From an uncultured bacterium (lineage in GTDB: Bacteria > Patescibacteriota > Minisyncoccia > UBA6257 > 2-01-FULL-56-20): a DNA stretch of 64,000 nt. Made by a program: the position numbers and the translations under genes. The stretch covers positions 822,028-886,027 of the forward strand of contig OY970175.1 in NCBI GenBank assembly GCA_963707865.1, read 5' to 3'. Of this stretch, positions 1-64,000 are shown one piece after another (position 1 is the first letter of the stretch; each line of letters opens with the position of its first letter). The notes under the pieces are model-generated. The model searched no databases. It worked only from the letters and a program-made list of their open reading frames with translations, and was not told the DNA's origin.

Positions 1-780
1 CACGACAACGTCTTATTCTTTACGAACCGCGGACGCGCCTTTCAGACGAAGGTATATGAGATCCCGCAGGCGACGCGCATCTCAAAAGGCAAGGCCATCC
101 AGAACTTTTTGGAGCTGCCGGCGGACGAAACGGTTAGCGCAATCGTGAACTACTCCGCGAGAGGTCCAAAACACGCAGAGAAAAAATATTTGATGATGGT
201 TACGAAGCGGGGGGTGATCAAAAAGTCGCCACTTGGGGATTTTGAAAATATCCGCCGCACCGGCATCATTGCGATCAAGCTCAAAAAAGGAGATCAGCTC
301 AAATGGGCGCGGCTCACGGGCGGTGCGGACCAGGTGATCCTCGTCACGCGCCAAGGACAGTCCATCCGCTTTGATGAAAAGCAGGTGCGTTCCATGGGGC
401 GGGCCGCGGCGGGCGTCCGTGCGATTAAGCTTAAGAAGCAGAACGACGAAGTCGCGGGCTTTGATATAATCAAAGGAGGAGAAGAAAAGCTCCTTGTGGT
501 TATGGAGAACGGTTTCGCAAAGCAGACGCCGCTCAAGGAATATAAGACACAGAGCCGAGGCGGATCGGGCGTGAAGACCGCGGAAATCACGGCGAAGACA
601 GGACCCCTGACCTCCGCGCACGTCGTGACCGAAGAGAAGGAGGTCTTCGCGCTTTCGGCGAAGGGGCAGATGATCCGCACCGAGCTCAAGGCGGTGCGCA
701 CGACGGGGCGCGCGGCGCAGGGCGTGCACATCATGAATCTGAAGAGCGGCGATCGGTTGGCCGGCACCGTTGTCATCTAA
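1..780 (+). CDS. gyrA: DNA gyrase subunit A, C-terminal domain (5'-partial, continues upstream of window)
   Basis: Frame-1 ORF is open from base 1. VLFFTNRGRAFQ, the QSRGGSG GyrA-box-like motif and repeated beta-pinwheel blades (VILVTRQGQSIRF, LLVVMENGFAK, VFALSAKGQMIR) are seen. Confidence 0.85.
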   Translation, partial: HDNVLFFTNRGRAFQTKVYEIPQATRISKGKAIQNFLELPADETVSAIVNYSARGPKHAEKKYLMMVTKRGVIKKSPLGDFENIRRTGIIAIKLKKGDQLKWARLTGGADQVILVTRQGQSIRFDEKQVRSMGRAAAGVRAIKLKKQNDEVAGFDIIKGGEEKLLVVMENGFAKQTPLKEYKTQSRGGSGVKTAEITAKTGPLTSAHVVTEEKEVFALSAKGQMIRTELKAVRTTGRAAQGVHIMNLKSGDRLAGTVVI

Positions 781-783
781 TAA

Positions 784-2070
784 ATGCCCGCAAAATTTTC
801 CAAAAAACAGATCGTTATCATCGGGGGAGGGATCGTCGTTTTGATTGTCGTTGTCTTCCTCCTTTACGTCGGGTTACGACCAAAGGTGAACACCGGTTCG
901 GGGGTTGCACTTACCGTGTGGGGCACCGAGGATAGCGGGACTTTCGGGGGTCTCCTCGCGTCGTATCCGTACGGGAAGGTGACGTATGTGCAGGTTGATC
1001 CCGCGAACTACCATTCCCAGGTTCTCTCCGCCCTCGCGGCGGGTACCGGCCCTGACGTGTTTGAAGTAAGTAACCGTGAACTCTCAAAGTGGACGTCGGT
1101 GCTCATGCCGATCCCCGCTTCCTCAACGCAGTTCGGTGTCCTCCAGCTTCAAAACTTGTTCCCCGACGCGGTGGCGAGGGATTTTGTTTGGAGTGGGGGA
1201 ATTTATGGACTTCCACTTTCCATTGACACGCTCGCCATGGTGTACAACAAAGATCTTTTTAACGCCGCAGGCATCGCGGTTCCTCCCGCAACCTGGGACG
1301 ATTTTGACGCGGATGTTGTGAAACTTCGCAGCGTGAATGTCTCGGGACAGCTTGTGCGGGCGGCGGCGGCGATCGGCGGCTCGCGCGCGAGCATCCCGAA
1401 CGCCGTTGATATCCTTTCGCTGCTTATGCTCCAAAGCGGGACGCAGATGACGAACAACAAGGGAACCGCCGCGACATTTTTCGACGGCGGGGACAACAGG
1501 ACCACGGGCATAACCGCGTTCAATTTCTACCTGCAATTTGCGAATGCCGTTTCACCGTATTACACCTGGAATGACGGCATGGGGAACGCGGTTGACAGTT
1601 TCGTGGCGGGAAAGACGGCGATCATATTTGCATACCAGTCGGATCTCACGACGATAGAGGCAAAGGCGCCTTACCTCAATATAGGCATCGCGCAAATGCC
1701 GCAGGCGAACGGGGCGAGCATGCCCGTGAACTATCCGGAGTACGACGGCTTCGCGGCGGCGAAAGCGGGCAAGTCGGCCGATGCCTGGAACCTCATCTTT
1801 TATCTCGCGACAAATGCGACGAACGCGGCGGCATATCAAAGCGCGACCGGTAAACCGCCCGCGCTCCGCGCCCTGATTCAGGCAGAGTCAAACAACGCCT
1901 CCCTTTCCGTTTTTGCCACACAGATTTTGACTGCGGAATCATGGTACGAGGCCGACGATACCCAGATAAACGCCATTTTTGACACTGCCATAAAGAACGT
2001 GCTCAGCGGTTCTGCAGATTCATCGCGAGCTTTGAACCAAGCACAAACGGCCGTCAGTCAATTAATGTGA
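784..2070 (+). CDS. extracellular solute-binding protein (ABC transporter family-1 SBP, sugar-type)
   Basis: N-terminal TM/signal anchor. WGTED...GPDVFEV and FAYQSD motifs are typical of family-1 SBPs. 428 aa. Confidence 0.6.
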   Translation: MPAKFSKKQIVIIGGGIVVLIVVVFLLYVGLRPKVNTGSGVALTVWGTEDSGTFGGLLASYPYGKVTYVQVDPANYHSQVLSALAAGTGPDVFEVSNRELSKWTSVLMPIPASSTQFGVLQLQNLFPDAVARDFVWSGGIYGLPLSIDTLAMVYNKDLFNAAGIAVPPATWDDFDADVVKLRSVNVSGQLVRAAAAIGGSRASIPNAVDILSLLMLQSGTQMTNNKGTAATFFDGGDNRTTGITAFNFYLQFANAVSPYYTWNDGMGNAVDSFVAGKTAIIFAYQSDLTTIEAKAPYLNIGIAQMPQANGASMPVNYPEYDGFAAAKAGKSADAWNLIFYLATNATNAAAYQSATGKPPALRALIQAESNNASLSVFATQILTAESWYEADDTQINAIFDTAIKNVLSGSADSSRALNQAQTAVSQLM

Positions 2071-2080
2071 TACTTATAAG

Positions 2081-2545
2081 ATGAAAACGAAACTTATCGG
2101 TGCTCTAGCCTTGTTTGCGATCATAACACCGTATCTTGCGTTCGCATGCAATGCACACAGCACTGTGTGGGATCCGAGCATCCTGAAGGGGCCACTTATC
2201 TCGTGCACGGGAGCAGGTACGGCTGGCGGGACGGACAATGCGAATTGTCATGACCTTTGCGATCTCGTCTGCACCGCGGGGAACGTTATCTATTTCGGTA
2301 TCGGCGTTGTGATCTGGATTATCGCGCCGATTATGATTGCGTGGAGTGGGATTATGCTGCTCATCTCGCGCGGAAGTCCAGAAAAGACAAGTGAGGCGCG
2401 CAAAATGATAACGAGTGTCGTCATAGGATTATTCATCGTCCTTTGCGCGTACATCATCGTGTATACATTTACGCATGTTCTTTTTTCCGCGGTCGGCACC
2501 GTACCTATTGGTGGTTTCGGAGGGCCTGCCTGTACCGTCCAATAA
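2081..2545 (+). CDS. T4SS pilin-like (TrbC/VirB2-like) small membrane protein, paralog 1 (Cys-rich N-terminus)
   Basis: Signal peptide, then two TM helices flanking a short loop with RGSPEK. Same architecture as downstream paralogs with the GG(Y/F)xYxxxxGDPEK...K(T)LLYAxIAxxxAL motif. Confidence 0.6.
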   Translation: MKTKLIGALALFAIITPYLAFACNAHSTVWDPSILKGPLISCTGAGTAGGTDNANCHDLCDLVCTAGNVIYFGIGVVIWIIAPIMIAWSGIMLLISRGSPEKTSEARKMITSVVIGLFIVLCAYIIVYTFTHVLFSAVGTVPIGGFGGPACTVQ

Positions 2546-2552
2546 GCAATAG

Positions 2553-3476
2553 ATGAATTCAGTACTGATCAACATTAACTCCAATCTTCCCGGTTCGGCG
2601 CCCGCAACTTCTATCTCCGGCTTCGTTAGCAATTTCTACAGTTTTGCCCTTCTCGTGGCGGGCATTCTTGCCTTCGGTGCGATCGTCTACGGCGGTATCA
2701 AGTATGCGGCGAGTCGCGGCAACCCTTCGGCTGAGAGCGAGGGAAGAAGCTGGATCACCGGCGCGCTCCTTGGGCTTCTCTTGCTCGCCGGCGCGTACGT
2801 CGTTCTCTACACCGTGAATCCGCAGCTCGTTTCGCTCCAGATTGCCGGACTCGCCGTCCTTCCTGCTCCGCCTCCCGCCCCCCCATCTCCGGCCCCCCCG
2901 CCCGCGCCTACAGGCCCGGGGACATGCCCCATACCACAGCTTTCCCCAATCATTGATCCAGTAGCTTTGCAGATGGAAAACGGTTCGTCGTTGCTTTGGT
3001 CTACGGGAGGAAGGGATTCCAATGTTGATAAAAACCTGGCGAAATTACAGTCAGAGTTCCAAAAATTGCAGGCGGTCGTCGGCGCGGCAGGTGGCCGCGC
3101 GGCGCCGAACTCCGCGTATCGCCCCCTCGGATATCAGATGCACCTTTATGAAATTTACCAAGACTCGGAGATGCTCTTTGCGAATCCGGACTATGCCAAT
3201 CGGCCCGAGTGCGCGCAAATCGTGGCCACGCTCAAAGCCGAAGAGAACAAGCACGGAGTCTGCAGAACCTCCAACCCCTGTTTGGTAGCGGCGCCGAGTG
3301 GTTGCGCTCCTCATGTGAGAGGGATTGGCGTAGATATAGGATTGACCGGAGTGACGTACGATTCCATCAATGCGTTGCTGCAGAGCAACAACATTGATCT
3401 GCGATGGCAAGGATTGCCCGGCGACCAAGTGCACTTCAATCTACAGAATCCGCCCTATACCGGTTGCGGAGGTTAA
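2553..3476 (+). CDS. fusion protein: N-terminal T4SS-pilin-like domain + Pro-rich linker + C-terminal peptidase M15 (VanY/LAS-type) peptidoglycan hydrolase domain
   Basis: N-term GGIKYAASRGNPSAE...LLLAGAYVVLY matches the paralog motif. Linker PAPPPAPPSPAPPPAP follows. C-term carries S-AYRPLGYQ (SxYR-like), HVRGIGVD (HxxGxAxD) and DQVHF (D/ExxH), the LAS/M15 zinc peptidase signature. Confidence 0.6.
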   Translation: MNSVLININSNLPGSAPATSISGFVSNFYSFALLVAGILAFGAIVYGGIKYAASRGNPSAESEGRSWITGALLGLLLLAGAYVVLYTVNPQLVSLQIAGLAVLPAPPPAPPSPAPPPAPTGPGTCPIPQLSPIIDPVALQMENGSSLLWSTGGRDSNVDKNLAKLQSEFQKLQAVVGAAGGRAAPNSAYRPLGYQMHLYEIYQDSEMLFANPDYANRPECAQIVATLKAEENKHGVCRTSNPCLVAAPSGCAPHVRGIGVDIGLTGVTYDSINALLQSNNIDLRWQGLPGDQVHFNLQNPPYTGCGG

Positions 3477-3493
3477 AAATTAACAGCAATATT

Positions 3494-4039
3494 ATGAAAA
3501 AAACGATAATCGTGGTGGTATGCATAGCTGCAATTCTTGGCGTTGGCCTCCTTGTGTTTTTCCTTGTTGGTCGCAAAAACGGAGGCCTAACAAATACAAA
3601 CAGCGCTCCTTCCTTGCCGTCTGTTGGAACGACGGGAACGGGGTCGCAGGCGGAGCCACTTGTCGTGAGCGCGCTTCCCACGAACACACCGCAGGGCAAC
3701 ACGCTTGTGCTTCAGGGTGCGAAGGGCGGCGTCACTGTGAACAATTTTTATAAGGATGCAAAAGGATACTGGCAGGAAATGGATGCGGTTGTTCTTGAGA
3801 AGGCGACCGCGTACACCATCTGGTACTACCGCTCCGACAGCAGTTTTGTGATTGATATGGGAGAAGGAGCGACAGGGAGCGATCAAAAAGGAGCGGAAGA
3901 TTCCCTCGCGCAGATGCTCGGCGTGAGCGGGCGCGATTTCTGCAATCTATCAATCTACGCCACCATCGTGGAAGATAAAGTGACGGGCGTGCGGGAGGCT
4001 ACGTCCCTGGATATGTGCCAAGCCGGGGCATTCCAGTAA
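3494..4039 (+). CDS. hypothetical membrane-anchored/secreted protein
   Basis: ATG at 3494 (MKKTIIVVVCIAAILGVGLLVFFLV) gives an N-terminal TM anchor. No recognisable domain. Sits inside the pilin-like array. Confidence 0.5.
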   Translation: MKKTIIVVVCIAAILGVGLLVFFLVGRKNGGLTNTNSAPSLPSVGTTGTGSQAEPLVVSALPTNTPQGNTLVLQGAKGGVTVNNFYKDAKGYWQEMDAVVLEKATAYTIWYYRSDSSFVIDMGEGATGSDQKGAEDSLAQMLGVSGRDFCNLSIYATIVEDKVTGVREATSLDMCQAGAFQ

Positions 4040-4068
4040 CGGCCGCACCGTGCTACGCTGTAGATAAT

Positions 4069-4437
4069 ATGAGGACGGTGGGAAAAATCTTAAGGCGGAT
4101 CGGATACGTAATTGTTTTGACAATTCTCGGTGTTGTTTCGGTCGCTTCTGCGGCCAGTGCCCCCCCCACACTCACGAACCCCTTGGGAAGCAGCTGTAAC
4201 GACCTGACCTGTCCCCTGACCGCCGTCATGAACTTCATTTTCACTATCTCCATTCCTATCTGTGGTATTATTATCCTGATCGGAGGCTTTCAGATGATGA
4301 CAGCGGCGGGGGATCCGGAAAAATTCAGCACCGGGAAGAAAACCATCCTTTATGCGGTCATCGGGTTCGTGGTTGTTCTTCTCGCGGGAAGCGTCGCCAA
4401 GCTCATTCAGAGCATATTGGGCGGCGGGTCAAGCTAA
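4069..4437 (+). CDS. T4SS pilin-like (TrbC/VirB2-like) protein, paralog 3
   Basis: Signal peptide (VSVASAASA), then GGFQMMTAAGDPEKFSTGKKTILYAVIGFVVVLLAG. Confidence 0.65.
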   Translation: MRTVGKILRRIGYVIVLTILGVVSVASAASAPPTLTNPLGSSCNDLTCPLTAVMNFIFTISIPICGIIILIGGFQMMTAAGDPEKFSTGKKTILYAVIGFVVVLLAGSVAKLIQSILGGGSS

Positions 4438-4450
4438 TAATTTATCGGGC

Positions 4451-4816
4451 ATGGAAAAGATAAAAAATTTGACGGTTGGTGCGATCGGTTCACTCACGAC
4501 GTCGCTTATCACGGTTGTGAACGCGGCGCCAGCTCCTACGAACGTCATCACGAGTCCGTCAGATATTACCACTCTCCTCTGCGATGTATTGAACTGGGTC
4601 TATTGGGGGCTCATCGTAGTGGGAATAATAATGTTCCTCATAGGCGGCTACCGCTATGCGACGTCGGCGGGAGATCCCGAAAGCGTCAGTAAGGCGAACA
4701 AAACGCTTCTTTATGCCGCGATCGCGATCGTAATCGCGCTAGTGGCGAGAGGAGTGCCGCTCTTCATAGGAAGCGTCTTCGGTGTACAGGCTTCAAGTTT
4801 GAGCGTGTGCCCGTAA
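4451..4816 (+). CDS. T4SS pilin-like (TrbC/VirB2-like) protein, paralog 4
   Basis: GGYRYATSAGDPESVSKANKTLLYAAIAIVIALVARG with a preceding TM helix (LNWVYWGLIVVGIIMFLI). Confidence 0.7.
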   Translation: MEKIKNLTVGAIGSLTTSLITVVNAAPAPTNVITSPSDITTLLCDVLNWVYWGLIVVGIIMFLIGGYRYATSAGDPESVSKANKTLLYAAIAIVIALVARGVPLFIGSVFGVQASSLSVCP

Positions 4817-4832
4817 TGGTATAATAAAAACG

Positions 4833-5249
4833 ATGGTGAGGAACATGTTTTACAAACTTAATTCGCGGACAGGCCGGATGTTTCTTTCTGGATTACTCGC
4901 AACTTCCTCGTTTTTTGTGGCACAAGTCGCCGGGGCAACGATTACTCTGAATCCACCGAATGACGTAAAGGCTCCTGTGACGACGCTCGCGACGGGCGAC
5001 ATCACTACCCTTTTCTGCGGCATCATTAACTGGGTTTTCTGGGGGCTCATTGTGCTCGCCGTTGTTATGACTTTGGTGGGGGGTTACCAGTACGCGGTGT
5101 CGTCGGGAGATCCGGAAAAGGTTGGCAAAGCAAACAAAACGCTTCTTTATGCCGCGATCGCGGCTGCGGTTGCCATATGCGCGTGGGGAGTTCCCTCGCT
5201 CATTGGCAGTATCTTGGGTGCCGGCACCCTTGGCACGTTTTGCAAATAA
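4833..5249 (+). CDS. T4SS pilin-like (TrbC/VirB2-like) protein, paralog 5
   Basis: GGYQYAVSSGDPEKVGKANKTLLYAAIAAAVAICAWG. Near-identical motif block to its neighbours. Confidence 0.7.
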   Translation: MVRNMFYKLNSRTGRMFLSGLLATSSFFVAQVAGATITLNPPNDVKAPVTTLATGDITTLFCGIINWVFWGLIVLAVVMTLVGGYQYAVSSGDPEKVGKANKTLLYAAIAAAVAICAWGVPSLIGSILGAGTLGTFCK

Positions 5250-5254
5250 GAACA

Positions 5255-5668
5255 ATGAGGAAATTTAAGACAACACCTCTTTTTGCAGCAGTTGGCGCGA
5301 CGATTTTAGCGGCGATGGCTTTTGCGCGGACCGCCGCTGGTCTCGCGGGCCCCCCGACGCCTCCCGGTATGACTGGGTTGCCCGTGAGTCCGGTTCAGGA
5401 TGTTTATAGCGTTGCCAGCATTGCGTGCGGCATCCTTTTGTGGATCTTTTGGCTTCTCATTATGTTTGCCATCATCATGTTTCTTATAGGCGGCTACCGG
5501 TATGCGACCTCGGCGGGTGAGCCAGAAAAAGTGCAGAGTGCGAATAAGACACTTCTTTATGCCGCAATCGCGGTCGTTGTGGCTCTCTGCGCGTGGGGGA
5601 TTCCAACCCTTATAGACAGTTTCCTGGGAGGATTTAACTGGCGGATGCTCGTGAGCATCTGTGGATAG
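5255..5668 (+). CDS. T4SS pilin-like (TrbC/VirB2-like) protein, paralog 6
   Basis: Start MRKFKTTPLFAAVGATILAAMAFA (signal), then GGYRYATSAGEPEKVQSANKTLLYAAIAVVVALCAWG. Confidence 0.7.
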   Translation: MRKFKTTPLFAAVGATILAAMAFARTAAGLAGPPTPPGMTGLPVSPVQDVYSVASIACGILLWIFWLLIMFAIIMFLIGGYRYATSAGEPEKVQSANKTLLYAAIAVVVALCAWGIPTLIDSFLGGFNWRMLVSICG

Positions 5669-5677
5669 CAAGAGAAC

Positions 5678-5706
5678 TTGTCGGTTATCTTGAGACGAGA
5701 TATACT
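5678..5706 (+). promoter_or_regulatory. candidate sigma70-type promoter (TTGTCG, 17-nt spacer, TATACT) for the paralog-7 gene
   Basis: ttgtcg at 5678-5683, 17-nt spacer, tatact at 5701-5706, about 38 nt upstream of the ATG at 5745. Confidence 0.35.
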
Positions 5707-5744
5707 AAAACGGTAACTGGAAAGGTCGAAAACTCTCATTATTC

Positions 5745-6131
5745 ATGAAAACAGTAAAAGAATTTGCGAAGGGACTGGTAGCGCCGGTCCTCGCGCTCGG
5801 ACTTCCGCTTGTGGCATTGGGGCAGTTTCAGGGGCCGGGCGTGACAGCACCCGCGTCGCCGGTTACAGGCATATCGCAGATCTCAGGCACGAACGGTCTC
5901 CTCTGCACGATCATTAACTGGCTGTTTTATTTAATGATCATCTTGGCCATCATCTTCGTTTTCGTCGCAGCGTTCAAGTACTTAACTGCCGCGGGCGATC
6001 CTGAAAAGGTGAAGTCGGCAGGGAGTACGCTGCTTTATGCGGTCATCGCCGTTGTGATCGCGCTCGTCGCGAAGGGCATACCACTGATCATCTCAAGCTT
6101 CCTTGGTGGGACCGTCTTCACCGCGTGCTAG
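5745..6131 (+). CDS. T4SS pilin-like (TrbC/VirB2-like) protein, paralog 7
   Basis: Signal peptide, then AAFKYLTAAGDPEKVKSAGSTLLYAVIAVVIALVAKG. A candidate promoter lies upstream. Confidence 0.7.
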   Translation: MKTVKEFAKGLVAPVLALGLPLVALGQFQGPGVTAPASPVTGISQISGTNGLLCTIINWLFYLMIILAIIFVFVAAFKYLTAAGDPEKVKSAGSTLLYAVIAVVIALVAKGIPLIISSFLGGTVFTAC

Positions 6132-6164
6132 CCGACCACCATCCGAATCTTGTCACGGCTGCAT

Positions 6165-6196
6165 TTTTCAAAAGGCCCCCTGCGGGGCCTTTTGGG
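6165..6196 (+). terminator. rho-independent terminator (GGCCCC-loop-GGGGCC + T-run) ending the pilin-like array
   Basis: aaaaggccccctgcggggccttttgggtt. Confidence 0.6.
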
Positions 6197-6267
6197 TTCA
6201 TGGCATCGTGCCGCGGGGGAGATGACGATAGTATACGCAAACGGGAGCAAGGCGGCTCTGGTCTTAT

Positions 6268-6323
6268 ATAAAAACAGAATCCCGCCGGCGTGTATAGTGC
6301 TTTTGAGCGCACGCGCGGCGGGT
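6268..6323 (-). terminator. hairpin + T-run terminator for the convergent minus-strand gene
   Basis: cccgccggcg...cgcgcggcggg inverted repeat, followed on the minus strand by a T-run. Confidence 0.4.
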
Positions 6324-6347
6324 CAATTGAATCGGTACGAAAAAACT

Positions 6348-7238
6348 TCATTGGATACGCTGGTACCGAAGCGTTCCAAGGCCCTGCAGGCACTGCTCCC
6401 GCGGCTTGTTATTTAGCCGCTCGTCGTCAAGGTCAGGAGGGTTTACTCCCCAGGGGCCGTACGACACGGTGAACCCCGAAAAGAGAATCCCAAAGTGGCG
6501 GTCGGGCTGGAATGTGACCCAATATTGGCACCACTGCGTCCAGTCGTCCGGCACGACGATGTGCCCCTCCTTACAGAACTCTCCCTTCCCAGAATCGCCC
6601 AGGTCTCCCAAGAGCACGACATCAAAATATTTGATCTTGTCGTGCTTGTGATTGTTGGTTCCATTCGCGTCCTCCTCGTAGAGGTGACGCGAGATGGAGG
6701 TCGGGTCGGGGTTGTAGTTTGGGTAGCCGCCCGCGCTCCAAAGATCGAAACCTGGAGCAAGGCCGAAGCCTTGAGACCGGGCGAACAGAACCGTTATCAA
6801 TATCATGCTGAGTACTAAAACCCTCCGGAACCATTTGTATTGGTTTGCCAAACGGAGGAATATGTACGACAGCACTACGAATATCAACGCAGCCGTCAGT
6901 CTCTGTTTCATTTGAGCTAGGCCTGTAGGCGCGGGAATGATCAGGAGCAGTGCATATGCTCCCGCGGCGAAAACCAACCCAACAACGAATGAGGCCCAGC
7001 GTAGAGTAGGGGTGGTAAGCCCGACGATGATAGTCACTACTGGTTGTCTTGTGAGGACCAGTGTCACGACCACTCCGAAAACCATCGCGAGCCATGGGAG
7101 AGCCTCCGGCATCCAAATTGCCGATGCCAAAATGAGGAGGATGAGGACGAGCCCTATGCGAAGCAGGGCTCGCACAACGAAATTGCCGGACCTCACGAGG
7201 GCCTCCAGAATCCTTCGGACTTCTCTTGCAGTTCCCAT
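6348..7238 (-). CDS. hypothetical polytopic membrane protein with a C-terminal extracytoplasmic domain
   Basis: 296 aa. About 5 hydrophobic helices, then a Cys/Trp-containing C-terminal domain (GEFCKEGH...WTQWCQYW). No family recognised. Confidence 0.5.
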   Translation of the reverse strand: MGTAREVRRILEALVRSGNFVVRALLRIGLVLILLILASAIWMPEALPWLAMVFGVVVTLVLTRQPVVTIIVGLTTPTLRWASFVVGLVFAAGAYALLLIIPAPTGLAQMKQRLTAALIFVVLSYIFLRLANQYKWFRRVLVLSMILITVLFARSQGFGLAPGFDLWSAGGYPNYNPDPTSISRHLYEEDANGTNNHKHDKIKYFDVVLLGDLGDSGKGEFCKEGHIVVPDDWTQWCQYWVTFQPDRHFGILFSGFTVSYGPWGVNPPDLDDERLNNKPREQCLQGLGTLRYQRIQ

Positions 7239-7247
7239 ATTTCCTCC

Positions 7248-7937
7248 TCAGAAGATCAGGCTAAAGAGATCCTTCAACCGTTGGATCCTTCGGCCCTTTC
7301 CTCCCTTTTTCGCCCCGGGCAAACCCTCCGTCCAGTCGGCGATTACTTTCACTCTAGATGCCAAAAGCCTGTCCAACGCCTTCAATTCGGGCTCAATCTC
7401 TTTCCACCCGGCTCGGACATCCTGCTTGAATTTCCTCAGGTCCTCAATCGTGATTTTCCTGGGGGCCGTAGCGGGCTGTTGGGTTTTCTCACGAATGAGA
7501 TCCGCGAGACGGATCCGCAACTGAAGTTCCTTTTTCAGTTGCACGAACACGTCCTTTGCTGCTTTCGTATTCTTGGCTGCCTGGAGCCGCGTGGTGGCGG
7601 ATTTCTGGAAATCTTTGACCCAACTCAGATCGGAAGAGGTCTTCCCCCCTCCCTTACTCTGTTCGCCGATGCTGCGGCCGATGTTCTCCGTGAAGTCGCC
7701 GAGCTTCTCCACTAGCATACCCAGTATCGGTGACTTGACCGGGTCAGTTTTTGACTCGATCCAGCCAGCAAGAGGTCCAAGCATCCTCTCGAAGAGAGGT
7801 GACTTGGCCCAATCTGGAAGGAGAGACGCAACCCAATCTGCTCCCCTTTCCGTCTCTCGGTCGAAAACTTTCGACAGCTCAATCAATAGATTTTTTCGGC
7901 TTTCCTGTTTCGGCGTCGGACCATTCGCGTTCGCCAT
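7248..7937 (-). CDS. hypothetical protein (charged, probably coiled-coil)
   Basis: Preferred start MANANGPT at 7937, preceded by AAGGAGG. Lys/Glu-rich. No family recognised. Confidence 0.45.
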   Translation of the reverse strand: MANANGPTPKQESRKNLLIELSKVFDRETERGADWVASLLPDWAKSPLFERMLGPLAGWIESKTDPVKSPILGMLVEKLGDFTENIGRSIGEQSKGGGKTSSDLSWVKDFQKSATTRLQAAKNTKAAKDVFVQLKKELQLRIRLADLIREKTQQPATAPRKITIEDLRKFKQDVRAGWKEIEPELKALDRLLASRVKVIADWTEGLPGAKKGGKGRRIQRLKDLFSLIF

Positions 7938-8065
7938 ATGAAACCTCCTTAATTGAATTTTCTGGCTCATGCGTGGGTTCGCCCTCGCATGTGCTTCGTA
8001 CATAATAGCATAGAATCTACAATTTGTCAAATATCTTAAATTGTCTTAATATAACAATAGGTTTT

Positions 8066-8146
8066 GCTGGGGTGGCGAAATGGCAAACGCACTGGCTTTA
8101 GGAGCCAGCGCCGCAAGGCTTGTGGGTTCAAGTCCCACCCCCAGCA
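8066..8146 (+). tRNA. tRNA-Leu (anticodon UAG), type II with a 13-nt variable arm
   Basis: Cloverleaf folded by hand. Acceptor gctgggg/ccccagc. Anticodon stem ctggc/gccag with loop tttagga. Variable-arm hairpin gcc-gcaa-ggc. T-arm gtggg-ttcaagt-cccac. Confidence 0.8.
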
Positions 8147-8148
8147 CG

Positions 8149-9084
8149 TTATTTTCTTCTCCTCCCGTGGAAAGCCTGGTGCACTTCGCGGAGGGCTTTG
8201 TTCGTGAGGTGGGTGTAGATCTGTGTGGTTGAAATGTTTGCGTGGCCGAGGAGTTCCTGGACGGAGCGGATGTCGGCGCCGTTCATAAGGAGATCGGTCG
8301 CGTAACAATGCCGAAGCTGGTGCGCATGGACGTGCTTTGCGATGCCGGCTTGCCGCGCGCGCGCGGAGACGAGTCGCTGCACGGCGCGCGGCGTTACGCG
8401 CCCAATCACTTTTCCGGATTTATTCAAGCTTACAAAAAGCGCCTCATCCGCGTCGCTGCGTTTTGCAAGATATTTTTGAATAGCGTCGCGCGCAGAATCG
8501 GAGACGAAAACGACGCGCAGCTTGTCGCCTTTACCGCGCACGGTGACCTCGCCGCGTTTCAGATCCAAGTAGCGGCTTAAGGAGCATAGTTCGGCTAACC
8601 GCAGGCCCGTAGAGAAGAACGTTTCCAGGATCGCTTTGTCACGAAGCGAGCGGAGGTCGTTGCCTTTGGGCGCAGCGAGCAAACGCTCCAGGTCGCCGTA
8701 TTCAAGTACTTCTATTTGCCGCGACGGCGTTTTGGGAAGCTCTATTTTTTCCGCCGCGAGCGTTTTCACGTCGCGCCTTGCCAAATATTTTAAAAAGTTC
8801 CGGAGCGCGATCACATAATAGCTTTGTGTGACCTTTTTGATCGCCGCGCCGTCACTCCCGCGCTCGCGGCGGGCGAGCGCGAGACGGAATTCGCGCACCG
8901 CGTCGTCCGTGATGTCCGCCGGCCTCCGCACTTTGGAAAATTTCAGGAACTCGTTCAGATAATGTTCGTAATTTTCCCGCGTCTTCGGCGAGCGGTTCTT
9001 TTCTATCTCAAGATAGTTCAAATAATCCCTAAGCAACTTTTCAATTTCGGTCACGGCTTTATTATACCCCCTCGTGTCGCACAA
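8149..9084 (-). CDS. tyrosine recombinase / integrase (XerC/XerD-like)
   Basis: 311 aa. N-terminal core-binding domain (LRDYLNYLEIEKNRSPKTRENYEHYL). C-terminal catalytic motifs ...R...HQLRHCYATDLLMNGADIRSVQELLGHANISTTQIYTHL (R-H-R-Y). Stop codon is 3 nt from the tRNA-Leu 3' end. Confidence 0.8.
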   Translation of the reverse strand: MCDTRGYNKAVTEIEKLLRDYLNYLEIEKNRSPKTRENYEHYLNEFLKFSKVRRPADITDDAVREFRLALARRERGSDGAAIKKVTQSYYVIALRNFLKYLARRDVKTLAAEKIELPKTPSRQIEVLEYGDLERLLAAPKGNDLRSLRDKAILETFFSTGLRLAELCSLSRYLDLKRGEVTVRGKGDKLRVVFVSDSARDAIQKYLAKRSDADEALFVSLNKSGKVIGRVTPRAVQRLVSARARQAGIAKHVHAHQLRHCYATDLLMNGADIRSVQELLGHANISTTQIYTHLTNKALREVHQAFHGRRRK

Positions 9085-9133
9085 TAAAGACTTGCGCTAG
9101 CAAAGCAATTTTGTTATAATCGTAATAATCACA

Positions 9134-11425
9134 ATGAGCCAGGAATCCACCAGCGGAACAATCCCTACGCCCGCGGAAGAGCCAAAAAAGGAAGCAGGGG
9201 AAGTACGGCCGCGATATAAAATAGTAGCTGGCTCCGAGGAAGAGCCATCTATCCGCTTGCTGGGGTTTTCGGAGGGAGCAACAGAGACGCCGGCGGAGCG
9301 CGCAGCGCGCGAAGCAGAAGAAAAACTGGAAAAGGATCTTACGACTGCCCGCGACGAGTATGCAAAAATAAGCCGTGAATTCAAGAAATCTGGCAATGGA
9401 GACAAGAAGGCGCTGGAGGAGGCGCAGAAAAAGTATTCTGAGGCACGGAGGGATGAGCTTGAACACAGGCTGGGATTTTTTGAAGAGACGTTTGACGAAG
9501 AAGTTAAGCGTGGCACATTCAAGGCAGAAGACAGGAAAAAAGAAATTGCGAGATTTACCAAGTTTGGTTTGGTGAATGAATTCAAGCAGCTCTACGACGC
9601 AAAAACGAATCTGGAGATCGCCGAGAAAAAAGAAACCATTGCGAACAGGATCGGCAAAGCGGCATACCGGGCTTTTGATTGGTATCGGAAGCTCCCGGCT
9701 TGGAAAAAGGTTACTGCAGGTGTTGCGCTTATGGGGGTTGGTTGGGCCGGCGGCGCAACTGCGGTGGTAGCCGCATCCGTTGCGGGCGCAAGCACGGCCA
9801 TGAGACTGATGGGCTCGGGAGGTATGACGCTCACCATAGAAGCCCTCTTGAAGAAAAGGGATGAAAGGAAGCTTGCGAGAGAGATCGGTAAGGCACTTAA
9901 TGTTGGGGAAGGGGTTGATACGGCGCTCCAAAGTGCACGGGAAGGGAAAACCGCAGCGGCGCTGACCGAATTTTTGAAAGCAAACGATGCGCAATTATTG
10001 GACCGTTATGCGGACAACGAAGAAATATTCAGAAAGAGGGAGGGGGCATTAAGAAAGAGAAGGTGGTTAATCTCTGCCGCGGGAGGTGCGGCGATGTTCG
10101 CGGGCGGGTTGGCCCTTAGCAAGCTTATACATGGCTCTGGCGGGCATGGGGCGACGACTGGGCATGCGCCCGGATCCGCCGCGGGCGCTCCGAAAGTGGA
10201 AGTGGTCATAGGAGACCAAGTGGAGATGAAGGACACCGTTTGGAATTCCTGCAGAATCTTGCTGAACCAGCAAGGGATTGCGCACCCGACGCCGAGTGAG
10301 ATTATGCAGGTTGCAGAGCAGGTAGCGAAGGATAATCATGTCGGCGTGGCTCCGTGGAACATCCCTGGGAGTTCACTGGATGTTGCCATGAAACAAGGGG
10401 AGCATCTCAAGCTGACAAAGATGGTAGGTGGGCTTGTGAAGGAAATTGTTGCGAAGCATGCTGGGGCGCCATCACACGGAGTCCATGCACTTGGCAACGA
10501 AGTCGTGCCGCATCCCGCACACGAAGTCTCGTCGATACCTCCGTCGCCGCATGCGCCTGATGTTCCTATTTCTCATCCCGCAGAAGCAACCGCGCATGTG
10601 AGCGGCGAATCTGCCGCCGCCAATGTTCCGCACGTCCACGAAGCCGCATCACCGGCGGCCCCACTGGCAGGAGATCAGGGTTGGCATCACTTCAGCCATC
10701 AGCAGGGAGAACATCCATTCACTGGAACGCACGGAAAGGTACCTGCACCACCCGCGCCGGACGCGGCCGCGAACGCGCAAATGAATACCGTGGATAATTT
10801 TTTCAGCGTGCCGCATTCGCTTCAGGATGAGATTGGGTTCTTGAATTCACATGCGCATGATTTCAGCCACGAAGCGTTGGGAAGAGCCAGGGACGCCGTA
10901 TTCAACGATCAGAGCTTTGATTTTTCGCGCCGATACAATTTTCTAGAGCAACAGGAAGCCCTCACAAGGATGCACGAAATCGTTGCAAAGGCCACCGACC
11001 CTTCACTCCGGGATTGGTACCAGGGAATGGCGAATGCCTTGGAGCACGGTGCTGCCTACCAACACTCCGAAGGGGTTTTTCGGGAAATGCTTGGCCGCGC
11101 CGGCATGAACGCCAAAGAGTACGGTGACGTGAAAAACATGACGGTTGGCAAATTCCTTGGGCACCACCGATGGCACAGCATAGCCGACTGGTTCAAATCC
11201 CCCTATGCCGTGGCTGACCCCACGCATCCGCAGACGTACGTATACCGAGGATGGGGGGGCGTCCGGGCCACGACCGTTCCTGGGGCTACTCCGGAAAGAA
11301 TCTATCATTCCAGATTACTTGCGGAAGAAATGCGGCAGTGGTTTTTGACCAGGGCTTCCTCCACCGATTACAAAAACCTTACCGTGGACGAATGCCTGAA
11401 GACGATGATCGGGCCAGAATCGTAG
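9134..11425 (+). CDS. large hypothetical membrane protein (coiled-coil N-term, two hydrophobic segments, His-rich region, C-terminal globular domain)
   Basis: 763 aa. Charged coiled-coil N-terminus. Gly/Ala-rich TM segments (VALMGVGWAGGATAVVAASVAGA; LISAAGGAAMFAGGLAL). His-rich stretch (HPAHEV...HVHEA...WHHFSHQQGEHPF). No family recognised. Confidence 0.5.
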   Translation: MSQESTSGTIPTPAEEPKKEAGEVRPRYKIVAGSEEEPSIRLLGFSEGATETPAERAAREAEEKLEKDLTTARDEYAKISREFKKSGNGDKKALEEAQKKYSEARRDELEHRLGFFEETFDEEVKRGTFKAEDRKKEIARFTKFGLVNEFKQLYDAKTNLEIAEKKETIANRIGKAAYRAFDWYRKLPAWKKVTAGVALMGVGWAGGATAVVAASVAGASTAMRLMGSGGMTLTIEALLKKRDERKLAREIGKALNVGEGVDTALQSAREGKTAAALTEFLKANDAQLLDRYADNEEIFRKREGALRKRRWLISAAGGAAMFAGGLALSKLIHGSGGHGATTGHAPGSAAGAPKVEVVIGDQVEMKDTVWNSCRILLNQQGIAHPTPSEIMQVAEQVAKDNHVGVAPWNIPGSSLDVAMKQGEHLKLTKMVGGLVKEIVAKHAGAPSHGVHALGNEVVPHPAHEVSSIPPSPHAPDVPISHPAEATAHVSGESAAANVPHVHEAASPAAPLAGDQGWHHFSHQQGEHPFTGTHGKVPAPPAPDAAANAQMNTVDNFFSVPHSLQDEIGFLNSHAHDFSHEALGRARDAVFNDQSFDFSRRYNFLEQQEALTRMHEIVAKATDPSLRDWYQGMANALEHGAAYQHSEGVFREMLGRAGMNAKEYGDVKNMTVGKFLGHHRWHSIADWFKSPYAVADPTHPQTYVYRGWGGVRATTVPGATPERIYHSRLLAEEMRQWFLTRASSTDYKNLTVDECLKTMIGPES

Positions 11426-11467
11426 CACGGTGAACTACATAACGCGCGAAATGGTATAATAGAAACC

Positions 11468-11761
11468 ATGAGAGACCTTATAAAAGAACTTGGCATAGAA
11501 GAATTGACGCAGGAAGAAAAAGACGAAGTGCTTACACGACTCACCGACTCGCTTCTCCAGCGGCTCATCCTTCGTGTGTATGACAAGCTGGATGAGGAAC
11601 ATCAGAAAGAATTTGACAAACTCACCGACGAAGGCGATGTAGGAAAGATTAATACTTTTCTAGGACAGAATGTGCCCGACCTTGATGAGATAAGGGACCG
11701 CGAGCTGGACGAGCTCGTTTTGGAAATGAAGGATTTCATGGCTGCGGCCGCGAAAAGATAA
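11468..11761 (+). CDS. small acidic hypothetical protein
   Basis: 97 aa, Glu/Asp-rich (EELTQEEKDEV...DEEHQKEFDKLTDEGD). Confidence 0.45.
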   Translation: MRDLIKELGIEELTQEEKDEVLTRLTDSLLQRLILRVYDKLDEEHQKEFDKLTDEGDVGKINTFLGQNVPDLDEIRDRELDELVLEMKDFMAAAAKR

Positions 11762-11820
11762 TCCCTCACGCGTAGCGCGAGGCGTTGTGTTTTTCCCGTG
11801 TGCGCAGTATTATATATTCA

Positions 11821-12087
11821 ATGCTTACGAAACGCGTAAAATCCCGCATCATCGGGGAGCACGGCGAACACAGCAAGGACACGGGTTCGGCGCAGGTGCA
11901 GGTCGCGATGCTTTCACGCCAGATTGACGAGCTCGCGTTGCATCTGAAGAAAAATCCAAAAGATAACCACTCGCGCAGGGGACTTTTGAAAATGGTTTCC
12001 AAACGCAGGAAGCTACTGTCCTACCTCCAAAAGCGCGAACCATCCGAATACGGAAAGTTGATAAAGAAACTTGAACTTAAACGATAA
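11821..12087 (+). CDS. rpsO: 30S ribosomal protein S15
   Basis: MLTKRVKSRIIGEHGEHSKDTGSAQVQVAMLSRQIDELALHLKKNPKDNHSRRGLLKMVSKRRKLLSYL is a classic S15 sequence. Confidence 0.9.
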   Translation: MLTKRVKSRIIGEHGEHSKDTGSAQVQVAMLSRQIDELALHLKKNPKDNHSRRGLLKMVSKRRKLLSYLQKREPSEYGKLIKKLELKR

Positions 12088-12716
12088 TGAAAATTGATAC
12101 GCGATATTCCAACCAGCGGGTTGGGATTTTTGTTGATGTGCAGAACCTCTATCATTCCGCGAAGAACCTCTATCGCGGCCGCGTGAACTATACGGAGCTC
12201 AAAAAATACCTCGTGGGCGACCGGCAGTTGATCCGCGCGATGGCGTATGTGGTGAAAAGTGAGGGGGTTGAGCCCCAGCACTTCGGGCCCCGGCCGGAGC
12301 GGTACGAAGCGGAACCGGGCGTGCGCCCGACACTCCGGACGGGACGCGTGGTGCGTGCTGCGGAAGAGAACAGCGAGCTTTCTTCTGAAAGCGCGTTCTT
12401 TGAGGCGCTTACGAAAGCGGGATTTGAGCTCCGGATGAAAGACCTTCAAATCTATGCCGGAGGCATGAAGAAGGCGGACTGGGACGTAGGGATGGCGGTG
12501 GACGCGATCAGAATGGCGTCGTTTTTAGACGTGGTCATACTTGTGACGGGCGACGGCGATTTTATTCCGCTTGTGGATTATCTTAAATGGGGCGCCGGTC
12601 GGTTTGTTGAAGTGGCTGCGTTCCGCCGGAGCGCGTCTTCAAAAATACAGGAGGCTGCCGACCACTTTATAAACATTGAGGAAATTCCGAGGGCTATCAT
12701 GAAGTCGCGCATATAG
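12087..12716 (+). CDS. NYN-domain (LabA-like, PIN-fold) predicted ribonuclease
   Basis: VGIFVDVQNLY ... DVVILVTGDGDFIPLV carries the NYN/PIN acidic motifs. The start codon overlaps the rpsO stop (taATGa). Confidence 0.65.
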   Translation: MKIDTRYSNQRVGIFVDVQNLYHSAKNLYRGRVNYTELKKYLVGDRQLIRAMAYVVKSEGVEPQHFGPRPERYEAEPGVRPTLRTGRVVRAAEENSELSSESAFFEALTKAGFELRMKDLQIYAGGMKKADWDVGMAVDAIRMASFLDVVILVTGDGDFIPLVDYLKWGAGRFVEVAAFRRSASSKIQEAADHFINIEEIPRAIMKSRI

Positions 12717-12735
12717 CATATTCATCATTAAAACT

Positions 12736-14841
12736 ATGTTAAACAAAAAACAGTTCTCGATTGACGTTGCCGGAAAAACGCTCACGATAGAAATTTCAGC
12801 GCTTGCCGAACAGGCGAACGCCGCCGTGCTCGCGAAATACGGCGAGACGGTGGTCCTCGCGACTGCGGTTATGACGCGGAAGGAGGCGTCCACCGATTAT
12901 CTTCCGCTCAAAGTGGATTACGAAGAGAAATTTTACGCGGCAGGGAAGATCATCGGCAGCAGGTTCATCCGCCGCGAAGGGCGCTCTTCGGAAGAGGCGA
13001 TCCTTGCGGGACGGCTTGTTGATCGCACGATCCGGCCGCTCTTTGATAGTCGCGTCCGGCACGAGATCCAGGTGGTCGTGACGGTGCTCCAGATTGATGA
13101 AGAAAACGATCCGGAATTTGTGGGGCTCTTGGGCGCATCCACCGCGCTTCTTATATCCGACATTCCGTGGAATGGGCCCGTGGCGGGAGTGCGCGTTGCG
13201 CACGTCGGCAACGAGTTCAAGATGAATCCCGACAACTCATATATTACTGCGAATCCGCCGACGTTTGACGCTTTTGTTTCGGGCACAAAGGACAGGATCA
13301 ATATGATGGAGCTCGGCGGCCTGGACGCAGAGGAGAGCGACATTGCGCGCGGGATAACGCTCGCGCAACAGGAGATCAATCACCTCGTGGAGTTCCAGGA
13401 AAAGATCCGGAAAGAAATCGGGAAAGAAAAAGTTGTCGTTGCCATCTCCGAACCGGATGAAGAGTTGAAGAGCGCGGTCAGTACGTATCTGGCGGATAAG
13501 CTTGAGGCTGCGGTCTTCCGTCCGAGCAAAATGGAACAACAGAGCGAGATCGGCAAATTAAAAACAGAATTTTTCCTACACCTCAAAGAAACATTTGAGG
13601 CGAAGGAAAAAGAAGTGAACTGGAAAGCAGCCGATTTCCTCTTTGAGGAAGAGATTAATGACCTCGTGCACCGCGAGACGCTTACAAAGGAGCGGCGTCC
13701 CGACGGAAGGAAGTTGGACGAACTGCGCGCACTGGACGGCGAAGTGGCGCTTTTCTCCCGCACGCACGGCTCGGCGCTCTTCGTGCGCGGGAATACGCAG
13801 GCTCTTGCGGTCACGACGCTTGCGGCGCCGGGCGCAGAACAGATGATTGAAACGATGGAGACGACGGCGAAGCGCCGGTTCATGCTGCACTACAATTTTC
13901 CGCCGTTCTCGGTAGGGGAGGTGGGCACGTTCCGCGGACCGGGCCGTCGCGAGATCGGCCACGGGAACCTTGCGCGCAAATCGCTTGAGCGACTGATGCC
14001 GACGAAAGAGGAATTTCCCTATACGATCCGCGTGGTCTCGGAGATCATGTCTTCCAACGGCTCGTCTTCCATGGCAACCGTCTGCGCATCGTCCTTGTCA
14101 CTCATGGATGCCGGCGTGCCAATTAAAAAACCGGCGGCGGGCATCGCAATGGGTTTGATGATGAAAGACGTGAATAATTACAAAATTCTCACGGACATCC
14201 AAGGACCGGAGGATCACCACGGCGACATGGACTTCAAGGTTGCGGGAACGATGGACGGCGTGACTGGCATGCAGATGGACATCAAAGTAGACGGGCTCAC
14301 GGTGGAAATTCTGGAAAAAACGATGATGCAGGCGAAGAAAGCACGACTCCAAATTTTGGATGTTATGAAGGGCGTGATTGCTGCCCCGCGCGAAAAGTTG
14401 TCGCCGTACGTGCCAACCATCAGGCAGCTCAAGATTGCGACGGACAAGATTGGCGCAGTCATCGGCCCAGGCGGAAAAGTTATCAATGGCCTCATTGAGA
14501 AATACGGTCTTGCAGGGATTGATATTGATGATGACGGCGGCGTATTCGTTTCGGGAACCGACCTCGCGAAGGTGGAGGCGGCGGTCGCGGAAATAAAAGG
14601 CATTGCGCGTGAATTCAAAGTGGGCGAGATCGTGGAAGGGACTGTAATAAAAACGCTTGAATTCGGCGCGATCGTGGACCTCGGCGGCGGCAAGGACGGC
14701 ATGATCCACGTTTCCGAGCTGAAGAACGGCTTTGTGAAGAAGGTGGAGGATGTGGTGAAGGTCGGGGACTTTGTCCGCGCAAAGATCATAAGCACGGACG
14801 ATAGCGGTCACGTCCGATTGTCCATAAAACAGCTGCAATAG
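12736..14841 (+). CDS. pnp: polynucleotide phosphorylase (PNPase)
   Basis: 701 aa. Two RNase-PH-like halves (GKIIGSRFIRREGRSSEEAILAGRLVDRTIRPLF; FMLHYNFPPFSVGE...GRREIGHG), then KH (IGAVIGPGGKVINGL) and S1 (FKVGEIVEGTVIKTLEFGAIVDL) domains. Confidence 0.9.
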   Translation: MLNKKQFSIDVAGKTLTIEISALAEQANAAVLAKYGETVVLATAVMTRKEASTDYLPLKVDYEEKFYAAGKIIGSRFIRREGRSSEEAILAGRLVDRTIRPLFDSRVRHEIQVVVTVLQIDEENDPEFVGLLGASTALLISDIPWNGPVAGVRVAHVGNEFKMNPDNSYITANPPTFDAFVSGTKDRINMMELGGLDAEESDIARGITLAQQEINHLVEFQEKIRKEIGKEKVVVAISEPDEELKSAVSTYLADKLEAAVFRPSKMEQQSEIGKLKTEFFLHLKETFEAKEKEVNWKAADFLFEEEINDLVHRETLTKERRPDGRKLDELRALDGEVALFSRTHGSALFVRGNTQALAVTTLAAPGAEQMIETMETTAKRRFMLHYNFPPFSVGEVGTFRGPGRREIGHGNLARKSLERLMPTKEEFPYTIRVVSEIMSSNGSSSMATVCASSLSLMDAGVPIKKPAAGIAMGLMMKDVNNYKILTDIQGPEDHHGDMDFKVAGTMDGVTGMQMDIKVDGLTVEILEKTMMQAKKARLQILDVMKGVIAAPREKLSPYVPTIRQLKIATDKIGAVIGPGGKVINGLIEKYGLAGIDIDDDGGVFVSGTDLAKVEAAVAEIKGIAREFKVGEIVEGTVIKTLEFGAIVDLGGGKDGMIHVSELKNGFVKKVEDVVKVGDFVRAKIISTDDSGHVRLSIKQLQ

Positions 14842-14847
14842 CACGCG

Positions 14848-14871
14848 CCGCCCACGGGGCGGAGCGTTTTT
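14848..14871 (+). terminator. rho-independent terminator after pnp
   Basis: ccgcccacggggcgg hairpin + gcgttttta. Confidence 0.5.
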
Positions 14872-14892
14872 ATTCGTGCTAAAATAGAGCAG

Positions 14893-15951
14893 ATGGAAGG
14901 ATCTCTCAACAACGCGCCGTTATCGCCACCTTCGCCGTTCCCCGAAGTTCCCTCGGCGCCACCTCCGCCGCCGGAGGTACAAGTGCGCACGATGCGCTCC
15001 GACCTGGAATCAATGGCAAAAAGCGGCGGAGGTTCGCCGCGTTTCCGAATTGTGAAAGCGGCAGGACTCGCGATGGAAAATAATTCTGTCTCGAGAGCGG
15101 TGCGTGCAAAAAAGGAAAAAGCCCTTATCATTGCGCTTGTCGCCGTCGCGGTCGCTGCAGTAGTAGCATGTATCGGCTATTTCGCGTACCCGGCATTTTT
15201 CTCCGGTTCCACGGCACCGCAGCAGCCGCCGCAACAACCGACGCAGTCCGGTGCCAGCGCGGGCGCCTCGGCGGCTCAACCCAATGCTGCGACTACTACC
15301 GCGACCACTACTGTAACAAGCGTTGCGACAAGCACCCCCGCGGCGACGGCATCCTCCGCCCAAAACTCATCCTTCAAAGAACCCGCGGACCAGGTTTTGA
15401 CGCTCGTACTCAGTGCGGGCGGAACGGTCACGAGCGCAGCCGACCTTCAAACATTCAATCAGAGACTCTCCGCGCTTCTTACGGCCGCGGACAAAAAATC
15501 AAACTTTATTGAAATTGACGCGAAGGGTGCGGACGGGCGTGATCTCGGCATCGCAGAAATTTTATCGCAGGCGAACGCAGAGATCATTAGTCCGACGCTT
15601 CTTGCCGCAAACTTTGATCCCGCCGCGGCCTTCTTTGTGTATCGCGACAAGAACGGTTTCTGGCCTGGCTATGTGCTTTCGCTCCAAACGGGGAAGAGTT
15701 GGCTGTTTTTGGAAAATGATGTGGCGAAATTGGAAACGTCGCCGAATATCGCCAATCTATTTCTCTATGACATTGGCGTGCTGCCCACGAGCGGCTTCGT
15801 GGGCGGAACAGTGGCGAACACGTCTGTGCGAGTGTTGCCGTTCCCGAGCGCAAACCCGTCCGCGAGCTTCGTGTATGGTTGGTATGGCGGGACCCGCCTC
15901 ATCGTGAGTACGTCGCTTGCAGGCTTTGCGCAGGCGGTGTCTCACCTTTAG
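14893..15951 (+). CDS. hypothetical membrane-anchored protein (Pro-rich N-term, single TM, Ala/Thr-rich linker, C-terminal domain)
   Basis: 352 aa. PPSPFPEVPSAPPPPPE, then TM LIIALVAVAVAAVVACIGYF, then a T/A-rich linker. No family recognised. Confidence 0.45.
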   Translation: MEGSLNNAPLSPPSPFPEVPSAPPPPPEVQVRTMRSDLESMAKSGGGSPRFRIVKAAGLAMENNSVSRAVRAKKEKALIIALVAVAVAAVVACIGYFAYPAFFSGSTAPQQPPQQPTQSGASAGASAAQPNAATTTATTTVTSVATSTPAATASSAQNSSFKEPADQVLTLVLSAGGTVTSAADLQTFNQRLSALLTAADKKSNFIEIDAKGADGRDLGIAEILSQANAEIISPTLLAANFDPAAAFFVYRDKNGFWPGYVLSLQTGKSWLFLENDVAKLETSPNIANLFLYDIGVLPTSGFVGGTVANTSVRVLPFPSANPSASFVYGWYGGTRLIVSTSLAGFAQAVSHL

Positions 15952-15981
15952 TCCGCCATGCGTGGCCTCGCTGCCTAGAAC

Positions 15982-17082
15982 CTACGAGTGTTTTGGATCC
16001 GTCTTCTCCATGTCTTCCACGACTTTTTTCTTGATCTCGTTCAAGAGTTTTTTGTCTTCTTTTAGTTTTAGGCGGACGTTATCAAACCCTGTGCCGAGCT
16101 TCTCCCCCTCAAACGTGAAACCCGCTCCTGATTTTTTGACGACACCGCGGTTCACGGCGGCGTTTAGGACATCGCTTTCGTAGGAGATTCCTTCGCCGAA
16201 CATGATGTCAAACTCGGCGGTCCGGAAGGGCGCCGCCACCTTGTTCTTCGCCACCTTTGCTCTCACGCGGTTGCCCACCACCACGTCCCCTTTCTTTACC
16301 TGCGCAATACGGCGGAGATCTATCCGCACCGAAGCCGCAAACTTGAGCGCCAATCCCCCCGGCGTCGTTTCCGGATTGCCGAACATGACGCCGATCTTCA
16401 TGCGGATCTGGTTGATAAAAATGATGAGCGTCTGACTTTGGCTTGCGATGGCGGTGAGCTTCCGCAAGGCCTGCGCCATCATGCGCGCCTGGCGTCCCAC
16501 GTGCTGCTCCCCCATTTCTCCTTCTATCTCCGCACGTGGCGTGAGCGCCGCCACGGAGTCCACGACGACGACCGAGATCATCTTGGAACGCACCAGGCTT
16601 TCCAGGATATTGAGCGCTTCTTCGCCGTTGTCCGGTTGGGAGATTAAGAGTTCGTTCACGCGGACGCCGAGCCGCGCCGCGTATTCCGGGTCCATCGCAT
16701 GCTCCGCGTCAATAAAGGCGCACCGTCCGCCCTGCTTTTGCGCCTGCGCGACGACGTTGAGGGCCAGTGTGGTTTTGCCGCTCGCCTCCTGGCCGTAGAT
16801 CTCAACGACCCTTCCGCGCGGCAGGCCGCCGACGCCAAGCGCGAGATCAAGCGAGAACGATCCCGTGGGGATCACCGCTACGTCTGCGCGGCTCACGTCG
16901 CCAAGCTTCATGATGGCGCCTTCGCCAAATTTTTCCTGGAGGGAAGAAAGAAGATTGTCCAGATCCTTCATGCCTTCGTCCTTTGCCACTTTCTTCGTTT
17001 CTTTTTCTTCTTTCGCGTTCACTAATTCTCTCGCGAGCTCGCCGTCTTTTTTTGCGGGCTCCGGTTTTTTTACTTGTGCCAT
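15982..17082 (-). CDS. recA: recombinase RecA
   Basis: [19 protein letters not shown] (Walker A), [50 protein letters not shown] are RecA hallmarks. Confidence 0.92.
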
Positions 17083-17202
17083 GCCCTTATTATATCAGAG
17101 CCGGCATTAAATTCCTATTAAAGAATGCTTGACAGCGTTGCCTGCCGCGCAGCCATCAGTTGAAGTAGGTGCCAGTGGCGGGGATTTGCGGCGTGGAGTG
17201 GG

Positions 17203-17898
17203 TTAGTGGATCATAGGCAGCGTTCCGGAGACCGAGAGCGGCGTGTAAATGACCTCTTGCGTTACGTTGGTTTCGCCGCCAAGAAATTTTTTCGCGCTGA
17301 TCACAACACTATTGGGCCCCTCTCCCAAGGTCACCCCTTTTTCCCAGGAACCGTCGGGAGCTATGATGATTTCCTCGCTGCTTGAGGATCCGTTGCTTAC
17401 AAGGTAGAGTGCGTCGGCATTGCGTACCGTACCTTGGATCGTGAGAGTAGAGGAAGGGGTCACATAAGGATTTTCCGTAGGATACGTCACGGCGAGAATG
17501 GGTTTGCCGAAAATATAGGGAAACGCAAAGATGAAATATCCGGCGAGGATAACGATGAAAACGGCCGCGATCCACGCGGATTTCGGCACGCGGCTTCGGA
17601 CGAATCGGTTTCTCGGAAGCTCATCCGACACCCCTGCGTCTTTCATAGTATCTTCTTGTCCCAGTTTTTCCCACCATTCCTCGCCGTCAAAATCAAGCGT
17701 CCTGCCGATGCGGATGAGGTAACCGTGGAGATACGGTTTGGAGGGCATGTCGCTAAAATTGCCGTGGAAGAGATTTGCGAGATGCACGGGTGCGATGCCG
17801 GTGATCTCCGAAAGCTTCTTCAGTGAGATCCCCTTGCTACGAAGCCGTTCGGCAAGGAACTCCTGAAAGCTCATTTCGTTTTCGTGGTCGTGATTCAT
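17203..17898 (-). CDS. RodZ-like protein (N-terminal XRE-type HTH, single TM, C-terminal domain)
   Basis: HTH segment SFQEFLAERLRSKGISLKKLSEITGIAPVHLANLFHGNF, then TM (IAAVFIVILAGYFIFAF) and an extracellular domain, which is the RodZ architecture. Confidence 0.55.
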   Translation of the reverse strand: MNHDHENEMSFQEFLAERLRSKGISLKKLSEITGIAPVHLANLFHGNFSDMPSKPYLHGYLIRIGRTLDFDGEEWWEKLGQEDTMKDAGVSDELPRNRFVRSRVPKSAWIAAVFIVILAGYFIFAFPYIFGKPILAVTYPTENPYVTPSSTLTIQGTVRNADALYLVSNGSSSSEEIIIAPDGSWEKGVTLGEGPNSVVISAKKFLGGETNVTQEVIYTPLSVSGTLPMIH

Positions 17899-17917
17899 TG
17901 GTGCGCGTGCGGCTATG

Positions 17918-20080
17918 TTACGAAAGCCGCTCTTCTATTTTTTCCAGATTGACGTCGCGTGGCTTCGCGCCATCGCCGGGACCGATGAGGTCGGCGGCCT
18001 CCATGAGATCCAAAAGCCGCGCGGCACGGGCATAGCCGACTTTCAGGCGGCGCTGCAGAAGCGACGCCGAGGCCTTCTTGGCTTCTACCACGATCGCGAT
18101 GGCCTCGTCAAAAAGTTCGTCGGTGTCCTCGTCCTCAAGATATTCGTCAAAGTTTTGCGGCGCAGAAATGCCGGCGGCCATACCGTTCATGCCGCTGCCG
18201 TTCACACCCCCGTTTTCAAAATTCACTTTCTCGTTTTCGTCCGCCATCGGGGCGTTGTGATCGCGGATAAAGCTCGCCACGTTCTTGATCTCGTCTTCCG
18301 TGATGTAGGTACCCTGGATGCGCTTCGGCTTGGAGAGTTCAGCGGATACGAAAAGCAAGTCCCCGTTGCCAAGGAGTTTCTCCGCGCCGCCCGTATCTAA
18401 AATAGTGCGCGAGTCAATCTGCGACGCTACTTGAAGCGCTACGCGTGCGGTGATATTCGCCTTGATGAGTCCCGTGATGATCTCCACCGACGGCCGCTGT
18501 GTGGCGAGCAGAAGATGAATACCCGTCGCGCGCGCCATCTGCGCCAGGCGCACGATGGAACCCTCCACTTCGCGGCCGTAAGAGGTCATGAGGTCCGCCA
18601 TCTCGTCTACCACAATCAAAATGTAGGACAGTGCCTCGTCGCGGTGGCTCGCGTTGTAGCTCTTCGTATCGCGGCTACCGGCTTTTTGGAGAAGCTCATA
18701 GCGCCGCTCCATTTCGGCGATCGCCCAGCGGAAAACGCTAACCGCCTTTTTGTTTTCGGTGATCACGGGGCTTACGAGATGGGGGATACCTTCATAGACG
18801 GAAAGCTCCACGCGTTTCGGGTCAATAAGGATAAGTTTCAAGGTCTGCGGCGAGTTTTTATATAAAAGGGAAACAATGAGCGAGTGCATAAGGATTGATT
18901 TTCCCGAGCCGGTCGCGCCCGCGACGAGCATATGCGGCATCTTTTCAATATTCGTGAAGACTGGCTCGCCCGAAACGTCGCGGCCGAGGATGAATCCGAG
19001 CAGCCCCGATTGATTGAACTCGGGATAATTCATCAAACTGCCGAGGCGGACGAGCGCGGCTGCTTTGTTCGGCACCTCAATGCCCACGAGCGATTTCCCC
19101 GGGATCGGCGCTTCAATACGGATAGGATGCGCAGCCAATGCGAGCGCAAGATCGGAGGAGAGCGCTGTGATGCGCGAGAGTTTCATCCCCTCGGCCGGCT
19201 TCAGGGTGTAGCGCGTGACCGCCGGACCCACATTGATCTCCCCCATTTCCACCGAAATGCCGAAACTTTCAAGCGTGCGCTTTATAATGTTCGCATTCGC
19301 GAGAAGATCACCCGTCGTCGGTTTCCCCACCTCGGCCTTGAGGAGCGAAAGCGGTGGCGGGATATAGTTCGCGAAAACCGGTGCTTTCAACTTTTTTGTG
19401 CTCGCGGGCTTCATCATGGACCTTGGCCCCACGACCGTCGGTTTCATCTCCTCTTCGTCTTCGTCGGGTTCTTCCTCAATATTTTCCATTCCTTTTTTTC
19501 CATGATTCTTGCCTTTCTCGTCACCCGTTCCAGTCACAGGGAGGTCCTCTTCTTCAGGCGCCTTTCCCAGCCATTTGATTTTGATTGGCACGTTCGCCGT
19601 CACAAGTATTGAAATGATAAAGATAAAACCGTCAATAATAGTGGCCGCGGTTTTGCCGAAAGGGTAGCGGAGTGATCCGAGTACGAGCCCAAGCCAGCCA
19701 CCCTTCGTGGGGGAGAATATTTCAATGAGGCCGAGGAACGAAAAGATGAGAAGGCCAGCTCCCACGAGTGTCGTGCCCACGATCTTCTTTCGCCCGGAGG
19801 CCAAGAGCACGACTGCGGCGAAGGCAAGCGTTACGGGGAGGACGAAATACCCCCAGCCGAAGAGCGCGTCCAGGCCTTGGTACGTCGCGCCGCCCGCGGG
19901 CCCCGCCGCGCCAAACCCCGCGAGCGTGAGGATTACTGCAATGCAAAGAAAGCCAACCCCCCAGATGCTTTTCTTCGTATCCGGGTGCAAGCGGTGGTCC
20001 GAAAAATTCTCCCGCGCGTTGCCGCCGCCACGGACGTCGCCGTTCTTCTTGTACTCGCCGTTCCCGTTCCTTTTCGCCAT
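17918..20080 (-). CDS. ftsK: DNA translocase FtsK/SpoIIIE
   Basis: N-terminal TM helices. Motor domain PHMLVAGATGSGKSILMHSLIVSLL (Walker A) ...LILIDPKRVEL... VVDEMADLM (Walker B). C-terminal gamma-like domain. Confidence 0.9.
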   Translation of the reverse strand: MAKRNGNGEYKKNGDVRGGGNARENFSDHRLHPDTKKSIWGVGFLCIAVILTLAGFGAAGPAGGATYQGLDALFGWGYFVLPVTLAFAAVVLLASGRKKIVGTTLVGAGLLIFSFLGLIEIFSPTKGGWLGLVLGSLRYPFGKTAATIIDGFIFIISILVTANVPIKIKWLGKAPEEEDLPVTGTGDEKGKNHGKKGMENIEEEPDEDEEEMKPTVVGPRSMMKPASTKKLKAPVFANYIPPPLSLLKAEVGKPTTGDLLANANIIKRTLESFGISVEMGEINVGPAVTRYTLKPAEGMKLSRITALSSDLALALAAHPIRIEAPIPGKSLVGIEVPNKAAALVRLGSLMNYPEFNQSGLLGFILGRDVSGEPVFTNIEKMPHMLVAGATGSGKSILMHSLIVSLLYKNSPQTLKLILIDPKRVELSVYEGIPHLVSPVITENKKAVSVFRWAIAEMERRYELLQKAGSRDTKSYNASHRDEALSYILIVVDEMADLMTSYGREVEGSIVRLAQMARATGIHLLLATQRPSVEIITGLIKANITARVALQVASQIDSRTILDTGGAEKLLGNGDLLFVSAELSKPKRIQGTYITEDEIKNVASFIRDHNAPMADENEKVNFENGGVNGSGMNGMAAGISAPQNFDEYLEDEDTDELFDEAIAIVVEAKKASASLLQRRLKVGYARAARLLDLMEAADLIGPGDGAKPRDVNLEKIEERLS

Positions 20081-20103
20081 TACGTTTCTATTGTACTGTA
20101 ATT

Positions 20104-20910
20104 TTGAATGTTGCTACAATGGACAGTATGCCGTCGCTTTCAGAGAAGGAACTCATCGTTTTTGATATGGATGGGACGCTCACGCCGAGCAAATCGGTTG
20201 CCGATCGGGAAATGATCGCACTGCTTCTCCAATTGCTTGAGAAAAAGAAGGTGGCGGTGATCGGCGGTGGAAAATACGCCCTCTTCCGGGAGCAGATTAT
20301 TGCCCGCCTGCCACACCGTGACGCGCGGCTCGCAAATCTTTTCCTTTTCCCGACTACTTCAACGACGTTCTATCGCTACCAAGGCGGGGCATGGAAGAAT
20401 GTATATACGCTTCTTTTGCCCAAGCGGGACCGGGCAAAGATACGAAACGCATTTAAAGCGGTTTTCAAAGAAATGGATTACGAGCATCCAAAGAAGACAT
20501 ACGGTCCCGTGATTGAGGATCGCGGGACGCAAGTTTCTTTTTCCGCGCTGGGCCAAGACGTGGTGGCCATGCTGGGGAAAAGAGGCATTCGGATGAAAGA
20601 AGAATGGAAGAGGAAGTACACGCCTTTGAAGATGGAAATAGCGCGAGCGGTCGCGAAGCGCTTGCCCGGCCTTGAGGTGCGCGCCGCGGGCTACACGACC
20701 ATTGACGTTACGCGGAAAGGCATTGACAAGGGCTACGGCATCCGGCAGATAGAGAAATACCTTCACGTGCCCGTTAAAAAAATGCTTTTTGTGGGTGATG
20801 CGCTCTACCCGGGCGGCAACGACTACGCCGCGCGGAGGACTGGGGTGCAATGCATCGCCGTGGGCGGACCGGAGGACGCGAAAAAAATAATTAAAAAAAT
20901 TCTTCGTTGA
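20104..20910 (+). CDS. HAD-IIB hydrolase of the eukaryotic-type phosphomannomutase (PMM) family
   Basis: FDMDGTLTP (HAD motif I), IGGGKYALF, AAGYTTIDVTRKGIDKGYGIR and FVGDALYPGGNDY line up with PMM motifs FDVDGTLT / VGGSDFEKV / DVFPDGWDKRYCL / FFGDKTMPGGNDHE. Confidence 0.65.
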   Translation: MNVATMDSMPSLSEKELIVFDMDGTLTPSKSVADREMIALLLQLLEKKKVAVIGGGKYALFREQIIARLPHRDARLANLFLFPTTSTTFYRYQGGAWKNVYTLLLPKRDRAKIRNAFKAVFKEMDYEHPKKTYGPVIEDRGTQVSFSALGQDVVAMLGKRGIRMKEEWKRKYTPLKMEIARAVAKRLPGLEVRAAGYTTIDVTRKGIDKGYGIRQIEKYLHVPVKKMLFVGDALYPGGNDYAARRTGVQCIAVGGPEDAKKIIKKILR

Positions 20911-21016
20911 CAGGCGGCGCGTGCGGAGGTATGATGCGCATACTTGCGGAGCACTATTGTTTTGGTGCCACGCAGCTATAAAAATGTCGTCGACAACGAA
21001 ACAATAGCGAGGGACA

Positions 21017-21496
21017 ATGCCGGACTTCTTAAACAGCTCGCTTGGAATCCGAATGACCATTGACGAAGTGGTCCGCGCGATTGTTGATTTTATGACACTG
21101 GAGCCCGCGCGCCGCTACAAGGTGACCATCGGCACCGACTCCGAGCTTCTGCGCGGCAAAAAGGCGGATTTTGTGACGGCGGTCGTGGTGCACCGTGTGG
21201 GAAACGGCGGCCGCTATTTCTGGCGGCGCTTTGAACTCGGAAAGTTCCACAACTTGCGCGACAGGATCATTAAAGAAGTATTGATCTCGCTTGAGGTCGC
21301 CGAGAAGGTGCTTTTGGAGCTCAAAAAGCTCCCGCTCCCGGAATTTGATTTTGAGATCCACGCCGACATCGGCGAGAACGGCCCCACAAAGGCGATGATC
21401 CAAGAGGTGGTGGCGATGATCCGGGCGAATAATTTCCAGGTGAAAACGAAGCCGGAGAGCTATGCGGCGTCCAACGTCGCCGACCGGCACGTATAG
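21017..21496 (+). CDS. YkuK/DUF458-like (RNase H-like fold) protein
   Basis: VTIGTDSE motif and size (~160 aa) resemble the YkuK family. Recalled from memory, not searched. Confidence 0.4.
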   Translation: MPDFLNSSLGIRMTIDEVVRAIVDFMTLEPARRYKVTIGTDSELLRGKKADFVTAVVVHRVGNGGRYFWRRFELGKFHNLRDRIIKEVLISLEVAEKVLLELKKLPLPEFDFEIHADIGENGPTKAMIQEVVAMIRANNFQVKTKPESYAASNVADRHV

Positions 21497-21579
21497 AATT
21501 ACTAATTTCTAATGACTAATTTCTAAAAAAACCTTTTTATTGGTCATTAAAAATTAGAAATTAGGCATTAGAAATTTTC

Positions 21580-22158
21580 ATGGACACCCTGGTTTTTGAC
21601 ATTGAAACCCAGAATTTTTTCACCGACCCGGACGTGGGATGGGACAATTTCGCGGCGCTCAAAATATCGGTCGTCGGCGTCTATTCCTACTTGTACGATA
21701 AGTATTTCACCTTTGAGGAGCACGAGATGGCCAAGCTTGCCGAGCTCTTTGCGGAAGCGCGGCGGATCGTCGGATTCAGCATGAACCGTTACGACGTGCC
21801 GGTGCTGAATAATTACTTCCAGGGGTTGGGCGCCGCGGTGCCGAATCTTTGGGAGAAAGAGCGCGTGGATCTGCTTGAGGAAATTGAGATGGCGGCGAAG
21901 CAGCGGGTGAGCCTGAGCCGGCTCGCCGAAGCGAACCTCGGCTTGAAAAAAGACCATCATGGTTCGGAGGCGATCGGTCTGTATCGGGAAGGCAAGATGG
22001 ACGAGCTTAAGGCATATTGCCTGAAGGATGTGGAGCTCACAAAGGCACTCTACGATCTGTATCAGAAACAAAATTATCTTTTGATGCCCGATAGGCAAAC
22101 GGGCGAGATCGTGAAAGTGGCGTTTGCGAAACCGCTTGCGGCAGCCGGACTTTTCTAA
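21580..22158 (+). CDS. DEDD-type 3'-5' exonuclease-like / RNase H-like protein (PolB exonuclease-like)
   Basis: LVFDIETQNF (Exo I-like) ... FSMNRYDVPVL ... YCLKDVELTKALY (Exo III-like YxxxD). Confidence 0.55.
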   Translation: MDTLVFDIETQNFFTDPDVGWDNFAALKISVVGVYSYLYDKYFTFEEHEMAKLAELFAEARRIVGFSMNRYDVPVLNNYFQGLGAAVPNLWEKERVDLLEEIEMAAKQRVSLSRLAEANLGLKKDHHGSEAIGLYREGKMDELKAYCLKDVELTKALYDLYQKQNYLLMPDRQTGEIVKVAFAKPLAAAGLF

Positions 22159-22196
22159 TCTCCACCGCACCTTCGCGGTTTTGATATGATAACGAC

Positions 22197-22517
22197 ATGA
22201 AGGTGCTCTACTGGCTTCCTCGCATATTGGCCATATCCTTTGCGGTGTTTCTGGCAATTTTTTCTCTTGATGTTTTTGGAGAAGGATACGGTTTTTGGGG
22301 GACCGTCACCGCATTCATTGTTCACAATATTCCATCCATCCTGATTATCGCGGCTCTTATCATTGCATGGCGTTATGAGAGAATCGGGGGCGCGATATTT
22401 ATTGTGCTGGGCATTATCGCGACAGCGTTTTTTCACACCACGGGCAGCATCGTTTCGTTCGTCGCGGTTTCTTTGCCCCTCTTCGTAATCGGCGTTCTTT
22501 TTCTCGCCGGGCAATAA
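22197..22517 (+). CDS. small hypothetical membrane protein (3 TM)
   Basis: 106 aa, three hydrophobic helices. Confidence 0.45.
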   Translation: MKVLYWLPRILAISFAVFLAIFSLDVFGEGYGFWGTVTAFIVHNIPSILIIAALIIAWRYERIGGAIFIVLGIIATAFFHTTGSIVSFVAVSLPLFVIGVLFLAGQ

Positions 22518-22520
22518 AAC

Positions 22521-23747
22521 ATGAAAAAGATATACCTTGACTACGCGGCATCCACGCCGGTTGATCCCGCGGTTTTGCGCGCGATGATACCGTATTTTTC
22601 CGAGCGGTTTGGCAATCCCGGTTCACTCCATGCATTCGGGCAGGAGGCGATCGCGGCAGTGGATCGCTCGCGCGAAATGATCGCGAGGGCGCTCGGCGTG
22701 GACTTCCGGCAAGTGATCTTTACGGCATCTGCGACGGAGGCGAACAATCTTGCGCTCCGCGGCGCGGTGCAAAAATTCCGCGAGGCGCACGGGGGGGGCA
22801 AGCACAGGGCAGGCAGGTACGGAGTAAGCGGGAACGTGCCGGCACCTCGCATCATCGTTTCCGCCGTTGAGCATGAATCGGTGTTTGAAACCGCGCGGGA
22901 TTTGGAACGGCAAGGTGCCGAAGTGGTATATGTGCCGGTGAACGCGAGGGGGATCGTAGATTTAAAAAAGATGAAAGAATCCCTGGCAGAAGACACCGCA
23001 ATTGTTTCTATGATGTATGCAAACAATGAGATCGGAACCATCCAGCCGATTTCCGAAATCGCGGAAATTATCAAGGAATTCCGAGAAAAAAGGCGCTCAC
23101 AGCGATCAGTAACCGGCGGTCAGTTTCCAGTTTTCCATACCGATGCCGCGCAGGCGTTCCAGTTTTTGGATTGCGATGTTCAGGGGTTGGGAGTGGATTT
23201 AATGACAATTTCTTCCCACAAAATCTACGGCCCAAAGGGTGCGGGAGCGCTCTTTGTGCGTGACGAAAAAATGCTGGCGCCGGTCGTGATGGGCGGCGGT
23301 CAGGAGTTCGGGCTGCGCTCCGGTACGGAAAACGTTCCGGCAATCGTCGGGTTTGCGAAGGCGGTTGAACTTGCCGCGGCCATGCGGGAAAAAGAGTCCA
23401 AGCGTATTGCTGCGCTGCGCGATCGCCTGTGGAGTGGGATAAAAGAAACTTTCCCGGACGCCGAGGTAAACGGTTCAGAGAACGCTTCGGAGAAATTGCC
23501 GAATTTTCTGAACGTTTATTTCCCCGGCCACGCAGCACAGGATTTACTCACAAAGTTTGATTTGAAGGGTCTTGCAGCATCCTCTGGTTCCGCCTGCCAC
23601 TCCCGCGCGATGGAGGCCCCCTACGTCATTGAAGCACTTGGCCATCGGAAGGAGCGCGCGAAGGCAAGTATTCGCTTCAGTTTGGGACGGCCGACAACGG
23701 AAAGAGAGATAAAGGAGGCACTGAAAATAATGGAGACTGCTCGGTAG
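22521..23747 (+). CDS. cysteine desulfurase (NifS/IscS family, class V aminotransferase)
   Basis: YLDYAASTPVDP; SSHKIYGPKGAGALFVR (PLP-lysine motif); SSGSACHS active-site Cys loop. Confidence 0.85.
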   Translation: MKKIYLDYAASTPVDPAVLRAMIPYFSERFGNPGSLHAFGQEAIAAVDRSREMIARALGVDFRQVIFTASATEANNLALRGAVQKFREAHGGGKHRAGRYGVSGNVPAPRIIVSAVEHESVFETARDLERQGAEVVYVPVNARGIVDLKKMKESLAEDTAIVSMMYANNEIGTIQPISEIAEIIKEFREKRRSQRSVTGGQFPVFHTDAAQAFQFLDCDVQGLGVDLMTISSHKIYGPKGAGALFVRDEKMLAPVVMGGGQEFGLRSGTENVPAIVGFAKAVELAAAMREKESKRIAALRDRLWSGIKETFPDAEVNGSENASEKLPNFLNVYFPGHAAQDLLTKFDLKGLAASSGSACHSRAMEAPYVIEALGHRKERAKASIRFSLGRPTTEREIKEALKIMETAR

Positions 23748-23985
23748 GTCTGTGGGGAGTCGCTGGTTATGCACAGGCAAGGAATAATGGGGGTGACGGC
23801 GATATGTTAAAATAACATTAAAGATTTTAAGGGTTGTTTTGCCGTGTTTAGCTCCCGAAAACAAAGGTCAAGATTAAGCAAATTAAAATCCTCTCATAAG
23901 AACGTTGCCCACCGTATTTAAAATATAAAGGCCGATTACGGCATGAAGGTAAACGTTGTGATAAAGAAAATACTAAGGATAAAAA

Positions 23986-26900
23986 ATGAATAGCACCAGT
24001 TTTAATTTTAGAAAATTCGTTCCCTTGTTTTTAATAATAGTGTTTGCCCTCGCCGGGTCGGTCTTTGTACAGCATGCGAGTGCAGGAACAATAGGTTCTG
24101 TAGGCATCGCGTCGCCGGCTGGCGGCCAGAAGTGGAGCGGTTCTCATAATATCACATGGACCACCACGGGAAATGCAGGTGGAACAAGTACGGTGAATAT
24201 TTATTATTGCCATGATACTCCGAGCGGCGGTTGTGGCGATGGAATAAATACACTTATTCAGGCAAGCGTCGCCGACGATAGTAGTAGCAGCACCGTAGAA
24301 ACATATAGCTGGAATACAACGTCCCCGTCCATACCAGATGGCTCCGATTATAAAATCAGGGTGTCCGCTTCGGCCGATGCTGGCGTTTCGGGTCTTTCGG
24401 GCACCGACTTCACCGTGGACAACACGCCGCCCACCATCTCTATTGGTTCCCCCTCGGCCTTGCTTACCGCTACAACTTCGGTCGCCTACACTATTACTTA
24501 TAGTGGTGCTAGTACGGTGACCCTCGTAGATGGAAACGTGACAGTGAATAAGACGGGTAGCGCCACGGGCACGGCCGCAGTCACCGGAAGCGGCACTTCC
24601 ACTCGCACTGTTACGATCTCAGGCATCGGCGGCACTGGAACGTTGAGTATCACGATTGCTACGGGGACCGCCTATGATGATGCAACCCCACCCAATTACG
24701 CCACAGGGACTGCCGCCAGCGCCACCTTCGCCGTGGACAATACAGCGCCCGCTGCGCCAACAGCAGTGACGCTTACCGATCCGATCAATTTAACAAACCA
24801 AGCAAGCGTTACGGTTACCGGCGATGCCGCGGGTGAAGCCGATGGCTCTGTGGTGACTTGTTCGGTCAGCGACCCAAGTGTAGTTCATACGGTTCAAGCT
24901 ACGAGTTCTGCAGCGACCAATGCATTTACCATTCCTTTAGACGTTCACACTTTGAACGATGGCACCTCGACTGCTACGTGTTACGTTACTGATCTTGCGG
25001 GAAATGTCGGTGCGACCCGAACCGATACGGCTACAAAAGATACGGTCGCGCCGACCATCTCCGTAAGCACGTCCTCGGCAACGCTTACGAACACCGGCCC
25101 CGTCACGTACACCGTTACGTACACCGGCGCTAGTGCGGTGACCCTTGTCCCGGGCGACATCACGCTCAATGCGAGCGGCACTGCCGCGGGCACCGTAGGG
25201 GTCTCCGGCACCAGCACCAGCGGGGGGACCGTCACGATCTCGGGCATCACCGGCGACGGGACGCTGGGTATCACGATCGCCGCGGGTACGGCGTCTGACG
25301 CTGCAGGGAACACCGCCACAGGGACTGCCGCCAGCGCCACCTTCGACGTGGACAATACCGCGCCGACCATCTCCGTAAGCACGTCCTCGGCAACGCTTAC
25401 GAACACCGGCCCCGTCACGTATACCGTTACGTACACCGGCGCTAGTGCGGTGACCCTTGTCAATGGAAACGTAACGCTTAACAAGACGGGCACGGCGACA
25501 GGAACCGTAGGGGTCTCCGGCACCAGCACCAGCGGGGGGACCGTCACGATCTCGGGCATCACCGGCGACGGGACGCTGGGTATCACGATCGCCGCGGGTA
25601 CGGCGTCTGACGCTGCAGGGAACACCGCCACAGGGACTGCCGCCAGCGCCACCTTCGACGTGGACAATACCGCGCCGACCGATCTAGTGGTTAATGCCGT
25701 CTTTGCGGCTTCAACGACCAAACAAGGCAACGCTTCAGTAACGATCGCAAGCTCCGGCGATGCGTCCAACACGGTTTGGTTCGCGCCGCCAGGAACCGTG
25801 GCCTTCGCTACAGACACGACCATGACCAAAGCGGGAGGAACCGATATTTCAATCCTTGCCCCCGCCAATGAGGGTTCCTACAAACTTTTTGTGATTGACG
25901 CCGCCGGCAATGTTTCGTCGGGATCCAATGCGATACTCACCGTGGACAATACGCCGCCGACCATCTCCGTAAGCACGTCCTCGCTCCCGGTCACGAACAC
26001 CGGCCCCGTCACCTACACCGTTACGTACACCGGAGCCAGCTCCGTAACGCTTGTCAACGGAGACGTAACGCTTAACAAGACGGGCACCGCGACAGGCACC
26101 GTAGGGGTCTCCGGCACCAGCACCAGCGGGGGGACCGTCACGATCTCGGGCATCACCGGCGACGGGACGCTGGGTATCACGATCGCCGCGGGTACGGCGT
26201 CTGACGCTGCAGGGAACACCGCCACAGGGACTGCCGCCAGCGCCACCTTCGACGTGGACAATACCGCGCCGACCATCTCCGTAAGCACGTCCTCGGCAAC
26301 GCTTACGAACACCGGCCCCGTCACGTACACCGTTACGTACACCGGCGCTAGTGCGGTGACCCTTGTCCCGGGCGACATCACGCTCAATGCGAGCGGCACT
26401 GCCGCGGGCACCGTAGGGGTCTCCGGCACCAGCACCAGCGGGGGGACCGTCACGATCTCGGGCATCACCGGCGACGGGACGCTGGGTATCACGATCGCCG
26501 CGGGTACGGCGTCTGACGCTGCAGGGAACACCGCCACAGGGACTGCCGCCAGCGCCACCTTCGACGTGGACAATACCGCGCCGACCATCTCCGTAAGCAC
26601 GTCCTCGCTCCCGGTCACGAACACCGGCCCCGTCACGTACACCGTTACGTACACCGGCGCTAGTGCGGTGACCCTTGTCCCGGGCGACATCACGCTCAAT
26701 GCGAGCGGCACTGCCGCGGGCACCGTAGGGGTCTCCGGCACCAGCACCAGCGGGGGGACCGTCACGATCTCGGGCATCACCGGCGACGGGACGCTGGGTA
26801 TCACGATCGCCGCAGGTACGGCGTCTGACGCTGCAGGGAACACCGCCACAGGGACTGCCGCCAGCGCCACCTTCGACGTGGACAATACCGCGCCGACCAT

Positions 26901-29900
26901 CTCCGTAAGCACGTCCTCGGCAACGCTTACGAACACCGGCCCCGTCACGTACACCGTTACGTACACCGGCGCTAGTGCGGTGACCCTTGTCCCGGGCGAC
27001 ATCACGCTCAATGCGAGCGGCACTGCCGCGGGCACCGTAGGGGTCTCCGGCACCAGCACCAGCGGGGGGACCGTCACGATCTCGGGCATCACCGGCGACG
27101 GGACGCTGGGTATCACGATCGCCGCGGGTACGGCGTCTGACGCTGCAGGGAACACCGCCACAGGGACTGCCGCCAGCGCCACCTTCGACGTGGACAATAC
27201 CGCGCCGACCATCTCCGTAAGCACGTCCTCGGCAACGCTTACGAACACCGGCCCCGTCACGTACACCGTTACGTACACCGGCGCTAGTGCGGTGACCCTT
27301 GTCCCGGGCGACATCACGCTCAATGCGAGCGGCACTGCCGCGGGCACCGTAGGGGTCTCCGGCACCAGCACCAGCGGGGGGACCGTCACGATCTCGGGCA
27401 TCACCGGCGACGGGACGCTGGGTATCACGATCGCCGCGGGTACGGCGTCTGACGCTGCAGGGAACACCGCCACAGGGACTGCCGCCAGCGCCACCTTCGA
27501 CGTGGACAATACCGCGCCGACCATCTCCGTAAGCACGTCCTCGCTCCCGGTCACGAACACCGGCCCCGTCACGTACACCGTTACGTACACCGGCGCTAGT
27601 GCGGTGACCCTTGTCCCGGGCGACATCACGCTCAATGCGAGCGGCACTGCCGCGGGCACCGTAGGGGTCTCCGGCACCAGCACCAGCGGGGGGACCGTCA
27701 CGATCTCGGGCATCACCGGCGACGGGACGCTGGGTATCACGATCGCCGCGGGTACGGCGTCTGACGCTGCAGGGAACACCGCCACAGGGACTGCCGCCAG
27801 CGCCACCTTCGACGTGGACAATACCGCGCCGACCATCTCCGTAAGCACGTCCTCGGCAACGCTTACGAACACCGGCCCCGTCACGTACACCGTTACGTAC
27901 ACCGGCGCTAGTGCGGTGACCCTTGTCCCGGGCGACATCACGCTCAATGCGAGCGGCACTGCCGCGGGCACCGTAGGGGTCTCCGGCACCAGCACCAGCG
28001 GGGGGACCGTCACGATCTCGGGCATCACCGGCGACGGGACGCTGGGTATCACGATCGCCGCGGGTACGGCGTCTGACGCTGCAGGGAACACCGCCACAGG
28101 GACTGCCGCCAGCGCCACCTTCGACGTGGACAATACCGCGCCGACCATCTCCGTAAGCACGTCCTCGGCAACGCTTACGAACACCGGCCCCGTCACGTAC
28201 ACCGTTACGTACACCGGCGCTAGTGCGGTGACCCTTGTCCCGGGCGACATCACGCTCAATGCGAGCGGCACTGCCGCGGGCACCGTAGGGGTCTCCGGCA
28301 CCAGCACCAGCGGGGGGACCGTCACGATCTCGGGCATCACCGGCGACGGGACGCTGGGTATCACGATCGCCGCGGGTACGGCGTCTGACGCTGCAGGGAA
28401 CACCGCCACAGGGACTGCCGCCAGCGCCACCTTCGACGTGGACAATACCGCGCCGACCATCTCCGTAAGCACGTCCTCGGCAACGCTTACGAACACCGGC
28501 CCCGTCACGTACACCGTTACGTACACCGGCGCTAGTGCGGTGACCCTTGTCCCGGGCGACATCACGCTCAATGCGAGCGGCACTGCCGCGGGCACCGTAG
28601 GGGTCTCCGGCACCAGCACCAGCGGGGGGACCGTCACGATCTCGGGCATCACCGGCGACGGGACGCTGGGTATCACGATCGCCGCGGGTACGGCGTCTGA
28701 CGCTGCAGGGAACACCGCCACAGGGACTGCCGCCAGCGCCACCTTCGACGTGGACAATACCGCGCCGACCATCTCCGTAAGCACGTCCTCGGCAACGCTT
28801 ACGAACACCGGCCCCGTCACGTACACCGTTACGTACACCGGCGCTAGTGCGGTGACCCTTGTCCCGGGCGACATCACGCTCAATGCGAGCGGCACTGCCG
28901 CGGGCACCGTAGGGGTCTCCGGCACCAGCACCAGCGGGGGGACCGTCACGATCTCGGGCATCACCGGCGACGGGACGCTGGGTATCACGATCGCCGCGGG
29001 TACGGCGTCTGACGCTGCAGGGAACACCGCCACAGGGACTGCCGCCAGCGCCACCTTCGACGTGGACAATACCGCGCCGACCTACTCGGTGGCATATACC
29101 GTAGGCGGAAGCCCCGTGACCTACCTCAATGAAAATGACCATGTCGTGATTACGGCGACCTTCAACGAAGACATGGCTGTCTCGCCGACACCTAAGATTC
29201 AGTTAGACGGTGCTGCGACTGCGTTATCGGCGACGGACATGGTGAGGGACACCGCCACCAGCTCTCACTACAACTGGTTCGCCGGTCAAACTGGAGACGG
29301 CGTGATGACGCCGACCGTGACCGTGGGAACGGATGTGGCGGGGAACACAGTGACCGAGGCTAGTTCTACGAAAACAACAATAATGGTGGACAACACAGCG
29401 CCGGTCGTTGACCCAGGTGCAAGTGTCGGAACGGTGGCGGAAGAATTTACGCAGAACGGATCTTCCACCGACGAAGGAGGTTCGGGCGTTAATACGGGCA
29501 CCTATCAATGGACCAAAGTGCTCGGTCCCGGTACGGTTACCTTTGGCAGTTCCTCCACCGCCATCACAACCGTAAGCGCCAATGTTGACGGTGCGTATGG
29601 TATCAAACTGGCCGTTAGTGATAATATCGGCAACATTGGTTCAAGCACCGTCGGTTTTGTGTGGTCATCCACCAATGTTCCTATAGTGTCTTACAATCCG
29701 GCCAGCGGGGCGACGGGGGTTTCTATAGCTACTGGCACGGCAATCGTAACTTTTAGCGCTGACATCACAATAGTAAGTTCCACTAAGGTTGATTTGGTAG
29801 ACGATGCCAGCAGCACTTCCATGAAAAATGGCGCGGTGACAGCTACCAGCAGCACTCTCCTCATTCCTTACGTCGGGCTGGGAAATGCGAGAGTGTATAG

Positions 29901-30825
29901 GATCAATATTCTGGCTGGCGCCGTGAGAGATGCGACCGGACATATCAACTCCGACGGCATTTCCTACTTCACGACCGCGCCAGTTCGCGACTTGACTCCG
30001 CCGACAGTTTCGACCCAGAGCCCCGAAGCGAGCACTACTCTCGCTGGCAATTTTGTCTCGAACGCCTACGTTGATTTTTCGAAAGCCATGGACCCGACTA
30101 CGATCGGCACCTCTACCATCAAGCTTTGCGTGGCGAGCGATACCAGCTGTAGCACTCCTTTCGATATCCCGGTAATCATCTTGGGCAATTCTGGCAGACG
30201 CGCCATCATCGGCGGACCGGGCCTCACGCTGGCTTACAGCACGAATTACTGGATTTGGGTAAAGGGTGGCGCGACCGGTGTGAAGGATTTATCCGGCAAC
30301 CCGCTGGCCTTTGGCGGAAGTCCCGTGGATAGCTATGGCTCGCCCAATAATGGGAATCCGGATTATTCTGGTTTCGCTACCGGCGCCCAGTCGCCTGGGG
30401 TGTTGAACATAGACAACGTCAGTATAAATCCCGCGAGATCGTATGCCGTTGCCACGAATACCTATGAGAATGGTTGGGAATGGTTCGTGAGCTTGACCAT
30501 CCCCGAGAACCAAACCTCGGTTCAGATGATGTTCAGTAACTTCACGAACGGCAGCGGTGGTGTTATTCCGGCCACAGACAACATCAGGTATTATTCGGCG
30601 CAATCTACCAATGCGACGTCATCAAGCCCGATCTCAAGTGCCGCAGCGGGAGAGTACCCCACGAGCACTATGAGCTTTGATCCTGTTACAAGTGACACCC
30701 AGTCCGGTATTGCCGGCATCCAGATCGTTGTGGGAGTTCAAGTGAAGATTCCCACGTCAACGACGAGCGGGGGAGCATACTCCGCGCAATTTAAGGTGAG
30801 GTCTTCCGGTCCTCCTCCCGGGTAG
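23986..30825 (+). CDS. giant secreted repeat protein (Ig-like/SbsA_Ig-like repeats; putative surface/S-layer-like or adhesin protein)
   Basis: 2279 aa. Signal peptide MNSTSFNFRKFVPLFLIIVFALAGSVFVQHASA. At least 12 near-identical 104-aa repeats DNTAPTISVSTSS(ATL/LPV)TNTGPVTYTVTYTGASAVTLVPGDITLNASGTAAGTVGVSGTSTSGGTVTISGITGDGTLGITIAAGTASDAAGNTATGTAASATFDV. Thr/Ser-rich, with Ig-like C-terminal modules. Confidence 0.85.
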   Translation: MNSTSFNFRKFVPLFLIIVFALAGSVFVQHASAGTIGSVGIASPAGGQKWSGSHNITWTTTGNAGGTSTVNIYYCHDTPSGGCGDGINTLIQASVADDSSSSTVETYSWNTTSPSIPDGSDYKIRVSASADAGVSGLSGTDFTVDNTPPTISIGSPSALLTATTSVAYTITYSGASTVTLVDGNVTVNKTGSATGTAAVTGSGTSTRTVTISGIGGTGTLSITIATGTAYDDATPPNYATGTAASATFAVDNTAPAAPTAVTLTDPINLTNQASVTVTGDAAGEADGSVVTCSVSDPSVVHTVQATSSAATNAFTIPLDVHTLNDGTSTATCYVTDLAGNVGATRTDTATKDTVAPTISVSTSSATLTNTGPVTYTVTYTGASAVTLVPGDITLNASGTAAGTVGVSGTSTSGGTVTISGITGDGTLGITIAAGTASDAAGNTATGTAASATFDVDNTAPTISVSTSSATLTNTGPVTYTVTYTGASAVTLVNGNVTLNKTGTATGTVGVSGTSTSGGTVTISGITGDGTLGITIAAGTASDAAGNTATGTAASATFDVDNTAPTDLVVNAVFAASTTKQGNASVTIASSGDASNTVWFAPPGTVAFATDTTMTKAGGTDISILAPANEGSYKLFVIDAAGNVSSGSNAILTVDNTPPTISVSTSSLPVTNTGPVTYTVTYTGASSVTLVNGDVTLNKTGTATGTVGVSGTSTSGGTVTISGITGDGTLGITIAAGTASDAAGNTATGTAASATFDVDNTAPTISVSTSSATLTNTGPVTYTVTYTGASAVTLVPGDITLNASGTAAGTVGVSGTSTSGGTVTISGITGDGTLGITIAAGTASDAAGNTATGTAASATFDVDNTAPTISVSTSSLPVTNTGPVTYTVTYTGASAVTLVPGDITLNASGTAAGTVGVSGTSTSGGTVTISGITGDGTLGITIAAGTASDAAGNTATGTAASATFDVDNTAPTISVSTSSATLTNTGPVTYTVTYTGASAVTLVPGDITLNASGTAAGTVGVSGTSTSGGTVTISGITGDGTLGITIAAGTASDAAGNTATGTAASATFDVDNTAPTISVSTSSATLTNTGPVTYTVTYTGASAVTLVPGDITLNASGTAAGTVGVSGTSTSGGTVTISGITGDGTLGITIAAGTASDAAGNTATGTAASATFDVDNTAPTISVSTSSLPVTNTGPVTYTVTYTGASAVTLVPGDITLNASGTAAGTVGVSGTSTSGGTVTISGITGDGTLGITIAAGTASDAAGNTATGTAASATFDVDNTAPTISVSTSSATLTNTGPVTYTVTYTGASAVTLVPGDITLNASGTAAGTVGVSGTSTSGGTVTISGITGDGTLGITIAAGTASDAAGNTATGTAASATFDVDNTAPTISVSTSSATLTNTGPVTYTVTYTGASAVTLVPGDITLNASGTAAGTVGVSGTSTSGGTVTISGITGDGTLGITIAAGTASDAAGNTATGTAASATFDVDNTAPTISVSTSSATLTNTGPVTYTVTYTGASAVTLVPGDITLNASGTAAGTVGVSGTSTSGGTVTISGITGDGTLGITIAAGTASDAAGNTATGTAASATFDVDNTAPTISVSTSSATLTNTGPVTYTVTYTGASAVTLVPGDITLNASGTAAGTVGVSGTSTSGGTVTISGITGDGTLGITIAAGTASDAAGNTATGTAASATFDVDNTAPTYSVAYTVGGSPVTYLNENDHVVITATFNEDMAVSPTPKIQLDGAATALSATDMVRDTATSSHYNWFAGQTGDGVMTPTVTVGTDVAGNTVTEASSTKTTIMVDNTAPVVDPGASVGTVAEEFTQNGSSTDEGGSGVNTGTYQWTKVLGPGTVTFGSSSTAITTVSANVDGAYGIKLAVSDNIGNIGSSTVGFVWSSTNVPIVSYNPASGATGVSIATGTAIVTFSADITIVSSTKVDLVDDASSTSMKNGAVTATSSTLLIPYVGLGNARVYRINILAGAVRDATGHINSDGISYFTTAPVRDLTPPTVSTQSPEASTTLAGNFVSNAYVDFSKAMDPTTIGTSTIKLCVASDTSCSTPFDIPVIILGNSGRRAIIGGPGLTLAYSTNYWIWVKGGATGVKDLSGNPLAFGGSPVDSYGSPNNGNPDYSGFATGAQSPGVLNIDNVSINPARSYAVATNTYENGWEWFVSLTIPENQTSVQMMFSNFTNGSGGVIPATDNIRYYSAQSTNATSSSPISSAAAGEYPTSTMSFDPVTSDTQSGIAGIQIVVGVQVKIPTSTTSGGAYSAQFKVRSSGPPPG
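25048..29085 (+). repeat. coding tandem repeat array, 312-bp unit, ~12 high-identity copies (two sub-variants, SATL/SLPV) interrupted by one divergent ~270-bp insert (25681-25950)
   Basis: Unit boundaries (gcgccgacc) recur at 25048, 25360, 25672, then 26266, 26578 ... 29074 every 312 bp. Copies differ by only a few SNPs. Confidence 0.9.
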
Positions 30826-30847
30826 TATCTGAAACAAGAATAAGAGT

Positions 30848-32119
30848 ATGACTAAAACAAGACTCGTTGTCATTTGCCTTGTCGGGGTACTCGTTCCTTT
30901 GAGTGGAGCATTTGCCACGGCGTCAACCTCATCGGAGGTGAGTAGCACGTTGAGCGCCCCCACGCTTTCCCCTATGCTTCCCAACGGCACGCTCGTCGTC
31001 CCGCCGTCGGCGTCTTTCGCATCCGGCGATTATCATTCCTCGCTTAGCGTAACCCTTACCGCAGCCGGCTCGCATGCCATCTATTACACACTGAATGGCA
31101 CGGGGGATCCGGTATGCGCTACGGGGACGGCGTATACAAGCGCGCTCACGATCAATAGTGCGACGACATTGAAAGCCGTCGCCTGCTACAGCGACGATAA
31201 CAGCGTTTCTTCGACGATCGCCCCCTATGCCTACACCTTTAGCTGCAGTCCGGCGACGGTTTCCAATGGATCGTTTTCTTCGTATTCCTCCGGTTGTTTA
31301 ATCAGCTGTTATTCTGGTTATACGCCGAGCGGCGGATCGTGTGTAGCTTCCGGTAGTAGTGGCAGCGGAGGCAGCGGGGGCGGCGGGGGTTCGTACAGCA
31401 ATCCCTATACCATTACGATCAACGGCGGCGCGACGACGACTGCTTCGGCGAACGTCACCCTTGTGCTCACCTCGCTCGGGGGGATGAACTGGGTGTGGAT
31501 TTCAAATGATCCGAGCTTCGCCACGTCAACGGGAACCGGCTGGATTCCATTCCAGGCGACCTATCCATGGACGTTGGCCTCGGGACCGGGAAATAAGACC
31601 GTCTATGCAGAATTCGGGAGCGCAAGCAATACGGTGGCCTTTGCGGGATCCGCCCAGGCCAGCATAACGGTTGTGGGCGGTGGCACTGGCGGGACAACCG
31701 GTAGCGGCGGTAGCGGCGGAACATCGGGAACATCGCGCGCGTCGCAACTACAGCTTCTTAATATGCTCATTGCGGAGCTTCGGCTCCTTCTCCAACAGGC
31801 GTTGGCACAAGGAATAACGCTTCCGCCGGGCGTGGCCGCGTATCTCAATGCGGGATCCGCGACATCAACGCTTTCGGCCATAACGCGTGACCTTACTATC
31901 GGCTCAATCGGCACGGACGTGAGCGCTCTCCAGGCGTTTCTCATCTTGCAGAACAAAGGCCCCGCCGCTAGTGCTTTGGCTGCGGTTGGTGCCACCGGGC
32001 ACTTTGGATTGCTCACCCAGGCAGCGCTTGCGGAGTATCAGGCGGCGGTGGAGATTACGCCCCCCACGGGATACTTCGGTCCTCGTACGAGAGCGTATTT
32101 GCAGAGCATAGGATACTAG
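30848..32119 (+). CDS. secreted protein with chitobiase-C-like N-terminal module, Gly/Ser linkers and C-terminal peptidoglycan-binding domain (PG_binding_1)
   Basis: Signal peptide. AIYYTLNGTGDP (CHB_HEX_C-like). C-term DLTIGSIGTDVSALQAFL...GHFGLLTQAALAEYQAAVEITPPTGYFGPRTRAYL matches the PG_binding_1 pattern. Confidence 0.55.
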   Translation: MTKTRLVVICLVGVLVPLSGAFATASTSSEVSSTLSAPTLSPMLPNGTLVVPPSASFASGDYHSSLSVTLTAAGSHAIYYTLNGTGDPVCATGTAYTSALTINSATTLKAVACYSDDNSVSSTIAPYAYTFSCSPATVSNGSFSSYSSGCLISCYSGYTPSGGSCVASGSSGSGGSGGGGGSYSNPYTITINGGATTTASANVTLVLTSLGGMNWVWISNDPSFATSTGTGWIPFQATYPWTLASGPGNKTVYAEFGSASNTVAFAGSAQASITVVGGGTGGTTGSGGSGGTSGTSRASQLQLLNMLIAELRLLLQQALAQGITLPPGVAAYLNAGSATSTLSAITRDLTIGSIGTDVSALQAFLILQNKGPAASALAAVGATGHFGLLTQAALAEYQAAVEITPPTGYFGPRTRAYLQSIGY

Positions 32120-32281
32120 AACCCATCTCAAAAATATTCTAGCCCGCGTTCCTGGGTATTTCCCCGAAGGGCAAGGCGCAAGGCGGAGACAGTAGCAGCG
32201 CTACGGCTCCGCCGCAGACGCACGGGTTAGAACCCTCGTGAAACTTTTTGTTGCCGGTTTCGTACAATAAAATGAAAATAT

Positions 32282-33580
32282 ATGAATAGTGGGAACAAAA
32301 AGACACTTGGAGTTATCGCCGGAATCCTTGTGATAGGACTTCTTTTGGGCGTTGCGATAAGTGCGCCGCAGGCGCGGGCGAACGTATTCACCGACTTTTT
32401 CAGCAAGCTGTTTTCGCCGTTTGTGGGGCAGCCGCCGTCCACTAGTTCTTCCGCGAACACTGCCACGGGCGTTGGCGTTTCCTCATCTGTTCCACTGTAT
32501 CAGCCGGTCATTGACTACGAGCAGGCGGTGGTTAACGCGGTGAAAAAAGCGTCGCCCGCGGTCGTTTCCATCATTATTTCCAAGAACGTTCCTATCGTTG
32601 AACAGTGTCCCTACAATCCTTTCGGCAATGTTCCGCCGGAGTTTCAGCAATTTTTTGGGAATGATTTCCAGGGACTCACCCAGCCATGCGATACGGGAAA
32701 AACCCAACTCCAGGAAGTTGGCGGCGGCAGCGGTTTCATCATTTCTTCAGACGGCCTGATCCTTACTAATAAGCATGTCGTATCCGATTCAAGCGCATCC
32801 TATACCGTGATTATGAGCGATGGTACAAAATATGATGCGACGGTTCTGGCCCGTGATTCAAATCAGGATTTGGCGGTCGTGAAAATCAAAGCGACGGGAT
32901 TGCCCACCGTTACCTTAGGCGATTCGGATAGTTTGGAACTTGGCCAGACCGCGATTGCGATCGGAAATGCGCTCGGCGAATTCTCCAACACGGTTTCCGT
33001 CGGCGTGATCTCCGGACTCGCGCGGACGGTGACCGCTTCCGCACCCGATACGGGAACGCAGGAGACCATCCAAGGCGTTATCCAAACCGATGCCGCGATC
33101 AATCCGGGCAACTCCGGCGGTCCTCTCGTTAATCTGCGCGGGGAGGTGATCGGCATTAACACCGCGATCGCATCCAACGCGGAGAACATCGGCTTCGCGA
33201 TCCCCGTGAACCGCGCGAAGCACGATATCAGTTCGGTAAAAACGTCTGGCGAGCTCCAAACGCCCTACCTCGGCGTGCGGTATCTCGCGGTCACCCCGGA
33301 CATTGCGACGCAGCAGAAGCTTCCCGTTGACTATGGCGCGCTCGTCCGCGGGAGCGACAAAGGACCGGCCGTGGAGCCGAATTCCCCTGCGGCGAAAGCA
33401 GGAATCCAGGCAGAAGATATTATCCTTTCCGTGAACGGCCAAAAAATTGACAGCAGCCATGACCTCGGCACGGTGATCTCGCAATTCAATGTGGGCGACA
33501 CGGTGACGCTAGTTGTGAACCGCGGCGGGCAACAGATTACACTGACGGCGACGCTCGCCCAACGTCCTGCGGGACAGTAG
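32282..33580 (+). CDS. HtrA/DegP-family serine protease with PDZ domain
   Basis: Signal anchor. GSGFIISSDGLILTNKHVV (His), DLAVVKI (Asp), TDAAINPGNSGGPLVN (Ser), and a C-terminal PDZ domain. Confidence 0.85.
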   Translation: MNSGNKKTLGVIAGILVIGLLLGVAISAPQARANVFTDFFSKLFSPFVGQPPSTSSSANTATGVGVSSSVPLYQPVIDYEQAVVNAVKKASPAVVSIIISKNVPIVEQCPYNPFGNVPPEFQQFFGNDFQGLTQPCDTGKTQLQEVGGGSGFIISSDGLILTNKHVVSDSSASYTVIMSDGTKYDATVLARDSNQDLAVVKIKATGLPTVTLGDSDSLELGQTAIAIGNALGEFSNTVSVGVISGLARTVTASAPDTGTQETIQGVIQTDAAINPGNSGGPLVNLRGEVIGINTAIASNAENIGFAIPVNRAKHDISSVKTSGELQTPYLGVRYLAVTPDIATQQKLPVDYGALVRGSDKGPAVEPNSPAAKAGIQAEDIILSVNGQKIDSSHDLGTVISQFNVGDTVTLVVNRGGQQITLTATLAQRPAGQ

Positions 33581-33642
33581 GTGGCGCAGCAGTCAAGTTT
33601 CTTTTAAAGATTTTTTAATCGGAGGTTTGGCATGATGGCTGG

Positions 33643-34086
33643 GTGGAAAACCCAGCTTTTCACGATGGCTACGAAGAAGTGCGGCGAAATGCAAAATCAC
33701 TCTATTCAAAAATAGGGCGCGTTTGGTGCCCAAAATTAAATGATTGGGTTGTTTTTAACAATGTCGGGTTTTATCATCTGATATGGAAGGGAAGGAGACG
33801 TCGTTCGGAACGCGAACAGAAAAGAAGATTTTTGCTTCTTGGCCATGCGGCAGATATTGTCGGGGATTCAAATGCAATTGTTTTCCGCGAAGGGAAACTG
33901 ATAGCGAACAGCAATGAGCATGATCAAATGACTGCTGAGAGCCCAAACACAACGTTTTGGAGGCTTGTTGCAAAGAGACAAGGAGAAACGATTACTGTTG
34001 TCGTCTGTCAGGCAATGCACGGCAAAAAGCATTTTCTGAGCATTTTTAATAAAAACAAAAACCGCTCCAGGAAGAGCGATCTTTGA
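33643..34086 (+). CDS. hypothetical protein (GTG start; AT-rich orphan gene)
   Basis: 147 aa, basic. Local GC is visibly lower than flanks. No family recognised. Start assigned to GTG at 33643. Confidence 0.35.
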   Translation: MENPAFHDGYEEVRRNAKSLYSKIGRVWCPKLNDWVVFNNVGFYHLIWKGRRRRSEREQKRRFLLLGHAADIVGDSNAIVFREGKLIANSNEHDQMTAESPNTTFWRLVAKRQGETITVVVCQAMHGKKHFLSIFNKNKNRSRKSDL

Positions 34087-34257
34087 TATGCCCGCCACCA
34101 GCACAACGCCGATCAGGGAGGGAGTTCGCCTCCCGCGGGCATGATTTCATGATAGTCCTGCCGCGCAGAAAGTCAAATATAATTTAATCATTTTTTAATG
34201 ATCTTTTGTGCGCGGGACGGGATTCGAACGGATAAAATGAAGTTCAGCATGACTCCA

Positions 34258-34284
34258 TTAGCAATCTCCCCCTGAGATTGACAA
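34258..34284 (+). promoter_or_regulatory. CIRCE-like inverted repeat (TTAGCAATC-N9-GATTGACAA) overlapping the clpB -35
   Basis: Compare CIRCE consensus TTAGCACTC-N9-GAGTGCTAA: 8/9 and 6/9 matches, and the exact 9-nt spacer. Confidence 0.3.
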
Positions 34285-34306
34285 TCGGTGTTTTTGAAAC
34301 TAAAAT
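34278..34306 (+). promoter_or_regulatory. strong sigma70-type promoter for clpB (TTGACA-17-TAAAAT)
   Basis: ttgaca at 34278-34283, 17-nt spacer, taaaat at 34301-34306, about 32 nt upstream of the clpB ATG. Confidence 0.5.
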
Positions 34307-34338
34307 GGTCCTATCGCGGTATAATTACTATACAAGCC

Positions 34339-36996
34339 ATGCCAAACTTTCATCGTTTTACCATAAAAGCCCAGGAGGCGTTGCAGAACGCGCAGGAGAT
34401 CGCCGCGAAGAAAAATCACGGCGAGCTCAAAGGGCTTCATCTTCTCGCCGCGCTTTTGGAAGACGGGCAGTCCCTCGTCATCCCTGTTTTGGAACGCTCG
34501 GGCGTGAATTTGGAGAAGCTCCATGAGCACATAGAGCTTGAGCTGGACCGCATCCCGCCGATCCTTGCAAACTCAAATGTCGGGCAGCTCTACCTCTCGC
34601 AGGAATTGATGAAAGTGCTGGATCAATCGGCGAAGATCGCGGCGCAGCAGAAGGATGAATTCGTTTCGTGCGAACATCTGCTTTTGGCGCTTTTGGACAT
34701 CGCAGGGAGTGCGAAGAGCGTTCTGGAAAAATTCGGCGTGCGGCGCGAGACGGCGTTCCGCGTCTTGGCGCAGCTCCGCGGTTCCATGCGCGTGACGGAC
34801 GAGACACCGGAGAGCAAATTCCAGGTTTTGGAAAAATATGCCATTAATTTGAGTGACAAAGCGAAGGCGGGGCAGTTGGATCCCGTGATCGGCCGCGACG
34901 AAGAATTGAGGCGCGTGATGCAGGTCTTGTCACGGCGCACGAAGAACAATCCATGCCTCATCGGCGAGCCGGGCGTAGGGAAAACGGCCATTGTGGAGGG
35001 TTTAGCGCAGCGTATAGCGGCGGGCGACGTCCCGGAGCCATTGAAGGGTAAGCAGGTCATAATGCTTGACCTCGGATCGCTCATTGCGGGCACAAAGTTC
35101 CGCGGCGAATTTGAGGACCGCTTGAAGGCATTCATAAAAGAGGTAAAAAATGCCACAGGACAGATCATTCTTTTCATAGATGAGATCCATACGATCGTGG
35201 GAGCGGGTGCCGCAGAGGGCGCAATTGACGCCTCAAATTTATTGAAGCCGGCGCTTGCGCGCGGCGAGCTGCATGCGGTAGGCGCCACGACCATCCGTGA
35301 GTATCAGAAATATATAGAAAAGGATGCGGCGCTGGAGCGGCGCTTCCAGCCGATTATGGTGGAGGAGCCGTCCATTGACAACTCCATCGCGATCCTGCGC
35401 GGCCTCAAAGAAAAGTATGAGATTCATCACGGGATGCGGATCAGCGACGAAGCCATTGTAGAGGCGGTCAATTTGTCCGCGCGCTACATCACGGATCGGT
35501 TTCTGCCGGACAAAGCAGTGGACCTGATTGACGAGGCGATGGCGGCGCGACGACTGGAATCGGAAAGCCTGCCGAAAGAAATTGATACGATTCGCCGCGA
35601 GATCACGAAGCTTGAGATAGAAAAACAGGCGCTCATCAAGGAAAACGGAAAAGCGAGCGATCGCGTAAAAGAAATAGACAAAGAGATTGCGAAGCTGAAA
35701 GAGCAAAACGATGAACTTTCTGCCAAGTGGCATTCGGAGAAAATAAAATTTGAAACGTTGCATCAGTTGCGGCAGAAAGTGGACAATTTGAAACGCGAGG
35801 CGGAGATCGCCGAACGGGAGGGAAACTTGGAGCGTGTGGCGCGAATCACGTACGGCGAGCTCCCGCAGGCCGAAAAGGATTTCGCGAGCTTTGAAAAGAA
35901 GAATTTCGGCGGGCCGAAGGGCGGTAAAAAAGGAAAAGCGGGCACGAACGCCCAGGGCGACCGCTTCCTCAAGGAGTCGGTGGACAAGGAAGACGTCGCG
36001 GCGGTGGTTTCGGTTTGGACTGGCATTCCTTTAAGGAGGATGCTTGAGACGGATTCGGAGAAGCTCATAAAAATAGAAGAGGTACTTCACGAGCGGGTGG
36101 TGGGCCAGGATGAGGCCATCGGCGCCGTCGCCTCGGCCTTGCGCCGGTCGCGCGCGGGCCTTTCGGACGAAAACCGCCCCATCGGCTCGTTTATGTTCCT
36201 TGGCCCCACGGGCGTAGGGAAGACCGAGCTCGCGAAGGCGCTCGCGGAATTCATGTTCAACGACGAAAAGGCGCTCGTGCGCATAGACATGTCGGAATAT
36301 ATGGAGCGCCATGCCACCTCCCGCCTCATTGGTTCGCCGCCGGGCTACGTCGGCCACGAGGAGGGCGGCCAGCTCACGGAGATGCTGCGCCACCGGCCGT
36401 ACAGCTTGATCCTCTTTGACGAGATAGAAAAAGCACATCCGGAGGTATTCAACCTGCTTCTCCAAGTGCTGGACAACGGGCGGCTCACGGACAGCAAGGG
36501 GAAAACGGTGAATTTCAAGAACACGATCATCATTATGACGTCTAACGTCGGCAGCCAATATCTAAAGGCCATGTCGCGGATCGGGTTCAGCGCTCCGAGT
36601 GCCGAGGAGTCCTCGGCGGAAGAAGGGGATTACCGCGACAAAGTGATGGACGCCCTTAAAAGCAACTTCCGGCCGGAATTCCTGAACCGCATTGACGACA
36701 TCGTCATTTTCAATCCCCTGCACAAGAAAGAGATTCAGAAGATCGTAGATTTACAGATCACGCTCATAGAAAAGCGTCTGAAAGAGCGGGGCATCGTGCT
36801 CACGATAGAACCCTTGGCGCGCGAATACCTTGCAAAAGAGGGATTCAGCGCGGAGTTCGGCGCCCGGCCCTTGAAGCGAATCATCCAGAAAGTTATCCTT
36901 GATAAGTTGGCGGATAAGATCATCCGCGGCGAATTCAAGGATGGTGGCAAAGTTAAAGTCAATTTCAAGGCGGATTCACTGGTCTTTAGTTCTTAA
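34339..36996 (+). CDS. clpB: chaperone ClpB (AAA+ disaggregase)
   Basis: Clp-N repeats. NBD1 [18 protein letters not shown]. Long middle coiled coil. NBD2 [17 protein letters not shown] with the sensor region. Confidence 0.9.
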
Positions 36997-37645
36997 GGCT
37001 GCGGTTTTCGCGCTCGCGTGGCTCTTGCTGCCATTCTGGATTTTCTTTTTGGTCGCACTGTATCTTTATTTTGTGCCGCCGTTCCAGTCCGGAAAGCTGG
37101 CACTCCCTTTTTTTGTGCTCCTTGTGCTCGCGTACGTCCAACCGCCAGGGCCGTTTTTTGCGGTTGTGTTCGGCGCGGCGCTCTATGTTATTTTCCTCAT
37201 CAAAGACCTCTTGGTCATTGATCGCCGGTCCCTGTATGAGTTTCTCGTGCTTGTGCTGTCCTTCCTCCTCCTGCGCGCCCTTTATGTGCGGTTTGATGAA
37301 GGGGCCCAAGGCGTGGCGCTTTGGTACGCATTCTTTGTGGCCGCAGCGATCGTTCTCCTCCTGCGCAGCTTGGCGCGCGCTTCCGGCGGCACGGTACCCC
37401 GCGAGGAGCCAGTTGCCTTTTTCCTCTCCTTCGTGCTCATTGTGCAGGCGATCATCGTGGGTCTTTTTCTTCCCCTTGATTTTATCGCCCAATCACTCCT
37501 CGTGTTCCTGGTCGCTTTTTTTCTTATTGATACGATTCCCGAACATCTTGCGGGTGGGGCATCAAGGAAGAAAATCCTCGTCACGGCAATGGTCCTCTTT
37601 GCGCTCGCGACTATCGTCGTGGGCTCGGCGCAATGGGGATTGTAG
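36941..37645 (+). CDS. hypothetical polytopic membrane protein
   Basis: About 6 TM helices. Start uncertain: the ATG at 36941 overlaps the clpB 3' end by 56 nt, and an alternative TTG lies just after the clpB stop. Confidence 0.45.
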
Positions 37646-37647
37646 AG

Positions 37648-37653
37648 TATAAT
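37648..37653 (+). promoter_or_regulatory. candidate -10 box (TATAAT, with TGn-like extension) for galU
   Basis: tgtagagtataat lies 15 nt upstream of the ATG at 37669. Confidence 0.3.
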
Positions 37654-37668
37654 AAAACCACTGTTGCC

Positions 37669-38472
37669 ATGAGAAAGGTAACGAAGCTGGTGCTGCCCAT
37701 CGCGGGGCTTGGGAAGCGGCTTTTGCCCCTCACTAAATATGTGCCCAAGAACCTTATTCCTGTGAACGGAAGGCCTCTTTTGGAGTACGTGTTGGACGAG
37801 GCGGTTTCATGCGGGATACAAGAAGTCGTACTGGTGATAAACCCGAAGCACCGCGGGGATTTCGCCGCGTATGTTCGGAAAAACCAGAAGAGGTTCCCCA
37901 CGCTCACGTTTCATACGAGGATCCAGGAAACGCCCGGGGGGAACGGGCATGCCATCGTGAAGGCCTACGACATTCTTAGGGACGAACCGTTCGCTGTGCG
38001 TTTCTGCGATGATGTTGTTCTGGGTGATCCGCCGGTTCTGCGCGGCTTGCTAGACCTTTTTCATAAGTACAAAGCGTCCGTGCTGCTTCTTGAGCGCATT
38101 CCCAAGAGCAAGGTTTCGCGGTTCGGGGTAGTGGGATTTGAAAAAGCAAGGAAACTCCCTGTTTTCCAAGGCGGAAAGGTGTACCAGTTGAACAAAATCG
38201 TGGAGAAGCCAAAAAGGGATGAAGCGCCCTCCAATCTCATCATTGTGGGGGGATATGTTCTTACGTCGGAGATTTTGAGAAATCTTAGGATGGTGGCGGA
38301 TACCCTTCCTGTCATTGCGGACGACGCCTTGCCGCTCGCGGTCGCGTTGCAGGTAGACCTTATTCTGAAGAATAAGCTTTACGGTTGGGAGTTCCCTGGC
38401 AGGCGTCTTGACTGCGGCACGCTTGAAAAGCTTCGGGAAGCCGAAGAGTTCCTCGGTAAAAAAGCAAAATAG
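37669..38472 (+). CDS. galU: UTP--glucose-1-phosphate uridylyltransferase (GalU-like sugar nucleotidyltransferase)
   Basis: KLVLPIAGLGKRLLPLTKYVPKNLIPVNGRPLLEYVLDEAVSCGIQEVVLVIN matches the GalU N-terminal signature (A-G-G-TR-LP-TK--PKE). Confidence 0.75.
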   Translation: MRKVTKLVLPIAGLGKRLLPLTKYVPKNLIPVNGRPLLEYVLDEAVSCGIQEVVLVINPKHRGDFAAYVRKNQKRFPTLTFHTRIQETPGGNGHAIVKAYDILRDEPFAVRFCDDVVLGDPPVLRGLLDLFHKYKASVLLLERIPKSKVSRFGVVGFEKARKLPVFQGGKVYQLNKIVEKPKRDEAPSNLIIVGGYVLTSEILRNLRMVADTLPVIADDALPLAVALQVDLILKNKLYGWEFPGRRLDCGTLEKLREAEEFLGKKAK

Positions 38473-38555
38473 CCTAGAGGCAAGAGATATGGCATTTTGA
38501 CGGCACTTGTCTTACGTATGGCTGCAAAGTCGCATACCTTGTCTCCCCTTGCCTT

Positions 38556-39236
38556 TTGCCGGTTGCCGGATTATGCTTTTGCCGTATGGAAGAAACCGGC
38601 AAAAACAAGATTGCGCTTAAGAACGCATACGAAATCGGCTATGCAATCTTCCGCGTATGTGGAAGATCCACCAGTGTGGCCCTTAGGGAATCTCTGGAAA
38701 GGCAAGCCCTGTCCCTTTTGGAAGCTGCCTCCGTCGGAAATTATGGCCGCATGGTGACGATTTCCGGCACCATTGAATATCTCGTTCGATTTGGGAGCGA
38801 CGTAGGTTTGATCCACAAGGCGAACGGAGAAACGCTTACTTTCCAGCTCGGAGTGTTGAATGCGGCAATTGCCGGATCGGAGAAACCGGCAGAAATCAGC
38901 GAGGTTCCGCTTGGAGATATTTTTGGCGGGCAAGATGTTTTGTTTCCGGCAAAGCGGCAACACACAGAAGAAGCTGAAAATATACATAATCCGGCAAACA
39001 GTGCAAAAGCTGCAATGCGGCAAGCGGCAATTCTTGAAAAAATCAGGCAATCCGGCAATTGCCGGATTAAGGATATACAGGAACTTTTGCCGGATTGCAG
39101 TGAAAGGACAATCCGTTACGATCTCCAAACCCTCCTTGAGCAAAACCACATAGAAAGGGTTGGGGGCGGAGGGCCTGCCGTGTTGTACCGGATTCGGCAA
39201 GAAAACGGTAACCTTTCCCCCATAGACGCGTTATAA
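38556..39236 (+). CDS. hypothetical protein with C-terminal DeoR-like winged-HTH segment; ORF carries dense DNA-level 9-mer repeats (coding status uncertain)
   Basis: C-term IKDIQELLPDCSERTIRYDLQTLLEQNHIERV resembles a DeoR-type HTH. An alternative start is MEETGKNK at 38586. Six copies of ATCCGGCAA/TTGCCGGAT lie inside. Confidence 0.35.
   Translation: MPVAGLCFCRMEETGKNKIALKNAYEIGYAIFRVCGRSTSVALRESLERQALSLLEAASVGNYGRMVTISGTIEYLVRFGSDVGLIHKANGETLTFQLGVLNAAIAGSEKPAEISEVPLGDIFGGQDVLFPAKRQHTEEAENIHNPANSAKAAMRQAAILEKIRQSGNCRIKDIQELLPDCSERTIRYDLQTLLEQNHIERVGGGGPAVLYRIRQENGNLSPIDAL
39051..39068. repeat. 18-bp perfect palindrome ATCCGGCAATTGCCGGAT (operator/iteron-like)
   Basis: aatccggcaattgccggatt is its own reverse complement. 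Half-sites recur at 38567, 38871, 38990 and 39088. Confidence 0.8.
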
Positions 39237-39349
39237 TACCAGTAAAGGTTCAGTGTGAGGCTGGACCCCTAGTAACCGGGAATCCCCAGAAAACCTAATT
39301 TCTAGTATGCTAGAAACTAGGTCTTCTAGAAGCAAGGTTTACTAGACAA

Positions 39350-39378
39350 CCGGCCTCGCTAAAAGCGAGTTTTTTCAT
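39350..39378 (+). terminator. rho-independent terminator-like hairpin (CTCGC-TAAAA-GCGAG + T6)
   Basis: ggcctcgctaaaagcgagttttttc. Confidence 0.45.
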
Positions 39379-39536
39379 TTTTATAGCTACAACCCCGTTT
39401 TCTTCATTCTTCCCGCCGTCGCAACCTCACGGCGATTGCGGACAAGGATGGGGAGAGCGGTCCAGACACAAGTAAAACAACAGAAAGGTCGACGGCCAAA
39501 TGGTCGATATTAGATAAAAAGTCAAAAAACAAATTA

Positions 39537-42500
39537 ATGAATAGTAAAAAATTGATTTCGGTGGCACTCACCGCGACCACAGTTTTGTGGGCGCTGGGGA
39601 TTGCCACCCTTCCTCTCGCGAACGCACAGACCGCATCTGGCCTTCAGGATCAGATCACGGCCTTGCTCGCGCAGATCCAACAGTTGCAGGCGCAATTGGG
39701 AAGCACGCAGGGCATGGGTTCCACGTCTTCGTACTCATTCACCAGCGACCTCACCGTTGGTTCAAAGGGTGCCGACGTGACCGCGCTCCAGCAGCTCCTG
39801 ATTAACAAGGGATACCTTACCGCGGTCTCGGCTCCGACGGGTTACTTCGGGTCTTTGACCCAGGCGGCCTTGGGGAAGTTCCAGGCGGCGAATGGCATCT
39901 CTCCTACAGCCGGATACTTTGGTCCTAAGACCAGGGCATTCGTGAATTCTCTGAGTGTTGGTACGGGTACTGGCACGACGACCACCTATCCAGCTGGTTG
40001 CACTTCGTCGGTTGGCTACAGTCCAACGACTGGTCAATCGTGTGCTTCGGGTACCACCACGACGACGGTGACTCCGCCGGCGACCGGCCTCGCGGTTTCT
40101 CTTAGTTCGTCCAATCCGGCGGCTGGTTCGCTCATCTCTTCCGCTTCGGCGGCAGCGGCGCGCGTTCCGGTCCTCGCGATTAACCTAACGGCGTCCAACT
40201 CGGGCGCGGTAACGGTGACGGACATTAAGGTCCACAAGACGGGCGTCCTTTCAGACAGCTCCATCTCCGGCGCATACTTGGTCCAGAACGGCCAGGTGCT
40301 CTACCAGTACACATCGCTCAACCAGGGCGTTATTGACTTCTCCGGCTTGGCCCTTTCGGTTCCGGCCGGCCAGACGCAGACCCTCTCTGTGGCGATGGAC
40401 CCTTCAACGAACCTTGCTGCCGGCAACACGGTGGGATTTGCAGTAAACGCGGCCTCGGACATCACGGCGGTTGATGCGTCTAACAACGTGCTCACGCCTT
40501 CCGGTGGCTTCCCGCTCCTCGGCAACATCTTCACGGTGACGACGGTCAGCAACCCGTCCCTTGCGTCGTTGACGACGGCATCTACGTCCATCGGGACACA
40601 GGTTACGGCGGGTACGCAGAATAACATCGTCGGCGCGTGGACCTTCACGGGTCAGAACAGCTTGACATACCTCAAGGGCATCAAGTTCACGGTTATCGGT
40701 TCGGCAAACAACGCCGACATCCGGAACGTGAAGCTTAATGTAAACGGCGCGCAGGTGGGTCCCTCCTTGGCGACCGTCGGAGCGAACGGGGTGGCCTACT
40801 TTGACCTCTCGTCCTCTCCTGCGAGCATAAACACCGGAGGCAACAACATCCAGGTGTTTGCGGATGTCATGGGTTCTCCTTCAAAGAACTTCCAGTTTGA
40901 GATTTTGAACTCCTACGACGTCTACGCGATTGACTCGCAGTACAATGTCCCGATCTCAGTATCGGTGGTGGGTGGTGCGGGTACGGTGGTTACGATCCAA
41001 CAGGGTCAGATCACGGTCTCGCAGGACTCCGCGACCCCGACCGGCAACATTGCAGTCGGACAGTCCGGCGTCGTGCTCGCGAAGTTTGACATCTACGCGG
41101 CTGGCGAGCCGGTCAAGGTGAAATTCCTCGGCTTCAAGATCGCCCTCACGAACGTGGCGACGAGTTCTAGCGTGACTGCGTTGAGCAACATGCTCAAGAA
41201 CGTTTCGCTCGTTGATGACGCAGGTGGCCAGGTAGGTACCACCATCAACACGCCTCCGTCGGGCAATACATGTGACGTAACAACGGGTCAGAGTGGATAC
41301 ACGTCCAAATCTGACGGTACGTTCACGTCCGCCACGGTGGCTTACGTTGACTGCTTTGGTACGAACTCTTCGCCGATCAACTACATCATTCCGGCGAATA
41401 CGACTCGGGTGTTGTCCTTGAAGGCCGACATCCAGTCCACGGCGAGCTTCAGCACGATAGCGGCTTCCCTCTTGGCCGAGTCCAGCAACTTGCAGGGCTT
41501 GACCTCGAGCCAGACGGGTTCTTCGTCCGGCGCATCGGGCAGCGCGCTCTCGCTGCAGTCCAGCTTACTCTCTATTTCCGCAAACTCGGCCTACGGTAAT
41601 CAGACCGTTACACCGAACAGCACTGGCGTAAAGATCGGTTCCTACGCGTTCACGGCTTCGTCCGCGAGCGGTGTTCAGATCAACACGGTGAGCATCGAAC
41701 CGGTCAAGAATGGCAGCGGTTCCAGCGACATCCAGAACATGAAAGTCATGATCGGCGGCACGCAGTTCGGCACGACGCAGGGCGTAGTGGCTGACGCGGG
41801 AACGTACACGTTCTCCGGATCCGCCTTCACGGTCCCTGCCGGCGGCACGACCTACGTTGACGTGTATGCCGACATACTCTCCAACGCGACCTCGTCAATG
41901 AGCCCGGCCACTACGCTTACCGGTTGCTCGGGAACAAGCGTTATTTCCTACGGCGCGGTTTCCTGCACTGGCAGCGGTACTGACGGCGAGAACTTGACCG
42001 TTACCTCGAGTGGCGCGACTGTGGCAGTTGGTCTTGACTCCTCCGCTCCTGCGGCAGGTCTACTTGTCATGCCTTCCACAGGGAACTTGCTTGCAGCCTT
42101 CCGCTTCACGGAGACGACGAATGTTGAGAACGTGAAGATTACGGATCTCACGATCAAGCAGACCACGTCCGCGGGGGCTTCCGCGTACCAGAATGTGACG
42201 ATCTCCAACGGTTCCACGGTAGTCGGTACGTCCGGCAGCGCGTCTAGCACGAGCGGCGGCTTCGCGTACGTCTTCCACTTCGGGACCCCGCCCATCGTTC
42301 TACAGAACAACACGCTCGTGCTCACCCTGAAGGGTAATGTGCCGAGTTACACTGATCTCGGCAGCTCGTTGGACAACACGACGTCCACCTTCGGGATTGC
42401 CGCGACGTCTTCGGTAACGGCGTTGGGCGCAAGCTCCAACATCTCGTCGCAGATTTCGGGTACGGCGACCGGCAACACATTGACGGTTCTCCGCACGACG

Positions 42501-43022
42501 CTCACCCCGACCGCGACGGCGCTCGGAAGCCTCACGAGCCGCGTGAAGTCCTCGGTTGACAACCTCGCAACCATCACCCTTGCGGCGAATAACGCCGGAT
42601 CGGCCATGGTACGGACGTTGGCGATCAACTTCAGCGGTAACGCGATCTCTTCAACGGCGACGTCCTCGTTTGTCTTGCGCGACACGAACAATGTTGACGT
42701 GACAGACAGCACGAGCTACGGTGCCGTCCAGACTGGCGGTCCGTGCACGTCGAGCTGTACGCTCACGTGGACGTTCTCCACGAGCACGAATCCGTTGGTC
42801 GTCTCTGCGGGCGGTTCCTACACGCTCACGCTCCAGACGGATGATACCCACAGTTTCGGGGTTGGTGTTGGCAGCGCCTCGGTCAGCTTGAGCGCGACGC
42901 TCCAGACCACGGCGGCATTGACCTACTACGACAACAGCACGGCGACCGGCAGCACAATCAGCTTGCCGAACACCGTGGTGCCGTCCAGTATCACGAACAT
43001 CACGTTCGCGGCTGGGACATAG
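39537..43022 (+). CDS. large secreted Ser/Thr/Gly-rich surface protein with N-terminal coiled coil, PG_binding_1 domain and multiple Ig-like modules
   Basis: 1161 aa. Signal peptide. QDQITALLAQIQQLQAQL. PG_binding_1: DLTVGSKGADVTALQQLLINKGYL...GYFGSLTQAALGKFQAANGISPTAGYFGPKTRAFV. The rest is low-complexity S/T/G/A/V beta-rich sequence. Confidence 0.8.
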   Translation: MNSKKLISVALTATTVLWALGIATLPLANAQTASGLQDQITALLAQIQQLQAQLGSTQGMGSTSSYSFTSDLTVGSKGADVTALQQLLINKGYLTAVSAPTGYFGSLTQAALGKFQAANGISPTAGYFGPKTRAFVNSLSVGTGTGTTTTYPAGCTSSVGYSPTTGQSCASGTTTTTVTPPATGLAVSLSSSNPAAGSLISSASAAAARVPVLAINLTASNSGAVTVTDIKVHKTGVLSDSSISGAYLVQNGQVLYQYTSLNQGVIDFSGLALSVPAGQTQTLSVAMDPSTNLAAGNTVGFAVNAASDITAVDASNNVLTPSGGFPLLGNIFTVTTVSNPSLASLTTASTSIGTQVTAGTQNNIVGAWTFTGQNSLTYLKGIKFTVIGSANNADIRNVKLNVNGAQVGPSLATVGANGVAYFDLSSSPASINTGGNNIQVFADVMGSPSKNFQFEILNSYDVYAIDSQYNVPISVSVVGGAGTVVTIQQGQITVSQDSATPTGNIAVGQSGVVLAKFDIYAAGEPVKVKFLGFKIALTNVATSSSVTALSNMLKNVSLVDDAGGQVGTTINTPPSGNTCDVTTGQSGYTSKSDGTFTSATVAYVDCFGTNSSPINYIIPANTTRVLSLKADIQSTASFSTIAASLLAESSNLQGLTSSQTGSSSGASGSALSLQSSLLSISANSAYGNQTVTPNSTGVKIGSYAFTASSASGVQINTVSIEPVKNGSGSSDIQNMKVMIGGTQFGTTQGVVADAGTYTFSGSAFTVPAGGTTYVDVYADILSNATSSMSPATTLTGCSGTSVISYGAVSCTGSGTDGENLTVTSSGATVAVGLDSSAPAAGLLVMPSTGNLLAAFRFTETTNVENVKITDLTIKQTTSAGASAYQNVTISNGSTVVGTSGSASSTSGGFAYVFHFGTPPIVLQNNTLVLTLKGNVPSYTDLGSSLDNTTSTFGIAATSSVTALGASSNISSQISGTATGNTLTVLRTTLTPTATALGSLTSRVKSSVDNLATITLAANNAGSAMVRTLAINFSGNAISSTATSSFVLRDTNNVDVTDSTSYGAVQTGGPCTSSCTLTWTFSTSTNPLVVSAGGSYTLTLQTDDTHSFGVGVGSASVSLSATLQTTAALTYYDNSTATGSTISLPNTVVPSSITNITFAAGT

Positions 43023-43061
43023 TAGTTCTTGTCTGATCTCTTCCTCTCTGCTTGTGACGGA

Positions 43062-43100
43062 GACGGAAACCAAAAGGCCCCCGGGTTATCCCGGGGGTCT
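43062..43100 (+). terminator. rho-independent terminator
   Basis: aaaaggcccccgggttatcccgggggtcttttgcg. Confidence 0.6.
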
Positions 43101-43214
43101 TTTGCGTTGTGGGCGGGTGACGTTTTCCCCTTTGCCTCTTTTCCCTCGTATTTGCTATACTTATTGGGAATCAAATAAAGGTCGGGAAATAGTAACCATT
43201 ATCAATGAACAAAT

Positions 43215-43490
43215 ATGAACAAAAAAGGATTGGTTGAGGCGGTGATGAAGGCCGCGGAGATTGAGACGAAAGCGGCGGCGGAAAGGGCGGTGGAGGCCCT
43301 GTTTGACACGATTGTGAAGACCCTGAGCCACGGCGAGGAAGTGGCGGTCACGGGCTTCGGGACGTTCCGTGCTGCAAAGCGCGCCGCGCGCGAGGGCCGG
43401 AACCCGAAGACGGGCGAGAAGATCCAGATCAAGGCCTCCACAAAGCCGAAATTCCGGGCCGGCAAGCTTCTCAAAGAAGCGGTATTGTAG
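43215..43490 (+). CDS. hup: DNA-binding protein HU
   Basis: MNKKGLVEAVMKAAEIETKAAAERAVEALFDTIVKTLSHGEEVAVTGFGTFRAAKRAAREGRNPKTGEKIQIKASTKPKFRAGKLLKEAV is the canonical HU fold sequence. Confidence 0.9.
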   Translation: MNKKGLVEAVMKAAEIETKAAAERAVEALFDTIVKTLSHGEEVAVTGFGTFRAAKRAAREGRNPKTGEKIQIKASTKPKFRAGKLLKEAVL

Positions 43491-43527
43491 CGAACAAGCG
43501 CGAACAAAGGATCCTTTGTTCTGTATA

Positions 43528-43568
43528 ATCGGAAGGGCCCCGCACCGTCGGGGCCCTTCGCGTTTTAG
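43528..43568 (+). terminator. rho-independent terminator after hup
   Basis: gggccccgcaccgtcggggccc + ttcgcgtttt. Confidence 0.55.
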
Positions 43569-43601
43569 AAAGATTTAATATCCGGTGCGTATAATTGTGG
43601 C

Positions 43602-43901
43602 ATGAAGAAACAAGTTGCGGTGGCGCCGATAGCGGAAAATGTTGAGAACAAAATACTGGTGATACGAGGATGCCGCGTGATGCTGGACGAAGACTTAGCT
43701 GCCATCTATCAAATAAATACGAAACGCCTAAATGAACAAGTGAGGCGCAATAGAGGTCGGTTTCCAAAAGACTTTATGTTTCAACTAACGAAGGATGAAA
43801 CTGATTGTTTGAGGTCGCAAATTGCGACCTCAAAGCGGGTGCGAAGGATACCTACTGGCCCGTTTTTTCGGTGGGCAGGAGCGTCTGCACAATCGTGCTG
43901 A
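43602..43901 (+). CDS. ORF6N-domain protein (KilA-N-related DNA-binding domain), apparently truncated
   Basis: ILVIRGCRVMLDEDLAAIYQINTKRLNEQVRRNRGRFPKDFMFQLTKDE...LRSQIATSKR matches the ORF6N core. Only ~99 aa, where ~180 aa is expected. 3' end overlaps the convergent gene by 50 nt. Confidence 0.5.
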   Translation: MKKQVAVAPIAENVENKILVIRGCRVMLDEDLAAIYQINTKRLNEQVRRNRGRFPKDFMFQLTKDETDCLRSQIATSKRVRRIPTGPFFRWAGASAQSC

Positions 43902-44661
43902 TGTCAAAAAACTTTTGGTAGGCGTCGGAAAGCGATTGGAGCGATTGCTGGATGGTTGCGAGCGACTGGTCGGGGGGCGATGACCGGAGGATGGCGTCTT
44001 CCGCCGCCTGGTTTTCGTCGCGCGCAGTTTGGACGAGCGCTTGGGCGTTCGCAAAATCGCTCTGGAGGTCGTTGTTCGGCGCCGCCTGCGTGAAGAGCGA
44101 AACGAGGTTTCCTATTCCCTGAAGCCGGCTCTCCGCGGCGCTGAAAAGATCCTGGTTCTTTGACCAAAGTATGAAATTCGCCACCTGTCCGGCGAGGGGA
44201 TCGTAATTGGAAGCCCGCCACGCGAGTATTTCTTTTGCGACTGCCTGCGTCCCTGCGACGCCCGCCCCGTTCACTTTCCCAAGTTCAATGTCGTAATAGT
44301 TCATCGCATCGCCGAGTTTTCCCAAGAGTTGCGACTGGAGTGTTTTTGCATCGTTACTCGTTGACGAGACGCTCGTCAGGTCGTCCTCAAGCGTTTGCGG
44401 ATCGGCCTTGGCGCACGTGATTGTTTTCGTGAGGAGCGCTTTCCGTACCGCGAGTTTGGCCACGAGCCCTTGCGCTTCGGCTGCCGTTACGGCATCAAGG
44501 TCGGCGGGCGCGATGACGCAGGATGCGTCAGCGTTCGCGGTCCGCGCCACATGAAGGAAAATTCCCAGGGCGACTGGGAGCGTGATCAAAAACACGATGG
44601 TTTTGACGGATAAGGTTTTCACGCCGATGTTATTTAGAGAGGCTACGGAGCGCGTCATCAA
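43852..44661 (-). CDS. hypothetical secreted protein (helical; downstream of the sigma/anti-sigma pair)
   Basis: Signal peptide. Ala/Gln/Leu-rich helical protein with conserved Cys pair. No family recognised. Confidence 0.5.
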   Translation of the reverse strand: MMTRSVASLNNIGVKTLSVKTIVFLITLPVALGIFLHVARTANADASCVIAPADLDAVTAAEAQGLVAKLAVRKALLTKTITCAKADPQTLEDDLTSVSSTSNDAKTLQSQLLGKLGDAMNYYDIELGKVNGAGVAGTQAVAKEILAWRASNYDPLAGQVANFILWSKNQDLFSAAESRLQGIGNLVSLFTQAAPNNDLQSDFANAQALVQTARDENQAAEDAILRSSPPDQSLATIQQSLQSLSDAYQKFFDISTIVQTLLPTEKTGQ

Positions 44662-45103
44662 TGCTTACGCTTGAAGTGGCGTTTGAAGTGGCCTCCGTGC
44701 CATTCACTGCGGGAGGCGTGCTCGTGGGCGCCGTTATGGCGCTGCCGGGCTTCGTTCCCGCGACCGCTGCCGTGGAAACCGCCGCCGGCTCGCTGTAGCT
44801 CAGATTGGCGAGCTGAATTTGGATATCAATCGCTTGCGCTTCCGCGCGGAGGCTCTGGGGGTCAATGGCCGAATATCGGGCGGGGGAGAATTCTGATCCG
44901 GGGAATGCGCCCGTGATGAGCAATATAAAAAACCCGGTAAGCGCCACTGCGACCCCGGTTTCAATGATTTTCCAAAAGGTCCGCTGTGCGCTCCACCCGG
45001 CCGCCTTCGGCTCCAGAGCCAAAATCGCCCGCTTGGAAGTTTCCTTGAACGCGGCGTCCGGTTCTATATTTTTAAATTGTTTGAGAATTTCAAAAAGGTT
45101 CAT
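44630..45103 (-). CDS. putative anti-sigma factor (single-TM membrane protein)
   Basis: 157 aa. Central TM (VAVALTGFFILLITGAF). Directly downstream of, and 8 nt from, the ECF sigma gene. Confidence 0.45.
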   Translation of the reverse strand: MNLFEILKQFKNIEPDAAFKETSKRAILALEPKAAGWSAQRTFWKIIETGVAVALTGFFILLITGAFPGSEFSPARYSAIDPQSLRAEAQAIDIQIQLANLSYSEPAAVSTAAVAGTKPGSAITAPTSTPPAVNGTEATSNATSSVSIDDALRSLSK

Positions 45104-45110
45104 GGTTTCA

Positions 45111-45647
45111 TTATGCGGTGAGTATCCGTTGCAGTTCTTTGATCGCCCGATGTTGCATGAGCTTCACTGCCCCTTCGGTTTTCTCCATCGCTCCGGCGGT
45201 TTCCTTGATGGGGAGTTCCTCAATAAATCGGAGGATGATGACGTCTTGGTATTCCGGCTTGAGCGTGGCGAGAACTGCGAACACTCTCTCTGTCTCAAGC
45301 TTCAGAGAAAGGTCAAACTGCGCTGTGGCGGGAATGACGAAGTGTTCGGGATCCATTCTCTCAATGCTCGTCTCGTTTTTCTTTGCACGGTAGTGATCAA
45401 CGATCTGATTCCGCGCGATCTGATAGAGCCAGCTTGAGAACGGATGTCCGCGGTGCTTGTAGCTCCTGATGCCCTGCCATGCCGAGAGGAAAACCTGATG
45501 GGTGATATCCTCGGCGTCCTCACGCCGACCGACCTTCACGAGTACGAACCGATAGATCATCGGCTGATAGTGATCGTAAAGAGGGCCGAACGCCGAGGAT
45601 TTCCCGGCGACAGCTTCCTTGATCAGTTTTGACTCGCTGTCTAACAT
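45111..45647 (-). CDS. RNA polymerase sigma factor, ECF (sigma-70 group 4) family
   Basis: Region 2 DAEDITHQVFLSAWQGIRSYKHRGHPFSSWLYQIARNQIVDHYR. Region 4 YQDVIILRFIEELPIKETAGAMEKTEGAVKLMQHRAIKEL. Confidence 0.85.
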   Translation of the reverse strand: MLDSESKLIKEAVAGKSSAFGPLYDHYQPMIYRFVLVKVGRREDAEDITHQVFLSAWQGIRSYKHRGHPFSSWLYQIARNQIVDHYRAKKNETSIERMDPEHFVIPATAQFDLSLKLETERVFAVLATLKPEYQDVIILRFIEELPIKETAGAMEKTEGAVKLMQHRAIKELQRILTA

Positions 45648-45778
45648 AGGGAACGTAATATGCCGTGTTCTCGTTACGCGGGGCGCAACGACGCCCCCTT
45701 TTCAAGCAAAACGCCCTCTCCATAAGGGCATTTTGCTATTGTCTTCATTGTATACCGTTGCGCCGCCGGGGTCAAAGT

Positions 45779-45852
45779 TGGAGCGGGTAAGGGGAGTCGA
45801 ACCCCTGTCATCTGATTGGCAACCAGATGTAATACCGTTATACGATACCCGC
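45779..45852 (-). tRNA. tRNA-Gly (anticodon GCC), CCA encoded
   Basis: Hand-folded. Acceptor gcgggta/tacccgc. Anticodon stem tctgg/tcaga with loop ttGCCaa. T-arm agggg-ttcgact-cccct. Discriminator U + CCA. Confidence 0.75.
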
Positions 45853-45858
45853 TTGATA

Positions 45859-46530
45859 TCAATCCATTGTAAAATGTTTTGAGAAAAGGTCAATCCATGT
45901 TTGTACTTTGATTTTATATCTCCGACTATTCACCGTCACCATACAAACACCATAAGAAAGCCGTTTGGTCGGATGGAAACCTTTGATGTATTGAGTTTTT
46001 ACAAAAGCATTTTGGGGTAGGAAAGTCGTCTTCGCCCAAAAATTTTTACAATGTGTATCCGATAAGTCTGGGTATAATACCAATCCCAATCTTATTTTGT
46101 TATCAGGAACTTTCAATATTTCTTTCAAAAAAGAAACATAAAGAGCGATAAGCGCTGGAGTAGTATTCGATAACCGCAGAGGATTCTTAGGGTTACTGTC
46201 GCCTTCACCCCAATATAACATAATGCCGGCTGTGAATAAAGAATTATTCTTTAACTTTCTAAATTCTCGTATCGCTTCTTCGTGGGCGACTAGGCCCCAC
46301 TGTTCCCATCTCGCTTTCTGGGCTTTAATGACACGCTTGATGCGTCGCTTACTACGTCGGTTGTTCCTCTCAGTCAGAATCTCTTTAACCTTCCTTGATT
46401 CGGGATCCTTCGCAATCCAATAGGATATCCTCCCCTTTCTGATTCCCAGAATTTCTGAAATTTCATTATAGCTTTTTTGTTTTCTTCGCAGTTCCAGTAT
46501 TCTCTCTTTGAGATTCGAACTACTGCTCAT
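45859..46530 (-). CDS. LAGLIDADG-like homing endonuclease with N-terminal HTH domain
   Basis: N-term HTH (YNEISEILGIRKGRISYWI). LFTAGIMLYWGEGDS resembles the LAGLIDADG motif. Gene is markedly AT-rich relative to flanks. Starts 7 nt from tRNA-Gly. Confidence 0.5.
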   Translation of the reverse strand: MSSSSNLKERILELRRKQKSYNEISEILGIRKGRISYWIAKDPESRKVKEILTERNNRRSKRRIKRVIKAQKARWEQWGLVAHEEAIREFRKLKNNSLFTAGIMLYWGEGDSNPKNPLRLSNTTPALIALYVSFLKEILKVPDNKIRLGLVLYPDLSDTHCKNFWAKTTFLPQNAFVKTQYIKGFHPTKRLSYGVCMVTVNSRRYKIKVQTWIDLFSKHFTMD

Positions 46531-46610
46531 ACCTTAAATATACCACAAGCACAGTTCAGAGCAAGGTATTTGGATACGCCTCATCGCGACTCTTACCTCT
46601 TGTTATCGGC

Positions 46611-47996
46611 TTGCGCCGTCGCTTCTGCTACAATAGGAAGATGCGCGGCAAACTTCGTTCACTTCTCCGGGAGAAGGTGGTGAAGAACAGTATGCTCTAC
46701 GGCACGACGACGCTCGTCGCGGGCGTGTTTGGCTATCTTTTCCAGTTCGTGATCTCACGGCGGCTCTCCGTTGCCGCGTACGGCGAGTTCCAGAGTTTGA
46801 ACTCGCTTTTCGCCGTGTTCGGTGCGGGGACAGTCGCCCTCAATTATTTTTTCCTTAAATTCTTCCCCGTGTTCGCGAAAGCCCGCGATTATGAGGCGCA
46901 GCGGCAGTTTATGGCATGGATCGGGAAAAAAATATGGCTTATCGTCGGCGTGTTCGCCGCGGTCTTTTTGGCGCTCACCCCGCTTTTGCAGTGGGCGTTG
47001 CATCTTGGGACGCCATGGGGACTTATGTTTGTGATGATCGCCATCGTGCTCAGCATTTGGGGATCACGTTACAGTGCAGCGCTTACCGGTTGGGAATATT
47101 TTTTTGCTGCAGGGAGCATCGCGGTCGCGGCTGCGGTCGCGAAACTCGTTTCTGGCTACTTGATCGCGCTCCACGCCCCCGCAGCTACCCTCATACTTGC
47201 CACATTCGTCATTAGCGTGGCGGTGAGCACGGCCTTCGCGTATTACCTGAATAAAAGGTGGTTTTCCGCGGCGCGGGGGGTAAAAGCGGGCACGGTGGCG
47301 GCGCCGGCGCCGACGGCTGCCGGGCCCGCGTCGCCCTCCTGGCGCGAGCGGTATTACGCCTCGTTTGATATCAAGAAGAACACGTATGCTATCCTCGTGT
47401 TTTCCCTGTTGATCGCGCTCGCAAGCAACGCGGACGTGCTTCTCGTGAAAAATCTGACCTCGGCGGAACTTACGGGATTCTACGGCGCGCTGCGGACCCT
47501 GGGCGCGATCATACTCACCCTGAACGGCGTGATCGTGACCGTTGTGCTCCCCGCCGCCTGCGCCGAAGGGCACGACCGAAAAAGTTTGAACGCGAGAATC
47601 ATATTCTTCGCGTACGCGGGAATATTTTTGATAAGCGCCGGAAGCACCGCGCTCTTCGCTCTCTTTCCGAAACTGTTGATGGGGATGCTCTTTGGGCCAC
47701 AGTATCTTTCCGTGGCGCCGAACCTGTGGCTCTTCGGCCCCCTCGTGTTTTTCCTTTCCGTCCTCACCATGGAGGCGAACTTCTCCTACGCGCGGCACGA
47801 TTATGCCGTCTGCCTGTTCCTTTTCCTCGCGCTCGGGCTTACGGCTGCGGGCATCGCCACATTCCACGCGACGATCGGCGAGGTCGCTCTCGCGACGACC
47901 GCCTCCCTTGCGCTCGGCTGGCTCGCCATTTTTCTCTTCAATCTTTCCCGCCGCCGCAGGCAAATCCTTGAAGTTACGGTGCCGGAGGGCATATAA
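46611..47996 (+). CDS. polysaccharide biosynthesis protein / Wzx-like flippase (MOP superfamily)
   Basis: About 12-14 TM helices. N-term MLYGTTTLVAGVFGYLFQFVISRRLSVAAYGEFQSLNSLF is typical of the polysaccharide-biosynthesis (Wzx) family. Confidence 0.6.
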   Translation: MRRRFCYNRKMRGKLRSLLREKVVKNSMLYGTTTLVAGVFGYLFQFVISRRLSVAAYGEFQSLNSLFAVFGAGTVALNYFFLKFFPVFAKARDYEAQRQFMAWIGKKIWLIVGVFAAVFLALTPLLQWALHLGTPWGLMFVMIAIVLSIWGSRYSAALTGWEYFFAAGSIAVAAAVAKLVSGYLIALHAPAATLILATFVISVAVSTAFAYYLNKRWFSAARGVKAGTVAAPAPTAAGPASPSWRERYYASFDIKKNTYAILVFSLLIALASNADVLLVKNLTSAELTGFYGALRTLGAIILTLNGVIVTVVLPAACAEGHDRKSLNARIIFFAYAGIFLISAGSTALFALFPKLLMGMLFGPQYLSVAPNLWLFGPLVFFLSVLTMEANFSYARHDYAVCLFLFLALGLTAAGIATFHATIGEVALATTASLALGWLAIFLFNLSRRRRQILEVTVPEGI

Positions 47997-48553
47997 TGGC
48001 GAATATGCTTATCTCGGTCGTCGTTCCGTGCTACAACGAGGAACGCAACATCCCTGCCGTTTATGAGGCGATAAAAAAAGCGCTGGCCGCCATCCAGCCA
48101 AAGTATGACGCCGAGATCATTTTTGTGGACGACGGGAGCAAAGACGGGAGCGTCGCGGAGATGGAGAAGCTGGTCCAAAAAGACACTGAGGTAAAGTTCG
48201 TTGCGTTTTCCAGGAACTTTGGCAAAGAAGCTGCGCTCTCCGCCGGCATCCGCTATGCGAAGGGCGATGTGGTCATTATGCTTGACGCGGACTTCCAGCA
48301 TCCGCCGGAACTTATCCCGCTATTTTTGGAGAAATGGCAGAACGGCGCGGAGGTGGTGGTAGGCGTCCGTGAGAACGATGCGAACGACAGCATCGTACGG
48401 CGGTGGGGAGCAAAATTGTTTTACGCGGCGATGAGGCGCATCGGCGAAACCAAGCTTGTCCCGCGCGGCACTGATTTTCGCCTGATCTCCCGACCCGTGG
48501 CTGACGCATTCAATCAATTTACCGAGCACGGCCGGATCGGGGTATGGTGCTGA
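47996..48553 (+). CDS. glycosyltransferase family 2 (DPM1-like), apparently C-terminally truncated
   Basis: ISVVVPCYNEERNI...FVDDGSKDGS...MLDADFQHPPE are GT2 motifs. Ends at 185 aa without the usual C-terminal segment. Confidence 0.7.
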   Translation: MANMLISVVVPCYNEERNIPAVYEAIKKALAAIQPKYDAEIIFVDDGSKDGSVAEMEKLVQKDTEVKFVAFSRNFGKEAALSAGIRYAKGDVVIMLDADFQHPPELIPLFLEKWQNGAEVVVGVRENDANDSIVRRWGAKLFYAAMRRIGETKLVPRGTDFRLISRPVADAFNQFTEHGRIGVWC

Positions 48554-48566
48554 TCTCGGTGCGACC

Positions 48567-49412
48567 GTGGGTTACGGATCTGGTTATGGCTACAAGACGG
48601 ACTTTACATATTCTTCAAGTAGCGATTATGGGTACGGCTACGGATTTGGTTATGTGACGTCGACCATCGCTCTTGCAGCCATCACTTCTCAAACGGTCAC
48701 TGTGGGGGATACGGTTTCTTTCACGGCGAGCGCGACAGATAATGATCCTACCGCCACCGTTTCCTACAGCCTTACCAGCGCTCCGAGCGGAGCCGCGATT
48801 AATGCATCGACCGGCGCGTTCTCATGGAATACGACCGGAGTCACGCCTAACACCTACACCTTCTCGGTGGTTGCGACCGGCAGCACCGGCGGCTCGGACA
48901 CCAAAAGCGTGTCTATCACCGTGAATGCTGCACCAGGCATTACCGTGACCACAAGCGGCGGTGGTGTCAGCGGCGGTGGTGGGGGAGGCAGTGGTTACTA
49001 TGCAACGAGCACCACGCCGACGAATGCTCAAACGACCTTATCCGTAGCAGACCTGCAGGCACAGCTAGCCTCTTTGATCGCGACGCTCAAGACCCTCCTT
49101 TTGCAGGCGAAGGCGGCGGGCGTATCAATTCCTGCCGGCGCGGAGGCGTACCTTGTGCAGCCATCCGCCATTACGCACGATCTCACCCTCGGTTCAACTA
49201 GCGCGGACGTACAGACGCTCCAAGAATTCCTGAACATGAAAGGATTTACTGTCGCCGCGAGCGGCGCGGGTTCTCCGGGGAAAGAAACGACCTACTTCGG
49301 CAGTCGTACAAAGGCGGCTCTCGCGAAATACCAGGCAAGCGTGGGCGTGAAGCCCGCAAGCGGCTACTTCGGGCCGATCACGAGGGCATACTTGAAGTCA
49401 ATCGGGTTCTAA
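48567..49412 (+). CDS. Ig-like domain + PG_binding_1 protein lacking a signal peptide (possibly N-terminally truncated)
   Basis: Tyr/Gly-rich N-term (GYGSGYGYK...YGYGYGFGY). Ig-like module (VTVGDTVSFTASATDNDPTATVSYSLTSAPSGAAINASTGAFSWNTTG). C-term PG_binding_1 (DLTLGSTSADVQTLQEFLNMKGF...GYFGPITRAYL). Confidence 0.55.
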   Translation: MGYGSGYGYKTDFTYSSSSDYGYGYGFGYVTSTIALAAITSQTVTVGDTVSFTASATDNDPTATVSYSLTSAPSGAAINASTGAFSWNTTGVTPNTYTFSVVATGSTGGSDTKSVSITVNAAPGITVTTSGGGVSGGGGGGSGYYATSTTPTNAQTTLSVADLQAQLASLIATLKTLLLQAKAAGVSIPAGAEAYLVQPSAITHDLTLGSTSADVQTLQEFLNMKGFTVAASGAGSPGKETTYFGSRTKAALAKYQASVGVKPASGYFGPITRAYLKSIGF

Positions 49413-49432
49413 CGGGTTCTGACCAAAGCAGA

Positions 49433-49468
49433 AATCCAAAGGCCCCCGCGAAGGGGCCTTTTGGGTTG
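49433..49468 (+). terminator. rho-independent terminator
   Basis: aaaggcccccgcgaaggggccttttgggtt. Near-identical design to the terminator at 6165. Confidence 0.6.
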
Positions 49469-49676
49469 TGCCTCGAGAGGAATCTCACGTCGCGGCCCGG
49501 TAAGACCAGGCCGCTCCCTGGAAACCCCTCGGTTTCCAGCACCTTCCCACACGGGGAACCTCCCGGTTCCCCGACCCCCTCCCCAGTTCGATCCCTCTCA
49601 AGAAAACAAAAACAACAAGAACACTCCTTCTCGCTCGTGCGAAGACGAATTCGCGAGAAGGAGTGTTCTTGTTGTC

Positions 49677-49750
49677 GGTGCCCTCGAGAGGAATCGAACC
49701 TCTATCACAAGATCCGCAATCTTGCGTCCTGTCCGTTGAACGACGAGGGC
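49677..49750 (-). tRNA. tRNA-Arg (anticodon read as GCG)
   Basis: Hand-folded. Acceptor gccctcg/cgagggc. D-stem gttc/ggac. Anticodon stem caaga/tcttg with loop ttGCGga. T-arm agagg-ttcgatt-cctct. Confidence 0.7.
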
Positions 49751-49778
49751 GTGAGTATGCACTCACGCTTTTACCTTA

Positions 49779-50246
49779 CTAAAACCCGACGAGCTTTTCA
49801 ATGGAGTCAAGCAGAGTCGGTTCGTGGGGTATTTCCCTAAGGATCAGCTTCATATTGTTGCGGAATTCGGTGAGCCGCGCCTCCGGGAGAAAGATCTTCA
49901 AGGGCGTTTTGAGTTTTGCGCGGAAGGTAAACACAAGTTCAACCCAGCCATCGTTCGCCGCCGCCGCACTCACGCTCTCAAAGTCATTGAGCGGACGGGA
50001 TTTCCCTCCTTCTATTGCTAGGCCGTTCTCGGTGAGCGTGCAGTGCACCATGCGTGGCGCGCGGTTGCCCCATACAATGAAAAGCATCTCTGCGATGACG
50101 ACGAAAAGCCCGAAGAGGAAATTCCTTTCCCAGATGGAGAATGCGACAATGACAGCCGCGACAATGATGGAAATCCAATACCACGACACGCCTTTCTCGC
50201 GGTACTCATACTCCGGCGCCTCCCATTTCATTTCAAATGATGCCAT
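49779..50246 (-). CDS. hypothetical membrane protein (two N-terminal TM helices + soluble domain)
   Basis: 155 aa, two TM helices then a soluble domain. No family recognised. Confidence 0.45.
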   Translation of the reverse strand: MASFEMKWEAPEYEYREKGVSWYWISIIVAAVIVAFSIWERNFLFGLFVVIAEMLFIVWGNRAPRMVHCTLTENGLAIEGGKSRPLNDFESVSAAAANDGWVELVFTFRAKLKTPLKIFLPEARLTEFRNNMKLILREIPHEPTLLDSIEKLVGF

Positions 50247-50265
50247 ACGATTATTTTACCATGCG

Positions 50266-50337
50266 AGAACCCATCTCCAAAATAGGCCGCGCGAAAATGG
50301 TTCATAATCCCATGCGCCTATTTTGGAGATGGGTTCT
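50266..50337. promoter_or_regulatory. 22-bp perfect inverted repeat forming a long hairpin (28-nt loop) downstream of comF
   Basis: agaacccatctccaaaataggc ... gcctattttggagatgggttct. The right arm overlaps the comF stop codon. Confidence 0.6.
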
Positions 50338-51037
50338 ACGCCTTGGCTGCTGCAAGCGCGATAATGTTCGCCGCGTGAGCGCCCTTGAGCGCGCGCGCAG
50401 CTTCAAGAAATGTCGCGCCGGAGGTGCTCACGTCGTCAATAAGGAGAACATTCTTCCCGCACACGGCAGCAGCATCGGCAATCGCAAAACATCCGCGGAT
50501 GTTTTCTCTCCGCTCCGCCACGCTTGTCGTTTCGCTCTGTGGTTTTGCGTGCTTGATCCGCACAAGGCACTTCGTTGCCACGGGAAGTCCGAGATATTCC
50601 GCGAATCGTGTTGCGATGCGTTCTGATTGATTGAAACCGCGGATACGGAAGCGTTCGCGCGAAAGCGGGATTGGCATCGCGACGTAGCACGACAAGTCCG
50701 TTTTGAATGGCAGGGCGTACTCCGCCATGATGGATGCAAGCGGTTCCGCCGCCGCTCTCACGCCGCGGAACTTAAGGGCGTGGATGAGCGCTCTTAGGGT
50801 TTTATTCTTATAGCTCCCCGCGGCGCCGAGCATATAAGGAAAATCAGGATGGCAGATGCGGCGGGGATCACAGAGTTTCAAGCCGGGAAGCAGCGAGCCG
50901 CATTGGCCGCAGAAGAACGTGCGTGCGGTCGTTATCCCCCCGCGGCACGTGGTGCAGAGTGCGCCCGCCCGCAGGGTTTTCCCGCACGCAAGGCAGCGGC
51001 GCGGAAAGAAAAGAGAAACCAGAAAGTCAAAACACAT
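50336..51037 (-). CDS. comF: ComF family protein (phosphoribosyltransferase domain; competence protein ComFC-like)
   Basis: N-terminal Cys4 zinc finger (CLACGK...CTTC...CGQCG). C-terminal PRTase motif VLLIDDVSTSGATFLEAARAL. Confidence 0.8.
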   Translation of the reverse strand: MCFDFLVSLFFPRRCLACGKTLRAGALCTTCRGGITTARTFFCGQCGSLLPGLKLCDPRRICHPDFPYMLGAAGSYKNKTLRALIHALKFRGVRAAAEPLASIMAEYALPFKTDLSCYVAMPIPLSRERFRIRGFNQSERIATRFAEYLGLPVATKCLVRIKHAKPQSETTSVAERRENIRGCFAIADAAAVCGKNVLLIDDVSTSGATFLEAARALKGAHAANIIALAAAKA

Positions 51038-51078
51038 GGTATGATAATAGGAATTGGCAGATTAAAAACAGGTTAACA

Positions 51079-52134
51079 ATGGCGAATTCGTGTCTCGGCG
51101 TGGATATCGGCACCACCTCCATCAAGATTGTTGAGGTGAAAAAGGGCGGAACGCGGCCGCAGGTTGTAAACTACGGCATGTTGGAATCGGGCGGATATCT
51201 TTTGCGTGCGAACCAAGCATTGCAGACAAGCAGTCTCAGAATTTTTGAGTCAGACATCGTTGAATTTTTGAAGATAATCATACGAGAAATGGGCACGCAG
51301 GCGAAGGTCGCCTTTGCGTCCCTGCCGCCATTCTCCGTGTTTACCACCGTCGTTGATTTTCCGCGGATGAGTCCAGAAGAGATGAAAAAAGCGATGGTCT
51401 ATCAGGCGAGGCAATATGTCCCCATGCCGCTTTCTGAAGTTGCGCTCGATTGGCTAAAGGTTGCGGAGTACGAAGACAACAATGGCTCTGTCCATCAGAA
51501 AATCCTCCTCATCTCGGTCCCCGAAGAGCAGGTCAAAAAATACCAAAGGATATTCAAGGCGGTGGGACTTACGCTCCGCGCACTTGAGATTGAGAGCATG
51601 AGCATCGCGCGAGTTTTTGGCGGCGATCCGACGCCTACCATGGTCGTGGATATCGGCAGCCATTCAACCAATATTGTTTTTCTTGACGGGGGGCAACTTG
51701 TGTGGACTGCCCAGAGCAGCGATTTCGCCTCGGCCTCGCTTACGAAGGCTCTTGCCACAAGCTTGAGCATCAATCCGTTGCGCGCTGAGGAGCTCAAAAA
51801 AGAACGTGGTATCATAGGGACAGGCCCGAGCTACGAATTGTCCACAATAATGCTTCCATTGTTGGATGCTATAATTAATGAGGTGAAGAAGGCGCAATTT
51901 GTCTATGCGCAACAGTTTCCTGTAGCCCGAAAAACGGAGCGGTTGGTGCTCTCGGGGGGCGGGGCAAACCTTTTGGGCATCGAAAAGTATTTTGAACGCG
52001 AGTTTGGAATGCCGGTGGTGAAAGCGACGCCCTTCCTGCGGTTTGAGTATGCTCCCGAAATTTCGCCGCTCGTCGCGGAGCTCAACCCCGTGATGAGCGT
52101 GGCGCTTGGACTCGGAATGAAAGAATTCGTATAA
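51079..52134 (+). CDS. pilM: type IV pilus assembly protein PilM (actin-like ATPase fold)
   Basis: LGVDIGTTSIKIVEV... Size and position ahead of the pilN/pilO-like genes. Confidence 0.75.
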   Translation: MANSCLGVDIGTTSIKIVEVKKGGTRPQVVNYGMLESGGYLLRANQALQTSSLRIFESDIVEFLKIIIREMGTQAKVAFASLPPFSVFTTVVDFPRMSPEEMKKAMVYQARQYVPMPLSEVALDWLKVAEYEDNNGSVHQKILLISVPEEQVKKYQRIFKAVGLTLRALEIESMSIARVFGGDPTPTMVVDIGSHSTNIVFLDGGQLVWTAQSSDFASASLTKALATSLSINPLRAEELKKERGIIGTGPSYELSTIMLPLLDAIINEVKKAQFVYAQQFPVARKTERLVLSGGGANLLGIEKYFEREFGMPVVKATPFLRFEYAPEISPLVAELNPVMSVALGLGMKEFV

Positions 52135-52147
52135 AGCAATTATTATC

Positions 52148-52705
52148 ATGGCTTTTCCAGAACAAGTTATCGAACGCTTGAGTAATGAGTCCCCCCAGAC
52201 GCCGGGTTGGTCGTTCGGCTTGCTTGCCTTCTCCGGCAGCATTCTCCTTATTGCCCTGGTCATTTATTTCGGTCTTGCCTTTGGATATGAGCCGTACCTG
52301 GACTCACAAATCGCACGGCTGAATACGCAAATGGATACGCTTGCAAAGTCCATATCTGCCGGCGATATGGCAAAGTTCACAGCTTTCTATTCCGAAATCA
52401 CGAATTTGAAAGCGACGCTCGGAGATCACGTTATATTCTCCCGTTTTCTTCTGTGGCTTGAAAAAAATACCGAAGCGAATGTTTATTATTCGCGCCTCAC
52501 CTTCTCGTCTGGGAATCAAATCGCACTTTCGGCCATCGCAGCGACCGAGGCTGATGTGAATCAGCAGGTCGCTATCTTTGAATCTGCCCCCGAGGTGAAA
52601 TCCGCGAATCTTTCGGCGGTTTCCCTTTCCCCTACGGACGGACAGTGGCAATTCAGCGTGACGCTCATCCTGGATCCATCGTCGGTATTGCGGGGACCGC
52701 AGTAG
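52148..52705 (+). CDS. pilN: PilN-like pilus assembly protein (bitopic)
   Basis: Single N-terminal TM (FGLLAFSGSILLIALVIYFGLAF) then a periplasmic-type domain. Synteny pilM-N-O. Confidence 0.55.
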   Translation: MAFPEQVIERLSNESPQTPGWSFGLLAFSGSILLIALVIYFGLAFGYEPYLDSQIARLNTQMDTLAKSISAGDMAKFTAFYSEITNLKATLGDHVIFSRFLLWLEKNTEANVYYSRLTFSSGNQIALSAIAATEADVNQQVAIFESAPEVKSANLSAVSLSPTDGQWQFSVTLILDPSSVLRGPQ

Positions 52706-52717
52706 CGCACTCACGCC

Positions 52718-53347
52718 ATGAAACAAAGCTCAAAACGAATCGCCAGCATGCTCATCGCCCTTGTGTTTCTTGTGGCCGCGCTTTGGGTTTTCTTTGATCT
52801 TATCCAGCCGACCTATGGTCAACTCCAAACAAAAAAAGGGACGGAATTGAGCAGTGAGAATTTTTTGAGCAACGAGCAACAAATTGTGGGCCAAGCAAAA
52901 ACGTTGATTAACCAATACGAAAATGAAAGTGCGGTGCAGGATAGCCTTGCCTTGGCCATGCCCTCCGGGCCGAACACGGCATCGGCGCTTGCTCAAGTGT
53001 ACGGCATCGCATTGAATAACAATATTGCGGTGCAGAGCGTGAGCGTGGCGGCGCCGACAAGCCGCCAGTCCCAGAATCAAGCGCAAGGTACCTCCACGGC
53101 GTCTACCACGGGACAGGGACCGAAACAGATGGAAACTTTCTCGTTTCAAGTTACTGCCTTCGGAAGTTATGAGAACTTCAAAAGCTTTTTATCTCAACTT
53201 GAAACCAATATCCGCATCTTTGATCTCACGGCGCTTTCCGTCCAGGAGCCCACGTCCAGCGACGCGACGAACGGGAAGGGATCTTCGACTCCATCTGACT
53301 TTTTCACCTATGGTTTTACGGTCGCAACGTATTATGAACTCCCCTAA
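52718..53347 (+). CDS. pilO: PilO-like pilus assembly protein (bitopic)
   Basis: N-terminal TM (IASMLIALVFLVAALWVFF), coiled segment, C-terminal domain. Synteny. Confidence 0.5.
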   Translation: MKQSSKRIASMLIALVFLVAALWVFFDLIQPTYGQLQTKKGTELSSENFLSNEQQIVGQAKTLINQYENESAVQDSLALAMPSGPNTASALAQVYGIALNNNIAVQSVSVAAPTSRQSQNQAQGTSTASTTGQGPKQMETFSFQVTAFGSYENFKSFLSQLETNIRIFDLTALSVQEPTSSDATNGKGSSTPSDFFTYGFTVATYYELP

Positions 53348-53352
53348 CGCCC

Positions 53353-53655
53353 ATGGCCGTCATTATTGAGGAAGAAAAACAGAACAGGGTGAATCTTATG
53401 AGCATTCTTGGATGGCTTGTCTTCCTTGTAATCGTCGGCTTCGCAGCTTATTACATCTTTTTCACTAAGCCGGAACTCGTGATCATTTCACCACCTGCGA
53501 ATTTAGAGAACATCACGCCGATTTCGCAAGCCACCTTACGTCCGGAAGACGTGCTCAATAGTCCGACTTTCCAGGCGTTAAAAGCCCCATCGTTCCCAAT
53601 GCCTGTCCCACAGGCGTCTGCCACAGGCCGCCCGAATCCGTTCGTCTCGCCCTAG
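53353..53655 (+). CDS. small bitopic membrane protein (possible PilP-like pilus assembly component)
   Basis: 100 aa. One TM. Pro-rich C-terminus ending GRPNPF. Assignment by position only. Confidence 0.35.
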   Translation: MAVIIEEEKQNRVNLMSILGWLVFLVIVGFAAYYIFFTKPELVIISPPANLENITPISQATLRPEDVLNSPTFQALKAPSFPMPVPQASATGRPNPFVSP

Positions 53656-53745
53656 CGCGCGCATAGCAGTTTTATTGGACGAGGTATCCAGCCGTAGTTT
53701 TGCCTAACGAAGCTACGGCTGGATGAATGTGCTAAAATACAAACA

Positions 53746-55467
53746 ATGACTCCTGATGAACTATTGGCGCAATTGCAGGCGAAAGGGATCATTGACGCTG
53801 CGCTTGCGAACCGGATCAAACGTGACGCACTCGTAAGCGGAGAGTCTGTTGAAACGGCTATCGCGAAGCAACGGGCGGTTGACGACGTAAAGATTGCGGA
53901 GCTCAAGAGTGAGCTTCTCAAGATTCCCTATAAAAAAGTTTCTCCCGCGGATGTTGACGCAAAGCTTTTTCAAATGATTTCAGAAGAGACCGCGAAGAGC
54001 TACGAGGTGATCCCCATCGCGCTCCAAGACAATCTTCTTGTGGTCGGTATGCTGCATCCCGATGATCCGAAGTCCCAGGAAGCGTTAAGATTCATTGCGC
54101 GCCAGAATCATGTGAATCTCGGCATCTACCTCGTCGCGTACGGCGATTGGGAAGCGGTTCTCCGGAAGTATTCCCCCTATAGGACGGAGATTGCAAAGGC
54201 GGTTCAGTCGATCGGAGGAGGAGGGGAGGAAGGTGGGCAGCGAATCGTGAGCTTGGAAGAAGTTGGGGGGAGCGAAGACGCCCCCATCGTTAAGATCGTT
54301 GCCGACACCTTCCGCGAGGCGGTTGAGAGTAAGGCCTCGGACATCCACATTGAGCCGCAGCAAGGACTTCTTCGCATTCGCCTCCGCAATAACGGCGATC
54401 TTCATCAGGTGGCGTTGTTGCCCGCGCAGCTTGCGCAGCCGATCGTTTCACGCATCAAGGTCATTTCCAATTTAAAAATTGACGAGACAAGGATTCCGCA
54501 GGATGGCCGCTTCCGCGCGAAGGTTTTTGACCGCGACATTGATTTCCGCGTGGCGACGTTTCCCACGCCGCTCGGCGAGAAGGTCGCGATCCGCGTCCTC
54601 GATCCGACTACGGGGCTCAAAAGCTTTGAAAATCTTCCGTTTCGCTACGGCAATCTGGAGGCCATAAAGGCGGGACTTGCGAAACCATTCGGGATGGTAC
54701 TCATTACGGGTCCGACTGGCTCGGGGAAAACCACGACGCTCTACGCTTTCCTCCAGGCGCTGAATCAGGAAAGTGTGAACATCGTGAGCTTGGAAGATCC
54801 GGTGGAATATTTCATCGCGGGCATCAACCAATCTCAAGTGCGGCCGGAGATCGGTTATGATTTCGCGTCGGGCTTGCGCCAGATCCTGCGGCAGGATCCG
54901 GATATCATCATGGTAGGCGAGATCCGCGACGATGAGACGGCAGGGCTCGCAGTACAGGCGGCGCTTACCGGCCACGTCGTACTCTCAACACTGCACACGA
55001 ATAACGCTGCGGGCGTGATCCCCCGGCTTATTGACATGAAAGTGGAGCCGTTCCTTCTCCCGGTTTGCCTCAACGTGATGATGTCGCAGCGCTTGGTGGG
55101 GGAACTTTGCCCCGATTGCAAGTTCCAGGAGGACGCGTTGCCGGAACTACAGAAGGTCATCGGGCGGACGTTGGAAGGCGTGCGTCCGGAGTTCAGGGTG
55201 AAATATCAGGAGCCGTACAAGATTTGGCACACGAAAGGATGCGCCACCTGCAAGGGCAAGGGCATCGTGTCAAGAACCCCGATTTACGAGGTTTTCCATA
55301 TGACGCCGGCGCTTGAGGAAATCATCGCGAATGGTCCTACTACCCAGAAGATTGTGAAGGAAGCGAAGGATCAGGGAATGGTCACGTTGCGTGAGGACGG
55401 CGTCATGAAGGCACTTGACGGCATCGTGTCCATGGAGGAAATAATCCGGGAAACGGAAGAGGTGTAG
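53746..55467 (+). CDS. pilB: type IV pilus assembly ATPase PilB (GspE family)
   Basis: GSPII_E N-terminal domain. LITGPTGSGKTTTLYAFL (Walker A). Asp/His boxes. C-terminal CxxC...CxxC zinc motif (CPDC...CATCKGKG). Confidence 0.9.
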   Translation: MTPDELLAQLQAKGIIDAALANRIKRDALVSGESVETAIAKQRAVDDVKIAELKSELLKIPYKKVSPADVDAKLFQMISEETAKSYEVIPIALQDNLLVVGMLHPDDPKSQEALRFIARQNHVNLGIYLVAYGDWEAVLRKYSPYRTEIAKAVQSIGGGGEEGGQRIVSLEEVGGSEDAPIVKIVADTFREAVESKASDIHIEPQQGLLRIRLRNNGDLHQVALLPAQLAQPIVSRIKVISNLKIDETRIPQDGRFRAKVFDRDIDFRVATFPTPLGEKVAIRVLDPTTGLKSFENLPFRYGNLEAIKAGLAKPFGMVLITGPTGSGKTTTLYAFLQALNQESVNIVSLEDPVEYFIAGINQSQVRPEIGYDFASGLRQILRQDPDIIMVGEIRDDETAGLAVQAALTGHVVLSTLHTNNAAGVIPRLIDMKVEPFLLPVCLNVMMSQRLVGELCPDCKFQEDALPELQKVIGRTLEGVRPEFRVKYQEPYKIWHTKGCATCKGKGIVSRTPIYEVFHMTPALEEIIANGPTTQKIVKEAKDQGMVTLREDGVMKALDGIVSMEEIIRETEEV

Positions 55468-55557
55468 CCCTGTGTGTGCGGTATTTTGAAAAACCCTCTC
55501 TGGCCTCGCAAAAATCCGGCTCGCTCATAACGAAAAAATGCCGCCCTAGTCGCTGCT

Positions 55558-55606
55558 CCCGGGCACCCGGCATTTTTTCTATTCGCTCGCGGATTTTTTT
55601 ACTCGG
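55558..55606 (+). terminator. long hairpin + T-run after pilB (central element of a larger imperfect palindrome)
   Basis: aaaaaatgccg...cggcattttttc: 11-bp stem with a large loop. Confidence 0.4.
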
Positions 55607-55773
55607 CCTCCGCACGGTTTTTCAAAATACTGCCACGGGCAGGGCTACACCCGCTTCCTCATTTTTATATTGCAGTTCCGACGCAATCTGAGGTGTCCGA
55701 ATCCTCTCCTGTGCGCAGAAAAACAATCCGCGACAGATTGTCCCTCATCTTTTAGTCGTGATAAAATAGCTCA

Positions 55774-56223
55774 ATGGATCGCAAACCTCTCTCTTCTGAG
55801 GAATTCAAGGCAATCTACTCGAAGGTCCCTAGATTGTGCGTTGACCTGATCATAAGGACGGAGAAAGGTATCGTTTTGACGCTCCGTAATCTTCCGTCGT
55901 GGAACAACCAATGGCACCTCCCCGGGGGGACGGTGCTTTACAAAGAAACCCTTGAGCAGGCAGTGGCAATGATTGCCCAGGAAGAATTAGGCATTCCCGT
56001 GCATATCGAAAAGATGCTGGGATATATTGAGTATCCGAGTGAAGAAAAGGAACGTGGATTTGGCTGGGCTATCAGCATCGCCTTCCTTTGCAGGACCGCT
56101 GCACAAGACTTCAAAGTCAATGACGAGGCCAGTAAGGCAGGCATTTTCGATCAATTACCGGAAAACCTGATTCACGAGCAATCGTCATTTTTGAGGGCTC
56201 ATTGGGCAGAAATTGAAAGATAA
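55774..56223 (+). CDS. NUDIX hydrolase
   Basis: WHLPGGTVLYKETLEQAVAMIAQEELGI matches the Nudix box (GX5EX7REUXEEXGU). Confidence 0.8.
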   Translation: MDRKPLSSEEFKAIYSKVPRLCVDLIIRTEKGIVLTLRNLPSWNNQWHLPGGTVLYKETLEQAVAMIAQEELGIPVHIEKMLGYIEYPSEEKERGFGWAISIAFLCRTAAQDFKVNDEASKAGIFDQLPENLIHEQSSFLRAHWAEIER

Positions 56224-56319
56224 GAGATCTTATATCTGCGCCCTACCAGGATCGTTCGAAAATCGTCCGGGCCTGTGCGCGGCACTTTCCCTTTGTGGTA
56301 TACTTTAGAAAAAGAACCG

Positions 56320-57396
56320 ATGGCAGAAGATTATAAAGCGAAGTTGAACGAGCTTTTGACGACGTGCGCGAAGCAGAGCGCTTCCGATTTGCACCTCGCG
56401 GTCGGACGGCGGCCAACGCTGCGCATTGATGGGACCCTCGTGCCGCTTCAGAAGGAGCCCATTATGACGCCGGAGGCGGCGGAAGGTATCATTGCGGAGC
56501 TTACGAGCGCCGAGCAGAAGGAGAGACTTGTTGCCCAGCGGCAGCTTGACTTCGCCTATAGTTTTGAGGACAAGGCGCGGTTCCGCGTGAATGTCTATTA
56601 CCAGCGCGGCTACCTCGCAGCAGCCCTACGCCTCGTGCCTGCGCGCATCAGAACGATTGAGGAGTTGAACCTCCCGCCCCTTCTCCACGATTTCAGTAAA
56701 CTGTCGCAGGGATTCATTCTCATCGTAGGCCCCGCAGGACACGGAAAGTCATCAACGCTCGCGGCAATCCTTGACGAAGTGAACCACACCAGGGCCGATC
56801 ACATCATTACCGTTGAGGATCCGGTTGAATACCTTTTTACGCAGGACAAATGCATCGTTTCGCAGCGTGAAATAGGAAGCGATGCAGTGAGTTTTCATAG
56901 CGCCCTGCGCACCGTTCTACGGCAGGATCCGGACGTCATCATGATCGGCGAAATGCGCGACGTTGTTTCCATTTCTACCGCAATGACGGCAGCGGAAACA
57001 GGGCACCTGGTATTTTCCACGCTTCATACGAATTCCGCGTCGCAGACGATTGATCGCATTATCGATTCTTTTCCGGCCGAGCAGCAGGGGCAGGTAACCT
57101 CCCAGCTCGCGGCAACCTTGGTCGCGATCATTTCTGAACGGCTCTTGCCGAGGATCTCCGGTGGCCGCATCCCGTCCATGGAAATTATGATCGTGAACCC
57201 GGCTATTCGGAATCTTATCCGCGAGCGGAAAACGTATCAAGTTGACCTTGTGATCGAGACCTCATTGCAGGAGGGTATGGTGACGCTGAACCGCTCGCTC
57301 GCGAATCTTGTAAAAAACAAGGAAATATCGCTCGAGAATGCCGAGCTCTATTCATTGAATCCGGCGGAGCTTCGGATTCTTCTTGAACGGACGTAA
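56320..57396 (+). CDS. pilT: twitching-motility ATPase PilT
   Basis: ILIVGPAGHGKSSTLAAILDEVNHTRADHIITVEDPVEYLF, the AIRNLIRE motif, and ~360 aa with no N-terminal extension. Confidence 0.85.
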   Translation: MAEDYKAKLNELLTTCAKQSASDLHLAVGRRPTLRIDGTLVPLQKEPIMTPEAAEGIIAELTSAEQKERLVAQRQLDFAYSFEDKARFRVNVYYQRGYLAAALRLVPARIRTIEELNLPPLLHDFSKLSQGFILIVGPAGHGKSSTLAAILDEVNHTRADHIITVEDPVEYLFTQDKCIVSQREIGSDAVSFHSALRTVLRQDPDVIMIGEMRDVVSISTAMTAAETGHLVFSTLHTNSASQTIDRIIDSFPAEQQGQVTSQLAATLVAIISERLLPRISGGRIPSMEIMIVNPAIRNLIRERKTYQVDLVIETSLQEGMVTLNRSLANLVKNKEISLENAELYSLNPAELRILLERT

Positions 57397-57398
57397 TA

Positions 57399-58610
57399 AT
57401 GAGATTTAAGTATCAAGCCAAAACCAAAGAGGGGGAGATGCAGGTCGGGTTCGTAGAAGCGGGGGATCGCGATGGTGCCGTGAATATTCTCACAAGCCAC
57501 GATCTCTTCATTTTGAGTGTGGAAGGCGAAGAAAAGATAGGCCTCTTTGAGCAGATTTCTTCCCTTTTTAATCAGGTTCGCCGCAAGGACATAATTATTT
57601 TTTCCCGCCAGCTTGCGACGCTCCTCCAAGCGCAGTTACCGTTCAATAGTTGTCTCAAAGTACTTTCCGAGCAAACCAAAAATAAGATTTTGAAGGAAGT
57701 GATTCTTGAAATTGCGAGGGACATTGACGCCGGGATTCCTTTCTCGCAGGCCATGGCTAAGCAAGGACACATTTTCCCTGAGTATTATATTGAAATGGTG
57801 CGCGTGGGCGAGGTGACTGGCAATCTGAACGAGATCGCCGACCTTTTTGCCAATTACACTGAAAAAGAGGGAGCGCTGGCCGGAAAGATTGCTTCCGCCA
57901 TGATTTATCCCGGCGTTGTCCTCACTCTTTTTATCGTTGTTGTGTTTATCTTGATCATCTTTGTCTATCCCGCGCTTGGTTCTGTTTTTGCTGAGAATGG
58001 GATCATGCTTCCATGGTATACCCAGGCTTTTTTGAGCACAGGGACCTTTTTAGGCAAATGGTGGCTCGCGGTGGTCGTTGTGGTCGCTTTCCTCGGATTT
58101 GCCGGCTTTAATTATTTCGGAACCAACGAGGGCAGAGCGGTGCTGGATGAGGCGAAAATCCGGCTTCCCATCATACGCAGAATATATACGCCCATCATCA
58201 TGGCGCGGTTCGCAAGTTCCGCGGCTCTCCTTGTGCATGGCGGCATCCCTATCGTGCAATCCATTGAAATCATCAGTCACATGACAGGAAATGTATTGTA
58301 TAGGGATATCCTGCACGATATCGCCGAAGATGTGCGGCAAGGAGAGCTTTTATCTCAAAGTATTGCAAAGCACCCGCAATTTTTCCCAGATATCGTGCCT
58401 CAGATGGTAGCTGTCGGTGAAAAGACTGCAAAGGTAGAGGAAATGCTTAACCGTCTATCGGCGATGTATACTCGCGAAGCAGATGACGTTTCAAGCAATC
58501 TCGCCGAGCTCCTTCAGCCGCTGCTTATCGTTGGCATGGGTGCCATGGTCGGATTGCTTTTCGCCTCAATTCTGATACCGATTTACAGCTTGACGGCGAG
58601 CATCCATTAA
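57399..58610 (+). CDS. pilC: type IV pilus platform protein PilC (GspF family)
   Basis: Two GspF repeats (FSRQLATLLQAQLPFNSCLKVL...; FASSAALLVHGGIPIVQSIEII...) and three TM helices. Confidence 0.85.
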   Translation: MRFKYQAKTKEGEMQVGFVEAGDRDGAVNILTSHDLFILSVEGEEKIGLFEQISSLFNQVRRKDIIIFSRQLATLLQAQLPFNSCLKVLSEQTKNKILKEVILEIARDIDAGIPFSQAMAKQGHIFPEYYIEMVRVGEVTGNLNEIADLFANYTEKEGALAGKIASAMIYPGVVLTLFIVVVFILIIFVYPALGSVFAENGIMLPWYTQAFLSTGTFLGKWWLAVVVVVAFLGFAGFNYFGTNEGRAVLDEAKIRLPIIRRIYTPIIMARFASSAALLVHGGIPIVQSIEIISHMTGNVLYRDILHDIAEDVRQGELLSQSIAKHPQFFPDIVPQMVAVGEKTAKVEEMLNRLSAMYTREADDVSSNLAELLQPLLIVGMGAMVGLLFASILIPIYSLTASIH

Positions 58611-58701
58611 AAACTTATCCACATCTCAAACGGCTCCATTTTTCCCCGTATCTGTGGTAACTTTATTAAATGGAAAGGTCGAATTTAACCAAGCAACCTA
58701 T

Positions 58702-59025
58702 ATGACTGTAAAACAAGACAAAAAGGGTTTTACCCTGATCGAGATGATGATCGTGGTAGCCATCATCGGTATTTTGGCCGCTATTGTTATGGCAAACTTT
58801 GGGAGTGCTCAAAACGCTGCGATAGATGCGCGACTTGAGGCCGAAGCACACGAGTGCGCTAATGAGCTTGCCATATGTTCTGTAAGAAACAACGGCGTAA
58901 CTACCGGCTGCACTAGTGATATTGTCGATAAGATCGGCACAATTACGGCCTCGGCCGCGAATGGCACGTGTACCGCGACGAATCCCAATGACGGATTCAC
59001 ATTTTCGACCAGCCCGATATTTTAA
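58702..59025 (+). CDS. type IV major pilin (prepilin, class III signal)
   Basis: MTVKQDKKG|FTLIEMMIVVAIIGILAAIV prepilin cleavage/methylation motif. Cys pair in the C-terminal region. Confidence 0.8.
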   Translation: MTVKQDKKGFTLIEMMIVVAIIGILAAIVMANFGSAQNAAIDARLEAEAHECANELAICSVRNNGVTTGCTSDIVDKIGTITASAANGTCTATNPNDGFTFSTSPIF

Positions 59026-59032
59026 AAGCTAG

Positions 59033-59881
59033 TTGCGCATGAGGTTACCTCTGTTTTTTGTCTTCGGCCTCGTCGTAGGCAGCTTTTTTAACGTCATCGC
59101 TCTGCGGTATGACGGAGAGAATTTCTTGTTCAATCCAAAGGTAATAGGCGGGCGGTCGCGTTGTCCCCATTGCCACACCACCCTCCGCTGGTTCGAACTC
59201 GTCCCCCTTGTGAGCTTCATCATTCAAGGCGGCAAGTGTCGCCACTGCAAAGCTTTCATCGGATTTAGGTACCCCGTGGTTGAGCTGTTATCCGGGCTGA
59301 TCTTTTTATTTGTTCCCCTTCAGCGTTTGTTCTTTTTCCCAAATTTCCCTACCATTTCAGTTTTATGGGTCTTCGCTTTTGAGATTTTCCTCCTCATCGG
59401 TTATATAGATATTTTGCTCGGCATCATCCCCGATGAGCTCAATATTTTGCTTTTTGCAGTGGGCCTTCTTGAAACCTACAAGCTTGCAATATCCGGCGCC
59501 AGCAATGTTTCTTTTTTGGGACTCCCTGCCGCATTTTTTGGATTGCAAACGAATGTGTGGACAAATCATTTTGCGGCTGCGCTCTTCGGCGCCGCATTCT
59601 TCGGGCTACTTGTGATCGTAACCAAAGGAAAGGGAATGGGATTAGGGGACGTAAAACTGGCGTTTCCTTTGGGATTCCTTTTTGGCTGGCCTGACATTTT
59701 GATACTTTTGATGATGACATTTGTGATCGGGGGTGTATTTGGAATTTTTGCCGTCACGGGTGGGTCAAAAACATTGAAAAGCCAGGTTCCTTTCGCCCCT
59801 TTTCTGATGATGGGGGCAACCGTCGTTTTTTTCTTTGGTGCGACGCTCTTTCAAGCATATTTCCATGTGATAGGATTATAA
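59033..59881 (+). CDS. pilD: prepilin peptidase PilD (A24 family)
   Basis: N-terminal zinc-finger CPHC...CRHC. Polytopic with conserved Asp-containing loops (GLGDVKL). Confidence 0.8.
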   Translation: MRMRLPLFFVFGLVVGSFFNVIALRYDGENFLFNPKVIGGRSRCPHCHTTLRWFELVPLVSFIIQGGKCRHCKAFIGFRYPVVELLSGLIFLFVPLQRLFFFPNFPTISVLWVFAFEIFLLIGYIDILLGIIPDELNILLFAVGLLETYKLAISGASNVSFLGLPAAFFGLQTNVWTNHFAAALFGAAFFGLLVIVTKGKGMGLGDVKLAFPLGFLFGWPDILILLMMTFVIGGVFGIFAVTGGSKTLKSQVPFAPFLMMGATVVFFFGATLFQAYFHVIGL

Positions 59882-59885
59882 GGAG

Positions 59886-60395
59886 ATGTTCCGCAGAGCT
59901 TTTACCCTTATCGAGATAATAGTGACCATTGCGCTGATGGCGATTTTTGCGGGGATTGCCATCCTGTCTTCGCGTAACGGTCAGGCGGCAATGGCATTGT
60001 CGGGTGAAGCAGAAAAAATCGGCCAATTTGCTCTCGAGGCAAAATCACTTGCCCTTGTCGCCTATAGCCCTTCCGGTTCCGCAATCTGCGGTTACGGGGT
60101 AGTGGTGGATCCGGGAAGTCAGACCTATTCAATCTTTGCCTACGAACCGGGCGGTTCCCCTTGCCCATCGGCAGATAGTGTGACCGTCCCCGGAATTTAT
60201 GACGGAACTGAGCATCCCTATTCTGGCGGGACGTGGCGGGTGCCCACTGCGCAAGGCGTGACGATCAGTTCTGGAGGCGTCGTTCTTTTTTATCCACCGG
60301 ATCCCACCGTCCTTGGTGGAGGTTCCTTTTCGCTCAGCGGGGGAGGGGGCAGCAAAACCATTTCGGTAAGTTCGGCAGGCCAGGTATCTTTTTAA
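59886..60395 (+). CDS. minor pilin / pseudopilin
   Basis: MFRRAFTLIEIIVTIALMAIFAGIAIL class III signal. Confidence 0.7.
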   Translation: MFRRAFTLIEIIVTIALMAIFAGIAILSSRNGQAAMALSGEAEKIGQFALEAKSLALVAYSPSGSAICGYGVVVDPGSQTYSIFAYEPGGSPCPSADSVTVPGIYDGTEHPYSGGTWRVPTAQGVTISSGGVVLFYPPDPTVLGGGSFSLSGGGGSKTISVSSAGQVSF

Positions 60396-60406
60396 AATAA
60401 AAGCAT

Positions 60407-60853
60407 ATGTCATTAAGAAAGAGGGGACAGACGCTTATTGAGGTCATGGTCGGCCTTTCGATGCTCACGATTGGATTTTCGGGGATTTTTTCCCTTCTCA
60501 CCCAATCATTAAAAATGACCGCGACGATAAGTAACGGAACCGTAGCTACCTATCTTGCAGCCGAAGGCATCGAACTCGCGCACAACCTCATCTATCACGA
60601 TGTCTTTGAAGAAGTTGCAGGCGTGGGAAGCGGTTGGGGGGCGTGCTTCGGAGCGGGGGGGAATTTTTACCTTGACTATACCACCCACAGTTGCCCCCCG
60701 CCTTCGTATTCCGGCCAAGTTGTCATGTCTGGATTCGCAAGAGAAGTTACGGTTACTCCCGCCGGTTCAGACGAGATCGCCGTACAGTCTACGGTGACAT
60801 CGCCGAATGGGCAAACGGTCGTTTTACAAGATATTTTTTATAACTGGCGATGA
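60407..60853 (+). CDS. minor pilin / pseudopilin
   Basis: RGQTLIEVMVGLSMLTIGFSGIFSLL class III signal. Confidence 0.65.
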   Translation: MSLRKRGQTLIEVMVGLSMLTIGFSGIFSLLTQSLKMTATISNGTVATYLAAEGIELAHNLIYHDVFEEVAGVGSGWGACFGAGGNFYLDYTTHSCPPPSYSGQVVMSGFAREVTVTPAGSDEIAVQSTVTSPNGQTVVLQDIFYNWR

Positions 60854-61338
60854 ACCGTCAAGGTTTTACGTTAGTAGAAGTACTTACCGCCATTGCAGTC
60901 TTTTCGATTGTGGTTACGATTGCTGCCGGCGCATTTGTAAGTGCAATGAAAGCTCAGGGAGAGCTCGCAGGAATCATTGCGATGCAATCCAATGCAAGTA
61001 CCGCGCTGGAGCAAATGACTCGCGAGATACGAACAGGATCTCAATTTTCGGGTTCCGGCGGCAGCCTTTCTTTTACCAATGCAAAGGGACAAGGAGTTAC
61101 GTACGGATTGCAAGGCGGTGCGCTCGCCAGGAATTCTTCTCCCCTCACCGGCGCCAACATGACAGTGACGAGTTTGAGCTTTATAGTTTTTGGAAATACG
61201 AGCGGCGATCATTGGAATCCACTCATAACGATCTTAATGAACGCGGCGCCGAACTCGAGCGGCGCGTCGGGCGGTATCAATTTGGAAACTTCGGTGAGTG
61301 CCAGGGCAATTGATTGCGACGCTGCAGGCAAATGCTGA
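60850..61338 (+). CDS. minor pilin / pseudopilin (PilW/GspJ-like)
   Basis: MNRQGFTLVEVLTAIAVFSIVVTIAAGAF. Start overlaps the previous stop (ATGA). Confidence 0.7.
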   Translation: MNRQGFTLVEVLTAIAVFSIVVTIAAGAFVSAMKAQGELAGIIAMQSNASTALEQMTREIRTGSQFSGSGGSLSFTNAKGQGVTYGLQGGALARNSSPLTGANMTVTSLSFIVFGNTSGDHWNPLITILMNAAPNSSGASGGINLETSVSARAIDCDAAGKC

Positions 61339-61733
61339 CATCAACAATGTTCCAATTCATCAAAATCAAAAATAATCGTTTCGGCCAGGCGGTGGTTGTT
61401 GCCATTTTGACCATTGGCATCACGCTGCTCGGAGCCACCGCGTTTGCGGGCGTTATTATGGCAAATGAATTACGGGCCGCGGGAAGCGTCCCGGATTCGG
61501 CAAACGCTATATTCATTGCGGATTCAGGCGTGAATTGGGCCTTATATAGTTATCTCACCGGGAAGTCCGTTGCACAACCAGGGGTACCTTCAGGAGAATC
61601 GCTTTTGGTGACCTGTTTTGATTCAACGGGTGCAGCGCTAGCTTGCACGAGCCCCGATGTCAAAACCGTGGTTTCGAAAGGGACCTCGGTGGGAGGTTCG
61701 CGACGCGCCTTTTTGCTTGATGTCAAGCCATAG
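61335..61733 (+). CDS. minor pilin-like protein (PilX-like)
   Basis: N-terminal hydrophobic helix QAVVVAILTIGITLLGATAFAGVIMA. Start overlaps the previous stop by 4 nt. Confidence 0.5.
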   Translation: MTSTMFQFIKIKNNRFGQAVVVAILTIGITLLGATAFAGVIMANELRAAGSVPDSANAIFIADSGVNWALYSYLTGKSVAQPGVPSGESLLVTCFDSTGAALACTSPDVKTVVSKGTSVGGSRRAFLLDVKP

Positions 61734-61745
61734 TTTGGAAAACGT

Positions 61746-63872
61746 ATGGCCAAGTCCGAAGCCCGCGAGCGGATCGCACATCTTAAGAAGGTTATCAACG
61801 AGTATCGGTATTCGCGACTGGTTCGCAACAAGGAGTTGGTTTCTCCCGAGGCAGAAGACGCTCTCAAGAAGGAACTGTTTGATTTAGAAACGCAATTTCC
61901 GGATCTCATAACGCCCGATTCGCCGACGCAGCGCGTGGCGGGAAAGCCGCTCAAGGAATTCGCGAAGGTGCGCCACGTGGAGCGGATGACTTCCTTCAAC
62001 GATGCCTTTTCAGAAGAGGATGTGCACGCGTGGTTCACGCGGCTCACAAATTATTTGGGCCATTCCCTCGTACCGCACGCGCCGGCGAAAAGAGAGCACG
62101 CGAGCGGCCGTGGCGTTCCCCTTTTCTATTGCGAGCTGAAAATAGATGGGCTCGCAATTGAGCTTGAATACGAGAACGGCATTTTCGTCCGCGGTTCTAC
62201 CCGCGGCGACGGACTGATCGGCGAGGATGTCACGCAAAATCTGCGGACGGTAGAGGCGATCCCACTCAAACTTTTGGAGCCGGACGAAGTGGCAGCGAAT
62301 CTCAAAAAAATATCTCTTAACCCAAAAGCGTATATCCCAAACCCGAGGCACTTGATTGTCCGCGGCGAAGTGTTTCTCACAAAAAAAGAATTCGCGAAGA
62401 TCAACAAAGAACAGGAAAAAAAAGGACTGAAATCTTACGCAAATCCGCGGAACGTCGCTGCCGGCTCCGTGCGCCAGCTGGATCCCACGGTCACCGCGCG
62501 CCGGCGCCTGGATTCGTTCCAATACGACATTGTCACGGACATCGGGCAAACGTATCACGAAGAAGTACACTTGCTTTTAAAAGCATTTGGATTCAAAACC
62601 AATCCGAACAACAAGTCAGCGGAAACCATCGCCCAGACATTCGCGTTTCGGGACTATTGGGCAAAGCATCGCGAGAAGCTTGATTATGAAATTGACGGGA
62701 CGGTCATCATTGTGAACGACAATGCGACCTTTGCGCGGGCGGGGATCATCGGCAAGGCGCCGCGCGCGGCGATCGCATATAAATTTTCTCCGCGCGAAGC
62801 GACGACGGTGGTAGAGGATATAAAGGTGCAAGTTGGGCGGACGGGCGCGTTGACGCCGGTCGCGGTCATGCGGCCGGTCGCCGTGGGGGGCATCACGATC
62901 ACGCATGCGACGCTTCACAACGCGGACGAGATCGCGCGGCTCGGTTTGAAAATAGGGGATACGGTGATCGTTTCGCGGGCGGGCGACGTGATACCGCAGG
63001 TGACGAAAGTGCTCACCGAACTCCGCACCGGAAAAGAAAAAGCATTTCACATGCCCGAGCGTTGCCCGGTGGACGGTTCGCGGGTCGCGCGCGACGGCGC
63101 CATCCATCGCTGTTCGTCCAAGGACTGCGGCGCAAAGCACCGAGAATTTCTCTACCATTTCGTTTCGCGAGGCGCATTCAACATTGAGGGGCTTGGCCCG
63201 AAGATCATTGATCGATTCCTTGATGAGGGGCTTATCTCCGACGCCGCGGACATTTTTACGCTTGAGGAGGGGGATGTCGCCGCACTTGCGCGGTTCGGCG
63301 AAAAATCGGCAGAAAACATCGTCCAGGAAGTCGCCGAGAAAAAGAAGGTACCGCTTGCGCGGTTTCTCTACGCCCTCGGCATCCTCCATGTCGGCGAGGA
63401 GACCGCCGTGCTGCTTGCGAAAAATTTTGATTTCCCGCATGCAGCCGGCCGCGTGGCGATCAAAGACATTTTGAAAGTTTTTGGAATGCTCTCGCTTGAA
63501 GATCTACAAAAAGTGAAAGACATCGGGCCGAAGGTCGGGCAGAGCATCTATGACTGGTTCCGCGAGTCGCGCAGCGTGAGGTTTCTCATGCGGTTGGAAA
63601 AAGCCGGCGTTGAAGTTGGAGCCCAACCGCGGAGCGCGACGAGCGGAAAGCTCGCAGGGAAGGCATTCGTCTTGACGGGCGGGCTCACATCCATGAGCCG
63701 CGAAGCGGCGAAGGAAAAAATCCGCGAGCTCGGCGGCGAAGCGTCCGAGTCCGTGAGCAGAAAAACTGATTACGTCGTCGCGGGCTCCGAGCCCGGGTCA
63801 AAGTACGAGAGAGCAAAAAAACTTGGCGTGAGGGTTATAGACGAAAAAGAATTTCTCGCGATGTTGAAATAA
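61746..63872 (+). CDS. ligA: NAD-dependent DNA ligase LigA
   Basis: Ia domain. Adenylation motif CELKIDGLAIEL. OB fold. Cys4 Zn finger. HhH repeats. C-terminal BRCT (KAFVLTGGLTSMSREAAKEKIRELGGEASESVSRKTDYVVAG). Confidence 0.9.
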   Translation: MAKSEARERIAHLKKVINEYRYSRLVRNKELVSPEAEDALKKELFDLETQFPDLITPDSPTQRVAGKPLKEFAKVRHVERMTSFNDAFSEEDVHAWFTRLTNYLGHSLVPHAPAKREHASGRGVPLFYCELKIDGLAIELEYENGIFVRGSTRGDGLIGEDVTQNLRTVEAIPLKLLEPDEVAANLKKISLNPKAYIPNPRHLIVRGEVFLTKKEFAKINKEQEKKGLKSYANPRNVAAGSVRQLDPTVTARRRLDSFQYDIVTDIGQTYHEEVHLLLKAFGFKTNPNNKSAETIAQTFAFRDYWAKHREKLDYEIDGTVIIVNDNATFARAGIIGKAPRAAIAYKFSPREATTVVEDIKVQVGRTGALTPVAVMRPVAVGGITITHATLHNADEIARLGLKIGDTVIVSRAGDVIPQVTKVLTELRTGKEKAFHMPERCPVDGSRVARDGAIHRCSSKDCGAKHREFLYHFVSRGAFNIEGLGPKIIDRFLDEGLISDAADIFTLEEGDVAALARFGEKSAENIVQEVAEKKKVPLARFLYALGILHVGEETAVLLAKNFDFPHAAGRVAIKDILKVFGMLSLEDLQKVKDIGPKVGQSIYDWFRESRSVRFLMRLEKAGVEVGAQPRSATSGKLAGKAFVLTGGLTSMSREAAKEKIRELGGEASESVSRKTDYVVAGSEPGSKYERAKKLGVRVIDEKEFLAMLK

Positions 63873-63887
63873 CCCCGCAAAGACGGT

Positions 63888-63916
63888 TTGATTTATTGAG
63901 ACAAGGAGTATAAAAT
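63888..63916 (+). promoter_or_regulatory. candidate promoter for tRNA-Asp (TTGATT-17-TAAAAT)
   Basis: ttgatt at 63888-63893, 17-nt spacer, taaaat at 63911-63916. Confidence 0.3.
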
Positions 63917-63937
63917 TTTTGAGAAAGCGTTGAAATT

Positions 63938-64000
63938 GCGGGCGTAGCTTAGCCTGGCAGAGCGTCCCCCTGTCACGGGGAAGGTCGTGGGTTCAAATCC
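63938..64000 (+). tRNA. tRNA-Asp (anticodon GUC), 3'-partial at window edge
   Basis: Acceptor gcgggcg. D-arm gctt-agcctggca-gagc. Anticodon stem tcccc/gggga with loop ctGTCac. T-arm gtggg-ttcaaat-cc... truncated by the window end. Confidence 0.7.

Follow-up and report, generated by a model that had tools for sequence, protein, structure and literature searches.

In Escherichia coli, DeoR acts at three operators, and GlpR acts at tandem operators together with operators inside glpD. The regulator gene described here lies in a 64-kb stretch of DNA (the window, meaning the whole stretch analysed). It resembles these systems in its HTH_DeoR domain and, as predicted, in having several operators, some of them 3' of the start or in coding DNA, with cooperative or looping repression. 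It differs in that the helix-turn-helix (HTH) is C-terminal and a four-helix bundle replaces the DeoRC sugar-phosphate sensor domain, in that 10-15 sites lie in its own open reading frame (ORF) as 9-bp units with 8-bp tandem or zero-gap inverted spacing, and in that the sites dictate part of the protein sequence.

RepA_N initiators of the pAD1 and pSK41 type carry their binding repeats and the origin in the variable middle of their own ORF. The locus studied here likewise has repeats, presumably bound by the product, in a variable central region between conserved terminal domains, but it is a chromosomal core gene without a Rep domain and without sign of an origin; its repeats are much shorter, lie on both strands and in three frames, and also occur in the promoter and the conserved domains. 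Spo0J/ParB is a CTP-dependent spreading protein; one 16-bp parS palindrome lies inside spo0J and the other sites are spread around the origin. Common to both cases is a recognition site (here predicted) within the coding sequence of the DNA-binding protein itself, whereas here the sites form a dense array, there is no ParB domain and the protein belongs to a different family. The Omega repressor of pSM19035, a ribbon-helix-helix protein of a plasmid system, binds heptad arrays upstream of promoters, and these arrays serve as cooperative operators and also as a centromere. Common to both loci are arrays of about 5-10 contiguous, asymmetric units of 7-9 bp, some direct and some inverted; the Omega arrays, however, do not lie inside their own ORF, whereas the regulator here is a winged HTH (wHTH) protein with an intragenic array.

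A eukaryotic parallel is YY1, whose sites reportedly lie in an intron rather than in coding sequence. According to one report (PMC2743690), YY1 regulates itself by way of its own binding sites, which are clustered in the YY1 locus. As is predicted here, the factor's own sites form a conserved cluster inside its gene, proposed to maintain the level of the factor; unlike here, the system is vertebrate and does not overlap with protein code.

The 9-mer ATCCGGCAA or its reverse complement TTGCCGGAT was counted in six exact copies in 38556-39200, at 38563-38571 (minus), 38869-38877 (minus), 38989-38997 (plus), 39050-39058 (plus), 39059-39067 (minus) and 39087-39095 (minus). The whole window held seven exact copies when 0.76 were expected, a number reached in none of 100 shuffles; six were at the regulator gene and its promoter and the seventh at position 30291. 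When one mismatch was allowed, 43 matches were observed in the window (22.4 expected), 14 of them within 38556-39200, a 645-bp segment that makes up 1% of the window. Two abutting 9-mers formed the perfect 18-bp palindrome ATCCGGCAATTGCCGGAT, and a near-palindrome, ATGCGGCAA followed directly by TTGCCGGAT, was present at 38860-38877. These results confirmed an earlier note on this DNA, which had reported at least six clustered 9-mers and an abutting 18-bp palindrome, although its coordinates were 1-4 nt off and the palindrome is placed at 39050-39067. The count of the 9-mer that it had proposed, run here on the 64-kb window, showed enrichment at the locus, and its view that the repeats are a DNA-level signal and not a protein repeat agreed with the occurrence of copies in all three frames and on both strands.

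The annotated 226-aa ORF had a mis-set start. Since both the public homologues and a conserved promoter pointed to ATG 38586, the coding sequence (CDS) was placed there, giving a protein of 216 aa, and the copies at 38556-38571 are therefore promoter DNA and not coding. The encoded protein was 100% identical to the public protein P0001 (216 aa) and had 204 homologues; the suggestion that the ORF might be mis-called thus held for the start codon only, the gene itself being real, with more than 200 homologues. The promoter was assigned by consensus and conservation. The features of the gene and its promoter are as follows.

38549..38554, plus strand: -35-like hexamer TTGCCT of the regulator's own promoter, assigned by consensus only
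38556..38571, minus strand: TTGCCGGTT (one mismatch) and TTGCCGGAT (exact), overlapping in tandem with an offset of 7 nt
38572..38577, plus strand: -10-like hexamer TATGCT, geometry kept in about 55 orthologues
38579..38587, minus strand: TTGCCGTAT (one mismatch), covering bases 1-2 of the ATG and the predicted transcription start
38586..39236, plus strand: CDS, 216 aa, supported by identity to P0001, 204 homologues and Pfam HTH_DeoR
38594..38602, plus strand: AACCGGCAA, encoding the conserved E-T-G-K of codons 3-6, at about +10 to +18
38860..38877, no single strand: head-to-head pair ATGCGGCAA and TTGCCGGAT, coding for N-A-A-I-A-G-S, where the helical domain ends
38944..38960, plus strand: tandem of TTCCGGCAA and AAGCGGCAA repeating every 8 nt, linker region, encoding F-P-A-K-R-Q
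38989..38997, plus strand: exact copy in the linker, read as N-P-A
39015..39030, plus strand: ATGCGGCAA and AAGCGGCAA, encoding M-R-Q-A-A-I (invariant R145 and Q146)
39042..39067, no single strand: triple site ATCAGGCAA, ATCCGGCAA and TTGCCGGAT, containing the 18-bp palindrome
39087..39095, minus strand: exact copy, coding for the L-P-D that immediately precedes the recognition helix
39192..39200, plus strand: ATTCGGCAA (one mismatch), encoding I-R-Q near the C-terminus

Of the 17 nt between the two promoter hexamers (38555-38571), the tandem at 38556-38571 took up 16. The ATG starts 8 nt after TATGCT, a distance from which the regulator mRNA is predicted to be leaderless or nearly so. Orthologues shared the layout of a TTGACx or TTGCAA hexamer, a 17-nt spacer, a TATAAT, TATACT or TATGCT box, 6-8 nt and then ATG, and in many of them the spacer was TTGCCGGATTGCCGGAT, exactly two motif copies. 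Relative to the predicted start, the window sites were located at about -29 to -14, -6 to +3 and +10 to +18; sites in the spacer, at the start and in the early transcribed region, the positions expected of operators, were found alike in most of about 55 orthologues.

The gene and promoter in the window carry about 14 motif copies, and the array is kept in about 75 species of CPR/Paceibacteria. In a sample of about 79 non-redundant loci (protein identity 30-88%, GC 37-61%), the exact 9-mer occurred at 4.77 per kb in the gene and at 0.046 per kb in 1.26 Mb of flanking DNA, an enrichment of about 100-fold. An unbiased hexamer test ranked CGGCAA first in 45 of 74 loci and among the top three in 63 of 74, while the overlapping hexamer ATTGCC ranked first in 14 of the 74. 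The motif consensus was a-ATCCGGCAA-t, with CGGCAAT as the universal core and a median of 12 cores per gene (about 0.8 kb). Within the family all six strand and frame combinations were used (65, 64, 28, 26, 15 and 13 copies), with about three plus copies to one minus copy inside the ORFs; this spread, together with synonymous sites frozen in the copies, is not that of a tandem peptide repeat. The commonest arrangement was the 8-nt tandem, and zero-gap inverted pairs also occurred. The array was always accompanied by the regulator gene, and no other DNA-binding gene was consistently linked to it.

Among the 120 matches listed in a metagenome scan for the 18-bp palindrome, 20 carried the regulator gene, about a dozen more were partial genes or arrays of the dksA region, and about 85 were isolated and unrelated, for instance terminator hairpins in low-GC taxa. 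A scan of viral contigs with the tandem 17-mer gave 18 matches, none with the regulator gene; they were single occurrences or 8-mer microsatellites, and two had 5-6 copies. No relevant Rfam family was found in a gathering scan of the window or in an E-value scan of 38450-39600. Literature searches with the 9-mer returned only matches that, by their titles, had no apparent connection (primers, vectors, unrelated genomes), those combining CPR with DeoR, or Patescibacteria with leaderless promoters, returned nothing relevant, and no prior description of the motif or of the protein family was found in the literature searched.

Codon use was scanned at all conserved degenerate columns in 56 orthologues. 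Codon entropies of 0.24-1.1 bits were seen only inside motif copies, at R145, Q146, R154, Q155, G157, N158, C159 and P169; at positions outside the copies, conserved Arg, Gly, Leu and Pro gave 1.7-2.5 bits and two-fold residues about 1.0, and residues conserved to the same degree drew on all synonymous codons. The codons used were CGG for R154 (92%), CAA for Q155 (96%), GGC for G157 (88%), AAT for N158 (92%) and TGC for C159 (94%), and, again among the 56 orthologues, CGG for R145 (80%) and CAA for Q146 (91%); TTG encoded L168 in 46 of 54 orthologues and CCG encoded P169 in 48 of 53. Flanking genes used CGG for 20% of Arg, CAA for 36% of Gln and TCC for 21% of Ser. Selection acts at the nucleotide level on the motif copies. 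Synonymous drift in the repeats, which the earlier note had named as evidence against its claim, was the opposite of what was observed: synonymous sites were frozen only in the repeats.

The encoded protein consists of a four-helix bundle (aa 4-95), a disordered linker (about aa 96-135) and a DeoR-type winged HTH (aa 136-205). The C-terminal DeoR-like winged HTH recognised previously was verified by a match to Pfam PF08220 (HTH_DeoR) at residues 155-205 of the 226-aa ORF (E = 4.2e-10; 39.6 bits against a cut-off of 21). The AlphaFold2 model had a mean pLDDT of 79.9, and the Foldseek matches were all generic, to wHTH and four-helix-bundle folds, with E above 0.007; a sequence search of the PDB with the family profile gave nothing meaningful. 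NCBIfam DeoR/GlpR models aligned over their first 56 or so positions only, none of the full-length models coming near its cut-off (one scored 32 bits where 300 are required), and no DeoRC domain (PF00455) was found by Pfam. With its HTH at the C-terminus and a four-helix bundle at the N-terminus, the protein does not have the classical DeoR/GlpR layout, in which an N-terminal HTH precedes a C-terminal DeoRC effector-binding domain in a chain of about 250 aa. The recognition helix, SERTIRYDL, was invariant across the family, which is specific to Paceibacteria. Covariation between the motif prefix (C, T or G before CGGCAA) and HTH residues was confounded by phylogeny and by the motif-encoded LPD.

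Conservation varied among the intragenic copies. At codons 3-6, G5 and K6 were nearly invariant and exact ATCCGGCAA was frequent in orthologues. The pair at 38860-38877 was fully kept in the close relatives L001 and L002, and the copy at 38989-38997 was absent from L002, so linker copies turn over. The variable linker is made of motif copies read as IRQ, SGN and NPA, and the HTH domain opens with I-R-Q-S-G-N-C-R-I, encoded by the triple site at 39042-39067.

A second set of arrays was found in the same genomes, in non-coding DNA between yraN/nusA and dksA-like/comM, with 3-10 motif copies each. When dksA-like loci were fetched regardless of the motif, all seven had at least two cores and six of the seven at least three in the roughly 250 nt upstream. 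The array lies upstream of the -35 of the dksA-like promoter. Two of these arrays share a contig with the regulator gene (contig_20113 and contig_41201). On contig_20113 the regulator promoter spacer was TTGCAGGATTGCAGGAT, and the identical variant 17-mer was present in the dksA-upstream array about 60 kb away; only minus-oriented copies were changed in this variant genome. Beside the second array, in other genomes, lay clusters of parS-like palindromes, TGTTTnnCGnnAAACA, often about 36-37 nt apart, a motif different from the 9-mer. The dksA-like locus of the present genome was not found in the window or in the flanks of 80 regulator loci, and its dksA-like homologue was not among the 120 matches listed.

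Among the options raised in the earlier note, an autoregulated DNA-binding protein with sites within its own gene fits the evidence best, because sites were found in the spacer and at the start, codons were frozen, the array was conserved throughout the family and a second, non-coding array was present. With moderate confidence, the 9-mers are regarded as operators of the encoded protein, serving negative autoregulation and a small regulon. We infer from the sequences the identity of the binder, repression as the effect and the role of the intragenic copies; recognition by the protein itself is a more economical reading than a separate binder. The inheritance of the array together with the gene, and the variant that recurs in a second array, lend indirect support to binding and repression by the encoded protein. 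The encoded protein would recognise a-ATCCGGCAA-t through its DeoR-type winged HTH, and protein bound at the spacer, the start and codons 3-6 would exclude RNA polymerase, giving negative autoregulation. About ten further intragenic copies could raise the local protein concentration and allow looping, cooperative binding or roadblock complexes, while the disordered linker may let the HTH domains reach either orientation and the odd 8-bp tandem spacing. Sites under selection would fix codons and hence residues (IRQSGNCRI, LPD, AIAG, ESGK and RQ), and the same factor would have at least one further target, the non-coding arrays 5' of the dksA-like/comM operon. The gene has probably been shaped by the predicted binding sites of its own product.

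Two alternatives retain a protein bound to the motif. The encoded protein might bind the array in a mainly non-transcriptional role, the gene body being a hub, of centromere-like, nucleoid-organising or titration (datA-like) type, where the protein is kept or counted. In ultra-small cells with only a few molecules of it, such a hub could serve as a buffer or could mark a chromosomal position. The density of the sites, far above that needed for promoter occlusion at a median of 12 cores per 0.8 kb, points this way, as do the clusters of parS-like palindromes that adjoin the second array, a fold match of the wHTH to the centromere-binding protein AspA (among many generic matches) and the likeness to plasmid centromeres bound by the omega protein, with contiguous short repeats in both orientations. 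One article (PMC4374843) deals with theory on decoy sites for self-regulating genes. Such a main role is nevertheless rather unlikely: operators classically lie where most orthologues have copies, over the core promoter and the start site; the regulator gene has no linked ParB or partition ATPase gene; and the window has neither a parS-like palindrome nor a GC-skew inflection. A hub and autoregulation are compatible and not mutually exclusive. It is less likely still that a different trans-acting factor, whether a regulator, a sigma factor or a nucleoid protein, binds the motif and that this gene is simply its most controlled target. Binding by the encoded protein is itself deduced, TTGCCG looks like a -35 hexamer, a part that it also plays in some promoters, and the dksA-like arrays show the motif acting in trans on other genes; against this, the array has travelled with this gene family-wide over long evolutionary time, and it is this gene that encodes a DNA-binding domain, with no other DNA-binding gene consistently linked.

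The remaining alternatives are weaker. A constraint on the mRNA, in which plus and minus copies pair and control translation or stability of the leaderless transcript, is very unlikely, even though the palindrome can form a 7-bp hairpin and the folding z was -2.5 with none of 20 shuffles as stable, a value that inverted DNA sites give anyway. Conserved copies lie in the untranscribed spacer, which favours a function at the DNA level rather than the RNA level, as well as in non-coding arrays elsewhere; moreover, the orientations inside the ORFs are unbalanced, and long same-orientation tandem runs cannot self-pair. An iteron-type origin or partition site inside or instead of the gene, as in RepA_N plasmids, would agree with repeats in a variable middle part flanked by conserved N- and C-terminal domains, but is highly improbable given a real chromosomal gene in conserved synteny, a product with no Rep or ParB domain, 9-bp units in both orientations with irregular spacing rather than direct iterons of 17-22 bp, a cumulative GC skew that rises steadily across the locus, and no DnaA boxes or AT-rich unwinding element in 38480-39260. 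The iteron option of the earlier note accordingly failed on the Rep domain, on the GC skew, which showed no switch, and on the 9-bp units in both orientations; its parS option failed on the ParB domain and on TGTTTnnCGnnAAACA, neither of which was found in the window; and the search for nearby ParB/Rep-like genes that it had proposed revealed no Rep or ParB domain and no linked ParB or partition ATPase gene. The combination of a 16-bp palindrome, TGTTnCACGTGAAACA, with a ParB-family protein was not found either. The data thus lend no support to iterons or parS, and a centromere-like or titration role is kept as the hub alternative above. An origin or terminus was also considered and rejected, as there was no GC-skew switch at the locus. 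Chance, or a by-product of amino-acid or codon preferences, has a negligible probability and was refuted by the shuffles, the family-wide enrichment and the codon-use tests. Its one point of support is that some motif copies do encode conserved residues, whereas no shuffle in 100 matched the observed count, enrichment over the flanks was 100-fold in about 79 loci, the frozen codons are minority codons in flanking genes, and copies occur in all frames and in non-coding DNA.

Within the preferred reading of negative autoregulation, the 8-bp tandem period and the zero-gap inverted pairs are unusual for a dimeric wHTH and count against an operator function. At least ten sites in the protein's own ORF is beyond the obvious need of simple autorepression, which would account for only part of the function. 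One speculative possibility, on the doubtful side, is a "self-templated" regulator, whose ORF is partly built from its own operator and whose gene body is a cis reservoir or counter. Through its readings in three frames and on two strands, a single 9-mer would then supply invariant residues and the whole disordered linker, and the gene could be a copy-number or replication-coupled titration device, or a centromere-like hub with a functional tie to the dksA/yraN parS-like cluster. If true, such a device could let ultra-small cells with few regulator molecules buffer and time expression.

Autoregulation through operators is ordinary; an ORF family saturated with its probable own sites is unusual. 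The locus is an unusually clear natural case of protein code overlapping with regulatory code, with measurable selection at synonymous sites, and the operator appears to account for the invariance of residues such as RQSGNCR and for the make-up of the linker from IRQ, SGN and NPA peptides. The results also provide a candidate transcription-factor motif and mini-regulon (the gene itself and dksA-like/comM) for uncultivated Paceibacteria.

The conserved neighbours of the regulator gene encode ClpB, a membrane protein, GalU and a PG-binding surface protein. Control of the upstream clpB was rejected, as no motif copies were found at its promoter; the TTGCCGGAT inside clpB coincides by chance with conserved FLPDKA codons. 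The copy at 39192-39200 ends 7 nt 5' of the ECF-like -35 element of the next gene.

Exact copies of the 9-mer ATCCGGCAA or its reverse complement TTGCCGGAT were found at 38563 (-), 38869 (-), 38989 (+), 39050 (+), 39059 (-) and 39087 (-), within the regulator ORF at 38556-39236; a seventh, at 30291, was the sole copy elsewhere in the 64-kb window. The expectation was 0.76 copies, and a count of seven was not reached in any of 100 dinucleotide-preserving shuffles. When up to one mismatch was allowed, the window had 43 matches, 14 of them between 38556 and 39200. A perfect 18-bp palindrome was present at 39050-39067 and a near-palindrome, ATGCGGCAA joined to TTGCCGGAT, at 38860-38877. The cluster and palindrome described in the earlier note were thus borne out, with coordinates 1-4 nt off.

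The mechanical call of 38556-39236 has a TTG start and 226 aa. The earlier suggestion of a mis-called ORF did not hold: this is a real gene with 204 homologues (E≤1e-3) from Minisyncoccia, Paceibacterota and other Parcubacteria, most of them annotated as 'DeoR family transcriptional regulator' or 'hypothetical'. The start alone moves, to ATG 38586, since an identical protein in public databases is 216 aa long. The sole Pfam match, HTH_DeoR at the C-terminus, confirmed the DeoR-like HTH noticed there previously. NCBIfam DeoR/GlpR models aligned over their first ~56 positions alone, with scores far under the cut-off. AlphaFold2 (32-sequence alignment; mean pLDDT 79.9) predicted three parts: a four-helix bundle of high confidence (aa 4-95), a linker that is disordered (pLDDT <50 at aa 115-135), and, at aa 136-205, a winged HTH. 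In Foldseek searches, where every match had E >0.007, the bundle matched S23-ribosomal-protein-family four-helix bundles (2gsc, 2rld; TM ~0.7 on target) and the C-terminus generic ArsR, MarR, MecI and AspA winged helices. These results indicate that the regulator has the HTH of DeoR proteins in an architecture unlike that of the DeoR family.

Orthologues were compared at 80 loci of GTDB species representatives and three close-relative loci. Across about 79 non-redundant loci, the gene with 80 nt of upstream DNA contained 300 exact copies in 62.9 kb (4.77 per kb), compared to 58 copies in 1.26 Mb of flanks (0.046 per kb). Most flank copies lay directly up- or downstream of the gene or in an FLPDKA codon string of the adjacent clpB, the latter being a coincidental match. 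In an unbiased test of hexamers enriched in each gene over its flanking DNA (74 loci), the core CGGCAA ranked first in 45 loci and among the top three in 63; the overlapping ATTGCC ranked first in 14. The median was 12 cores per ~0.8-kb gene. Even low-GC orthologues at 30-35% identity kept the enrichment, with the prefix shifted to ATTCGGCAA or ATGCGGCAA. The family logo was a-ATCCGGCAA-t, and the commonest neighbour arrangements were 8-bp direct tandems (54 cases) and zero-gap head-to-head pairs (19 cases). The motif is therefore a property of the whole regulator family.

Read in three frames, ATCCGGCAA encodes I-R-Q, S-G-N and (N)-P-A, and TTGCCGGAT encodes L-P-D, C-R-I and (I)-A-G. The motif-encoded peptides were the most conserved of the family (M-x-E-S/T-G-K, AIAG, RQ, IRQSGNCRI, LPD) and were repeated, in varying number, in the variable linker; in L041, an orthologous locus, the linker DNA gaATCCGGCAATCCGGCAAtggatgATCCGGCAAccgccgaATCCGGCAATCCGGCAATTGCCGGAT encodes ESGNPAMDDPATAESGNPAIAG. 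Each conserved, degenerate column of a 56-orthologue codon alignment was scanned. Outside the motif, conserved residues had near-random synonymous codons (entropy ~1.0 bit for two-fold residues and 1.9-2.5 bits for Arg, Leu and Gly). Residues within motif copies were nearly monomorphic in codon:

Predominant codons of residues within motif copies (56 orthologues)
Q155: CAA, 96%
C159: TGC, 94%
R154: CGG, 92%
N158: AAT, 92%
Q146: CAA, 91%
G157: GGC, 88%
R145: CGG, 80%

Codons preferred in the motif were a minority in flanking genes (CGG, 20% of Arg; CAA, 36% of Gln; TCC, 21% of Ser). The earlier note had envisaged synonymous drift at the repeats; the opposite was seen. Its view of a DNA-level signal, not a protein repeat, is strongly supported, since motif copies occupy all six strand/frame combinations and their codons are frozen. 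Selection acts on the copies at the nucleotide level, and their clustering and family-wide conservation are equally established. The codon pattern inside versus outside the motif ruled out codon bias, a purely protein-level cause and chance, the last of negligible probability.

A stop-free antisense ORF of 209 aa (38571-39200, -) covers nearly the whole gene and holds the same peptide words, NPAIAG and SGNCRI, since motif copies are read on either strand.

Some 55 orthologue upstream regions shared a TTGACx/TTGCAA box, a 17-nt spacer, a TATAAT/TATACT/TATGCT box and 6-8 nt before the ATG, a layout predicted to be a sigma-70-type promoter giving a leaderless mRNA. The spacer was exactly TTGCCGGATTGCCGGAT in many species. 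The window carries:

38549-54, -35-like TTGCCT
38555-71, spacer tTTGCCGGTTGCCGGAT
38572-77, -10-like TATGCT
38578-85, tttgccgt
38586, ATG

A simple consensus scanner made no call at this putative promoter, so its support comes from conservation, which does show the geometry. Relative to the predicted start, motif copies lie at about -29 to -14, -6 to +3 (TTGCCGTAT) and +10 to +18 (AACCGGCAA); a protein bound at such positions excludes RNA polymerase.

A metagenome scan with the 18-bp palindrome matched at least 120 stretches. Among the 120 matches listed, 20 carried the regulator gene, about ten a new array locus, and most others chance single occurrences. The new array comprises 4-10 motif copies in an intergenic stretch. 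On one side of it is a divergent yraN(UPF0102)-nusA unit; on the other, a dksA/traR-like zinc-finger gene with comM/yifB behind it. Seven dksA-like loci picked without regard to the motif had at least two CGGCAA cores within ~250 nt upstream (7/7), and six had at least three, against a background of ~1.5 per kb. The locus was not found in the window or in the flanks of the 80 ortholog loci; two of the seven loci share a contig with the regulator gene, on contig_20113 (726,381 bp, ~60 kb apart) and contig_41201 (510,887 bp, ~90 kb apart). In contig_20113 the promoter spacer carries the variant TTGCAGGATTGCAGGAT, and the identical variant 17-mer is present in the dksA-upstream array. This second array with its shared variant is established, and the identity points to one trans-acting factor that would read both loci.

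In that genome (L039, on contig_20113, and L204), a C-to-A variant, TTGCAGGAT, affects minus-oriented copies alone: the tandems of the promoter spacer and of the dksA-upstream array, the NCRM codons and one N-terminal copy. Plus-oriented ORF copies retain CCGGCAA or TCGGCAA. In many Paceibacteria the yraN/nusA to dksA-like/comM intergenic region also holds clusters of 2-9 parS-like 16-bp palindromes, TGTTTnnCGnnAAACA, with neighbours often ~36-37 nt apart; those below lie outside the window:

L155, 8464-8590
L228, 978-1266
L103, 588-880
L144, 812-960

One clustered palindrome is the perfect canonical parS, TGTTTCACGTGAAACA. Next to the clusters lie the array of CGGCAA motifs and the box TAGGTTTTAyGGGCTTATCGGGTT, which is conserved; loose GTTT-N6-AAAC matches numbered just 24 in 1.4 Mb of other Paceibacteria DNA. 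The region may serve as a centromere or organise DNA near the origin.

The most economical reading, already raised in the earlier note as an autoregulated protein with binding sites inside its own gene, is that the motif is probably the operator of the encoded winged-HTH protein, serving autorepression and a small regulon. Which protein binds, whether binding represses, and what the copies inside the gene do are all inferred. On this reading the gene's leaderless promoter would be repressed by its own product, the same sites would delimit the regulon, and the intragenic copies could contribute cooperative binding, looping or roadblock capacity; the disordered linker would allow HTH domains to reach sites in either orientation. 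Binding of the motif by a different factor is unlikely. There are more sites than autorepression needs, so a role outside transcription, as a titration device, a buffer or a centromere-like hub, is a minor possibility, to which the adjoining parS-like clusters lend some colour.

A function at the RNA level is very unlikely: copies occur in the untranscribed spacer and in non-coding arrays, and the two orientations are imbalanced 3:1. An iteron origin, also proposed earlier, is highly improbable: no Rep domain was found, GC skew was monotonic, and chromosomal synteny was conserved, with ClpB upstream (63 loci) and a PG-binding surface protein downstream (67 loci).

As an operator-binding protein the regulator would resemble DeoR/GlpR in multi-operator repression; unlike canonical members, its domain order is reversed and it is without a DeoRC domain. 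Its gene anatomy recalls RepA_N initiators, whose binding repeats occupy the variable centre of their own ORF, and spo0J, with its gene-internal parS; its repeat grammar recalls omega-protein heptad arrays. To our knowledge, in none of these does one short site saturate the regulator's ORF in every frame and dictate invariant residues. Literature searches turned up neither the motif nor an account of how the family behaves. Autoregulatory operators are known; here the overlap of protein and regulatory codes is unusually clear, and the operator reading yields directly testable predictions.

Directly 3' of the regulator gene, and overlapping its stop codon, a module (39207-39375) was conserved at the same position in ~50 ortholog loci:

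39207-39213 and 39229-39237, ECF-sigma-like promoter, GGTAACC and CGTTATAAT, with 16 nt between AAC and CGT
39247-39267, hairpin GGTTCAGTGTGAGGCTGGACC, then a variable insert
39350-39359, CCGGCCTCGC, overlapping an intrinsic terminator (39355-39369) that leads into a T-run

The loop and 3' arm of the hairpin, GTGAGGCTGG, can pair alternatively with CCGGCCTCGC; this 10-bp long-range helix was 94% paired in 16 species versus 33-46% when slid, with double changes at three pairs. The module, which matched no Rfam family and precedes a 1161-aa PG_binding_1 secreted protein (39537-43022), looks like an attenuator, a riboswitch-like leader or a small RNA. A perfect match to the DnaA-box consensus, TTATCCACA, lies 60-150 nt past the regulator stop in many orthologues (L006, L015, L025, L031, L076, L079 and others), after the ECF-like promoter and before the attenuator hairpin; it was absent from the window's own intergenic region.

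An arrangement 6-7 kb downstream of the regulator was kept in ~20 ortholog loci:

45111-45647 (-), ECF-type sigma factor
44630-45103 (-) and 43852-44661 (-), two ORFs after it

The sigma factor (Sigma70_r2 and r4_2; NCBIfam sigma70-ECF, 97.7 bits, cut-off 42.9) is a candidate for recognising the ECF-like promoter at 39207-39237, and the two ORFs, which had no Pfam match, may be anti-sigma partners. Elsewhere in the window, a 2279-aa ORF at 23986-30825 lies where GC is distinctly higher (0.59-0.65, versus ~0.54 in the rest); the very long ORFs antisense to it (1097 and 1018 aa) suggest low-complexity or repetitive coding sequence.
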